Source: Paramecium tetraurelia (Eukaryota). Taken from it: 64,000 bases of DNA. This document shows, piece by piece, positions 1 to 64,000 of this stretch; within the stretch, counting starts at the first letter, position 1, and each line of letters begins with the position of its first letter. The DNA is taken from positions 153,363-217,362 of the forward strand of contig CT868044.1 of NCBI GenBank assembly GCA_000165425.1. The letters run 5' to 3'. Below the pieces are notes generated by a model. It was given only the letters and a program-made list of their open reading frames with translations. It did no database searches and was not told the origin of the DNA. The translations under genes and the position numbers were made by a program.

Positions 1-956
1 CACAATGAAAACCTATATGATTTTCACCCTGACATTTTGAAGTTAAACCGATATGGCAACATCTTACCTTGTATCATTAAAAGTTATCATAGTTAAACAT
101 TCAATAGTCAAGTTGAAATGCGATGAAGAAGAGAACTAAAAGGAATCATATATAAATGCTGATTACATTAATGTAAAGAAATGATTGAAGATGTTAGCTA
201 ATAAATGGAAAGGAGAAAATGATGATAGCCACTTAAGGTCCAGTGACCTAAACAATAGGACATTTTTGGAGGATGATTTCTTAAGAAAATATATAAAGCA
301 TTGTAATGCTTTGTAATCTAAAAGAAAATGGAAAGGTAATTGAAGTGTTGAAATTATGAAAGGTGTAATGTGAGTAATACTGGCCTAGAAATATAGGAGA
401 GAGTTTACTTGTAGGAAATATTACTATAAATTTCGTTAGTTAAGAAGATTTGGGAAACAATATAATAAAAAGGACTCTGTAAATGTAAGAACAAAATGGA
501 GAAGAAAAATAAATAATTCATTTATAATGGTGTGGATGGCCAGATTAAGGAGTGCCCAATCATAACGACTTCAATATAATAATGGAATTGATTAATCAAA
601 TTTTGGACAAGGTCTTGAATGATTAGAAAGTAGTATTTCACTGCAGGTAATTTAATATTCATTTTCAATATTCTAGTGCAGGAGTAGGGAGAACAGGAAC
701 GCTGATATCCTTGGTAAACCTGATGATCATTCTCACAACCTACAAATCACACATAGGAATTGACAATGCGAGTACAATAATATTAATAAAGCAAGAAATA
801 TTTGAGAACCCAGATTAGTTTCGGATTTCAGTTTTTGGAGTAGTGCGAAGATTGAGAGAGTAACGATGGGGAATGGTGCACACATCAGAACAATACCAAT
901 ATGTATACAAATTCATTGATTAAGCTATAAAATATATGTTCTAGCAATAGTAATGA
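1..956 (+). CDS. Classical protein tyrosine phosphatase (5' part outside window)
   Basis: Ciliate-code translation across short introns gives NRYGNILP, YINADYI, MIATQGP, WPD loop (WCGWPDQGVP) and signature VFHCSAGVGRTG (split by an intron at ~647-676); TGA at 954-956. Confidence 0.92.
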
Positions 957-973
957 TATAATAATTCATATAA

Positions 974-2387
974 TCATTAAATAGGCCTGAACATGCTAGC
1001 ACTTACTTTATGCACTTGTTCATACTTTTTGTCAAGTTCTTGAGTTTGTAAAGCAGCAAACTATTGCACCATGTGAGTATGAGGAACAGGATTCTCGTTG
1101 AGGTATGAATAATTGGTGGTTGTAGTAAAATTAGTATTTTTATATAAATGGTTTTATTTCTGCACATCAAGCATTTGCAGAGTCGATTATGATTAATAAA
1201 TCTTCAGTTTACTATTTTGCATCATAATATCCCCATAAGATTACCGTTTGGTTTCGAATGGGTATGGTCGATTGTTGAGATGATTAGTACTGATGGTCGT
1301 CAATGTATTAGTAGGCATTAAAGGTTAAAAGTAAACTTCCTACGGGTTTATTTAAAGTGAAGTGATAGTTTTAAAACTCTTGCTTTTAGCAATAAGTGTC
1401 ATAATTTGTGAAACAGAAGAGGATATCTTTTATGCACTTATACCAGTCAGACACTGTAATTACTATGACCAAATGTTGAGTAATCCTGCCTTCTTTCTCA
1501 AGTAAGCCACACAAGATAGTGCTAGGATAGTCTGATCTGTTTCGAAATACAAGTGATCATCTAATTATTACTTAAGTTGTGATACCTCTTATGATTTGTA
1601 ATGCTATGTCTGCATACTTACTCTCAACCTCTTTCACATATTATAATATTTAACTCTCTTAAAGATCCCTCAATTTAACGTGCTATTAATGTGAACTATC
1701 CTTGTTTTCTTTCTGTAGTTGCTGTCCCAAACTATCATCATCATCTATAACTCCAAATGATAGGAGAGCCTCTATTCGATCTAGTAAGGTGACTCTTTGC
1801 AATTTCCAGTCCATAGTTTGAATCAAGGATCTCTCTGCAAATTTGTACTCTTGAATTGAATATTGATTGACTTCAGGATGATTAGTCATTGAGGCATATC
1901 TTTTCAGTTTACTAATGAAAGGGACTCGTTCATCAAGTTCTTAGGCTTTTGCTGCAAGCATTAAGGCAGTTGCTACAAATAAATAGGTTTAATTTTCATT
2001 GATCGTAACTCTGCTGAAATATTCATCAATGTAGTTAATAGCTAAAAATGATGTATTTAAAGATAGATTTAATCTTTCAGAAGCCTACAAAATGAATTCG
2101 ATAATCTGTTAGCGTTGTTTAGCAGGTCCTTTCGGTGTTCCTTCAACTAAGATACTTTATAACACTTTGATCGGATTGAAATAAGCATTAAATTTCATTT
2201 TCAGTGTTTTATATACTCTTGTATTTGGCTATCATAGATTATGAAAAATATTTACATTATTTAAAAATATCCCACATTCCTTGCATACGACTTTGTCAGA
2301 ATAAGTGTGTCGATTTTAATGACAGCATCCGAATACCTCCAAATATTGATTACTATAATGATGTTCAAATGGTTCCAATTGACTCAT
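974..2387 (-). CDS. Cyclin (cyclin N box) with N-terminal Cys/His motif
   Basis: RQQIIEFILQASERLNLSLNTSFLAINYIDEYF...VATALMLAAKAQELDERVP is a typical cyclin box; ATG at 2387, TGA at 974-976. Confidence 0.85.
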
Positions 2388-2882
2388 ATATACGTTAAAT
2401 TTATTAAATTTTTTAATAATAAATAATGTCATATTAAACGGATTTCTTTTTCAGTTCTAAAGTATATCTATTACAGATCATAGTTTCCATTATTTCGATG
2501 CTTTTCAAAAGTTAATCAACTTAATAGTTATGCATGCAATCTAATTTGCTTTCTTTTCAAGTCTTTCTGATCCTGATAATAAGATTCTTCAATTACTTAA
2601 TGATGGACTCTTTCTAAATTGATGTCTTAAATTACATTAAAGTTTTGTCTTTTTTGATCTTAACAAGACTCCTAGACCCCTTCTAATATTTATTTATTCT
2701 TCATTTTTAAACCCTAATTGAGAATAATTTTAAGGATATCATTCAAGTTTGCTCACGAATTGCATACTTGATATTACTTTATTTTGAGACAATTACAAAT
2801 TAAGTAATATATGTCTCAAAAGTATATTTTTGAAGTTAATAATTAATAATACATTTGAAATAAAATTGATAATTTATTTCAA

Positions 2883-5821
2883 TCATCCTATTATCTAATT
2901 AAGGTTGTTCTCCTCAATTTCACTTTCTCTTTAAATGTTTTCTTATATTTTCGAATCACTTTCTCCGGGTTCTCTTCCTAAAAGAAGCATTCATAATTGG
3001 CCATGTGATCAATACTAAATTAGCTATCCACATCAGAATTAGCATTAGCATTGGTATTAGAGTTCAATTCATTATCAATTTTTGGAGGTTGGGTGTTACC
3101 ATAAGTACTCTAGATGTAAGTCCTATTTTATGATTTGACTATGTTACCTCAACTCTTCTATTATTAATTAGACTTCCTTGTTCCTAGGCTAAGCAATAGA
3201 CAGAAATTTCATTTTCCGTATCAGCTCTTATTTCTTAGTTTCGTTATTTGTTGCTCTGTCAGGCGATGGCATTTTCTCATTTTAATAGTCGTTAACCTCA
3301 TTGCCTTGAAATAGTTTGCTTTTCCTCCTTTGCACTTGGACATTATTAGGAAATACATAATTTTATCCTTTGGCAACCTTCTTAACTTACTCTTGAATGG
3401 GAGTCAAACTAGACATTGATGAAGTCCTCACTCTTTTGGGCAATGGCAATTTGGCAAAGCTTTGGAACTTTTTCTTTTTTTTCACTTTCTTCTATTCCTC
3501 TTCTGAATTCTTCATATTTAATGACGACTTGCGTAAGCCATCTGACAACTCTACACTCTAATTATCTCTATTTTCATCAATCTTCATCTCATAATTATCA
3601 TCAGCTAACCATTGTCCTCTCTATTTCATTTATGCTTTCTCCTTTTCCTATTCAACAATCTTCTTGATATTTTCAATCTCCTCCTCATAATCATCTACAT
3701 CTGAGCTGTATTCATCATCCTCATCATTTGAATCCAAATTAAAAGTGGTAATCTAGAAGTACTTCTTAATAGCCTAGGCATTCACTTAAACATCTCGAAT
3801 ATGAGAAAGTGCCTTGAATTACTATTTAACTATTTTTCTTTTGAAACAAGGTTGTCTATTATTTTAAACATTAAAAGTTGAATAAATGACCTATTCTTTG
3901 ATTGGAAGATACAGACTCTTTTTACAATTAATAGCTAGATGACCTCTACTTTCACAAATGTAACATCGCAACTTTAACTTCGAGGAATCACTATTGAATA
4001 AGACATTGTGTCTTATTTCATAGAATTTTTGTCTATCAGTTTCGTATTTATCCAATAATTTAAGAAATGCCACTCTAGAAAGTTTGTAAACAACTGAATA
4101 AGTAAGACAACGAGCAGATGCAGTTCTTTTGTATCCAGTGATGAATCCGATTATTCCGAAAATGCCCTTCTTCATGATATGTAACTTAATTCTTTTCTCA
4201 CAGTCTAAAAAGATTTCAACCTACCCTTTATCTAAAAAATACAAAGGGAAATCATCAGTTTCTTCTTCTTGAAGGAAGATGTTTTCTTCTTAGGCATAAT
4301 ATTGTTATTATATTTGTTATGCCAATTCCATAAGGAAATCTTATGAGAAACAAGAGAAGAAATTGCTGTGTGTGAGCATTTTACCCAAGGTTTAATAGAT
4401 CAATTCTTCTCTTAAGGCAGGTGCCAATTTAAGGATCATGGCTTGTTCCAATTCGTGATCTCTGGCCTTTTCGGTTTGCCACAGATGAACTAGGTAAGCA
4501 TCAATACGTGCCTTCAATTTTCGATCCACATTGTGTTCTACCATGAATCTTTAGATGGCATTCACATACTTTCTATAATGAAATAAATTGCTAAATACTG
4601 GAATTTTTATTTGCTTTCGTTCTGAGAGTAAATCATTTCCCATATAGCATTGACTGAATAAGCAAAGACGATGCAAGAGATGAATTGAGTTATGACAGTC
4701 ACAAAAACCTCCCAGAAATTCATAGGTGTAACATCACCATATCCTACTGATATCATCGTTGTTACAGCCCAATAAAATGAGTATAAATGTAATTCTGAAA
4801 TCGGCATGTCTTCATATCCTCCATTGAGAGTTACCACATCGCAACTATTCAACCATGACACACTACCTACTTTCTTGTTCAGTTGTATTCTCCCGACAAC
4901 GAAGAACAGACAAGCAAATAGATGACATAACCATATTATTGTCATCATTACAGTGAGCAATCGATATTTAGCATGTTTTGAAGGCTCGAGTTGCAAGTAC
5001 TCTTTTATCATATCACTAGTTTTATTCACTTCGTAAAGTTTTAAAATGAAGAGAAACTACTCAAAGCCCAGCTTTTTCTCATCAAAGAGTAAAAACCTAT
5101 ACCAAATCAAACATAACAAGGGTATTAAATCCAATGAGAAATAACTCTTTAAATAATTGAAGGCTATCTATTTCCTGTGGCTTATCAACTATCCCTTCTT
5201 GTAGAAGGCTATATTGAAAGACAATAGAATGTCCAACATAAAGATTGTGATTCCTACGTACAAGGAAAATTCCTCGTAGAATTGATAACGCGAAGCCTTC
5301 TTCTCATCTATGAGGGGTTGGTAGGCAAGCATAAATGGAATCTGGAAGAAGAATAAAACCACAAAGATGCTGTTTAGTACCTACCAATACAAATAGAACC
5401 GAGAATCAGGTTCCAGCACTTTTAGCTTTCCCATACATGAAGACATCCCATTAAGGAATCCATTCTTCTGAGTTGGATAAGCATAATCCTTAAATATTTC
5501 CTTCTATCTTAGGTCTATTATTTAAGCCATTGTAACCTGATTCGAGGATTTTTTACCTTTGAAGCATCTCTTAAAAATATTGAGCTCCTTACTATTATTC
5601 TTTTCAAGGGTCCTACGATATTATATTGTCTCATTAGCAACGAACGGGATCACCTTCACCTAATTCTCCTCTTCCAAAGGCGACGTAGATCCCCATTCAA
5701 AAGCACTATCATTCACAATTTATTCCATGTTCATTTCTGTGCCTGACCGATCCCCCAAAATTATGGTTTTACTCTCCTCCTCTTAAATTAGAGGTTATTA
5801 AAGGGAGTCTTTTTAGCTCAT
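2883..5821 (-). CDS. Voltage-gated K+ channel of the CNBD (EAG/HCN-like) class
   Basis: Transmembrane segments, pore YWAVTTMISVGYGDVTP, C-linker, cyclic-nucleotide-binding-like domain (GIFGIIGFITGYKRTASARC), CCHC knuckle, long low-complexity tail. Confidence 0.92.
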
Positions 5822-5845
5822 TATTAAATTTTTATAAAATTAACA

Positions 5846-6265
5846 ATGGGTCCTACTCAGGGAAAGGAAGTAAATTAAGTTTAATCCACATTTAGTTATC
5901 TCCTTAAATGAGAGATAGAGTGCTTAAGTTATTTGCAAGATTCGATGTTGATGGTTCTAAATCAATTGAAAAATCAGAAACCATTAAATATTGGTATGCT
6001 TGACAATTTTAAATGTGAATAGGAAAAGCAACTTTGCAAAATTGAATACTGAAGAATTATTTAAATCTGTTGACACTGATAACAGTGGAACAATATCAGA
6101 AGAAGAATGGCTAAATTTTTGGACATCGGTATTGAGGAGTGGTCACACAGAGGAAGAGATTTCTGATGAAGTATATATATTCAAAATTAATATACTCAGC
6201 TGGAGAGCATTGAATCAGGCTCATCTTGGGTTAAATTCGAGAACTTAGATAAAAAAAAAGAGTGA
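5846..6265 (+). CDS. Small two-EF-hand Ca2+-binding protein
   Basis: EF loops FDVDGSKSIEKSE and VDTDNSGTISEEEW; three short introns; starts MGPTQGK; TGA at 6263-6265. Confidence 0.88.
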
Positions 6266-6559
6266 AAGTAGATATATTATTTAAATATATTATGTATTAA
6301 TAAATTGTGAATAAATTTAATTAATCAAAATATGTTCAATTAGATCATTTCGAGAATAATCAGATTGAACTATGGATTTAAATTTTCAGAAAAGATGATT
6401 AATAATAATTTAAGTTTAAGAATTATTTATAATAGGTTGATTATTATTATTAAATGCTTTTTTTAATGCTTACCCTTTTGATTTCTCATATTTCTCATTA
6501 ATGATGCGTATGTTTAAGTAAATAGATGAAATTATGTATGTGAATGTATAATTATAGAA

Positions 6560-6963
6560 TCACACTGCCTTATTAAATACAACTGTTTCTCTATACTTTT
6601 CGACATGATCTAGTAATTCATCCAAATCTGCTCCACCTACTTCCATGTCCTGTGCGATGTTTTTGAGATGCACTTTAAATTTATCAAACTGCTAATTTGT
6701 TATGTTCAGATCTTTATGAACTTCAACCAAATCTCTAATCCTTAGATACGAGAATGTTACCTGCCTGTATATTGAGTGTTTTTATCACCCATCATTTAGG
6801 AAAAGAATCTCTTCTATTGATATCTCACACGACTCATGTCAGCTTTGAGAAACTTATCTCTTAATAATTTATCAAAGAGGACTTTGTAGTAGAATTGATC
6901 AATGAGTTCAGACACTTATTGATCGCCTCCAAACCTCTCAAATAAACATTTCTTATTGTCCAT
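6560..6963 (-). CDS. Group I truncated (2/2) hemoglobin
   Basis: MDNKKCLFERFGGDQQVSELIDQFYYKVLFD...YQQKRFFSQMMG...YTGRDLVEVHKDLNITNQQFDKF; has the LFERFGG start, B9-B10 FY, E7 Gln and F8 His; one short intron. Confidence 0.9.
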
Positions 6964-7145
6964 TTTTATTTATTAAAATCTTTAATTTTTTAATATTTAT
7001 TTTCAATCAATATCCCAAAAAAAAGACTAAATTAAGTTGATTTTTAGAGTGATTCACTTTTTGATCCCATCCCTACAATCTCAGTGTTTCCATCAATTAT
7101 TGTGACTATCAATTAAAATTATATAATTAATATAAAAATTAAGCA

Positions 7146-7567
7146 ATGTCTTTAGGAGTACCACTCAAAATTATGCATGAAGCAGCTCATCACATCGTCA
7201 CAGTCGAATTAAAAACTGGTGAAATGTTTACTGGATATATGGCAGAAGCAGAAGTAATCAATTATCCTAAATTCTAGGACACAATGAATGTAAGATTGGA
7301 TGAAGTGTAAATGGTAACTAGAGATGGTAGACCCATGTCCTTAGAATAAGTATATTTGAGAGGAAGCCAAATAAGATTCGTAGTCATCCCAGATGTATTT
7401 AAATACGCTCCTATGTTCAAAAAAATTAGAGCAAATGCCAAAAGCAAAAATATGCAATAAATCAGAGAGAAAGCTAGATAAGTAAGAGGTAATTCATGCA
7501 TCTATCAATTTAAATAGAGGAATTAGTACCACGCATTAAACAAGGCTTAGAACAATAAAAAAAGTGA
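7146..7567 (+). CDS. SMD3: Small nuclear ribonucleoprotein Sm D3
   Basis: [26 protein letters not shown]...EAEDTMN...[26 protein letters not shown]; two short introns. Confidence 0.93.
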
Positions 7568-8685
7568 TACATATTAGCAATATCATCTATGGAAATAAAT
7601 ATATTTATATAATAAATTCTTAGTATTGGATACGATAAACCAATTCGTAATTGCATTAACAAGATGATTGTATCTCATATCAATGTATTTGATAAAACTA
7701 ATAATTTTTTATAGAATAATCTAGTGCAAATAGTATAAACTGCAATTGCTTAACCAATCCTCTTTTTTACAAATTAACATGCAATATAATTCTGAGTTTC
7801 ACATCTCATTTCAATAAGCCTCTTGCAAATCCTAAATTGAATCATAGCTATTTTTAGCTTTTTATTAAGAATACAGTTTTACCACCAACAATTCTGTAGT
7901 TCACTTTACCTTTTAAATGATTTTAACAATGTTTTCTAAAACATGATATAATAAACTTTCGATAACTATCATTATTTAAAAGGTTTTAAATGACAATTAA
8001 ATAAATATACAAATTGAAAATAATATTTAAATTTTAGTTTTCATTGTCCCATCCCATTAAGTAAACTTAAATTAATGAATAGTGAAGAGTAATGAAATAA
8101 TTTCAATTTTAATTAAGAAAATATCTGAATAATTATGGATTATGCAGATTAAGTTCAGTCCTATTTGATTGTTTCTCAAGGAGATTAGCAATAAAGTAAT
8201 AGTTCCCTTTACAAAACATATATGATGTAGATCTTATGACTGAAAGATATCTGTCCTACAATATTAATTAAATAGATAGGAATTTATCAGAGCATAAATT
8301 TCTTCTAATTTATTTTAATTAAGATATTTTTGACTGATATCTTTGGTTTTCTAACCGAAAAGCACAGAGTTTGCATTAGGAAAGTCTATTCATAATTAAC
8401 ATAGTTTTTGTTTATTCCTTTGATATTTTGAAGTGGAGAATTTAATATTATAATGTGTTCTAAAACAGAGAAATATCTAAATAATGAAGTGCTTTAATTT
8501 CCGATATTAATTTGTATATAAAAATTACTTATATATATTAAAAAATATAGAATAGGTCATTCAATAAACCTTGTATGCACATTTGACATTAATTCAAAGT
8601 TCTCAATTAATAAATACAATATTCTTCACTGATACTATTAAAAAGAATCAAGTTATAAATGAATTAATCATAAATTACTCAATAT

Positions 8686-8757
8686 GTCCGTGTGGCGTAA
8701 TGGTAGCGCGACAGCCTCCTAAGCTGTAGGTTGCAGGTTCGACTCCTGCCTCGGATG
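8686..8757 (+). tRNA. tRNA-Arg(CCT)
   Basis: Cloverleaf with D arm TGGCGTAATGGTAGCGC, anticodon stem ACAGC/GCTGT around loop CTCCTAA, and T arm GCAGG-TTCGACT-CCTGC. Confidence 0.95.
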
Positions 8758-8758
8758 A

Positions 8759-8767
8759 TTTTTTTTA
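8759..8767 (+). terminator. RNA polymerase III oligo-T terminator of the tRNA
   Basis: Run of T immediately downstream of the tRNA 3' end. Confidence 0.75.
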
Positions 8768-9588
8768 TTTAATATTTATATTGAATATTATGCTTTATAG
8801 CTTTTAATTTATTTATTTCGAACCTTCTATGTTCCTAAATAGGCTTGCATTCTTTCATATTTAATTTTATTAAAACGTCAAAAATGATTTTAAAACAGAA
8901 ACTTCAAATCATAAGTAAACCTGATATTGTTTTAGTTATTCTTACAAACATTACTAAAAATATAAGATAATATAATATTTATCTAATAATACAGCCTACT
9001 TTTAGAAAATGTTTGGTTTATCAGCAAATAAAAAGAATTATGATTAAAATGGTCTACTTTTATTTTAGTATATTAAAAATGCTCTTGTATTTAAAGTCTG
9101 AAGAATTATCTTATATACTTTTATTAGTAACTCACTTAAGTTGAAGTAAGTAACATTACAAGAAAGAATCCTCTTTGGCTTTCTTTGATGATTGATTTTG
9201 CAAATATGTTATTTGGACAAAAAAAATATTAAACTTATTTCCAAATGAATTAAGAAATTGTCGTTATAGCTTTCTTAATTCAAAGTGGTTTCGATATCAA
9301 TCATTGAGAAATAAACAAATTCTGATAAACACTTAAATTCTTTTTAATAAGTGAGTTTTAATTCAATCATACTAACCCTATAACTTTAATATTGCTCTAT
9401 ATTTCTAATATTTTAGTCTACTTTAGTAGATAATTGTGAAAATTATTGATAGATCAATTATATTTTAATAGAAATTAATTAGTTGAAATATTTTTATAAA
9501 ATTATCTGGACTTCTTATTGGATATAATAAAAAGGATTGAGACTTTGATAATGATGTATTTATATATAAAATTAAAGAATGCAAATCA

Positions 9589-10979
9589 TCAATATTTAGA
9601 ATTAAAATTTGGTTGTTTGTTGGGCTTAAAACTTTGCAGATGACTAAAATCGTAAATAGAATTATTTTCCTTCTTATTTTATTCCTGTAATTAACTCTAT
9701 TATAGATTTTTGGATTATTTATTTGGGGGTTAGGTGGGAACAAACTCACTAAAGTCGAGTGTCTTTGCACTTTAGGTGGTTAATTTGGATGGCATTGGTT
9801 TGTTTTCTGTAGTAATGAAATCTAGGATGTCATCTAGATCATTGCTATCATCATCTTTGATTTGTTATAAAAATTATTGTTTGGGCTTAAATTAAGTTTG
9901 AATTTCATCCCTTTGATTTTAAGATTTGGCCTTGTGTTTGGACTCAAAAGGTTTTGGGTCATCCTTCGATTTGCTTTATTCTTCGAAGATCAAAGTGGGA
10001 GCTATCTTTTCAATGTTATAGAAAAAGGGATGGGTCAACATTTAGGCAGCCGTAATCCTCTTATTTGGGTCCCATCTAATCATTTAGGTTAACAAATTTA
10101 TGGCCTCTGTGCTCGCATTTGGTATCATCTATTATAATTGTAATGGTTGAAATTAAGCAAGAGCTAGGCCCATTTGGGATACCAATCTAGTTCCTTCTGG
10201 CCATTCCTATTGAGTAAATGTTCTATGTGTGTAAATAAGAAATGTACCCAAGTGTCGAGAGAATTTTATTGAATTATTCTAATTCTGAATTGCCCTTAAA
10301 CAAGGGTCTATTCAAAAACAGTTCAGCCATTATACAACCCAATGCGAAAATATCAACAGGACTGTTGTAGTTGGCTTGCTTCAAAAGAATTTCTGGAGCC
10401 TAATAATTTTGATTCAAATTGTACTCGATACCATCTTGTGGCAATGTAATCTGTATAGGGAGGTCTAGATCTGATTTCTCTTGCACATCCGAGGTCAATA
10501 ATTTTAACTACTCCATTGTTGGTGAGTAGCATATTCTCTGGCTTAAGATCTCGATGAAAATATCCATGTTTATGCATGTAGCTTAGACCATTGGCAACTT
10601 GGTAGATGATAGATTTGATCTGATCCTCGGAAATAGTTTTGCCCTAAAATAAGTGGATGAATTGTACCATTTCTTTTTATTGGGTGTACATTTGGTAAAT
10701 ACTTTTCTCTACAAATTCAAACACTAAACAAAGGGTATCGTTATCAAGGAAAACTAAATATTGATAGGAGATACTTTCTTTGAGCTTAACAATGTTGGGA
10801 TGGTTTTGGAGTTTCAATAAAGCCTTAACTTCTCTCAAATTGGTGCACTCATCGAAATTGTGATACTTTTATTTCATCTTTTTGATTGCAACTAACTCAT
10901 GAGTTAAAGTGTCCTCTGCTTTTATTACCTCACCAAATGTTCCATCACCTGTCTTTTTCAATTCCCTGAATTTTTTCAT
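9589..10979 (-). CDS. MAK/ICK/MOK (RCK family) CMGC kinase
   Basis: [32 protein letters not shown] and activation loop [16 protein letters not shown] (TDY motif); several short introns. Confidence 0.92.
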
Positions 10980-11280
10980 ATGTATTTTTAGGAAATTTAT
11001 TTATGTTTTTTTATATTAAAAAATAATTATCAATTATTTTAATTTGTAACTTAAGTGAGTAAACATTTTTAGTACTTTGATGTTATCAGACTTTGTTATT
11101 TGAGATTAAATTCTTAATAATAATTATAGAATTAGTATTAATTTGAATTTCTTTTTTGTTAGTATGCTTGATATCTATTTCTATTTGAATTTAAATTTAA
11201 TTGTTTGACAGACCATGTTATTTATTCAATTTTGGTTGATTAATGTCACTATTAATTTTAATTTAGTTTATTAATTATCA

Positions 11281-12858
11281 ATGAGCCAAAATTCTGTTGA
11301 AGATTAAGTAATCTTTCTTGATATTAGAAAAGGGTGGTCAATTACTTGTAATGACAGTGTAAATTGATGACAAAAACACAGCAAGGATTGATGTATTTGA
11401 AGATGATGAACCTGAATTATTGGCCATGAATTTCTGCAATCAACACAAATTGAATCAACGATTGGTCCCTATACTGGCTGAGAATATCAAGTAGAACATG
11501 ATAGTGGCTCAGAAGGAAAAGTAGAACATGACTCAATATGTATTTAAGTATGAATGAGATTAGTTGTAAAAATTGAAAGAGCGACAAATCACGTAAGACA
11601 ATCCATCTGAATAACTGCCATAATAAAATTTAGTAAAGCAAATGAGTGCTCAATCTCCAAAGACACCTCAAGGAAAAAGAGATGGAAATGTTTTTGATAG
11701 ATTGTATCAAAGTGCTTAAATTAAAAAAATGAAAATGCAAAGACAAGACTCTGAACGACTGCAAATTTCTAACTAATTTGCCCACAATTAGGAATCGGAT
11801 GTCAACTATGGATAATTGTTATATCAGAGAGGAATGTCCAAAAAGGATGAATTCATTTTAAAAGCTGAAATGGCATTATTGGAGAAACAACAATAATAGA
11901 TGGCTGAATGTACTCATAAACCATCGATCAACCCAATCTCCTCCAAAATTGTTCATAGACCTCAAGAACCTACATGTGTTTATCTGAATCAATTAGCCAA
12001 AGTCTATTCTGAAAAGAAAGAGTAGGCCTAGTTTCTTAAGGTTGAAGAATAACAACAACAATGCTCCTTCCATCCCTAGATCGATAAACAGTACTATGAT
12101 ATTTAATTAGATCTTAAGCAATTATCGAAGAGAAGAAAAAAGGCTCTTAAATCTAAATCCCTCATTATGAACAACTCTACCAAGTGAATACCATTAGACA
12201 AGTGAAGTTGAATCAGAAAGGAGAGGAACATTTCACTGAAACCCATACATTCCATCCGAAAATTGATTAATTGTCAGAACAACTTGTTTCTGGATAATCC
12301 TTCTAAGATAGACAATAAAAATACTTAACTTCCATTAAAGACAAACAATAACCAGTCGACGAGTGCTTTCGACCTAAGACTGGTAGACCTCCTGAATCTC
12401 GTCCAGATAATTTATTTGATTCCCTTTACAATCAAGCTAAGACTTTGGCAGATAAAAAGGCTTAACTCTTATCATCGAGTGTGGATCAAGCTCTTTTCTA
12501 ATCCCAAGTCAAAGCCAGTCATCAATCCGATAAGATTATTCAATAAGCTATTTACAACAAGCTGGCAAATATATTTGATCTCCTGGACTCCGATTAAGAT
12601 GGTGAGATTGATTCTTTAAGAATTGACATCTCAAATTTAGATCCTCAAGTTCTTTAAGCCCTTACTCCATTACTCTAAGAAATGGATTAAGGAAAGCATT
12701 CTCTCATTAAGTCAGAATTTATACAATTAACTTCTCAGTTGATGACCTTAATGTCCAATAAAGAAAAACATGATTTGCTAAAGAAACCCTAAAAGAAGGA
12801 TCAATCTTTCAATGTAACTAAAGACAGATCTCCTTAGTCCAGCATGAAAAAAAATTGA
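11281..12858 (+). CDS. Hypothetical protein with repeated (C)xFxPxI motifs and a C-terminal EF-hand
   Basis: Long open frame in the ciliate code; repeats ECTHKPSIN, QCSFHPQID, HTFHPKID, ECFRPKTG; EF-like IFDLLDSDQDGEID. Confidence 0.75.
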
Positions 12859-12916
12859 ATTACCTTTTATCGATTTTTATTTATTTATAAAATTTATCAC
12901 AGAAATATATAAATTA

Positions 12917-13570
12917 TCAAAACCTTGAGCCAGGAGCAGTTGTTGTACTTAAATTACTTTAGAACAGCTTTTGAGAGGCAAACCTTTACCTTGTAAATCC
13001 ATCAGTATGGATTCTCTGATTAGAATAATTAGCAATATTATTTTAAATTTAAGGTTGTGGAGTTTCACTGTCTTCTAGTTAAATATATTTGATATTCCTT
13101 ACATTGCAATTTTATTAAAATCTGTACCTATTTCTGTATTTATGCTTTCAAATTGCTTATTGTGTAATCTTTCTCTGAGCATAACTAGCATTTTTTGTAT
13201 TTTTATTGATCGTATTAATAAGAATTGAACTGTTGTATCTCTGATACTCTACTCTTTATATCGGTTATTAAATTAGTCATCACAAAGGCTTCATTCGATA
13301 GAGTATAGTGCTGAGTATTATTCTTTAAATTAAACCAGATCTTTTACTACTCACTTAATTAACCCCATAAGTCATTAAACTATCTCTTAAGTGAATCGTA
13401 TTAGTTTTCTTGAGTCTATAGATTCATTATTAATTGATTGGAGAAGTTTGTCAATTTTTATATTTCTGTCATTAACTACTCAATCTTTAAGAATAGTTGT
13501 TAAATTATTCCCTACTCTATTAGTTTGAATAAAGATACTTACAGTTCTATCCGTATAAGTAGTTGTTCAT
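12917..13570 (-). CDS. Hypothetical Q/E/K-rich (coiled-coil-like) protein
   Basis: Coding-like composition on the minus strand, ATG after an A-rich leader, TGA at 12917-12919; no family recognised. Confidence 0.5.
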
Positions 13571-13997
13571 TTTTATATTTAAACAATATAATTTTATTTA
13601 TAGAATTAATATGCCTATTTTTATTAAAAATATTATCTTAAGTATTTCATTAAGAAACAGTTTTATTACATAAATATGTTTTTTAAAGTTCTTATTTTAT
13701 TTATTTTGATAAATACAAGGTATTTTAAACATAAATTATCTTAATATTTTGATTATTTAATTAGATAGTTTTTTAGTATCTATTATTTAATAAAAATTAA
13801 CACAAAATAATTTATGAGGCTAATTAAAACTTGAATTTTATGAATCGTTACTTCATATAGCTTATCCTAGGATATTATTTATTATTTTATTTGATTCATC
13901 TTTTCTTCACTTCTTGATTTAGATATTAACATGAAATTTGCAAGATTTTTATAGCGATTATTGCTTTCATTTATCTAACCATTATTATTATTAATTG

Positions 13998-14273
13998 ATG
14001 AACATTTTCAGTTTAGAGAAGAATCGATTTCATCAAAAGGCTTGTGAAAACAAGAAAAAAAGACAGAGTGTAAACAGTAGTTCATAAATCAAAAATCAAC
14101 AAATAGACAATTTCATTGAATAAAAGGCTTAGTCTCTGTAAATGGATTTGGACTTATCCTACACTAAAGCCTCTGATCAAGATAGTTTTAAACTAAACCA
14201 TATACCTAAATCCGTTAGAGCCAATTTAATTGGTTAACTAAACAATAAATATGGAAGAAGATCTCTTCAATGA
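13998..14273 (+). CDS. Small hypothetical protein (91 aa) with NRFHQKA motif
   Basis: Intronless ORF MNIFSLEKNRFHQKACENKKKRQ...LNHIPKSVRANLIGQLNNKYGRRSLQ*; a similar sequence lies at 31768-32058. Confidence 0.6.
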
Positions 14274-15548
14274 AAATATGATTATATGCAACACTTGTAT
14301 TAAATAATTATTAATCTCTACATTTTAAAACTGTTTTTTTGAACAAAAAATAGTAGCAAAAGAGTTTTTTAAATTTCTTAATAAACAAGAATTATAAAAA
14401 ATTAGATCATTACTGAGTTATTCAGTCTCGATTACTTACAGCGAAAGATAATGAGAGATTTATCTTACTTTCTCGAAGAATAATAGTTAAGAATGAAGTG
14501 TTTACATTAATAAATTTAAGATATACAATAGAAGAAAAATGTTATTATTATTGTATTTTAATTTATGAATTCTTTTAATCTACTGAAAATCTGTTGTTGT
14601 AATCTTTTAGAAAAGAAAACGATTCATATCAATCAAATTGATTTTAACCCATATCTCCTTAGTTTTGAACACTTTAACTTCTTCAAAAAGAATTACATTA
14701 TATACAAATAATTTTGCCTTTTTTGAAAGTTAAAAAGTTAGATAATACGTTCAACATAATAAGTTGTTATTTGAAACTAAACTATTACTACTAAATAAAC
14801 AAATAATTCCAATTAATATAATTCTAATTTTCTTCTATTAAAACATCTTTACACATCAACAGATTTATTCCAGAATATGGTTAATTTGATAAAATTTCAG
14901 AAATATGTTAATCTTCTAGTGTCAACATTTTTCTTTCCTTTAAAATGAAGAGCTTCCAATTTGATTTTGCTTTATCTTATACTTCATCAAACTATATCTA
15001 TAAATATATTGATTACTTCAATATAACTTAAAGTCTTAGTAAAATTATTAGGATATGCCATTCTAATATCCCAGATTTATTTCTTGTGCATAAAATATAT
15101 GAAGAATAATATTAAGGGGATGAATGACAAGTAATTAGCCAACACAAAATCAAATTCTTCAAATTACTTTGTGAAGTAAGTAAAGTAATATTTTTCCAGA
15201 TTTCAAAATTATTGTTTTTATTCTTTTGATACAATAATACTCAACTATTAGTATATAAAACATTTTAACTAGATCAGTAAACGTCTAACATTCTCTACAT
15301 TTAATAAATATCAATTATTCAAATTATTTGGAAACATTGAATAATTGAATATTTCGTTGTTTTTGTTTTTATAATTTGTTCTTATCTTCTCTTCTTTTCT
15401 TTATATAAATTAATAACTTGATTATTGAATTATAAAATTCAATCTGGTACACTAATTGCTGATTTTTTGACCATTCTTTTAACATTCCAGATATTACTAA
15501 ATTTCTTTTTTTTTCACATATAAAATATAATAAAAATAAATAAAATTA

Positions 15549-17125
15549 TCACGATTATTACTAATTGTGACGAATTTTAGAAGGCTAATACTAAACACTA
15601 TTAAAATGGAGCAATTTATCATATAGACTATCTTAAATAAACTCCTTTTCTACTCTGTCTAATCTGTCCTCTTCTTTTGTAGATTAGTGCAATTAAGAAT
15701 TTGATTAATAATAACTAAAATAGCAATTCAAGTTTACCTTTAAGTAATATCTACTGAATTTTCAATAATAGTAGACAAAGACTTCCCTCTTTATACCTAA
15801 AGATATTGGTTTCTTTAATGTCTAGTTCCCATTTTGATGAACCAATGATGATTGAGTGCCTAAGCAGCTGACAGTCTTTTAATTGGTTCTTTATTCAATA
15901 ATCCCTTTAACAAATCCATGCCAGAATTTGAAATTTTCTTGCATATTTTTTTTCTAATTTAATCAATTAAGTTAATACTCTATTTTTAAATCTATATCAC
16001 ATTTCTCATTTGATCTCAGTATTTCTTCTTAATCTTTGCCTTCAAATGGTAATTTTCCATAAATTAGAAGATAAAAGATGACACCCAATGAAAATAAATC
16101 CACTTTGCTAGTGTAATTTTTGGATCTAAATATCTCAGGTGCAACAAACCCAGGAGTACCACACTTCTTATATTAAGGTTGATCGGTTGTTTCAGAATAA
16201 CAAAAGTTGCCTAAGACAACAAATGGCAAACGTTTCTTCTCAGGGATGAACAAGTTTTCCATTTTTATATCCCGATGAAAAACTCCTTTTTAATGCATAT
16301 GTTGAATGGCTTACAAAATCCCATAGATAATATCAGCAACCAGTTTTTCCTCCAATCCTTATGTAGACTACTCTGCCATCTGATATATTTGGGATTCCTT
16401 GATGTATGATCTCAAATCAATACCCAAGTAGTACTCATACAACACATACACATTCTATTCATCTTCAAACACTTCAACTATATAACATATTTATGTATGA
16501 CTCAATTTTCTTAAGTTGCTTAATTCCCTATATAAATTTTGCTTTTATGCTGCTGTAATTGCATCCTTCTCGATTACCTTCACAACATGATACTCTGCAT
16601 CTTGCACTCTGACACAAGAGAATAGGCATTGTCCAAATACTGGATCACTGTACTTTATTTTACCTAAGACTTTATATTTCCTAGCGAATTTATCCATTAT
16701 GCAGAATCTTCTTAAAAACTGAAACCATTTTTTGAAGATATCTGCATTTTCGCATAATAAATGAGTTAGTTATTATCCAAATTACAGTCTAATTCCGTAT
16801 CTATAATTCGGCATTGTGGGATCAAAATGAGTAAACTTTTTGAGAAAACATGCTTGTAATTAACAATAGGAGGTATAATCTTCAGATCCTACACCTTTCC
16901 TATATAGTTTTTCAGGATGTAGATTCAGCTACACCGATTCCCATTGAATATCAACTTTTAAAAGTAACCTGCCTGAATAATTTATTCATAGATACCTTAA
17001 AATTGACTATTCCCATCAATGGCATTCGATGATACCCACATTGAGGATTACTTTAAAGCCTCCATAAAAATAGAAGTAAAAGGGATAGTTTTTAAAAAGG
17101 TGTTTTTCTAGGATGATTGACGCAT
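15549..17125 (-). CDS. CAMK-like kinase-domain protein, probable pseudokinase
   Basis: HRDIKMENL, CGTPGFVAPE and DLFSLG are present, but the DFG position reads NFC and the Gly-rich loop is absent. Confidence 0.8.
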
Positions 17126-17937
17126 TTGATATAAAAATAATAAATATATTAGTTTATCTTAAAACTCTCTTTATGAAATGGTATTTCATCCTTATTTTTA
17201 TTTCTCATTTAGAATTCTAATATTCAGCACCCAGATCAGTCGAAAAAACAATGTAAACTACTTTTAATGATAGCCAAAAAGTAATTGAAGAATAAATACT
17301 ATTTTAAATAAATCTTAATTTTACATATCTATAATAACATCATTTCAATTTAGATTATCAAATTAATAATTAACAATCTTATACAATTATCTTCATCATA
17401 GATTCTGATTAATAATATTTTCTTCATTCTTCTAAAAACTTTTAATCTAAGTCTAAAAGGCCACACATATACGACTTTGTTAACCATATGAAAAAGATTG
17501 CAAACTCTGTTGTTTGAATTGAGGATATTTTTAGAAGTATTAATACCTATAAATAGTTTTCCATTTTGAAAGATATTAATATATTCTAAATTTATATATC
17601 TTTAAGATAGCTAAGCATAAACTAAAAAAATACAAGAGAACAAAGGATCAAACTAGGTTCCTAGTGAAAATTTACAGTTCTTTTGTGCTGTGTGATCTAT
17701 TTTTAATAAATTGAATTATATTCGAAAGTAGAACAGTTTGCTTGAGATTGATTAGTGTCTGGTAATTCCTGCAGGAAGGTAGGGGTTCATTGATGTGTGT
17801 GTGGAAGTGATAGTATTTAGAAATAGATGGGAAGTGTTGTTTATAATGGAATTAAAATGAATATAAACAAATAATTAAAAAACGGGTTTTTTTAGTCTTC
17901 TGCTTGGATGTGATAATAATTCATTAATAATTTTAAT

Positions 17938-19105
17938 ATGGCTAGAATCATTCCTGTATTGACACTTATCTTGGCAGTGGCAACTGCTAGAGTAGCAAAG
18001 AGTGAAAGTCCAAAGGAAGTGTTGGCATAAATCAACAAAGATTCATTTGGTAATTCTGTATTGTCAGTCCTCCAACTCTAATTGGCAACAGGAGGACCAG
18101 TCGGAGAAATCTAAATCCTTTTAAACAACATTGCCTCATAACTCAATGGAGATTAAAAGAAAGCTGACAAAGTTCACGAAAGTGACACAGTTGCCTTCGA
18201 GAAGGTATAGTTAATATATTAAAATGTTAGATCATTGCTGACTTAGAATAAGAAATCGCTTATCACTAAACTTAAATCGTTGCTCTTTCAAACTTGAGAG
18301 ACTCCACCACTGAGGCATTGGGAGAAGCTGAAGTTGAAGTCAGAGTAGTCACATCTGATATTGCCAATAACGAAAAGAGCTTCGCCGACGAATCAGCCAC
18401 AAGACAATCATAACACGATACTTGGGTTAGAAAGGATGCAGAACACGTCGACTAAATCGATGCCATTGATGAAGCCTCAAAGATCGTTTAACATTTGTAA
18501 GCAGGTGTTGCATTTGCTCAACTCAAGAGCAGATTCGAGAAAGTCTAAGCTAAATTAATGGAAAGCAAACACGCTCTCTTCAAAGTATTAAATAATTATA
18601 TCAATAGCCACTCATCAACGCCTTGACATAATTGGCCTCCAAGGTTGATAACAAGAGCATCATCAAAATCTTAGAACTCTTGGCTTAAATCAGATAATAA
18701 TTGGTTGCCAGCAGAGCCTCCCTCCTTGCAACAGAAGAGAGATAAGCTGCCAACTGGGAAGTCCAAAGTGGTCACTTATAAGAGGAACACAAGAGATTAG
18801 TTGAGAGAAAGGCCTTCTTAGAAAACTCAATTGTTCAATTCAAAGTCACCATCTAAGAAGCTGTTGAAGACTTGGAAGATTAAACTGTATGATCATCAAT
18901 TAAATGTAGTTATTCCTTGAGGATGCTGAAGACTCATTGGCTATCCAAGAGAGATGGGCTGCCGAATAAGAATCATAATATGAAGCTTAAACCTTTGAAA
19001 GAGAATAATACATAATGGAAGTCGTCTGAAAGATTATAAGAAGTTCTTACTCAAAAGTTGAGTGCTGCCTCAGAATTCCTTTAAGTTAGAGAAGAGGTCT
19101 TTTGA
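17938..19105 (+). CDS. T4: Trichocyst matrix protein T4 family precursor (frame disruption near the 3' end)
   Basis: Signal peptide then ARVAKSESPKEVLAQINKDSFGNSVLSVLQLQLATGGPVGEIQILLNNIASQLNGDQKKADKVHESDTVAFEK...SAASEFLQVREEVF, matching the Paramecium T4 sequence as I recall it; three short introns. Confidence 0.93.
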
Positions 19106-19194
19106 TTAATGAATTATCAGCAATATTAATATCAATACAATTTCTACATTTTAATTGTAAAATAATCTGTTAAAACAATATTTAATTTAAATTA

Positions 19195-21373
19195 ATGGAG
19201 AACATCCAGGTTGTAGTTAGAATTAGGCCATCAAATGGTTAAGAGAAAGACAACAATGACCTCGAAATTTGGTCTGTTAATAATCAAGACACCATCACTA
19301 TTTCCAATGATAGATTTAATGATTTAGTTCGAATGCGTAAATTTGTGCCAGGACAAAGAGTGGAGTTTACCTTCAGTAATATAATCAATCGAATATTAAT
19401 AGATTAATGTTTTGATCCCAAACACACCACCAAATTCATTTACTAGTAATAGATCCAAAGAATCACATTATCATCATTGTAAGGTATAAATGGGACAGTG
19501 TTTATGTATGGTCAAACAGGAAGTGGTAAGACTTACACAATGATGGGGTATGATTAAGAAGAGGGAATTTTGAAGTAAGCACTCAAAGATCTTTTCGGAG
19601 AAATTGAGAAATAATAAGACAGACAGTTTTTCTTAAGATGCAGCTATGTCGAAATATACACAGATTAAGTTTATGATCTGCTGTCTACTCAGGAGAGATT
19701 GAGTGAAACTTTGTTAATAAATGAGGATTTCAATAGAGAATTTGTGATTAAAGGAGCTATTGAAGAAGTTGTGACTACAATAGATGAAATCATGGATATC
19801 CTTCAGTTTGGAGAGAGTAACAGACATTACGCATCCACTGTCATGAATCATTGCAGTAGTAGATCTCATACAATATTCAGACTGTATGTTAGGTGTGTCC
19901 CTAATACAATTGGACCAAACTCAGTGATAACTGAATCTATTCTTAATTTTGTTGATTTGGCAGGTTCAGAAAAAATTAACATTCACGATTCAATGCTTAA
20001 AAAAAGAGGAACTTCTGCAGGAGGGAGTGGTACTCAATATAAAGATAGATAAAATGAATCCAAACACATCAATAAAAGTCTGTTCTTTTTAACTTAAGTA
20101 ATATCTCTCAGGGCTTAAGGAAGAAAGTAAAAACTTTACAATATTTAGTGATCAACATATCCCATATAGAAATTCGCCTTTAACAAAGATATTGAGATCA
20201 TCTTTAGGAGGTAACTCCAGAACTGCCATTATACTGTGTATTAATCCTTGTTATAGTTAATTTGAATAAACAGTGTCTACTTTAAGGTTTGGGACAAATG
20301 CAAAGAAAATAGAAAACAATGTCTCAAAGAATATAGTAGGCTTTGATAATGATGAAAGTTTGAATAGGGTGATAAAAGATTATGAGTCAAAAATTGAAGA
20401 ATTACAAAAAGCAAGAGTTGATGATAAGTAACAGCAAGAAATGATGCTCAAAATAATAGAAAAACTTGAAGAACAAAGAAAAATATTCAAATCCTAGTTT
20501 GATACTTCTGATCATATTTAAGCAATGATTAACAAGGATGTACCATATTAATGGACTCATTTACACTATCATGGAGTCGGAGTCTTATGGGTTCCAGAAA
20601 AAGGAAGCAGAGACATTGAAGTCAAATAAGATATCATTGATTCCTTTGGAATGATCAAGAAATATTAAAATTTAGAAGAAGAATTTATCATCTTGAAATC
20701 AGAAAAATAAACACTTGAATCTCAATTGAATGAAATCAAATAGAAGCAATAAGAAGTCATCATCCAAACTAAAAAGAGATACGCTAATCAAAAGGCTAAA
20801 ACTAGAAAATATAAATAACTCAGCAAAGATCTCTAGGATGAAAGAAATAAACTATAAAAAATAGCATTGTGTTATCATAATATGATCGACGTAGATGAGA
20901 TGATGTTGTTGAATAACGTAACCTTAGATTAAATGTTAGATAATATTTAAATAATGATGCAGAACATATACAAAGTTAAATTAAGAAAAGAAATGAAACT
21001 AAAAGGAGAAAATGTGGACACCCTAAAATTAAAATCTTCGAGACCTATCAAATATCCCAAATACTTATTTGACACTTCAGCCATTAATGTTTAGTTCTGG
21101 GATGTTAATGAGAATAAGAAGACTGAAGAAACTAGTAAAAGTGAAATTGAATCCTTTCAAAGCTACTTTTAATCTCAATTAAATCAAAGTAGTCCAACAT
21201 ATACTGATATGCAAAGTAGTATTCAATAATTTAAAGAACCATTCAAGCACATATGTTCTCATGAAAAAAATGGACCCAATAAGTCTGGTAAAGAGAATTT
21301 CGAACCTTCATTCAAAAAGAATCAAAGTATGGAAATAGCTGATGAATTAAATTTCCGTAGTTATTTTAGATGA
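19195..21373 (+). CDS. N-terminal motor kinesin (possibly kinesin-7/CENP-E-like)
   Basis: [10 protein letters not shown]-loop [46 protein letters not shown], followed by coiled coil. Confidence 0.93.
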
Positions 21374-21392
21374 AATAATTAATATTACAAAA

Positions 21393-22293
21393 ATGTTTTC
21401 ATTATTGCTATTAATCACCACGTCTTATGCTACAGATAAAAATTGTTTATGGCACGACTCCTACGGATACACATACGACATCTCAAAACTTCATAACATC
21501 AATAACTATCAAGTGCCTGACACTGACACAAGTAAATTATTCTAAATAAAAGTGTAAAGGTATGGGAATGTTTAACATGGTTTATGAATTTAATTTTTGC
21601 ACTGGAGCAGTCAGATGTTAGGGTAGAGAAGTGGCTGCATTCGAAGCACTAGAAGTAATGGGCAAAGTAACAGAAAACTGTGATGTATTTATTATTCATA
21701 ATATTTAAGGTTTTGGGATTGAAAGAAACTCAAGAATTTGGCTATGTTAATCCAGTTTATCCTGAATTAGGAATTTCGGTCACTTACAAATAAGGTTATT
21801 GTTTAAAATGAATTATAAGGCGATATGTGTTTTGATGTTAAAGATGATGGAGGATTACAAAAAATAATAGCAGATAATGAACAAATGTAAATGAGTCCAA
21901 GATCAGTTACTTTCGAAGTCACATGTGGAAAAGATGAACCTAATTTTAGAGTTATTGATTCTAGTAAATGCAATATTAGGTTGGGTATTTAGCACTCAGC
22001 TGGTTGTCGATCTGGATCATCTCCTAGTAATTATTACACTTATAAAAGGTGGTGGCAGTTAAACATTGCTTTTATATTTCATTCTAGGAGCTGGTCTCTA
22101 CTTTGGAGGTGGAATAGCTTACAATAAAAAACAATACTAGCTGAGCGGAGTAGATGCATTACCACATTCTCATTTTTGGAGAGACTTTCCACATTTGGTT
22201 AAAGATGGAATTAATTTCACTGTTATCAAAGTTTTTGGAATGATCAAAAAGTTTAGAGGGCTTTCAAGCGAAGGAGGATATGCTGTTATATGA
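21393..22293 (+). CDS. ATG27 / cation-dependent mannose-6-phosphate-receptor-like type I membrane protein
   Basis: Signal peptide, Cys-containing lumenal domain (YDISKL, FNFC), TM helix, cytosolic GVDALPHSHFWRDFPHLVKDG and terminal GGYAVI. Confidence 0.75.
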
Positions 22294-23610
22294 TGTAATT
22301 TTAGTAATATAAAATATATTTGTTTTTTGTAAACAAATTTCATGTTTTTGCTGGTTATTAACATATATTAATATTATTTTTGACTATTTTAACTAATTAA
22401 GTTAAGATAATCAAATGGTTATTAGCTTGGACTATTTATTTGAATTGATATATAATTCAGCTAGTTCATAGTGAATATATATTTAAAATCAAATCATCAT
22501 CTTAATATCATATTAGTACAACTAGCGAGTAGCTTGCTTATTGATTAATCATTTGTGTTTTTTAATAATGACTTCGATATTAGATTATAAAAATACATTT
22601 AACTTCTAAATAAGGAAATAACAATATTATGATAAAGAATATTGCTAAAAATTGAAGTAAAAATTAATTCTAATAACCCAATTTACTATAAGGAGTTGTT
22701 AGCTTTTAATGTTAAATCTAAAATTAGAAATCAGAATTTTAATTACGATTAAAAGCATTTAATAGATTTTAACTAATTCTTCCTTAATAGCTTTAATAAT
22801 GTTTTTATAAATAATACTTTCCTATTTAATTAATTTAACAGCAATTCACAGTTCGTTTGGTAATAAAATTCCTTTATAAATACAAGTCTCTTTAAAATAA
22901 TATTCAAATAAAATTATAATAACACTCCAACTCCATCCTTCAAGCATTAAATCCATATATTTCTAAACTAATTTTTAATTTTGTTTATTTACCTTAAACC
23001 TTAGTTGTAATATATTGAAATATTTATTGAAAATTACTTAAATTATTTAATTAGATTAAAGAAGAGGACTCATAATGTAACAATTTTAATTAATAATTAA
23101 TAGAATCTAATTTCAAAAAATTCTATGTTATTAAAATTTCTCTTTTTATCTTTGAATTTATAAATTATAATTCTGAAAGTTAGTATTATTATGCTCAAAT
23201 ATTAACTTGGGAGAAAATCTAGTCAATTTGAATATAACTTTAGTATAATTATAACCAAGCTAGAAAATATTTCAATAAATAATTCTATCTGAAATTCTCA
23301 GTTCAAGATAATAAATATATTATAGAATATTTAGAATGTTTAATTAAATCAAGATTAAGAAAATAAAAAAAGCAAGTAAGTTAAATTTGGTGTTCATAAT
23401 TATTTTATTATTGAAAGTACTAGAGCATCAATCAAGCATTTATTATATATTATTATTTATTCTTCCCCTATATAATTTAGATTCTAAAATAATATACAAA
23501 GGCTTACATTTTGACAATGGAAAATTTTCATTCTTGATTCTCAAAATATTTTCGATTTATTTATTACTTATATTGAGATCTTAAATGATTAAAATCATCA
23601 AAAAATACAT

Positions 23611-24750
23611 TCATAGACTCAATTATTATGAAAAACATAATATAATATGATTACTTAAACAATATAGAATTTAAAACTGAATTTTATTATCAAAATGACA
23701 ATACAAATTAGATGAATAATCAAATTTCAGAGGGGTATTATTCAAATTGAATAACTTAAAGTCCTCCAAATTGAGGTACACATGATTTTCTCCTCTGTTT
23801 CGGACTTTTTGGACTGCAGTGTAATTTTTATTAAGACTGTAGATATTATGATTACATATCAACCATGATAGGACCTTTATCCCCTCTATAATTCGAGAAA
23901 ATCCATTGATCTATAATTTCTACAGAAAGGCTATTGATAACCTAAGCAATTAAATAAAAAAATAAAGCAACAGAAAATCCTGCTAATAATGTTATTACAG
24001 CTACAATGCCAAAATTTTGAAAACCAACTAAAACTGCTAATATCGAAGCTCCGGTTATTTACAATAAAATCAAAAAGAATATGATTAACCAGCAAACCTT
24101 TTAGTGCTTTGGAATATCTTTAAAAAGAGAAAATTAAACTTTATCCTAAATTATTAGCTTCATATTAATTTTCTAAGAACAAACTTCGCAGCTAATCTTT
24201 TCATTAAAATATAATCATGGTTACATCCTTTTTAAGAACTTTTTCAACATTATTTTTTGTTAAAATCCAACTTTTAAAGCATTCTTCGTGTACGAATTAA
24301 GTTGACCCCTTACATTTACAAGGATAGATAAATCTTGAGGTTTCCTCTTCCATCATACAAATTCTACAAATTCCTTTGTTTCTTAAATTTTTTACTTCCT
24401 TTTTTAGACATTTCTAATTCAGTTGCATTCATTTAATACTAATATATGTTGCACCATACAGTCTTTTTTCTTTCGTTATCCTACGATTAGACATTAAGGA
24501 GAATATTTACTTTTAGAAAGTGAGTATTTTTAATTTATTTTTTATATTTTTCCTTTCTTGGAGAAGTATTAAAACCCTAAATACCATTAGTTAGGTATTC
24601 CTGAGGGATTAATTATTGTGATTAATTTAGTCTGTTAAATTTTTATGGGGATGACGAAGTAACTATTCCAAAATCAGATTTATTCATACACCTGTAATAT
24701 TTTTTTTATTTTGAATAGTAACTTTTATCTGAATATTATTGATTTTGCAT
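23611..24750 (-). CDS. RING-CH (RINGv/MARCH-type) membrane E3 ligase
   Basis: CRICMMEEETSRFIYPCKCKGSTQFVHEECFKSWI followed by two hydrophobic segments; 3' end approximate. Confidence 0.82.
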
Positions 24751-26163
24751 CTTATTATTTAAATGGAAAGTGGAATTTTGTACAAACAAATAATTAATAT
24801 TCAACAAATCCTAACAATTTGTAATTATATTATTCTGTAATGTAACAATAAACCATAATCTTAATTTATATAATTTCGATATTATCCATTTATATAAATT
24901 TATATTTTGTTGTTTTAATGAATAACTTAAAATCTCATATTAATCAAAATTATAGAAAAATACATTCTTTTTTTTCATTTTTGATAAAGAATATATACAT
25001 TTAGTGGGTATTTATAGAAATCGCTCAATTAGAATTTCATGTATATGTATAAAGTTAAAAGTAATTAAGCAATTGTTAATTTCTGATTTTTATGAATATG
25101 CATTCTTGAATTTTTTATAGAACTTTATGATTATATATATAAATAAGAATGAAAATGAAATAATCATCCTAATGCTTATCCAATAATATTCTATATAGAT
25201 TTATACTTTATTATTTGAAAAAATTAAATAATCAGTTATTTTCAAAAATTAATTATTTTATGTAATCTTCTTATGGTGACTTGGCAAATCGGAAAGCTCC
25301 TCTTCCTGTTCAATCAGAAGAGACATATTTTAAACTCCATTTATCTTATGTAAACGAGATATAAAGTTCTTTGAATAAAATAAACTCACCAATTATAAAT
25401 TATATAAATCATATAAAAGAATAATTTGAAAATAAAACTGATTTTTTCTAATTTGCTCTTTAAATTTGGAAACAACCACTTGAAATGTTGTACACATAAA
25501 TATATTTTTGGTGATTCAATAATTCTTTTTTAAATCCAATAAGTAATCACAATGATTTCTTATTACTTTAATTTTGGGTAAATTGGGTAAAATATTATAT
25601 AAAAACTATTATTACATCTTTTTAATGATAATGCGATACTTAGGCTTGTGAAATTAGTGAGTAGTTTTCTTATTCTCTATTTTTTAAAAATTTAGCCTAC
25701 TTAACTAATTTTTTACAGCCTTCTATTTTTTCACCTAGGTATATAATAAAAAAAAGTTACCATGAATTCAAATAAATTAGAGTAAATAAATTAACCCTGA
25801 TTAATAAAAAATTAAAAAAATTGTAATCACTATATTTGTCAAACTTTGATGATCATAAAATTATTTGAAATATCAAACTGAAATCGCATTTTGATATTTT
25901 TACTCTAATAATACTATTGGGTATTTGTTACAATTATTTTTCCTCTTTTCAAATGTTAATTTATAAATAATACAAATAACTGTTTCACCCTCTGGTTTGT
26001 TCCATCCATGAAATGATGGAGGGATAGTCGATACACCAACGTCAGGTAAATGGAAATTAATTTTGACTAATTCTATATACATTTTAAATCTGAGATCTCT
26101 TTAAATAAATGAAAACAACATAAAACCTAAATTATTGAAATCCTTTCTTTGATTATTATTAAT

Positions 26164-27280
26164 ATGTTAGACTTAACTCTTCCTCAGTGCAAAAAAAGAA
26201 TTTTATGGACCGAAGACGTAACAAATATTTGTATGGTAGGAAGATAAACTCTTAAAGTATTTTGTAAGTAAATTCTAAAATGAGAGGCTTGGCTGGAAAA
26301 TGATTTCACAGGCTCTTCGAAAATAAGGCTATGACAGAAATACGAAAGCCTGTAGAGAGAGATTTTTTAATTATCTTGACATCTCTTACAATAAAAGTGT
26401 GTTGTCACAATTTGAACTTGATAAGCTCTTTGATCTCATAAAAATACACGGAAATAAATGGGTATAAGTAATGATTAATTAAGACGTGCATCGCTAAAGA
26501 ACTCAATCATCGAACAGATCAAGATATCAAGAATTAATTTTATGCACATGTTAAAAAGGTGTTTAGGCGATTATTAAAAGCCTCATATAAAACAAATGAA
26601 AGTAAGTATATTTAGAGCTACTTAAGGTTCAATAATTACAGCTAAGTTACAACCCCTATTGATCTCAAGTATATTTTGCCATGATAATGAGATTGATCGG
26701 AAGCAAATCGATATTAAAGATGATATGAAAGAGCTTTTTAAAAGTTTGATCAGGGAAAATAAGTCAATACAACAAGGAGAAAATATAAATGAAGATACCA
26801 GAGAAAAAGTTAAATAAATTTCATTATATTTGGAGAAAGAAAAGTATACTTAATAAATACTAATTATAGTTAAATATATCTATAAAATAAAATTACAAGA
26901 AAAGAGAAGAAATTATAAGAAAAAACTAAACAAACAAACTAAAAAATCAAAAATGTTTATAGTGAGTTTCAATAATAAAAAATACTGGAGAAGATTTAAA
27001 ACAAAAAACCCATTTTCCTCTCTGCAATCAAAATGCTTGATCATCCATCCATAAAATTTGATGCAAATTTTTAGAATTCCTATATCTATGAAGAATAATC
27101 TAAGAACTTTGATAATTAATAATAACATTAGATTATATCCTACACTCCTTTTAATTACCAACAGTCCTATAAAAACGATTCATTTTATGTAAAATATACT
27201 TTAAATTTTAGTCCCCTGATTTAATTTAAGTGAATAACCACTTTGATTCCTACAATTATCCCACCATTTGGAATGCTTGA
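26164..27280 (+). CDS. Two-repeat Myb DNA-binding protein
   Basis: WTEDEDKLL...WKMIS...RNTKACRERFFNYL...HGNKWTCIAKELNHRTDQDIKNQFY across short introns; 3' end depends on one inferred intron. Confidence 0.87.
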
Positions 27281-28471
27281 GAATAATATATTTATATTTA
27301 TAATCGAAGATGCTTATAGGCATTCGAAGAACATTGGTTTTTATATATTTTGTTTTTTTTGAAACGCAGAATTAAATTCTTTTTAATTTTATAATCATCT
27401 TTTTGCTTAGAAACTTGAGCATAAAAGACTAAGTATTGTCTAATCAGCTAAAATAAGTCAAAAAAGAAGGTTTTAATGGGTCATGTAATTCTAAATTAAT
27501 ACAGGACTTTGAGCTCCAGAATTGATCGGTATAAATATTGTAATTAATTAAAAATTTAATTTATGGAAAACTCTAGATATCGATAAGGGTGGCTTAAACG
27601 AATCACAAATTTTTTGCCTTTAGTTTAGCGCCTGAAAGAAAGAATTAAATAGAAATTAAGATAAAAGTTACCATCTCAAATGAATATTAGTAAATAAAGG
27701 CTTTAATCAATAATCAATCTATATTAATACCAAAAGAAAAAACATAATATATTTGGGCTTTAAAAGTTTATAATAGAAAATATCACCAATATTATTTCTC
27801 TCTTTACAAAAAAAATTAAAACATAACAATTAAATTTTTTACCAAATGAATTCATTCCTTAACATATAAATTAATTGATGGAAATTTACAAAATAGTAAA
27901 TTAATTAATTATATTAAGTAAATAAATTATCAATTTATTAATACTAATAAAGCATAAATTTCAGATCAAAAAGATGAATAACTATCATTACTTCAATTAT
28001 CATATTCTTGATACCATTCTGTTTTCTTCTTTATTTTCTGACTATTTATTATTGAGTATTTGAATAATAACATTATTTAGAAGATCTTGATAAATATCAG
28101 AGTCTATTGCAATCTTTTATAATAATTGTATGGAATGATTAAGATTATAGTAAGACTCTATTATCAATTTCTATAATTTTCTTAACTACAAAGACTTGTT
28201 ATAATCATTTTAAATACTTATGATTGAATCCCTGATTATGATACACTCATCAATTGAGCAGATTTTTAACTTAAATCAAGAAAGATAGTATCTAATTTCA
28301 TAACCAGCATTTTCTCTTCTTTTTTCAATTGTCAAGTCTCTTTCTTAAATCTTTATTATAGTTGAGGTTTCTGAACTACAATCCCATTTAAATTTACTTT
28401 TCTTGGACTTAAGTAAAGAAGGAATTTAGAATTATATATGTAATAATTTGTAAAACACCTTAGAAATTTAA

Positions 28472-30100
28472 TCAATTATAAAAAAAATTGAAAGAACGTT
28501 TTTCTGTCATACCCATTGATGGACTTTTGACAGAATTGAAACTTTTTTCACTTGGAATGAAACTAGGATGAACAGTTAATTGGTGAGGATTCTTTTTCTA
28601 AGATAAACCTCTGCTAGACTCAAAACTATAAGATGATTGTCTTTCTTTAGATAGTGTAGGTTATCTTTCTTTGGAGTGAGTGGTAGTGTGTCGTTCATTT
28701 TTTGTGAGTATTCTCTCAACTTTAAAAAACTAAGGTTCTCTTTGTTTAGTTTGGGCATTAGTAGTAGTAAAATAATTGGGTTTGGGTATGACAGCCTAAA
28801 TAAGGAATATAAATACTTTAGTATTATTTTATTTGGAATTGTTTTTAAGATGAGAGAAATCAAAATAGAATTGTTGTTTAATTTAACTAGTAGGTGTGAT
28901 GTAAGACATATTTTTGGTGATTGTATTGAGATCTTCTATTAAATCATCAGGCAATTTATGTTTCTTTTTGAGTTCTTCTGTTTCCAAGTTTTATTGATAT
29001 TTTTTAAACCAAGGATAGTTGAGTAATTCAACAACAGTCGGTCTTTCATCTGGATCAATAGTCAACATCCCATATAATAATGCAATAGCTTCTTTGGATA
29101 TATCATGGATGATGATAAACTCTCCTGATTGGATTCTGGTATACAATTCTTAATCAGTGTCTCCTTTGAATGGAAACACTCCCTAGAGCATAGAGAATAG
29201 CACAACTCCTAATGCCCAGACATCTGATTTGTCTCCTCTGTATTCTTATCTTGTAACTATTTCTGGTGCCATGTAACTTGGAGTGCCACAAAACATTTTG
29301 ACTTTCTTATCAATAGGAAAAGATGTTGAAAATCCGAAATCTATCAATTTAGGAGTGAGTCCTTCTAACAGGATATTTTCTAATTTAATGTCTCTATGAG
29401 CAATGTTCTTGGAGTGACAATATTGAATCGCATCTAGAATTTATTTGAATATTCCTTTGGCAATGTCTTCTTCCAGCCTTCGTTCCTAGAGATTAGAATT
29501 AATTTATACCGGCTGCTTCCTAACCAAATGGTGTAATGAACTACCGCTAACGTATTCCAATATTATATTCACATGATTATTTGATTCCACCGTGTCAAGG
29601 ATCTTCACTATATTCGGGTGATCCAGCTTCTCTAAAATCTCAATTTCCCTTCTCACTCCTTTCCTTCTCTATAAATCTTTGATCTTGGTTTTTTCATATA
29701 TTTTAATGGCCACCTTGGTGTCAGTCTCTATTTGGATTGCAACTCTCACTGAAGCATATGCGCCTTAACCAATGCGACTGCCCACCTTATATTGTGCCTT
29801 GAATTGCTCAGTTTTATTGGTATCATCATCAGGTTGATTCATTAGGAACTTTACTCTATCACAAATGTTCTGTTGTTTGAAATCAAATTTGAAGTATTCA
29901 ACATTGTCTCGCTTCTCTACTTTACAAAATTTCGATTGTAGAATTTGACTAATTGCATCGAGATTCCTCAGTTGCTAATTCTTTAAGTTCATCAGTAATT
30001 CCTATTGCAAGGGTGCTCGGTACTTGAGAGCATATTGATTCCCTACACATTTCTCATTCTCCTTTTAATTTAAACTATTAGCGGCTGCTCTATGCTTCAT
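28472..30100 (-). CDS. AMPK/SNF1/MARK-related (CAMKL) Ser/Thr kinase
   Basis: GQGAYA, VAIKIY, HRDIKLEN, DFG, FCGTPSYMAPE and DVWALG are all intact. Confidence 0.92.
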
Positions 30101-30212
30101 TGCAATTTAAAATAATTAACAGTCTCATTATAATTAAATATTGTATATAACTATTCTTTCATTTTGCAGTCCAACAACGCTTCTGACACTTCTAACTACA
30201 ATCAAATTTCAT

Positions 30213-31537
30213 ATGCTATAGATACACACTCCTATTTCCCCTTCGATCATGCTATTCATCCCTCGATAAGAAACTTCAATTACTACAGGATCAGCTTAGT
30301 TAAATAAAGAATTACAAATATATATCTCAATGTTGACACCTAAATAACAAAAATTTGTAAAATAATAAATCAAGTTTAACATATCTATACTATAATGAAA
30401 TAATTAAATATTATTAAATAAAAACTAGAACCATTAAATTTACCTATTCATCATTAGTAGCAACATCAATATTCACTTTAAATAAGAAAACCAGCCTTTA
30501 GTTTATATGAGCAAACTACTTCTAGACAGAGTCACTAAAGAAAAAAGTAGAAGCAAGTAAATGTTACTTAAAATTCACCTCCAAAATATTAAGAAGAGCA
30601 GACTTTGATTGATAAATACGGATTAGATGATAGATTTCAATACACTCTTAGAATGTCTGTTAGAACCAAACAAGGGATGATGATAGGAAATCCCACCAAA
30701 TAAAATCAAGACTCATATATCCTACAGTCCAACATCTCCAACAAAACATATATGCATTATTTCTTAGTCTTTGATGGACATGGAGCCAATGGACATCATG
30801 TGTCCAATTTCCTTAAGCAATAATTTCAACTCTACATTACCCAATTTTCATCATTATTAGAAAATAAGTATATAGATAATTCTTATTAGTCCTTATATTG
30901 CCATATCAACTATCTTCACTCATGTGTCTCAAGCCTTGAATCAATCAGGAATCGACTTGAAGTACTCTGGATCTACAGTCATAGGACTCTTTATGCTGCA
31001 CAACAAAGTATATGGTCTAAATAAACCCAGATTTATTGTTCGAATTTGGGGGATTCCAGAGCAATCATGTTGACTCGCACCAATAGATGGCTGCTCAAAT
31101 ATTTATCCAGAGATCACAAGCCCTAATGTGCAGATGAGGCCTAAAGAATAATAAATTATGGGGGCAGGATCGATTCTTATAGAGATCCAAAAGGCTTACC
31201 ATACGGCCCCCTAAGAGTTTGGAACAACGCGAATGTTCCTGGATTGGCCATGACTCGATCAATGGGGGATTAGGTGGCCAAGAAAGTTGGAGTGATTGAC
31301 AAGCCAGAGATTTTCAATTTTACTATGGAAATTATGGATAGAGCCTTGTTGATTGGATCAGATGGACTTTTCGAGTTTCTGACTTAGTAAGATATATTGG
31401 ACGCTGTAACTCCACACTTAAATAATATTGAGAAGGCCTGCAATCACCTTTTGGAGATGGCTCATGTAAGTTGGTTGTAGAGAGGGTCCAAAATGATAGA
31501 TGATATAACTTTTATTTTAATTTTTTTATAATATTGA
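30213..31537 (+). CDS. Protein phosphatase 2C
   Basis: NQDSY, VFDGHG, SGST, NLGDSRA, SRDHKP, GLAMTRSMGD, GSDGLFE, DDIT; start codon uncertain. Confidence 0.9.
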
Positions 31538-31767
31538 TAAAAAATGTTACTAATTTTGTCTTATTTCAGTTTGACAAGCATGTCGCCCCTCCCTCTAGGC
31601 TGCTTATCGGCTTTTCTCTCTCCTCCTCCCACTATTTGCTCCATTTCACCGTTTGGTCTTATCCATAATGGTATTCTGGAATTTTTATAGTATATTTAAT
31701 TAATTTTGAAACTTCCAGGAATTGAGTATAATTCGGATGATATTTAAACTCATTAATAATTAAACTT

Positions 31768-32058
31768 ATGAACAATTTGGGTATATAAAATAATCGATTT
31801 CATCAAAAGGCAATTGAGTATAGAATGAAGACTGAATGCAACGAGTTCTACATGGCGAATAAGTCCAAATGAAAAGACACAAAAATGAATAATACGAAAA
31901 TTGGTTGAAATAAAGAGAGAAAGAATCCAATGCATCTATAGAAACATGTCTGGACATCATTACTCCTCATCTCCCTTTAGCATAGATTCCAAATTCTTTT
32001 AAAGTTAAGTTGATGAATGATATTTTAAATAATCAAAAGAACTCATTGAATTAATGAT
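31768..32058 (+). pseudogene. Frameshifted paralog of the NRFHQKA small protein
   Basis: The N-terminus MNNLGIQNNRFHQKAIEYRMK and the C-terminus LAQIPNSFKVKLMNDILNNQKNSLNQ* lie in different frames; I found no short intron that repairs it. Confidence 0.5.
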
Positions 32059-32251
32059 TTATAATATACCTCATAGATAAAATCATTTAATTAATTAAAT
32101 ATTTTAATATTAATTATTAAGCCCCTATAATTAAATCAATCCTCATGATATATGCACATCATTTTGATAATATTAAATAAATCATGCTATATCTTATATC
32201 ATTATAAGTACCATTATAATTGTTTATATAACTTCGAATTAATTAATTTAA

Positions 32252-32931
32252 ATGAATTAAACTTAAGGATTCACTTTTAAAAAACGATAAAGTCATCCTG
32301 AATAAGAAATCACAAACACTAGTCTCAAAATCTAAGAAAATTAGACAACCAAAAAACTCTAAAGAAAATAATCACGATCCTAAGAAGATTTGGCAGTATT
32401 TTTAGGTATTGTTCATCCTTTATGTATTCTAGCTGATGAATATAGTCTGGATGATGGCCTCAGTTAAATTGAATGCAATTTTAATACAATGACTAGTCTG
32501 AATTATCAATAAATGCCTTCTCTGTTATCAATCTACACATCTGAAAGCAATTTAAGTATAGAAGAAGAATTTGAAATTTGGGATGACAAGTAGGATTTAA
32601 GAGTCTTGAAAATAATTTTGGAAGATCAGTTATCATCAACTCAATAATTTTTATTGTTGTACAAGGCTAGATTTGGGTATTTTTGATAATTATGAGAAGA
32701 GGATTTCCTGGACAGTAATAATGCATAAAAAATGAGGAAGTGATACAGACTGCTGTTAAATTCGCATCTAGTAGCAAACAGCAATTTAAGAAATATTTTC
32801 CATCTAAGAAGATAGTTTTTGAAGATGATATCGATTATTCAGTGCCTTATAAAATAGAAGATGATCATCATTTTCAATCTTTCAATCACTTTTTTAAGTT
32901 TTAAAAGACCAAAACATAGATTGACTTTTGA
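32252..32931 (+). CDS. Hypothetical protein
   Basis: Coding-like frame in the ciliate code with one short GT..AG intron (~32406-32432); no family recognised. Confidence 0.55.
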
Positions 32932-32951
32932 TTTTAATATACTTATGTATT

Positions 32952-33782
32952 TCATACTTTATCAATTAAACTTTAAATCTATTCTGGAGTTCTCTATGTA
33001 AATCTTTTTTCTGCAGTGGTAATAACAGCCAATTCTACATTTTTATTATTAATCTAAGATGAATAGTAATACATATACTTTTTCTTCCATGACATTCTTC
33101 AAACACAAAATTGCTAATCTTTCAGCTTATTCTAAAGTTAAGTCCTTGCATAGTTTTGTAATATTACCTATTTGTATTGTTCCTTCAAAATACTTTGGAT
33201 GCCTTCATCAGCAGCACCTATTCCTTTGGCTTGATATTCAATCATAGTTCCAGTGGGATCTTTTGAGTCGATAAAGTACATTACCTGTCTAATAAATTTA
33301 AGGTCCTTAATCGGAAACTCCCGCAATCAATAAAGCTACTCCATATGGTCTGGACATTTTTGTTTTGTTTTTGGAATCACTTTCTCCAAAATCAAGGGCA
33401 AGATCACAAACTATCTAGGTGAGTGCTCTCACGTTGATGGGTTCACCATAATTGAATTTGTGATTTTGGGATTCCACTCTTGCATGTTCAACCAATGTTC
33501 TTGCATCTGGAATGAATCCAGAGGCAGTGCATGCCAGATGAGTATCAATCTCATAGACTTTTTCTATGCTCTTAGGTTCTAGGAGTGTTGAGTTTAATTT
33601 TCTCTCTCCTGCCAAAACTACTCCCTCATTCACTTTAATAGCCAATGCACTTGCACCCAATTTAATTGCTTGTAAGGCATACTCCACCTAAAACAGACGA
33701 CCTTCTGGAGAGAATGTGTTGACACCTCTGTCATAATCAGTTCTATTAGATATTCCAACATATAGTACTTATTTTAAAACAT
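32952..33782 (-). CDS. PSMA5: 20S proteasome subunit alpha type 5
   Basis: [34 protein letters not shown]...[16 protein letters not shown]...[13 protein letters not shown]. Confidence 0.95.
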
Positions 33783-33819
33783 TAATCCCAATCTGAATTA
33801 TTTATTTTAATAATAATAA

Positions 33820-35402
33820 TCATTATTTTGGCAACACATATGTATGTCCTGTCATAAAAATTTAGTTTCCACTACTAGGATCAATCTACACCTATTCCAA
33901 TTATTAATACAAAGGTCTTGGATCATTCTGCAAATCTACAATTATAATTAAATAGATTACTTCTTCTAAGATCTACATCCGGAGTCTAGAGTCCACTGAT
34001 AGATCTACCAGGAAGACGAGTCTCTGAATCTCCAAATTGATATGATTAATCGAATTGTTATTCTTATCTCTATTGAGCTTCAGGTTCTTCCTCTTCTTCC
34101 TATTCTACTTCAGCTTCATCCTCCACTTCTTCTATCTTGCCCCACAACGATTTATCCACAGGAGCATCAGCCTACAATCCTGTTTTTTAGGATAATTCAT
34201 TTAGATCCTCCTCATCATAATATTTGAATGTGGCATAAAGTCCTGGCTAGTCTGCCTTTTTGCATGAGTCCTCAATCACTTATTTAACTGAAGTATGATA
34301 TGAAGAAGGCTCAGCAAAGATACTAGCCATTCCTATAAACCTCATATGAGGGTAACTTGGGGGTGGTCCATATCTTTACATATTTGGTAACCAAGGAGGT
34401 GCTTAGAAATCAGTACAGCCTAATGCACTTCTTAATTCAGCACTCATCTTTCCAGGACAAAAGTTCTTGGCTCTCATTTCCTCTTCTTTACCTTCAAAAT
34501 AGATTTCACCATGTTTTGTCATTGAAGGTTTTGTTTAGTACTTGAAGAAAGCATCATGTAATATTTAATAATCGATATCTAATTTGCCTTGTTTTGGATT
34601 CATTCTTTCTCTCAATTTCTATCTAACCATCTTACCTCCATCTCTATCTACAAATGGATCTCTTAACTTAGCAATTCCTGTCTTCTCTATGTAATCTGGT
34701 AATTGAAATGGCTCTTTCAATATTCCTCTTTTGTTTTACAAATATTTTCTCTTTTATGACCAATGTCTAGGAACAGTCACTGAATTACGTACACTCTTCA
34801 ATTAAATTAGAAACATGGGATCTGGAGATGTGATATCCCAAAACTCAACTAGATCTGGTCTCCTTACTTTCTACTTCAATTCAGCTACTTTCAACCATCT
34901 TAATTATTTTCTTTATTTCTTTGATAATTTAGCTTCTTTCTTTTTACCCTATTATAAATAATTTTGAATTGTCTGATTTGGTTCATTAATTTATTATTGA
35001 ATTTATTATTGTTATTATTATTACTGTTATTCTGCTGCCTACTATTCTTCCTATTCCTTTTCCTTCTCTTTTTCATTCTCATAAACCTTCTCATAAGTCT
35101 TCATCATCAATCTTTCGGAATGTTGATTGAAATTATCAAAAACCTGTTTAAAATTGTCATAATGTTTTCCCGTAATTAGAGCGTCGATCTACACTATTCA
35201 ATCTGATATATACTTCTATCTCTTGAAAGGTCTCCTCATCATAAACAACCTGCTCCTCTTCGGCTTTGACTACCTCCTCTATAATTTCTTACTTTTCGTT
35301 AGTGCATTTCTTTTTGCTCTTGTTGTTCTTTCTTCTCTCTGCTCTCTTGAATTTCTCATACTCCTCCTTTGACAACTTGCTCTTGGGTACCTCTGCCTTC
35401 AT
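33820..35402 (-). CDS. SF3B2: Splicing factor 3B subunit 2 (SAP145/Cus1)
   Basis: RPDLVEFWDITSPDP, VPRHWSQKRKYLQNKRGILKEPFQLPDYIEKTGI, DIDYQILHDAFF, PPWLPNMQRYGPPPSYP. Confidence 0.93.
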
Positions 35403-35468
35403 TAATAAATTAATTAATATATTAAATCAATGATAAGATTATAACAAAATAATAAATAATAATTCCTA

Positions 35469-36639
35469 TCAACAATTATACACATATAACTTATTAGTCG
35501 ATCCTCCAAACAGTATTTTATTATCTATCCATGTACAAGCCATTGCTTTTCCTTCTCCATTCAATTAATACAATGGTACCTCTCCTCTTAGATCCCACAA
35601 GTAAGTATTTCCATCCATAGAACTCTAAAATTGATTTTATACAAAGTATTACCACTATGATTTATCCAATAGCATTAGCAGCAATGCTAGTCAACTAAGA
35701 CAATGAGCTCTTATATATTTTAATCAATTATTCACTCAAACTATCCCACAATTTAATATATCCATCTTCATGAACTGATACGATTTATTAATTATTTTCT
35801 AAGTAGCATAATCCTATGATAGCTGAATCCTTAGCAAACAATTATTTGTTTATTGATTCTGTTCTCTTATTAAATAGGCAAATGGAGTGATCATATGACC
35901 CAGTCAGAATAGTGCTATTTCTAATCCATTAACAACAAGTTATCTGTTATTAATGCACTTTAAAGTTCTAAACCATTTCAATCACCTACTTTTACACTGC
36001 ACTAAGATCAAAGAAAATGAGTTCTCCATTGGCTGTACCAACACAAAATTCATTAGTGTTCTTCTTATTGATACAACTGCATTCTCCATATGATGGTAAA
36101 GAACCTTATGCAATCAACTCCAAATTGTCTGTAAGTCTTTATACTCTGACAGTGCAATCCCAATGGGTTGAAATTATGATGTTTTCAAAAATAGTAAAAC
36201 TCTTTGCCATTTTAGTTTTGTATGTTTTCAGAATTTTACCCTTTTCAGTACAAACCACAATATCTCCATTAGATAAACATGTTATGATGTGATTATTTAA
36301 TCTACCTATTGCTATGATCCAGTCATTCATATTTATAGTTTGCTTAAGTTTAGGTTCTGGGACAGCAAATAGATATTCTATTTACAATGTTTTTTCAGTT
36401 GCAATTTCATTCGATGTAATGAATTCATGTAGAGTTGATCTCAAACTGATTCCATTAATAAAGAAATCGAATAATTAATTGTATTCTTAATCAGGGTTCT
36501 CAGCTGACAGTAATTATTAAATAAGAGAACTGAGATCACTTTAATTCATATCTCCTTGAACAGCTATTTCATTGTTGCTAATCTGATAATCTTATGGCAA
36601 GCTTGTGACAAATTTTACTATATATTCACTATTGTTCAT
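35469..36639 (-). CDS. NLE-domain WD40 protein, WDR12/Ytm1-like ribosome biogenesis factor
   Basis: N-terminal FDFFINGISLRSTLHEFI...EKTLQIEY (NLE/UBL domain) then WD repeats (STHWDCTVR, TGSYDHSI, SMDGNTYLWDLR). Confidence 0.8.
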
Positions 36640-37505
36640 TAATAAAAAATTTAATACATTTTTTTATATAAATTTCCTATGTATTTTTCTATTGAGATTA
36701 AATGGACTAAATCTATTTATCACTTTTGGCTAAATAATTTGTACAAATTCACAAACGGAATTGTAATCGCACCAGATTATGAAATTTAATGATATCTCTA
36801 TTTTAAACTCATATTATGGATAAACAAAAGAATTATTATATGAATTATTATACCCATATCTACCATATTCTCTATTCAAAACCAATTCATATTTTTTATT
36901 CTTTTAGTTTTTAATCATAACTAAGAAAGAGTAATATTAAACTTTTATTTTATAATTCTATTCTGCATTCATTAATTTCAATAGATGAAGTGAGGCTCAT
37001 AGAATTATTTCAAAATATTAAATATTTCAATTCAAATCAATTTTTTATCAAAATTATACCGAAAACTAGATTTGCCCTAAGATCATATTAAATCTTTTAA
37101 TTTTGAAATTTCAATAGAATTGAAATTCAAAATACATTTCATTCCTTAAACCAAAATCAATAGTTATGAAGATGATAATTTTTGGATTAAGATTTGATGA
37201 CTATCACATAAATTTCTTAGAATAAGATAAATATTAAGCAAGTAACTGATATTCATGAGATAATTAAAATATAATTAAAGATTAAGAAGATATAAATTAA
37301 ACAGTAAAAGTTAAAATAGTTTAAATATATTTAAATTTAATTAATAACACATTAAAATGTTTATTGATTTATTTCTGGTAATAAATACAATTTTTTGAAG
37401 GCAAACTTAAAATTTGGAATTCTAAAACTTGTTTACATGATGATTGAATGTGCTTCTAGTTGTAATTATGTGATTTATATGATTATTTACTTTTTTATTA
37501 ATTAA

Positions 37506-38000
37506 ATGATAAACTGTCAATAAAATCAACGATAAAATTTTTCCTATGTTGTATGTAGATATAATAGAGAACAGAGATCAACATCAGTGAAAGTTGAAAG
37601 ATTGAAATAAATAAATATACTCAACGAAATAAAGCAAGATTATTAAAAAGGACTGCAATTGGGTAGAATGCGTGAAAATGCATTGAGAATTATAAACATG
37701 AAATTAGAAAAGAATAGATTAAGAAAGAAGTCACTTGAAACCAAGACAGAAGTCGAGGAGGAACACTTTCCGTAAATTAATTAGGTTTTGAAACCACCTT
37801 TGCCCTATAGATCGATTCTTGTCAATAAGGAAAACACAATTCAAATGCCAAGTATATTATAGAAGTAGATGGGAGTTACAAAGTAAATCTAGATAAAAGC
37901 GAGGAGATTGTCTTAAAGAATAAGAATGAAAAATAGTGAGCCTACCATAGAATTTAGTCCTTGGGAGAACTAAGAAAATTAGGAATTTGATTTTATTTGA
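37506..38000 (+). CDS. Hypothetical basic protein
   Basis: Open frame after one inferred intron, ending ...IEFSPWENQENQEFDFI*. Confidence 0.55.
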
Positions 38001-38027
38001 TTTTCTTATAATTTTAATTAGAATTAA

Positions 38028-39392
38028 ATGTAATAATAATTTTCTAAAAGTGCATTATCGGATTTCAATTTAGTTAAAAAATTGGGAGAAGGATACTATT
38101 CATCTGTTTACTAAGTATGATTGAGATTTGATTATCCCTAGGTTTAAAGAAAATGTGATGGGTAATACTATGCTATAAGGAGAGTGAAAATACATTAACA
38201 TAGTCTTAAAGAGAGAGAAGATGCTTTGAATAATATTAGAACATTAGCTTCTCTTGGTTAATATAGTAGAATTTAAGGATGCTTTTATAGATCAAGATAA
38301 TAGAATTCTTAATGTGATCATGGAGTTTGTATCAGGCGGAGACTTATTACAGATATTGAAGTAAGGTAAATAAGAGGGAGGGATTTAAGAGAGTGAAATT
38401 TGGACAATATTAATATAGATCATTTTAGGAGTGAAAATACTACATGATAATGGCATCTTGCATCGAGATCTTAATTTAGAAAATGTGTTTGTAGTCAAGA
38501 CTCCTAAAGGAAACATTTATAAAATAGGAGATTTCAATATTGGGAAAGTAACTCGTTAGGGAAATGCAGAGATTGGACCTCCATGTATTGATATCAATTT
38601 TATAATAGATGATGTTGCTCCTGAAATGTGGAAAGGTGAACAAAACTCACGTCCTTGTGACATTTGGTTAATTGGTTGTATAATCTATGAACTGACAGCA
38701 TTTCAACATCCCTTTAGAGCCAGAGATATAGAGTCCTTATACAAAAAGGTATAAATTGGTAAATATGATCCGATTCCATCCAAATATAGTGAGGATCTAT
38801 AACAAATTTTAAGAATGCTCTTACAAGTAAATCCAAAGAATAGACCAAATTGTGATTAAATCCTCAAAGATCCAAAGGTGGTTAAGAATAGCGGATCATT
38901 GTTAGTAGAAATTGAGTAGAAGTTAGGAAAATTAAATGATAATTAACCAAACCCCAAACGTGAAAATAAGAGCAAAAAATTACACTCTAAATAAGGACTT
39001 AATATTGAGACTAAAAATCCTGTAACTTCTTAACCTCGAATTAATTTAGAATAACAATAATAATAGGAATAACAATTAAGAAAAAAATCGGTCATTCCCT
39101 CCTCGTAAGAAGCTCTTTTGAAAAGGAAGCCTCCTTTGGCTAAACCTCAAATTGCCTCAGCTTAAAAAATTAAAAATCATCCTTAGACTCCTTAATATTA
39201 GGGATAAAAAGTATAATATAAGGATCAAAATTTAAAGTATTTAATTGTATTTAATTAAGAAATTAAGAACAAAAAAATTGTAATAATCTTAAATTACAAC
39301 AATGCTTAGGACAGCAACATCAATAACAAATGGAACAACAAATATAATAAAAGAGACAGCATGGCGCAGGAATATAATAAATATCAAAATGA
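38028..39392 (+). CDS. NIMA-related (NEK) kinase-domain protein, probable pseudokinase
   Basis: NEK-like context (KEREDALN, DIWLIGCIIYEL, PFRARDIESLYKKV), but VAIK reads YAIR, the alphaC Glu reads Asn and HRDLK reads HRDLN. Confidence 0.85.
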
Positions 39393-39682
39393 ATCTTAGT
39401 ATATTTTGAATATTAATTTGATGTTTTTGATTTTTAAATCATTAATTTTATACTATCATACTCTTAATTTAATTTTAACTTGCTTTATACTTAATTAAGG
39501 ATGTAATTAGATTGTTCATTCTTCATATATTGCATCTAATATTAATTAAGGTTCTTAGTACTATTTTCATTCTCTTTTGTTTAATCTCAGAACTACTATA
39601 CTCATATTATCACTTTAATATTAATATTTTATTAAATATAAATTTATTTATACATGTGTCATAATCTAAAACTAAATAAGTC

Positions 39683-40289
39683 TCATTTCAAAGCATTTGT
39701 AATTGCTTAAGCTAATTTCACAAGTTCACTAACATAACTATATATTAATTAAATGCTTACTTTGCTTGGAGTGAATTTCTATTTGAGTAAGATGATTCGA
39801 TCTTATTTCTTAAAGATACAATCTCATTCAATTATATGTTCTCAACCAATGATCTTTTTTATTAAGTTCTGTAGTTTAATTCAACAGGTTAGTAAATTGT
39901 TGATTGTTGTCTATAACTTTATATATTGTTTCTAAATCCCATTGAACTAAGACTCATTAATCTAATACCTTATTGTTTTCTTAGGAGACTACTCGTCATA
40001 CTTTTTGGTTGATGTGATTTTAGATTGTAGAGAGGAGGTTGATTAAAGTCTTGTGTATGAGAAATCTCTTATTCTAGCCTATAAATTGTCGAATGAAGGA
40101 ACAGTAGGCAAGTTTTCTTTTCTGCCATAGATTATCGTTTTACCTAAACGAATTAAATTGCTTGGATCCAGAGTTATTATTGTATTGAAAAGGTGGTATT
40201 AATTTATCTTTGACTTGATTCCGTATGGTTTTGATATCAAAATTGATATCGAGTGGTCTTTTGGGCTTTTCTAACCAAGTCTTTGACAT
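39683..40289 (-). CDS. Hypothetical protein
   Basis: ATG at 40289 (MSKTWLEKPKRPLDINFD...), coding-like with inferred short introns; no family recognised. Confidence 0.5.
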
Positions 40290-40826
40290 AATTTATATTA
40301 ACGAAATATATTTATTAATTTAAATTACAATTCAATTCCAAAAATATTGACTTATTGAATTTATTCTAAAAAGTGCCAAATCATCAGACCTTCATTCGAT
40401 AATTAAGAGATTCATGTGATTATAATTTGATTATTAAAAATATAATTATAATCTCGCGGTTTATATTAATAATCGTAGTTATATGTTAAGAATTATAATA
40501 AATATGGATAAGTTTAAGAATAATTTACATAATTTTATGGTTTGAATTTGGTTGTGATATTCATTTTATTATTTGTACATAATTGTTTGCGTAAGACAAC
40601 ATAATTGGAACAATTTGCTTGTAATGTTTATTGATTAATAATTTAAACAATCTTTAATCTATATGAAGGTGAAAATCACTTGTATTCACATATAAGGATT
40701 TTTAGAAAAGAGACTTATTTAATAAAATTATCCCTTTAAATTTGACATCGAAATTCTGATCAAATTTTGTAAATAGACTTTAAATGAGAAATCTTATAAT
40801 TTAATAATTTTTATTACAATAGAAAA

Positions 40827-43800
40827 ATGTCGTAAGATGATTATTTTAACTATATTGATATGGAAGAGTGTGGCTAACAAATCGATTTCGAATAATTAGG
40901 GCAATTTGGCAGAGAACAATAAAATTGTACTTTTAATGATTATCAAAGCTTAAAATGGGCAATAGTTTATTTAAATAGTCGATCCCAATAATATTGAAGA
41001 TTCAGGATTTGTGTTTCTGTTGTAAGAAGCAAGCACCTCTCAATTAGAAGAAGCTATGTTGCAAGATGTTTCCATGTTTTTCAATCGAGAGGCCAAGCTG
41101 TATAATTACCTTGCCAATTTATTTCAATTGACGGATTTAGACATGCAAGGTACATAATCACATCCAATATTTAATAGGTGCCCCTGAGTACATTAATCAA
41201 TTAACTAAGTTATTGAAGATGTTCTTCTAAATTCATGAAGTGGGATAGCATTCAGAGTTTTCATATTAATTAGCATAATAATATGGTTTAAAAGATTTTA
41301 AGACAGGATATCCTTTTGGATTCCTAATTAATAGTGATCAATCATTGATTCTTCTCTTGTTGAAGATTATTTTAAGTGAAGAAATCTTAAATAAGGAAAA
41401 TGATTTCTTCTCTCAAATTAGAATGTATTTGCCAAGATATTTAATATTTTCAATGAATCCCCCCAAGCCATTTATAAGTAGAACTCAATTGCAATCATTG
41501 CAAAACTGTGTAGTCAATAAAGTCAATAACGAACTCTTTGAAACAAATTTCGAAAGACCCTACAAACTAGATTTGTTGGCATTGTCATATTTCTCAGATC
41601 CATAATTAAATTTTCAGTTGTTTAAAGAAACAGTCGATATACTGAGATCTATCCTTGAGAGGTAACCATATCAATCCATATCTAATAGTCTTTTGGAGCA
41701 GAAGAATTCTTAAACGGATATAAATAGAGAAATCCAGAACTTACTGCAATTTTTCTTGGCATTTACAACCAATCAAGAAATATTGATATCCTTTTTCAAA
41801 CTCAACTTACACAAGACCCTCTATAATAATCTGAGATTATGCTAGCCAATCTTTGGATGCAACAATCCACCTCTCTGGTCCAAAGAACCTTTAATAATTG
41901 AGCAAATAGTAACTTTGATTGTGAGAATTATGAGTTCTGATCAAGTGGATCAATAATTCATTGACATTCTCCATGAAGATTTCACTTTTTTTTTGAAACA
42001 CCAGAAATTAGATCTCATATACAAAGTTCTCTTGCCTATTTTGAATAGTGAACAAGGCAAATTGGTACCTGTTTGTTTTCATCCCAAATTGAGTGTGTCT
42101 GAGAGTAAGGCTGAAACTGAGAAGTTCCTCTCAAATCAAACCAAAACTATGGCAGGATCCTCGACATTAGTTACTGAATTGCTAACTAGAAATCAATGCG
42201 ATAAAATAACTTAATTAGTATAAGACAATCTCAACAAAAATATCCAGAAGTAATAAATTCCGAATAAAATCAAAAATGAATAGGTCTAGATGGAACTAGA
42301 GTTTAATGATTAAGCAATGTAAGATCTATTTTAAGAGGATGTTTAATGGGAGAAATTTTAGTTTGAACCCCATAATGTGGTTTAGTAAAAATAGCCAATT
42401 CCTCTTCAATAAAATATTATCATCAATGAAAATCAGAGACAAATTGCAGGTTCTTGGATTCATCTGCATTCGTTTAGTGCATTCAATCCTCATTTTGATT
42501 CTTAAATTCTGACTAAAGTATTAGACAATAGAACTAATGTATTATTCATTTTTGAAATGATGGTAGGTTAAGAGAATGTCAAGCTTGTATGTTTTGTGAA
42601 TCATTTAATTTAAGATGGAAGGAGATAAAATTATGTATAGGCGAGATCAAACGATTCTTCCTTTTATGTAATGATGGTGTAAGATGAACATTTCTGGCAT
42701 GTGAATGCATTGGATGGGAAGCCTCATGTCTTATTAGATATTTAACAACACATGGTTCAGATCAGTCATCATAATGAGCCCATTGCTTGTATTAACTTCT
42801 CTGATTTTCAGTAGAGTAAGTTTGGATTTCCATTTAAAAATTTGCAAGAGAAGACCCTCTTAATGGATCAAATTAATGCTGCTTTGTAGGGCTTAGAGTG
42901 TTATTTGTTATAGATAGCAATACACACTTTTGATGTTAATAAAGATAATTTATTTGAAGATGATGTTCAATCATTGAAAAAGAAGTACGAGAAACATATG
43001 AATTATTACTATTCTTAATTGAGAATGCAAAACATTCAATTTATTCCTCAAACAGTAAGTGGCAAGGAATTGAGTTAGTTGTTGGATGAGAATCTAGAAA
43101 TCGAGTAATTGAAAGAGTATTCTATCAATGATATCAATGTGATTAAGCCAGTTACTTAATAAATATAGATTAAAAGTAAATAATAGAAGCCATTGTTGAC
43201 TTATTTTGAATAGAAGATAGGTGGTATATTCATGATATTGGATTATGTTAAGAAGTATTTAGATTAAGTGTAGGCAGAGAAGTAATATAAAGATTTGGTA
43301 AACGAATTGGGCATTTTGTGTTAGATTGAGGGATTTCAAGAATAGATTGTTTAAAGTGAAGGGTTCTTGCAGCAATTATTGGCATTGGCTTATTTGAATA
43401 AGAAGCAAGAGTGTAAGGAGATCTACCAGAAGATCAATTCATTGGTTTATTCACAATTGATTCAGTTGTTGTAGGAGAAACCATACCTTAAGATAGTTGT
43501 GATATTGGAGCATAAACTCTTGGAGAAGATAGTGAGTAAGACAGAATAACAATTGAATTTGATGAGTCAAAATGCTCAACCTTAGGCATAGGTGAAATTT
43601 GAATAGCCCAAGATGCTCTTAATGAAGAAGCAGGCTGCTAATTAAGGAAAACCTAAGGGTATTGGATATGGAGACATTGAATACAAGGGATTCAAATATA
43701 TTAACGAGTAATAGCAATTCAATTTATAGCAATAAAAATAGTAATAAGAACCAATTGTGAATTAATTGGAGAAGAAATTTAATGATCAAGACATAAATTT

Positions 43801-46800
43801 GGAGAATCTCTTAAATTGTATAATCCAATTGTTGGATCTTTAATTTATAAATGCAGGACTACTTGATTCTATCCAATAATCTAAAATAATCGACTTATTG
43901 ATTAAATATTTGTAGAATGTCAACATAACAACATTGGAGGGTTCAAAGACATTTAGTCAGATCTTATAGATAATAGAATGTTTAGCTTAAAGAGAACTAA
44001 CATTGCAATTATTCATATCAAAAGAAAATACCTGTTTGTTCAGATAGATGGAGTCCTTCAATCAATAAGTAATAATGTTTATTAAGACATTCAATTCTAA
44101 AATAGAAGAACTAAATAAATTTTTAACCTTGTATCAATATGTGGAAAACTGTTTGTATGCTACCAGACTCATAACTATAAAATACCTATCCTAAGATTAA
44201 TAGAATAATGTAGATGTTAAGATTAATATGCATCAATTTTATCGACCCTTTATGAAAAGATTGGCAGTTGGAAAGTGTGAGATAAAGACTGATGCAGATT
44301 ATCTGTCCCATATGAAAGAGTACTATTAATAAACGAACAATCCATCACAAAATAAGATGTAGAAACTAGTCTCTGAAATATCAACAATCGAAGAGAATCT
44401 ACCCCTTGAAGCAACCAATTCCATCTTCTTAAGATATGATACCGATAGAATGGATTGTATGAGGACCATCATTTTTGGTGCCAGTGGTACACCTTATGCC
44501 CATGGAGCATTCTTGTATGACATGTTTTTTGGAGATGATTATCCCTAAAGACCTCCAAAGATGAAGTTGGCAACAACCGGACATGGCAAAGTAAGATTTA
44601 ATCCCAATTTATATAATTGTGGAAAGGTGTGTTTGAGTTTACTTGGTACATGGGGTGATAATTGGATTGCTAATTTCTCTACAATTTTATAGATATTGGT
44701 TTCAGTTCAATCTATGGTGATGAGTGAATATGTTATGTTTAATGAACCAGGATGGGAATCTTAGATGGGAACTCCTAATGGTGAATAGGCCAATAGAGGA
44801 TATTGCAATTTCATTAAGATTTAGAATATTAGATATGCTATGGTAGAATAATTACAGAATCCACCCAGAGGATTCGAAGCAGTAATAAAGAAGAGTTTCT
44901 ATTTGCGTAAGGAATTGATAATGAAGGAGATTGAATTATGGGTAGAATAAGCGAATTTGCCAGCCACTTACAATCAAACTTAGAATCAATGTATTTACAC
45001 TCAATAACCATAACAATACAAACAAGATCTAATTAAGGTATATGATGAATTGATGGTGGAATTGGAGAAATTGAAATTCAATATTGGAAAGGATTTCCAG
45101 ACCATTTCAAATGAGAAGAAGAAGGAAATCACCTTTAATCTAGACTATAAGTAATAACAATAACAATAATTAACCAATAAAAAGATAATGCCTTAGGGTT
45201 TGAATATCAATGATATTGACATTAGTTATAATAACAATGTGCAATAAAGACAGTTTGATTCAAATGATCAGAATCTACAGAATTTGATGAGTAGATATAT
45301 AGGAGTTGTGGGTCTGGATGCAGTCAAGAAACAAAGTGAATCCACTATTTTCATCCATACTTTGAATGGCCTAGGCATTGAAATAGCAAAGAACATAGTG
45401 TTATCAGGTGTAAAGAGAGTGATCCTATTCGATCCTTGTCTAGTCCAGATGAGTGATTTGGGCAGTAATTTCTATTTGACAGAATAGGATGTGAATAAAA
45501 GAAGAGATTTTGGTGTTTTAAATAAATTGAAGCATCTGAATCCATATGTCAAAATTGATGTTCTCTAAAACAGTCTAGACGAATTGAATTTAGATGAGAT
45601 CTAAGTGTTTGTCACTTAGGATCCATCTATTGCAAGCATAGCATCCAATTAAAATAAACTTGCAGTTGTCTTGGCACAAACACGGAACATTTTTGTCAGA
45701 ATTATAACTGATTTTGGTAATGAATTCACAGTGGTTGACAAAGATGGTGAATAATCGTCAGAAGTCAATATTGAGAATATATCTAATAATGTTGTAACTT
45801 TGTTTAAGAATCAAAATCATAATCTAACTGAAAATGACTTAGTACTTATTTAAGAAGTCAAATAAGAATAAGGCATTGGAGAGAGTTACAATTAAGTATT
45901 CTAAATAAAGAATGTTAAAAGATAATCATTTGAATTAGTGACTAATAGAGTATTTACTAATTATGTTAGTCATGGTATAGCTTATCAATAGAAATAACCG
46001 ATTAACTTATTGTTTGATAGAATCTAGAAGGTAATTGGCTCATTCGATCATTATTGCGATAATGTTGGAACTTTTGATGGAATTGATAAAATTAAAAGGG
46101 ACATCATTCATTTCTGTTTGAATACTACTACAAATGATTAATTGACTGACAATTGGGATGTTGAAAAAATTAAAATGTTCATACTCTCAATGAGACAATA
46201 AAATCTAAGAGAAATCCTCAATCTTAAATACCAAGAAGATGTGCTTTATAAATATCAAGAAGAGTTAATATCATTGTTGACATTATTGTCAATCAATACA
46301 CAATTCCAACCTTTATGTGCTTTAATTGGTGGAATAGCAGCCTAAGAAGTGTTGAAAGCCATAAATAAAAAGTATACTCCAATCCATTAAGTCTATGTGT
46401 AATCATTTGAAGATGTGCTTCCATTTAAATTGACTGAACTTAATTTTGCCCACATTGGTCCATCAAACAATCTTGAAATCAATTTGAATAAATACCAAGA
46501 ATGTATGTAAAAGTTCGGATTCAAATCGTATTAAAATACAAGATATAATGATTTGGTCAACACCGTTGGAAACACACAAAAAATATTCAATGCTGACGTA
46601 TTTGTAGTTGGAGCTGGAGCCATTGGGTGTGAATTGCTTAAGAATTATGCAATGTTAGGTGTTAGTAAATCTGGAAAAATATATGTCACTGATCCAGACA
46701 TCATTGAAAATTCAAATCTAAGTCGTTAATTCCTCTTTAGAGAAAAACACATTAGAAAACCTAAAAGTTTGACTGCAGCTGCCGTTGTCAAATAGATGAA

Positions 46801-48367
46801 TCCAGATATCAATGTAGTGGCAAGATTAGATAAGGTATGTCAAGAGACTCAAGACATCTATCATAATGGCTTCTACACATAAATGAAGTGTGTGACAAAT
46901 GCTTTGGATAATGTATAGGCTAGATTGTTTATTGATTCTAAATGCGTTGAAAATAAAGTGTCTTTAATTGAAAGTGGTACCTTGGGACCAAAAGGACATG
47001 TATAATCAATTATCCCTGAAGTTACAGAAAGCTATGCAAGCAAATAGGATCCTGAATAAAACAATGACATACCCTATTGCACTTTGAGAATGTTCCCAGA
47101 ATCCAATATCCACTGTTTAGAATGGGCACGTGATAAATTCGAATAGTATTTCTTTAGAAAACCATAAGCTTTGGTGCAATTAATGTAGGATCCCTCTCCA
47201 TAATAATAAACTGTTGACTTGGCCATCAAAGTGTTAAAGAAGTACCCTACGACATTTTAGTAATGTGTATAAATGGGAAGGCTGAAATTCCAAAAGCTCT
47301 TCAACAATGACATCATGGCCTTAATGAATGCCTACCCCATTAATTCTGTAACCAAAGAAGGCAAATTATTCTGGGCTCCTCCCAAGAGACCTCCTAAGCC
47401 CATAGAATTCTATGGAGAATCTGCCTTCAAATTTGTTGAGGACTTTGCTCTATTAACAGCATAAATCTACAATATTGCAATTCCCAATTAATATGATTTG
47501 AATCTCTTACTGTAGAACTTTTAGATTCCTAAGATGGACATAAAAAAGAATAAGATTCAAGAGATAGTCGAAAAATAAGATAAAAATAATTAACAATAGT
47601 AGATGGAAGTGGAAGTCAAAAATTATGATCAGCTTATTAAAGAAGCAAAAAAATTATTGAGTAAGGTTAAACCAAAATTGCCATAGCCTTAACAATTCGA
47701 AAAAGATGACGACACTAATCATCATGTATCCTTCATTACTGCTGCCACTAATGGTAGAGCAATTAATTATGGTATCTAATAAGTTGATTGGATGTGGACC
47801 AAATTAAAAGCAGGAAGAGTAATATTATTTATTTATCATCTTTCTCTAGATTATTCCAGCCATGGCCACAACGACTTCATGCATTGCTGCTCTACAGACT
47901 TTGGAATTGATTAAGATTCTCTTGAATTCATCTTAGTATAGAAATACATTCTTAAATCTTGCCATTCCATTTATGATGTAGAGTGAACCAGGAGAAGTTG
48001 AGAAGGTAATTATACTTTTATTAATGTTTTCAGTTTTAATTGAAAAATGGATTAGACATATCAATCTGGACTAAGTTGAAACTCGAGGTTAAGAGATTGA
48101 CTGAACCATTACAATATATAGTGAAACAAATAGAAAATATGGTAGGAGAAGAAATAAAGAGTCTTTAATAAGGGGCAAAAGTGTTCTATATGAAATAGAT
48201 GTTACCGAAAGATGACGAAGAAAGATATAATTATATCAACACTCCAATTTACCAATGCATATAGGTATGTTTTGTAATTTATAATTTAGTTTATTAATGA
48301 TTCAACATAAATAAATGTACAAATAAGTGACAACAAATCGTTATTAGTGCAAATCACTTTGGTTTGA
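40827..48367 (+). CDS. Giant fusion protein: helical N-terminal region, BIRC6/BRUCE-type UBC (E2) domain and complete UBA1/UBA6-type ubiquitin-activating enzyme (E1), ~2468 aa
   Basis: Introns 40927-40948, 41150-41177, 47819-47849, 48006-48033 and 48265-48289; one exon 41178-47818. [12 protein letters not shown]...YPQRPP...[21 protein letters not shown] (Cys 44630-44632). E1: SRY...[66 protein letters not shown] (Cys 47078-47080), [19 protein letters not shown]. Confidence 0.93.
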
Positions 48368-48572
48368 TTTATAAAATGATATATTTCTGTTAGTTATGAA
48401 ATATTTATCTATTTTAATTCAGTTATATTGAATCTCTTTCGTTTTATAAGTGATATCTCATTGACTCTCTTTTTAAGAATAAGAGAACTTGATAATAAAT
48501 CAATTTGGAGTAGTCTATAAAATATATAAATAAAATCAAATATAAAATCAATATAAATCTTATAATTAATAT

Positions 48573-50071
48573 ATGTTTAGAAACAGGAAATACTTCTGTC
48601 AGTCCATAACATTTTATCAATAAGAATAACTACTAAACAAAGTGCTGAAGGACTGCGAAGACTGCTTCAAACAATTGGATCAACATGGAAAATCTATAAA
48701 GAAAGACACAAAAGACATGTTCATTAAATTTACACAAGCAAAAGTATTGATTCATTTGAATCATTAGTTATAAGACCAAAAGAAATTATTAGAGACTGAC
48801 TCTGTTGGCGTATTTTAGATGCTATTGGACATTATCGAAAATGTAGCACATGATAAACCTTTGATGACATATATATTGACCACCATCGATGCAATAATAT
48901 CTGGTATAATTATGTAATGAGATCATAGAAAATCAGAGACTATTCAAATAATTCATGCGAGCATTGACACCACAGGTTGTACCTAAATTAAAATAATTCT
49001 TGTTTCTTGATGGATATGACAAAGTGGTTTATGAAGCAGCAGCTAAGATAGTCACCATGATCATAGCAGATGAGGGAGGAAATGATGCAAAAGAATGGGT
49101 CATATTATTTATTGGAGGAATAGGTATATTATAATATTAATATAGGAAATAAACTAAAGATTTCAGATTAAATGATTATGCCAATATGCGTGCATTTTCT
49201 TAAACACGATTCATTAGCAATATAATTTATAAAGAGTGGTGGAATTAAGATGTAATAATCTTATATCTATATACATATAGAGTATCTAATCAATTAACCA
49301 AATATCCAACAGACTTGCATATAGCTTATTACACAATTTTAGCATTATGGTTATTGAGTTTCACTAATGAATCAATTCCATTATTCAATGACCCACAACT
49401 TGGTTTGATCAGAATGATTATAGAATCAGTATAAAAGATTTCAAGAGAAAAAATCTTGAGAGTTTCCTTTGCTTGTTTCAAGAATTTGGTTGATGTATCA
49501 GCCTAATGCATTGAATTGATGGTTGACAATGGATTAATCAAAGTGGTTGATTTATTGTTGAAAGGAAATCTCAAGGATTAAGATTTAATAGATGATATCA
49601 AATATGTTGGAGAGATATTGGAGAAGAACATGAAGATTTTAACGTAAATAAATTGATTAAGAATGTTAGTTCATTTGAAAAATATGTGAAGGAATTAAAT
49701 GCTCAAAATTTAACTTGGAGTCCAGTACATACTGAGAAATTCTGGAAGGAGAATGTCAAGAAATTCGAAGAAAATGATTTCTTACTTATTAGGTAATTAA
49801 TGTATTTTTAGAGTATAGGAAATTAGCAGAAATCTTGAAATCAAATAATAATCAAAATATTGCTGTGGCTTGTTATGATTTGGGAGAATTTTGTAGATTC
49901 CATCCATTTGGTAAAGTGTAATATGAATTATGATTTAAATTCATTAGTGTTTTGGAATAATTAAATGCAAAATAAGAAATTATGAAATAAGCAAGGAATG
50001 ATGATTAGATGATTAGAGAAAATGCCTTGTTGTCATTACAAAAAATCATGTTGCATAATTGGTAAGTTTGA
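48573..50071 (+). CDS. ATP6V1H: V-type H+-ATPase V1 subunit H
   Basis: SREKILRVSFACFKNL, SFEKYVKEL...LTWSPVHTEKFWKENVKKFEENDF, AVACYDLGEFCRFHPFGK, ALLSLQKIM; many short introns. Confidence 0.93.
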
Positions 50072-50131
50072 GAGAACATTAATATATATATATATATTAA
50101 ACAGTATATTCAAATATTAATTAATTTATAA

Positions 50132-51525
50132 ATGTCTGAATAGTAATCAGGTTAAGTAATCAATTATTAGTAATTCTTTAGGATTAATTGGATGTAACAG
50201 CAATGATGGATGAGTTGTATGACAAATTAATATTATTGAATTATGAACAAAGTTATTTAAAATAGAAGTAAGTGAAGTTCTATATCTATAACTAGAGGTG
50301 GTAAACCATTGAATAGAGCATATTTTGTAAATCAAACTAATTCTAGTGAATAATTCAATTAATTCAAAACGTAACTTTTGAATTGTATTTGAATAGATTA
50401 GTCAAATGGCTATTTCAATAAAACGATGTACAGACCAGTGATTTTAACAAACTTGATGATCCTGTGACTTTATCTCAGAATATAAGTAATTTCTTTATAC
50501 ATATGTAATAGTAAATGAATTGAAAAATATTGGGATCGAAGTTGACTTTCCTCCAATTAAATTGAAATAAGGATTTGGAGAATATGTTGTTTATGTGTTG
50601 CTGTAATTGGCAACCAAAGCATTACAAAAAAAGAAATTCCAATACAAGAAAGCAAAAATTGAATAATAGTCTTAAACGTAACTAATCATCCTAATCCATT
50701 AGAAGACAAGATGATGAACCAGTCTAAGAAACAGGAAGTGTGTCATCAGATTCAGATCCAGATGTAGCATCAGAAGAAGAGCCTGAAGATGTATTTACTG
50801 AATAGGGATTTCAAAAAGAGTAACTATATTATTCAAATCTAAAAGTGAAGACAAAATGGTGATAGAATCCAATGTGAATCCAAAGGAATGGGCTAAGGAA
50901 GTTGAAAGAGCCGCTCAGAAGATTAAGATAGTCATCAAACCTGATGCAGGAGAATGGAGATAACATTTTGATGCCACCAAACAATACTCAAATTCAATTA
51001 AAACTATTCTCCCAGAAGCAAGAATCAAATTAGAGAGAATTAGTGATGAATTGGGAGAGATCTTGGATAGAATCACAAAAAGAGAATATAATATCAATGA
51101 GAATATGAGTGAAATGGTAAGCAATCTACTTAATTCTAGTGCCTTGAATTCAAAAAGAAAAATGAAGAATATAAAAAGATTGAACTCTAGTATCAGAACT
51201 ACACAAATGCCAAAAAAGAAATGACTGATTAATACAAACAAATACAAGAGAAATTTGAAACTGTTTAAAACAAATTGAATGAACATGGTAGTGTCTCTAC
51301 TAACTAATCTCCTGTCATAAGTATCAAGGCTAGTCTCACTAAATTGAGAGTATCTAAATTATAATTACTATTTAATAGTTGGAAATTAAATAGATGGATC
51401 TCAGAATTGGAGTTCTGTCTCACACTATCCTTCAAAGAACATTTCATGATGCCAAAGCCATTCAAGAAAGAGACTACCATGAAAATGGACTAATCCTAAA
51501 TGAATCTGATGAATTTACAGATTGA
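50132..51525 (+). CDS. IFT57: Intraflagellar transport protein 57 (IFT57/Hippi)
   Basis: MDELYDKLILLNYE, PLNRAYF, DDP, DFPPIKLKQGFGE, EWAKEVER, EWRQH, MDLRIGVLSH; many short introns. Confidence 0.9.
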
Positions 51526-52746
51526 AATTTATATGTTAATACACCATTTAATTTAGTTAATACACTTATTATCTAACGAATACATTTAATTTAATAGAGT
51601 TTAGATAAAATATTATTTAATTAAGCTTAAAAGTTTTGTAATTCAATTAGAAGTATATTCTCTTTTAGGGATCGCTAGAGTAAATTTATTCTCTATAGAC
51701 AAATTCATTTTATTTTTAGAAAATAAATTTTACTAAATTATTATACTAGAATTTGATAATGATATTATTCATATAAACTAATTCGAATCTAAATTAGGAA
51801 TAACAAAAAGAAATTCTATGAATGAATTTAAATAATTAAAGGGGGAAAAAGTAAACCACAAGTAGGAATAAAATTAAAATTTACATCTAGAATTAATATT
51901 ATAATAAAGGATTATTAGAGAAGATCTAATTTCATTTATAATCATTTGATCTTACTTTCATTATTCATCTTCATTTTGTAAAATGATTTCACAAAATCGT
52001 AACTTTTATTTTGTTATAACTTGACTTAAGATTTATTTAATAATTGCTATTTTAATTCAAAACTTCTTTGTGAGTTTTGATCTTAAATCTCAAAAGGATA
52101 ATTTTTCTTTTGTTTTTAAAAATTTAGTCAATTAAGAACTTATCGATCTATTAGAATATTGAAGTTTATTATGTGGTGATTGTCCTCTAGATTAAGTTAT
52201 AGACATTTATTTAAAACTGGAATTATCTTGTCTATTTTATTTAATATCTGACATTTCAGTTTTAATTTAATTTGATTATTTTTGGGTTGGTTTTCTTATC
52301 AATTATGATTGAATAGAATATTATTTTTTGATGAATTCTGTTTATTAATAATTTTTAGGCTTCTGCTTTGAAGTATTAATCTAATATATTTTATTCATCA
52401 ATTCTTTGAAAGCTTTTGTGTTTGTAATATTATCTAGGGAGATCAATTACTATTATTATTTAGGAGATTCCTTGCACTCTATTTATTCTTCTTCTGTTCG
52501 AGGGAACACATATTATCTATTTGTCTCACTCTTAAGAAATCTCTCCTCTATTTTTTAAATTGATTTCAATTTAGATTTTTCTAGGAGCATAATCTCTTAA
52601 ACAGGTTTTTAATAGTTATGGATCATTTCTATGAGTATCCTACTTTTGGAAGTCTTTTTATCATTAATTTGCATTACGCAATTTTATAATTATAATAATA
52701 AATTTGATGTTAAATTATCAAATAATTTTGTATAAGAAATATGTAA

Positions 52747-54327
52747 TCACTCTAAGTTAACAATGTTCTGAAACATCTTTTTAAAACTTATTGACAATTA
52801 ATTTGCATTTTAGGGAATAAGATCTTTCCTTTAAGACTCCTTAACATACACTTTATCACTCTTTTAGAATGGTTCCCTTTGCTCAGCAATATATTTTCTT
52901 ATATTTTTTTATACTTAATCAAGTGAATAGGATTTAGTTTTTCTGTAATTAACTCTATCCTATAAGGATAATTTATAGATTGGATTTTCATGAATTTTGT
53001 GATCAAATATATATTTGTCGTTATTTTTCTCATACTTAGCCATAATCTCCACAGCTCTCCTAGGCAAAGCAGCTTTATTTAAATGTTATTTGGCTTTGAT
53101 ATCAATATAATGATATTCGATTTGAAATTAAAGGAAATCTGTTCCTTATAAAATTGAATCTAAAATGGATTGAGCAATGCAATTATTATATTTGATAATT
53201 GAGTGTGAATCAAACATTTACCCTGTTTTAATATTAATGAAAGGGACATGAAGATATCTTGAAATAACGTCATCAAATTCTTTACAAATTGGCAATTATT
53301 TTTCGTATAATTTAATAAAATCTTTTGATGTTAATCTATAATAAGAATTCTTGGGTTCAACATCACATTTAGCCCATTTAGAGTGGAAATGATTGGCTTT
53401 GTTTATGTTGCCCATATAAAAATAGCACATTCCCAACTTATCATAACAATCAATTTCATAATCTTCAAGGTTATCAGCCCATGCATAATTTAATGCTTTT
53501 TGTATAAATTTGCGAGCTTATTCATATTGTTTCAATCTATAAAATGAATTATAATAATATTGATACTGTTTGGCAATCAGGTAAAATTGAATTAGAATTT
53601 TTATTTTTAAGATATGATCTCTACTTAATTCTGATACTTTCAGACAATCCTTTAATAAATAGGCTGCTTTATTCAAAGAGACAATTGTATTGGCAAAATA
53701 AGCAACAAAAAACAACAATTCGTTAAATAATTTAAGTTACTAAAATGATATAATATCAAAGTTACATTTAATTCCTAGGAATATTGGACGGGATAATTTA
53801 AAAATTATATCAATTTCTCTAGATCTTTCTTCTTGATAAGTTCACTAAATAGTTAGACATTCTCTTCCAAATATTAGCTGAGGTAGTTTTGTTTTTTGTA
53901 TCTGATTGACTCGAGCATTGAAGGATATTTAAACTTCTATTCATTTTTGAATTACCTTGAGTGTTTTGTTTGATTAAAGCGAAGGACTTGCATCTATAGA
54001 TCTCTCAGTCTATTCTGGCATCCTCAATTTTGGATATTTTGCAGTAGATTATTAAATTTAATCCTTAAATGTATAATCTCCATTCTCAATTTGTTAAGTT
54101 AAATCAATTCTCGAGGTTTCAAATTAAGTAATGTCTTGATTCAAGGAATATATTCGTGATCTTTTATTTTTTGGTGAATTCTTTATTGATTCTGTTATAG
54201 ATAATGGAGGTAACTTTGTGGATTGATTAGTTATTTTACTGTTGGAGTTTAACAAATATTTCAGTACATCTGACATCTAGCTGTTATGATATTGAAGTAA
54301 CTTCTCTTAAATAACACTATTTCTCAT
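52747..54327 (-). CDS. TPR-like helical repeat protein
   Basis: YEQARKFIQKALNYAW...EIDCYDKLGMCYFYMGNINKANHFH after an S/K-rich N-terminus. Confidence 0.7.
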
Positions 54328-54400
54328 TCTAATATTATTTAATTAATAATCTTTATTATTTTTGCTTATATGATAAAGCTTAAAAACAAATTAATACTAA

Positions 54401-55139
54401 TCATTTCTTCCGAGAGGTTTCGGATAGCATAGTCCCTTGTTTTCTAATTTGAGGACTTTATTTTTATTAAGATAATTGTGCTTATGATTTTTTAGCCATA
54501 GGGGAATTCGACTAAGTCAATTGCAATTCTTATTATGGTTTTATTAAACACCTTGGATGATAGACCCACAATTAGTATAGACGCTCAATGAAATCTTCAA
54601 TTGATACTACTTCATCTTGTTTCTTGTTTATCATAGATCTTTAATGAATAATTATCAATTACCAAATCTAAGGATAAATAACAATTACATACCAAAAAAA
54701 CATCTATATTGTAGAACTAATCAATTATATCTAATCGATAACTAAATTTATTGATATTGTTCAAATAAAACTTAGCGAAAGAATTCCATTTTAATCTCTC
54801 TTGTTATTAGAGGAATAGAATAGCTTGATGTGTAAACTCTATTAATTTCATGTTGGACGGACACGTCTGTTCAATGTATTCATATAATTATTGAGGCAAT
54901 ATGATTGAATAACTACAGTAATAGACCATAAGTACAATACTTTGCTAAATTAATTTCCAATTCAAAATCGATTACACTTGATTATTTAAGATATAAATTA
55001 GATCTTTGTTAATTTTAGTTTTGTGTTGCTTACTACAAGAATGCTAGCTCTATAATTTTAATGTATTTTTAAGTGTCTTCTATGACTTTGTGAGATGAAG
55101 GAGATTATGTGTTGATTCCCAGGATTTATTAACATACAT
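54401..55139 (-). CDS. Hypothetical protein
   Basis: Coding-like minus frame ending ...VSIEDFIERLYQLWVYHPRCLIKP...SETSRKK*; internal exon structure uncertain. Confidence 0.45.
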
Positions 55140-55213
55140 TGATATAATAGTCATTGTTATTATTTTGATTCAATTTATTTAACAGATCTATACGACAATT
55201 GACAAATTGTTAT

Positions 55214-56481
55214 TCATCAGCATGAATCCATAATAAATAGAGTTCAACGCTTGATTAGGAAGGATAAGCATTGAGATTTTGGAATAGAAACTGAAGAAAA
55301 TCACTGGCTAATTATTTCTTGTTTAATTGATCCACATGATAAAACTCTATTTCAATTTAGGATATTAATGGATTGATCATCAATTCAACACAAGGTTTCT
55401 GATCTTTATAATAGATGTTAAGTTATTCATGTTTTTATTGTATGAAAGTTTTCGGTATAATGGGTTTAGCTGTCAGTATTTTAGCTAATTGCTTCATAGA
55501 AGTGGATGCTTATTAATGAGATTCGTAGATATATTTATTGTATTTAATGAAATTTAAGTCCATCTCATGTAATTTTTGATTGATGTTCTAAAGATCTCCT
55601 TTGGCATGTTCTATATTGCTCAGTTCACTTATCTGATCTTCTAAATGGTTGTATTATTGACAAATTTTCTTATTCTCTTCTCTTAATGAGATATTCTTCT
55701 TTTATTCAATTGCAAGTTTTAATTAATATGCTCGTAATTGCATTTGCTACTTTTCTTCCAATTATTTATACTCTTTTGTTATTTATTCTAAACTTTGCTA
55801 ATAGCCTCCTATTTGAACATCGACCAAAGATTGAAAACGATCTTATTACCATTGAGTATTCAAATCTAAAATCATAACCAATGATTTCCAAATTTATTCA
55901 ATAAATATTGCAATGGCTTTGTCATCTATAATCTTTATTATGCATGCCACAAGTTCACTCAATATTTCAATGAACTTAATTAAAATATCAAATCTAAAAT
56001 AATGTTTAGGATGCTGTTTATTAAGATCAGAGTCATCCAGTTATTATTTTTTATCAAATAGATCCTGAATTATAGTTTGATCTAAATTTATTAGAGTCTC
56101 ATACATGCGAAACAATAATTTAGGATCTTTCTCCTAAAATTAATATGATTTAGGAAGATCTTAAACGTAGATAAAATTATACTATAAGTATTTTCTTACC
56201 TCTCCTGACACAATTTTTAAAGTGGACACAATTGATTCGTGGTTGTTGATTAAGTACCCTTCTTCCAAATACTTTTCCATAATCTTTAACGGAACATTAG
56301 ATTTCTCTGGTATGGTTGGTATAGCCTACTCTAAGAAAAAACCTAAAGGACTCTAATTCACAATCATATTGTTTGATTTGGATCTGGATTGTGCACTTGT
56401 TATTCTGCTTACTGAAGGTTTTATGGAGGATGAAATAATTCGTCTATGTGCAGATACGCTATGCATATTATGTTTATGCAT
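55214..56481 (-). CDS. Hypothetical coiled-coil protein
   Basis: ATG at 56481 (MHKHNMHSVSAHRRII...), long coding-like frame with short introns. Confidence 0.6.
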
Positions 56482-57345
56482 TATTATTTGTTAATATTAT
56501 ATAAATCATATTTAATATTATTAAAAGTATATTTGATATTTATTATTTATATTCAATTTCATAACTATTTTATATCTGAAGATCATGTCATTTCTTTTAA
56601 AATCAGATACATTATTAAATGAGTTTAGTAATTTAAATGCTTCTCTTAACTATTATAATGAAAATTAAGTCAATAATATGTCCAATTTAAGGAATAAGCA
56701 TAAGAATGGTGTTGTATATGACTATGATTATTATGTTTACTAGAGAAGTAACACAATAACATCATCTCCGAATTGCAAAAGACTGCTTCTTCCTAAATCA
56801 GAAGATATCCATATAAGATCCTTTACAAAAGAGAGTTCCTGAATTCTGTAATTTTATGCTCCCATAGTCTAAATTTGATGCAATTTTATTAATAAAATTT
56901 GTATCATATAAACGAGTAATTTGAATATATAAATTCAATAGTATCTATCGAATTCCTAATTAAGAATATGGCTTTGAAGATGCGCCAACCTTTAATGTCA
57001 ACTCTATTAGTGGGGAATTGAATATTCATAATAATTTTAGAGTCCCGAAGCTTGTTGATCAAATATTCTATTAATTTGAAAGTAATTCAAATTCCCCCCG
57101 GGCACAACTTAATTGAAGTTAAGAAGAATTCTTTCTCCTTCTCTTGTTCGTTCCGTAATGAACATAACTACTTTAAAAGAACTTATAATTACATAATTTC
57201 GAAATACATTGAATATATTAAAACTAATTAAGAAAAAAATCAATTTACTAAAATTAAGAGAGTTAACAAACTTATACTTTCTAAAAAAATAAATGGTTAA
57301 TTATTCTAGTTATTATATTTTAATTTTTCTTTTGCAAATTATACT

Positions 57346-58013
57346 TCATTCATATTTCTTAACTATCATTTTCATTTTATTCAGAATCATTAGTCTTTCA
57401 ATTGGCCCCAAATTAGTATTTAGTTTTTATCTCAAAATTTGGAACATTTATTTATCTTTATTATACTAGTTGATAGATTTATTTATACTTATTCTTGAGC
57501 ATAATATTTTGCAATCATAATCTTAATATCTATATCATCTTAGTTATTTATGTAATTTTTTAAATTTTGGTCAAAATTTTACATTTCAATTTCATTGTCT
57601 AAGCATTTTTTGCATTTTTGCATTTGTTTTGTAAATTTACCTTTCTTAGGAGGATAAGGAGTTTCTCTCCCATCCCTATCTAAAAAGATTTCATATCTAT
57701 TTTAATTTTCTAAATTAATATTATCACTAATTTATTTTATAAGCTAAATTGGCTTTTTCATCATATCATTGTTACATCCCTGGCAAATGAATTTGATCTC
57801 CACTGGTTATATAGTGTTTATTTGTTCTATAACTTCTATTTGTCTAGATTCAGATTCATTCATATTGAATGAAGGGGGATTTTGCTTTTGATAGAAATAC
57901 ACAAAATTATTATCAGAAGGTACAAGACTTTATTCTCTCTAGCTGCAATTCAAAAAAGAGCATTTGAAATTTTCAATTACATAGTCATTCCTAATCTCAG
58001 TGCTATTATTCAT
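57346..58013 (-). CDS. Hypothetical protein with CxxC motifs
   Basis: Open frame from ATG 58013 containing ICQGC and KCKKC; 3' end uncertain. Confidence 0.4.
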
Positions 58014-58620
58014 ATCTGAAAAAAATTATATATAATTATAAATATTTTTATTTTGCTTTAGAATTAATAGTCTGTTGATCAAGTGTATATTTTTATATTA
58101 GAAATCCTTTTTCCAACTTCATCGCCAGATAGAATTTTTCAAGTATCTTTGGTAATATCATTAATATAAATGAGTATCTTCTTTCAGTTATCTAATACAA
58201 GTCCTTGGGTAAATAAAGATATCTTTAAAATGAAAACTCAGTTTAATGTGGTCAGCCTCTTTTTAAATAATTTTCAAAAATTGTGATATTTTAATATTTT
58301 TGTGACTTTTGTAAAAAAAAATATTCGAAATTCATGTAATCCAAATCTTTGCTCATGATAAAAAAAAATATTATATAAGCAAGTTAGCCTTAGTACTGAA
58401 ATAAAATTATCTTTTTTCTTTTAGAAGTCAGATAAAATTAGAGTAATCTAATCCGAATTATACTTCAGGTTTATTACAATTGAAGAATTGTATTTGAATT
58501 TTTACATAATAACACTTTATTTTTCACAATTTGTCTGATTCTATGGAACTTGTAAATTATAGGAGATTTTTTATATAAACTTAGATAACATTATTTAATT
58601 AATTATTATTAAATCAAAAT

Positions 58621-60121
58621 TCATCGAGTGCAATGATCTGACAAAGACTATTGGTTATTTAGTTATAGTATCGTATTTTGATTACCATTTAGTTCTTAGG
58701 CAGGCGCATAAAATTTTGAAGGTGTAGGAGGTTCGTTAACATGAAGAGACTATTAATTTGATTCAGGATCTTAATTAACAGATTCTTTATCAAGAACTGG
58801 CTCTATTTCTTTTTTGATCACCATATCTTTTTAGCTTATTTAATCGACTTTAATATTTATTTACTCAAGATTATAAGGTATATCAGATGTATGGCTATTT
58901 TGAGGACAATGATGATGCTTCTCATGATGAAAATGATCATCTTCATCATTATCATCATTATCATCATCATCTTCAGAACTCTCATTTAACTATGGTTCTG
59001 AATCCTCAACTATAACCTACTTATAAATCTATTTGTCTTTCAAATCATCCAAATCTTTTGGTTTTGACAATTTAGAAAGATATTAATTTTTATCTTAATC
59101 ATTTCCAGGAGAAGTAGGCTTTGATGTAAATAAGCTTGGAATTTATATGAGTTATGGTTCTGTTTATTAATTGTTTTTCTTGTCTTCTTCTTATTTATTC
59201 GAGAAATAGTTTGGATTAGATGACTTTTAATCTCCCGTTTTTAAAGATAGTTGAGATTTCAAATCGAAACGCTTTGATGTTGATAATAATTATCCATAAC
59301 CAGTAGTGCTCTCATTCTGAATCTATTTTTTCTATATAATTTATGTTTTTATCATTTGATCTTTAGATGCATTTTTGGACTTGATATATTCATAAGTGGA
59401 TATATTGTTCCATCTAGAAATAATGTAAGGTGCTTACTTGAAATATAAATGCATGGATAATAAGTATGTTAACACAAGAAATACAGGAGGGTCTACCGAA
59501 ATACAAATATAAACTAAAATCTCATAATTGGTTTGAAGATAAAGCAATTTAAAATCTTAGCCTAATCTAAATAACTTGAGTGCAACTAAAGACGATACTA
59601 AAATAAAGAAATATGAGTAATTCTAGTCTCCGATACAACTATTTAACCAAATACAATGGTGATCAAATTTCGATACGCATCTAATAGCTAGAATCTTATA
59701 CTTATTACAGCTCCAACAATGTTTTGTTTTCTCTTGAACATGTGCTTAGCATACCAAACAATAGGATTTTATATCCGTCTTAAATTCTTTGCTTTTTGAA
59801 TATCAATTATTTAATATTACCCAAGTAGTTTTGACAATTGCTCTTCCTTTACGACTGAATCTGTAGGATCTATTAATGTTGCTCTAAGACAAGAATAAAT
59901 AATGCAAGTAACTATTACTGTTAGAACTATCAATTGGAGTTCCTGAATGAAATCATTAATACCTTAATTCCTTTATCTTCAAATTGAAAAGCAAATATGT
60001 ATGCTATAACTATATCGAAAAGAGTGTATATCCAACTAAGAGATTAATAAGGGTTGATTCCATTCACTAATCCGTTCTTACGGACTGGTTTTAGACGGCC
60101 TTGTTTTACATCAACGTCCAT
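58621..60121 (-). CDS. DHHC palmitoyltransferase (ZDHHC1/11-like N-terminus)
   Basis: RKNG..., TM helices, [20 protein letters not shown]...[21 protein letters not shown]; acidic/His-rich tail; 3' end approximate. Confidence 0.92.
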
Positions 60122-60156
60122 TATTAATATTTTAAAATATGCATATGAATCATAAT

Positions 60157-61421
60157 TCATGGAGCAGGTAAATCTTTAATGGTAGTTCCCCTATAGTTTA
60201 AGTCTTGTTATATTCCTCTTATTCATTCCAATTTTAAAGTTTGATTTGACAATTACCTCTTTAATCCAAAGTATTATTTGGATATCAATTAAGTATGATT
60301 AGTCAGAAATTGTGTTTTTAAATACATCAACTCCTACTTATTTAAGCAAGACATCTCATACATTCCTAAATCCTAAATAATAGTATGAAATGAGTCTACA
60401 CATTTTGTCTCATATTCTACACACCAAATTTGGTGTAGTATGGCAATACTTCATGATGATATGTTTCAAATACATCTTCTCTAATAACACCGAATGAACC
60501 CATCCTAGTGACAAATATCATTTCTTTATCTTTATTTTATTGTAATTTTGTAAAGTAGTTCCTTCCAATATCATTCATAGACATATGATGGAAATACCAT
60601 AGATAAGCAGAAGCAGCAGTTGCGGCTAATACATTGATTCTCATTAATCCATATTATAGATAGAATATAAATGTTAAGGATAAAAGGAGGTATCAATATA
60701 ATGATCAAACATGAGATTGGTTTTATATACAATGTTATATGGTAATACCCAACAAATCCAAGCAAAACTGAATGTTCCAGTCCACCATACAAATTTCAAC
60801 CATTCCTATAACCTTGTGTTTTCATAGATCATATCTGCAAGATATGGGAATCTTAAATGATAAGGAGTCTAAACATCATATTTTGATCCTCTATCCGGAT
60901 GAAACTTTCATGTCATAGGCCTCGATTCCAATTCCTTTTCATGTCTCCTATCGCTTCCGGTTTTTCAACTGGATATATAATTTAAGCAATCCACCTTTTT
61001 TCATTTCTGAACACATTTTCATATCCCAATTCTTCATTCTAGAGATTTCCTGTTTATCCATATTGTATTTAAATAGGGAAGTAATCTCTAAATCCACCAG
61101 TAATATTCTTAGTAACTCCATGTTTCCCTTTTAAATAAGGTCTATCTAAGTTCTTAATTGCTTCATCAACTTATTTTTACATGGTCACATCTCTTTTAAC
61201 TCCATCTATAAGCATGTTATGAGTATCCACTACCAATCTTTATTTATAATCTTGTCTCTGGGCTGGAATATAATCAGTATGAGCTGGATCGTAGTGATTT
61301 ATATGGTATGGATACACCTTGTATTCTAATTTATTGGCTAATCTCTCCAAATGTTCTTACATTACATTTTGCGCTCTATACAATAAATGTCTATTCAAAC
61401 CGTTTCTCCTTTAAATTGCAT
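60157..61421 (-). pseudogene. Disrupted gene for a two-TM membrane protein
   Basis: Protein-like frame (FHPDRGSKYDVQTPYHLRFPYLAD, YENTRLQEWLKF, YFTKLQQNKDKEMIFVTR) interrupted by an in-frame TGA at 60908-60910 and a frameshift near 60645. Confidence 0.65.
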
Positions 61422-63024
61422 TTTTTATTACTTGACTCTCGTTTTTTTTGGTCTCTAATACGTAAAAATAATTATAAAAATATTTAGAATATACAGGTAT
61501 AAAATTAAAACAAATCAGTAATTTTAGTAAAGTACTCCCCAAGTATGTTATCCAAAAATAATAGATAACCTATTATTCTATTTTATATTACTATTGAATA
61601 CTTATTATATTTTAGAGTGTAACAGGAAACGATTCATAAAATGGAGTAATAGTAATTTTATATTGACATTACAAGATAGTTGTATATCACAATCTTAATG
61701 CTACTAAATTGACTATTTACTAATAGTAGCAGTTAATCACTTAAAAGGATTAAAATGTGAAGACCGTCTAAATGTGAAAATAAAATCAATTTTAACAAAT
61801 GATTTATAAAAAATTTATGAAAAAAAATTTTAAATTATATAAGATAAAGAATAACAAATACATAATATCATCTATTAGTTGTATTGATATACTTTCATAT
61901 ATGCTTAAGGGTTGCAACCTTTATTAAAATGGTTAAATCGAATTTATGGATCCTCATGACAGATAAATTTGTCAAGATTTGTTGTTATAATTTAGTATTC
62001 TATTTATAAGAGTTTATTGTATCCTTTTACAGTATTTTTGAACTTTTATATTTTGGATTATTCTGATTATTTATAGTCAATAAAGTTATAAGAACTTCTT
62101 AAATAATTAATTATAGTTGTATTTCCTATATTAATACTTATGCTTCCCACTAACATACAATTTTTCATACAGTAAATAATATTTTCGATTTATTTCTTTC
62201 AAGCAAATTTTATATGACCCTTACAGTTATTTTCTTCAGATTCCATCAAATTAGTAGTTCATGAAAAGGTTTAGAATTGTTGTTTGTTAATTATTTCCTC
62301 CATTTTTAAATAGTAAATTCATTTTTCAAACTTATAAAATTCTCCTTCATAAAATATTCATCGTTATCATCTCTTACTTTCACTTAATTATCATCAATTA
62401 ATAAAAATTACAAATGGATTTGGTACTTCAGCTAACTATGTATTGGAAGCAATCTTTGTAAATTACAAACACCAGTTGCCATTTATAATATTAATTATAT
62501 ATTATGAAAGTTAGTGCTCATTCTTTATGAGACACTTTATGATTACTGATTGATTCAATTAATATTGAATGAAATTTTCTTCAATAAATTAACTTTAATC
62601 AATATCCTATAATTTCTAATAGAAAATCCGAATAAATTTAATCATAAACTGGTGAAATGTCGAATTGAATCTTTCCACCATTTTTATTATTTTCATCCTT
62701 CCACCATAGTTTGATATCATTTTAAAAAAATTGTAACTCTTCAGTTTAAGCATCTGCATTTTAGTCATTAAATTGTTAAATCTATCATAATTGAACTTAA
62801 GTGCTATTCGCATTTTAAGGATCACTGAATAAATCTGATAATTTTGAATATCTTGTCTTCTTGATCAAAATCCTAATTCTTCAATGTTGAAAAGGAACAG
62901 ATATCAACTATAGTTAACTTATAATCTATGTTTAAACTGGCATTGTATTTCTAAGATAGAGTCTATTTGTTGCTTAATTTATGAAATATATCACTCATTA
63001 ATATTATTAATATATATCCATTTA

Positions 63025-64000
63025 TCACTATTACAATTAATGACAGTTTTCTTGGTTCCAACTAGATGTATACCTTCGGTCATAATGGCGTAAACGGAAT
63101 TCTCATACACCTTAACTTAATCGACATATCCGGTAGTGGGCACTTGAAATCCTCTAAATATGATTTTCAATAATAATACCTTCTTACAATTCCAGATCTA
63201 ATTGTATTTGTAGTGAAATCCAGAGTAATTACATAAGACTTATCAGTGAATTCTTCACCTATTTAACCACCAAATACCATCAACTCATTTTAGTTTATCT
63301 ATGCTATTCCACTATGCAATGGTATTTCATTCCACAAATTTCCTTGACTGTCATATATCTACAAATCAAACCAAGTGTTCTATCTAATTGAATAAACTTC
63401 TATAGTTTAAATATTGATATATTGCTTATCAATTCCGCCTATTTTAATTAAATATTCATTATTTATGTTTCCTAATGAACATCCCGTACAAGCATGCATA
63501 CATGATCTCAAAGGAGTCCATCTCTGGCCATCAAATCTCTCTAGAGTATTAATACTACTATCTTCACAATCTGTTGATGACCCACAACAAACATAAATGC
63601 ATGCTTCAACTAAACAAGCCCCAAATCCTTATCTTCTATGAATCATATTTGAATGTAAATTTAAAGTCTTTTAAATCAAATTAACTTTGTACACTGACTG
63701 AATACTTAGGTTTCTATCAATATCTCTTTCAATCCCTCCCATTATTAATATGTCTTTTCCATACATTATACATTAGTGTCCAACTGCAATCCTCTTATCT
63801 AGAATCAAATTAATCTCCTAGAAATCAGAAATATTGAGATTTTTCATTGGTTGTATGAATTTTGGCATTCTATATATCAATATTTTTCTTTAATCTGCAT
63901 AACAACTTATTAAGATTTCTTCGCTGCTTGAGATAAAACTATTTTATTATTGGCTTACTATTTTCAACTATTGTACTTAATCATCTTACATAGCTTTTAT
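63025..64000 (-). CDS. Kelch-repeat protein (5' part outside window)
   Basis: Kelch-type blades: ILIMGGIE, RQGFGACLVEACIYVCCG...ERFDGQRW, LIKIGGID, LMVFGG; TGA at 63025-63027. Confidence 0.8.

Follow-up and report, generated by a model that had tools for sequence, protein, structure and literature searches.

An expressed Paramecium tetraurelia gene encodes a single chain with a predicted BIRC6-type E2 domain and a UBA1/UBA6-type E1

The gene and its transcript

In this work we have investigated a gene on the forward strand of a 64-kb window of Paramecium tetraurelia DNA, the window being the whole stretch that was analysed. It is a genuine, expressed gene and its product is one E2–E1 chain of 2,459 residues. 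Translated with the ciliate code (table 6), the frame 41132..47986 stays open for 2,284 codons and is the longest open frame of the window, the runner-up having 594 aa. The spliced gene model gives 2,459 aa with the sole TGA at the terminus, and GT..AG ends were found at all six introns. The ends given in the initial annotation, 40827 and 48367, agree with this RNA-supported model. The gene is built as follows:

40827..48367, + strand: full coding region in seven exons (RNA-derived contigs and reads, GT..AG ends, spliced translation)
40827-40926, 40949-41149, 41178-41661, 41689-47818, 47850-48005, 48034-48264 and 48290-48367, + strand: the exons
41662..41688, + strand: in-frame intron of 27 nt, missing from the RNA-derived contigs X3 and X8
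40927-40948 (22 nt), 41150-41177 (28 nt), 47819-47849 (31 nt), 48006-48033 (28 nt) and 48265-48289 (25 nt), + strand: the other introns

The initial annotation had treated 41178-47818 as a single exon lying in one frame. The segment is indeed in frame throughout, but it is not one exon, since X3 and X8 both lack the 27-nt intron at 41662-41688. Its further proposal, that a single open frame runs through both the E2 and the E1, was borne out: the coding frame of exon 41690-47818 has no TGA in 2,043 codons, compared with 42.7 expected from base composition and with 71 and 90 when the remaining frames are read. The linker between the two enzyme halves (44945-45284) had been described as free of TGA and introns, and so it is, with no TGA in the coding frame, as against 3 and 7 in the others, and with no splice in the RNA-derived contigs.

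The fusion is also carried by RNA. The spliced RNA-derived contig X3 (7,465 nt) covers 40853-48442 and is the only one to bridge the UBC–E1 linker in one piece, the X8 contigs being overlapping pieces there. The depth of raw stranded RNA reads was 9.5-11 over 44876-45397 in both runs and was even through the linker, and no pile-up of read begins or ends was listed for this interval. Both halves are transcribed in a single spliced mRNA. X3 keeps the intron 47819-47849, and the splice joint 47818>47850 is present in 2 + 7 raw RNA reads. Additional shorter transcripts may exist alongside the full-length mRNA, because oligo-dT read depth climbs toward the 3' end of the gene. The product aligns without gaps to the P. 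octaurelia protein P0002, which also has 2,459 aa, with an identity of 93-98% per region.

Domains of the chain

The following features were assigned along the chain:

42450..42940, + strand: beta-rich domain, TLDc-like predicted fold (AF2 and Foldseek)
43271..44263, + strand: helical region, homologue of the BIRC6 C-terminal arm (family profile; start approximate, mapped from profile positions)
44264..44950, + strand: predicted BIRC6-type UBC (Pfam UQ_con; match to 3ceg_A)
44951..45277, + strand: Q/N-rich tether of 109 residues from UBC to E1, with no TGA and no intron
45278..46543, + strand: E1 inactive adenylation domain with FCCH insertion, FCCH at about 45782-45994 (Pfam, PDB alignments)
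46544..48005, + strand: E1 active adenylation domain and SCCH, split by intron 47819-47849 (Pfam ThiF, UBA_E1_SCCH)
48034..48367, + strand: putative UFD of the E1, encoded by exons 6-7 and followed by the stop (sub-threshold E1_UFD match)

Pfam recovered the domains that had been anticipated under table 6, namely UQ_con at ORF residues 1082-1197 (E 4.4e-18), ThiF in two stretches and UBA_E1_SCCH (E 7.6e-63), together with E1_FCCH (E 1.3e-10). The positions given earlier for the UBC cysteine (44630), the GAGAIGCE loop (46610) and the PYCTL cysteine (47078) proved exact. The first of these, Cys1243 (codon 44630-44632), lies inside a stretch of 13 residues and downstream of an (H/F)PN motif, as in the UBC fold, and is invariant in all 18 aligned fused proteins. 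The UBC scored 200.9 bits against 3ceg_A, the UBC of BIRC6, and 104.2 bits against UBE2O, 98.9 against UBE2Z and 49 against UBC9. It aligns with the BIRC6 UBC with no gap across the five-residue insertion loop (within a stretch of 12 residues), and the NEPGW of its alpha3 insertion corresponds to NEPGY of BIRC6; the roles of these features are described in passages of PMC13623948, which also defines the loop. The assignment of the UBC to the BIRC6 type is supported by a score about twice that of UBE2O or UBE2Z and by the BIRC6-like character of the arm upstream of it.

The profile of 18 fused proteins matched BIRC6 residues 4163-4779 with 438 bits (E 8e-130). About 430 residues of this match lie in the BIRC6 arm that precedes the UBC. 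The top Foldseek match of the N-terminal model was 8e2h, the 'C-terminal arm of BIRC6' (E 2.6e-4), and a second structural look with VIA returned generic armadillo matches at Z 13-15, all tied; an AF2 model of 860 residues from the N-terminal region is poor (pLDDT 60). With residues 1-1120 as a query against the collected proteins, phmmer gave eight matches, all from Paramecium. Pfam scans of the ORF and of 13 fused relatives detected neither a BIR domain nor the PF12356 'BIRC6' domain. The beta-rich domain is a lead only: its AF2 model (pLDDT 68.5, pTM 0.61) had TLDc folds as 10 of 10 Foldseek matches to the PDB at E<=0.001 (TMt 0.51-0.61), while Pfam placed no family in this 216-aa piece and the Pfam families matched by the 18 fused-protein members do not include TLDc.

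The initial annotation had also suggested a complete UBA1/UBA6-type E1, and the sequence supports a canonical enzyme of this type with all its modules, the UFD being sub-threshold in this protein. The ATP loop GAGAIGCE (46610-46633) is followed by NLSRQ, and the catalytic Cys2059 (codon 47078-47080) in PYCTL by FEKDDD. G1903, G1905, G1908, C1909, E1910, N1938, R1941, K1954, D2002 and C2059 are invariant in 18/18 fused proteins. Alignments to PDB entries of UBA6 (451 bits) and Uba1 (429 bits) run end to end across about 850 residues, both beginning at ORF residue 1383-1385. E1_UFD reached E 0.0066 and 17.5 bits in the Paramecium protein, against a Pfam cut-off of 25, and was matched in 7 of the 18 family members; in UBA6 the alignment of the family profile extends as far as residue 1031 of 1052. 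Pfam gave no match to E1_4HB in the Paramecium fusion protein. A predicted complex between residues 1115-1400 (UBC) and 1860-2459 (AAD-SCCH-UFD) of P0002 scored 0.17 against a mark of 0.34, with no controls, and is uninformative.

The fused family and its relation to UBA6

The initial annotation had suggested searching other ciliates for this architecture. A UBC motif followed by E1 motifs was present in 93 of 120 relatives among the matches listed, and 92 of these 93 have both catalytic-Cys motifs, with 577-720 residues (median 668, n=92) between the UBC Cys motif and the ATP loop. Fused proteins with a named source come from five genera of ciliates and from a Picozoa single-cell assembly, and the architecture recurs in independent genomes and transcriptomes of these five genera and others. 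UQ_con together with E1 domains was also found in 16 of 83 long proteins among those listed (3,589-4,989 aa). In their N-terminal parts, relatives have ZZ, CCCH, UBA + RanBP zinc finger or ankyrin modules, which is as would be expected of substrate- or ubiquitin-binding adaptors. Some of the 'linker' stretches are conserved in the family consensus.

Between paralogues the UBC has changed least, with an identity of 84% as against 64-78% in the E1 and 50% in the N-terminal regions; the tether shares 66% with that of the paralogue P0006, compared with 84% for the UBC. A different picture is given by the P. tetraurelia paralogue P0005, in which the UBC cysteine is gone (..RRVWLDLL..) and all E1 motifs are intact. 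The corresponding P. octaurelia copy is annotated as two proteins, the UBC-only P0099 and the E1-only P0167. An E1 half may therefore have a use even where it lacks a working UBC partner in its chain. The P0099 and P0167 records both list a contig of 279,845 nt.

To which E1s is the fused form related? Our E1 trees were unrooted, with no outgroup, and were made with LG+G4 on 63 rows and with C20 on 36 rows hand-picked from the 63. In the 36-row tree all 19 fused E1s are separated from UBA1 and UBA6 by a branch whose SH-aLRT support is 100%; the 63-row tree gave the identical split. The fused E1s have their own side of the tree, outside the UBA6 clade, and therefore are not UBA6 orthologues. 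A sister relation to UBA6 is possible, because the position of the root is not set by these trees. The family profile scored UBA6 at 1,063 bits and UBA1 at 993 and 977 bits, and KGH, TDPD and HI.KPKS are common to the fused E1s and UBA6 rather than UBA1. The loop preceding the E1 cysteine (KGHVQ..TESY.S..DP) is common to the fused E1s, UBA1 and UBA6; certain residues of this loop read the ubiquitin tail, and its presence fits ubiquitin as the modifier. After the catalytic cysteine the fused E1s have a signature of their own, CTLKMFPE..HC.EWARD, and their gate-helix segment has a median of 81 residues (75 in this lineage), compared with 85-87 in UBA6.

A close known system is human BIRC6 (BRUCE/Apollon) with its dedicated E1, UBA6. 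It has in common with the Paramecium protein the UBC type (201 bits), insertion loop and alpha3 insertion, with the fused family about 430 residues of the C-terminal arm, and it likewise has a large scaffold that ends in the UBC. However, in the Paramecium protein the E2 and E1 are in one chain, which is not so in BIRC6, and with about 4,800 aa BIRC6 is twice the size; the Paramecium protein has no detected BIR or PF12356, whereas the metazoan BIRC6 proteins among the matches listed carry PF00653 and PF12356. According to passages of PMC13623948 and PMC12999496, human BIRC6 depends on one particular E1, UBA6. UBE2O and UBE2Z resemble the Paramecium UBC as FNPN-type UBCs with extensions, but they reach only half of the BIRC6 score (104 and 99 vs 201 bits) and both lack an E1 module. 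Canonical UBA1 has the same module order and active-site residues as the E1 half; unlike it, UBA1 stands alone, lies across the fully supported branch and scores lower than UBA6 with the family profile.

In bacterial CBASS Cap2 an E2-like domain is followed by an E1-like domain, so both domain types occur in one polypeptide in the same N-to-C order as here. The Paramecium E1 instead follows the pseudo-dimeric plan of the canonical UBA1/UBA6 enzymes, with FCCH, SCCH and a putative UFD. A full-length match to a Cap2-type bacterial E1–E2 fusion was not obtained: the PADLOC E1–E2 models scored no more than 38 bits, chiefly across about 90 (never more than about 130) residues of the adenylation-domain/nucleotide-binding core. 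Because the match is limited to this core and the E1 is canonical and pseudo-dimeric, the comparison points to an independent origin of the fusion in eukaryotes. In the reviews consulted (passages of PMC12355090), E1–E2 fusions are mentioned for prokaryotes alone.

A possible self-contained ubiquitin pathway

The gene model, the spliced transcript, the domain identities and the conserved active sites with their spacing are the observations on which our reading is built. We consider it likely that the product is a self-contained E2–E1 enzyme, consisting of an arm-type scaffold, a BIRC6-type UBC, a tether and a canonical ubiquitin-type E1. We infer ubiquitin as the modifier, its transfer from the E1 to the chain's own E2, and an E3-like choice of substrates. 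The chain runs from an armadillo-like region, whose last 330 or so residues are a homologue of the BIRC6 arm, through the UBC and the tether of about 110 residues to the E1. The E1 half would adenylate ubiquitin and then hold it as a thioester on Cys2059, from which it would pass to Cys1243 of a tethered UBC, belonging either to the same chain or to a partner. UBE2O and BIRC6 are E2/E3 hybrids and, as in these, substrates would be picked by the variable N-terminal region. The outcome would be an insulated, self-contained E1–E2(–E3) pathway.

Could the E1 half be mainly a general, shared enzyme that charges free E2s or acts in trans on other chains, with the fused UBC being one client or a regulator and the pathway not insulated? 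This would suit P0005, with its intact E1 motifs, replaced UBC cysteine and lower conservation of the UBC (72%) than of the E1 (81%), as well as the retention across the family of the UFD, the usual E2-docking domain. Nevertheless, 92 proteins preserve both cysteines, the BIRC6-type insertion loop and the spacing, and in the lineage of this gene no module is better conserved than the UBC, so we regard a shared E1 as doubtful. We think it improbable that the modifier is another ubiquitin-like protein, specific to the fused-E1 clade. The separation of this clade from UBA1 and UBA6, its post-Cys signature and its shorter gate-helix segment would agree with such a modifier, but the adenylation-site and crossover-loop residues are common to the fused E1s, UBA1 and UBA6, and BIRC6-type UBCs are ubiquitin E2s according to abstracts and to passages of PMC13623948. 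It is very unlikely that one chain is made and then cut in the tether, leaving the E2 and E1 to work as separate proteins: the tether is Q/N-rich and less conserved than the UBC, but the distance from the UBC cysteine to the ATP loop stays within 577-720 residues in the 92 proteins, parts of the 'linker' are conserved, and neither a protease site nor a processing signal was seen. Finally, the break of the X8 contigs in the linker might suggest neighbouring genes joined through misassembly or read-through, but the TGA-free frame, the spliced contig X3 with even read depth and the repeated architecture in independent genomes and transcriptomes of ciliates and others make such an artefact hardly credible.

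If the E2–E1 chain is a self-contained enzyme, where does it come from? The Rosetta-stone idea, that BIRC6-type E2s have a dedicated E1, is strengthened by our comparison because the fused family is broad. Perhaps a BIRC6-type E2/E3 hybrid and its dedicated E1 formed an ancient eukaryotic unit, whose fused form survived in ciliates, Picozoa-like and other protists, in part as giant proteins (4,000-5,300 aa). Animal UBA6 would then be either the sister of the E1 half or a descendant that split off from it, and the exclusive UBA6–BIRC6 pairing of vertebrates a relic of a single-chain E1–E2–E3 machine. The unrooted tree allows this history provided that its root falls on the UBA1 stem, and the higher profile score of UBA6 and its motifs in common with the fused E1s agree with it, but we hold it only as a speculation with the odds against it.

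Eukaryotic E1, E2 and E3 enzymes are taught as separate proteins, and to our knowledge bacterial defence systems are the only known source of single-chain E1–E2 enzymes. The earlier statement that no functional characterisation was known agrees with our search of the full-text literature, which, with passages of papers including Burroughs et al. and PMC4327156, yielded no eukaryotic E2–E1 fusion, only bacterial ones being described; the eukaryotic family thus seems to be undescribed. If our reading is true, this conserved joining of a canonical E1 with a BIRC6-type E2/E3 hybrid would amount to a natural, insulated pathway of ubiquitylation, and to a ready-made system in which to study the geometry of E1-to-E2 transfer, in cis versus in trans. 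It would lend independent evolutionary support to the rule that BIRC6-type E2s require a private E1, and it could serve as a template for engineering orthogonal ubiquitin cascades. For the protists themselves, the variable N-termini (ZZ, CCCH, UBA, TLDc-like) suggest a set of substrate-specific, all-in-one ligases.

One open frame and one transcript

The E2-E1 fusion proposed in the initial annotation is real. When TAA and TAG are read as Gln, as ciliates do, 41132-47986 on the plus strand is a single open frame of 2,284 codons, by far the longest in the window (the runner-up has 594 aa), and in this one frame Pfam places, in sequence, UQ_con, E1_FCCH, ThiF in two stretches and UBA_E1_SCCH. 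The coding frame of the main exon has no TGA in 2,043 codons, compared with 71 and 90 in the other two frames and 42.7 expected from base composition. The motif positions proposed earlier proved exact (UBC Cys codon 44630, GAGAIGCE 46610, E1 Cys codon 47078), and the UBC-E1 linker (44945-45284) is, as claimed, without TGA in the coding frame, with 3 and 7 in the others. The only observation that needed correction was that of a single exon: the frame is open, but it is split by a short in-frame intron, the third of those listed here.

Introns of the fusion gene
40927-40948, plus strand, intron 1, GT..AG, seen in RNA
41150-41177, plus strand, intron 2, GT..AG, seen in RNA
41662-41688, plus strand, intron 3, 27 nt, in frame, GT..AG, inside the supposed single exon
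47819-47849, plus strand, intron 4, 31 nt, GT..AG, removed in 2 + 7 raw reads and an X8 contig end
48006-48033, plus strand, intron 5, GT..AG, seen in RNA
48265-48289, plus strand, intron 6, GT..AG, seen in RNA

The spliced coding sequence (40827-48367) gives 2,459 aa with a single TGA at its end, and the protein aligns without gaps with P0002, a P. octaurelia protein of 2,459 aa, at 93-98% identity per region, which assigns the window to a species of the Paramecium aurelia group.

The transcript was established by mapping two raw oligo-dT RNA-seq runs with the same species label (X21, X22) and contigs of two older runs (X3, X8) to 40700-48500. An X3 contig of 7,465 nt spans 40853-48442 unbroken, bridging the linker; five short GT..AG introns are absent from it and it therefore comes from spliced RNA. 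The X8 assembly in the linker consists of overlapping broken pieces, so only X3 crosses it as one piece. Read depth in the linker bins is 9.5-11 in X21 and X22 alike, with no pile-up of read beginnings or ends listed there among the raw reads, and it climbs toward the 3' end of the gene, as is usual with oligo-dT libraries. The first mate of raw read pairs in both runs is almost always on the minus strand, which is what standard stranded libraries should give for an mRNA from the plus strand. The X3 contig keeps the intron at 47819-47849, though raw reads and the X8 contig end show it removed; with the intron kept, the frame continues as far as the TGA at 47984-47986, and the end of the E1 would be lost, its putative UFD included. 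In the T-run at 41977-41986 the same contig has one T more than X8 and the small number of raw reads at that point; a strain difference or a homopolymer error is the probable cause. The neighbours within 33923-39774 and 48880-49656 are ordinary housekeeping genes.

Neighbouring genes
SF3b145-like protein, minus strand, DUF382 and PSP
Notchless-like protein, minus strand, NLE and WD40
Protein kinase, plus strand
V-ATPase subunit H, plus strand

The E2 half and the N-terminal region

Compared with solved structures, the UBC segment scored 200.9 bits with the BIRC6 UBC, 104 with UBE2O, 99 with UBE2Z and 49 with UBC9. Its alignment with BIRC6 runs without gaps through a 20-residue stretch that takes in a five-residue insertion loop; in the alpha3 insertion the window protein has NEPGW where BIRC6 has NEPGY. 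[quoted passage not shown] A profile of 18 fused proteins (A1) matched BIRC6 residues 4163-4779 with 438 bits, so that the likeness to BIRC6 extends over about 430 residues upstream of the UBC core. The N-terminal 860 residues encoded by the main exon were modelled with low confidence; this model's top Foldseek match, at E 2.6e-4, was the 'C-terminal arm of BIRC6', and VIA gave tied armadillo-repeat matches only. Neither a BIR domain nor PF12356 was found by Pfam in the window protein and the fused relatives scanned. In the IAP sense, therefore, the window protein does not count as an orthologue of BIRC6; what it has is the catalytic end of one.

The piece at 42450-42940 is a beta-rich domain with a TLDc-like predicted fold (pLDDT 68.5), and all ten Foldseek matches in the PDB at E<=0.001 were TLDc domains (TBC1D24, NCOA7, OXR-family). 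Pfam assigned the piece to no family, and none of the 18 related proteins scanned matched a TLDc family. The TLDc proteins TBC1D24, NCOA7 and those of the OXR family bind V-ATPase.

The E1 half and the family of fused proteins

Aligned end to end, the E1 half scored 451 bits with UBA6, 429 with yeast Uba1, 410 with human UBA1 and 297 with UBA7. The ATP loop, NLSRQ, Lys, Asp, the E1 catalytic Cys and the UBC Cys are invariant in 18/18 fused proteins. A putative UFD lies in exons 6-7, where Pfam gives 17.5 bits, under the cut-off of 25; the domain was matched in 7/18 relatives, and the A1 profile aligns to UBA6 as far as residue 1031 of 1052. After the catalytic Cys, fused E1s show a signature of their own, CTLKMFPE..HC.EWARD, and their 'gate helix' segment is shorter, with a median of 81 residues (75 in the window protein's lineage); eight rows named UBA6 have 85-87 residues in this segment and fifteen rows named UBA1/E1 have 82-95.

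Could the fused E1s be orthologues of UBA1 or UBA6? In an unrooted LG+G4 tree of 63 rows, 28 unfused UBA1-, UBA6- and related rows were set apart from all others by a branch of length 0.4 and 100% support, and the opposite side held 29/29 fused E1s with six rows lacking a UBC (apparent fragments or split models). In an unrooted LG+C20+F+G4 tree of 36 of these rows, 19 fused E1s were exactly one side of a branch (SH-aLRT 100%, length 0.49), and UBA1 was likewise one side of a 100% branch. The fused E1s are thus neither UBA1 nor UBA6 orthologues, and the trees are compatible with a single origin of the fusion. If the root lies on the UBA1 stem, fused E1s would be the sister group of UBA6-like enzymes. 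Two observations speak for this: the A1 profile scores UBA6 70-85 bits higher than UBA1, and KGH, TDPD and HI.KPKS are common to fused E1s and UBA6 and not to UBA1. These common states could equally be ancestral.

The UBC-to-E1 part was searched against proteins of 1,123-3,576 aa, giving 162 matches at E <= 0.001. Among the best 120 of the 162, 93 have FNPN..GKVC followed by E1 motifs (92 of them with both Cys motifs), one, P0099, has the UBC motif alone, and 26 lack FNPN..GKVC, among them ordinary UBA1s of fungi and animals, P0057 (YNPN for FNPN, the motif otherwise the same) and P0005, in which the UBC Cys is replaced. The UBC Cys motif and the ATP loop are 577-720 residues apart, with a median of 668 (n=92, among the matches listed). 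The architecture sought in other ciliates was found, among the matches listed, in Tetrahymena (two species), Ichthyophthirius, Pseudocohnilembus and Platyophrya, besides several paralogue lineages of Paramecium (tetraurelia, octaurelia, pentaurelia, sonneborni) and an EukProt record of Picozoa sp. COSAG06; the remaining matches listed are mostly metagenome proteins. Of 83 longer proteins listed, 16 (3,589-4,989 aa) carry UQ_con and E1 domains, and the other 67, nearly all metazoan BIRC6, have no E1 domains. The giant fused relatives (P0259-P0274, P0136 and P0137; 3,589-5,319 aa) bear ZZ, CCCH, UBA plus RanBP zinc-finger or ankyrin modules N-terminal of the UBC-E1 unit: a Paramecium paralogue of 4,620 aa has UBA and RanBP zinc-finger domains, the Picozoa-like P0137 (4,621 aa) matches BIRC6 4287-4811 and has ankyrin repeats, and others have ZZ or CCCH fingers.

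Paralogues, known systems and a proposed cascade

Compared with the P0006 paralogue group, the window protein is most conserved in its UBC module (84% identity), with about 50% in the N-terminal regions, 66% in the tether and 64-78% in the E1. In P0005, the P. tetraurelia paralogue with the replaced UBC Cys, the E1 motifs are intact and the UBC is less conserved than the E1 (72% against 81%). Its P. octaurelia counterpart appears as the UBC-only P0099 and the E1-only P0167, each recorded on a contig of 279,845 nt. This lineage seems to be in the course of losing its E2 or of splitting it off. If the pattern is real, the E1 half can persist without an E2 of its own, which weighs against a strictly cis-only function.

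Among known systems, the human pair of UBA6 and BIRC6 is the nearest in relationship and bacterial Cap2 the nearest in architecture. On the window protein, Cap2 models match no more than the nucleotide-binding core (<=38 bits), which points to a eukaryotic fusion independent of Cap2. In the literature covered by full-text searches, among it a review of E1 from 2025 (PMC12355090), two papers on UBA6-BIRC6 structures and two surveys of evolution, 'E1-E2 fusion' is applied to bacterial proteins alone; Burroughs et al. (2008) is a likely place for a list of domain architectures. In public databases the fused proteins bear automatically assigned names, 'UBC core domain-containing protein' for example.

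The interpretation in the initial annotation is largely correct, and the finding is wider than was supposed there, a protist-wide family of fusions between a canonical E1 and a BIRC6-type E2, some of them giants. With its gene, transcript, domains and conservation established, the fusion protein is best read as a self-contained cascade. The E1 half would activate a modifier, which we infer to be ubiquitin, and charge Cys2059, from which it would be handed over to Cys1243 of the tethered BIRC6-type UBC, while the N-terminal scaffold would pick the substrates in an E3-like manner, as in BIRC6 and UBE2O.
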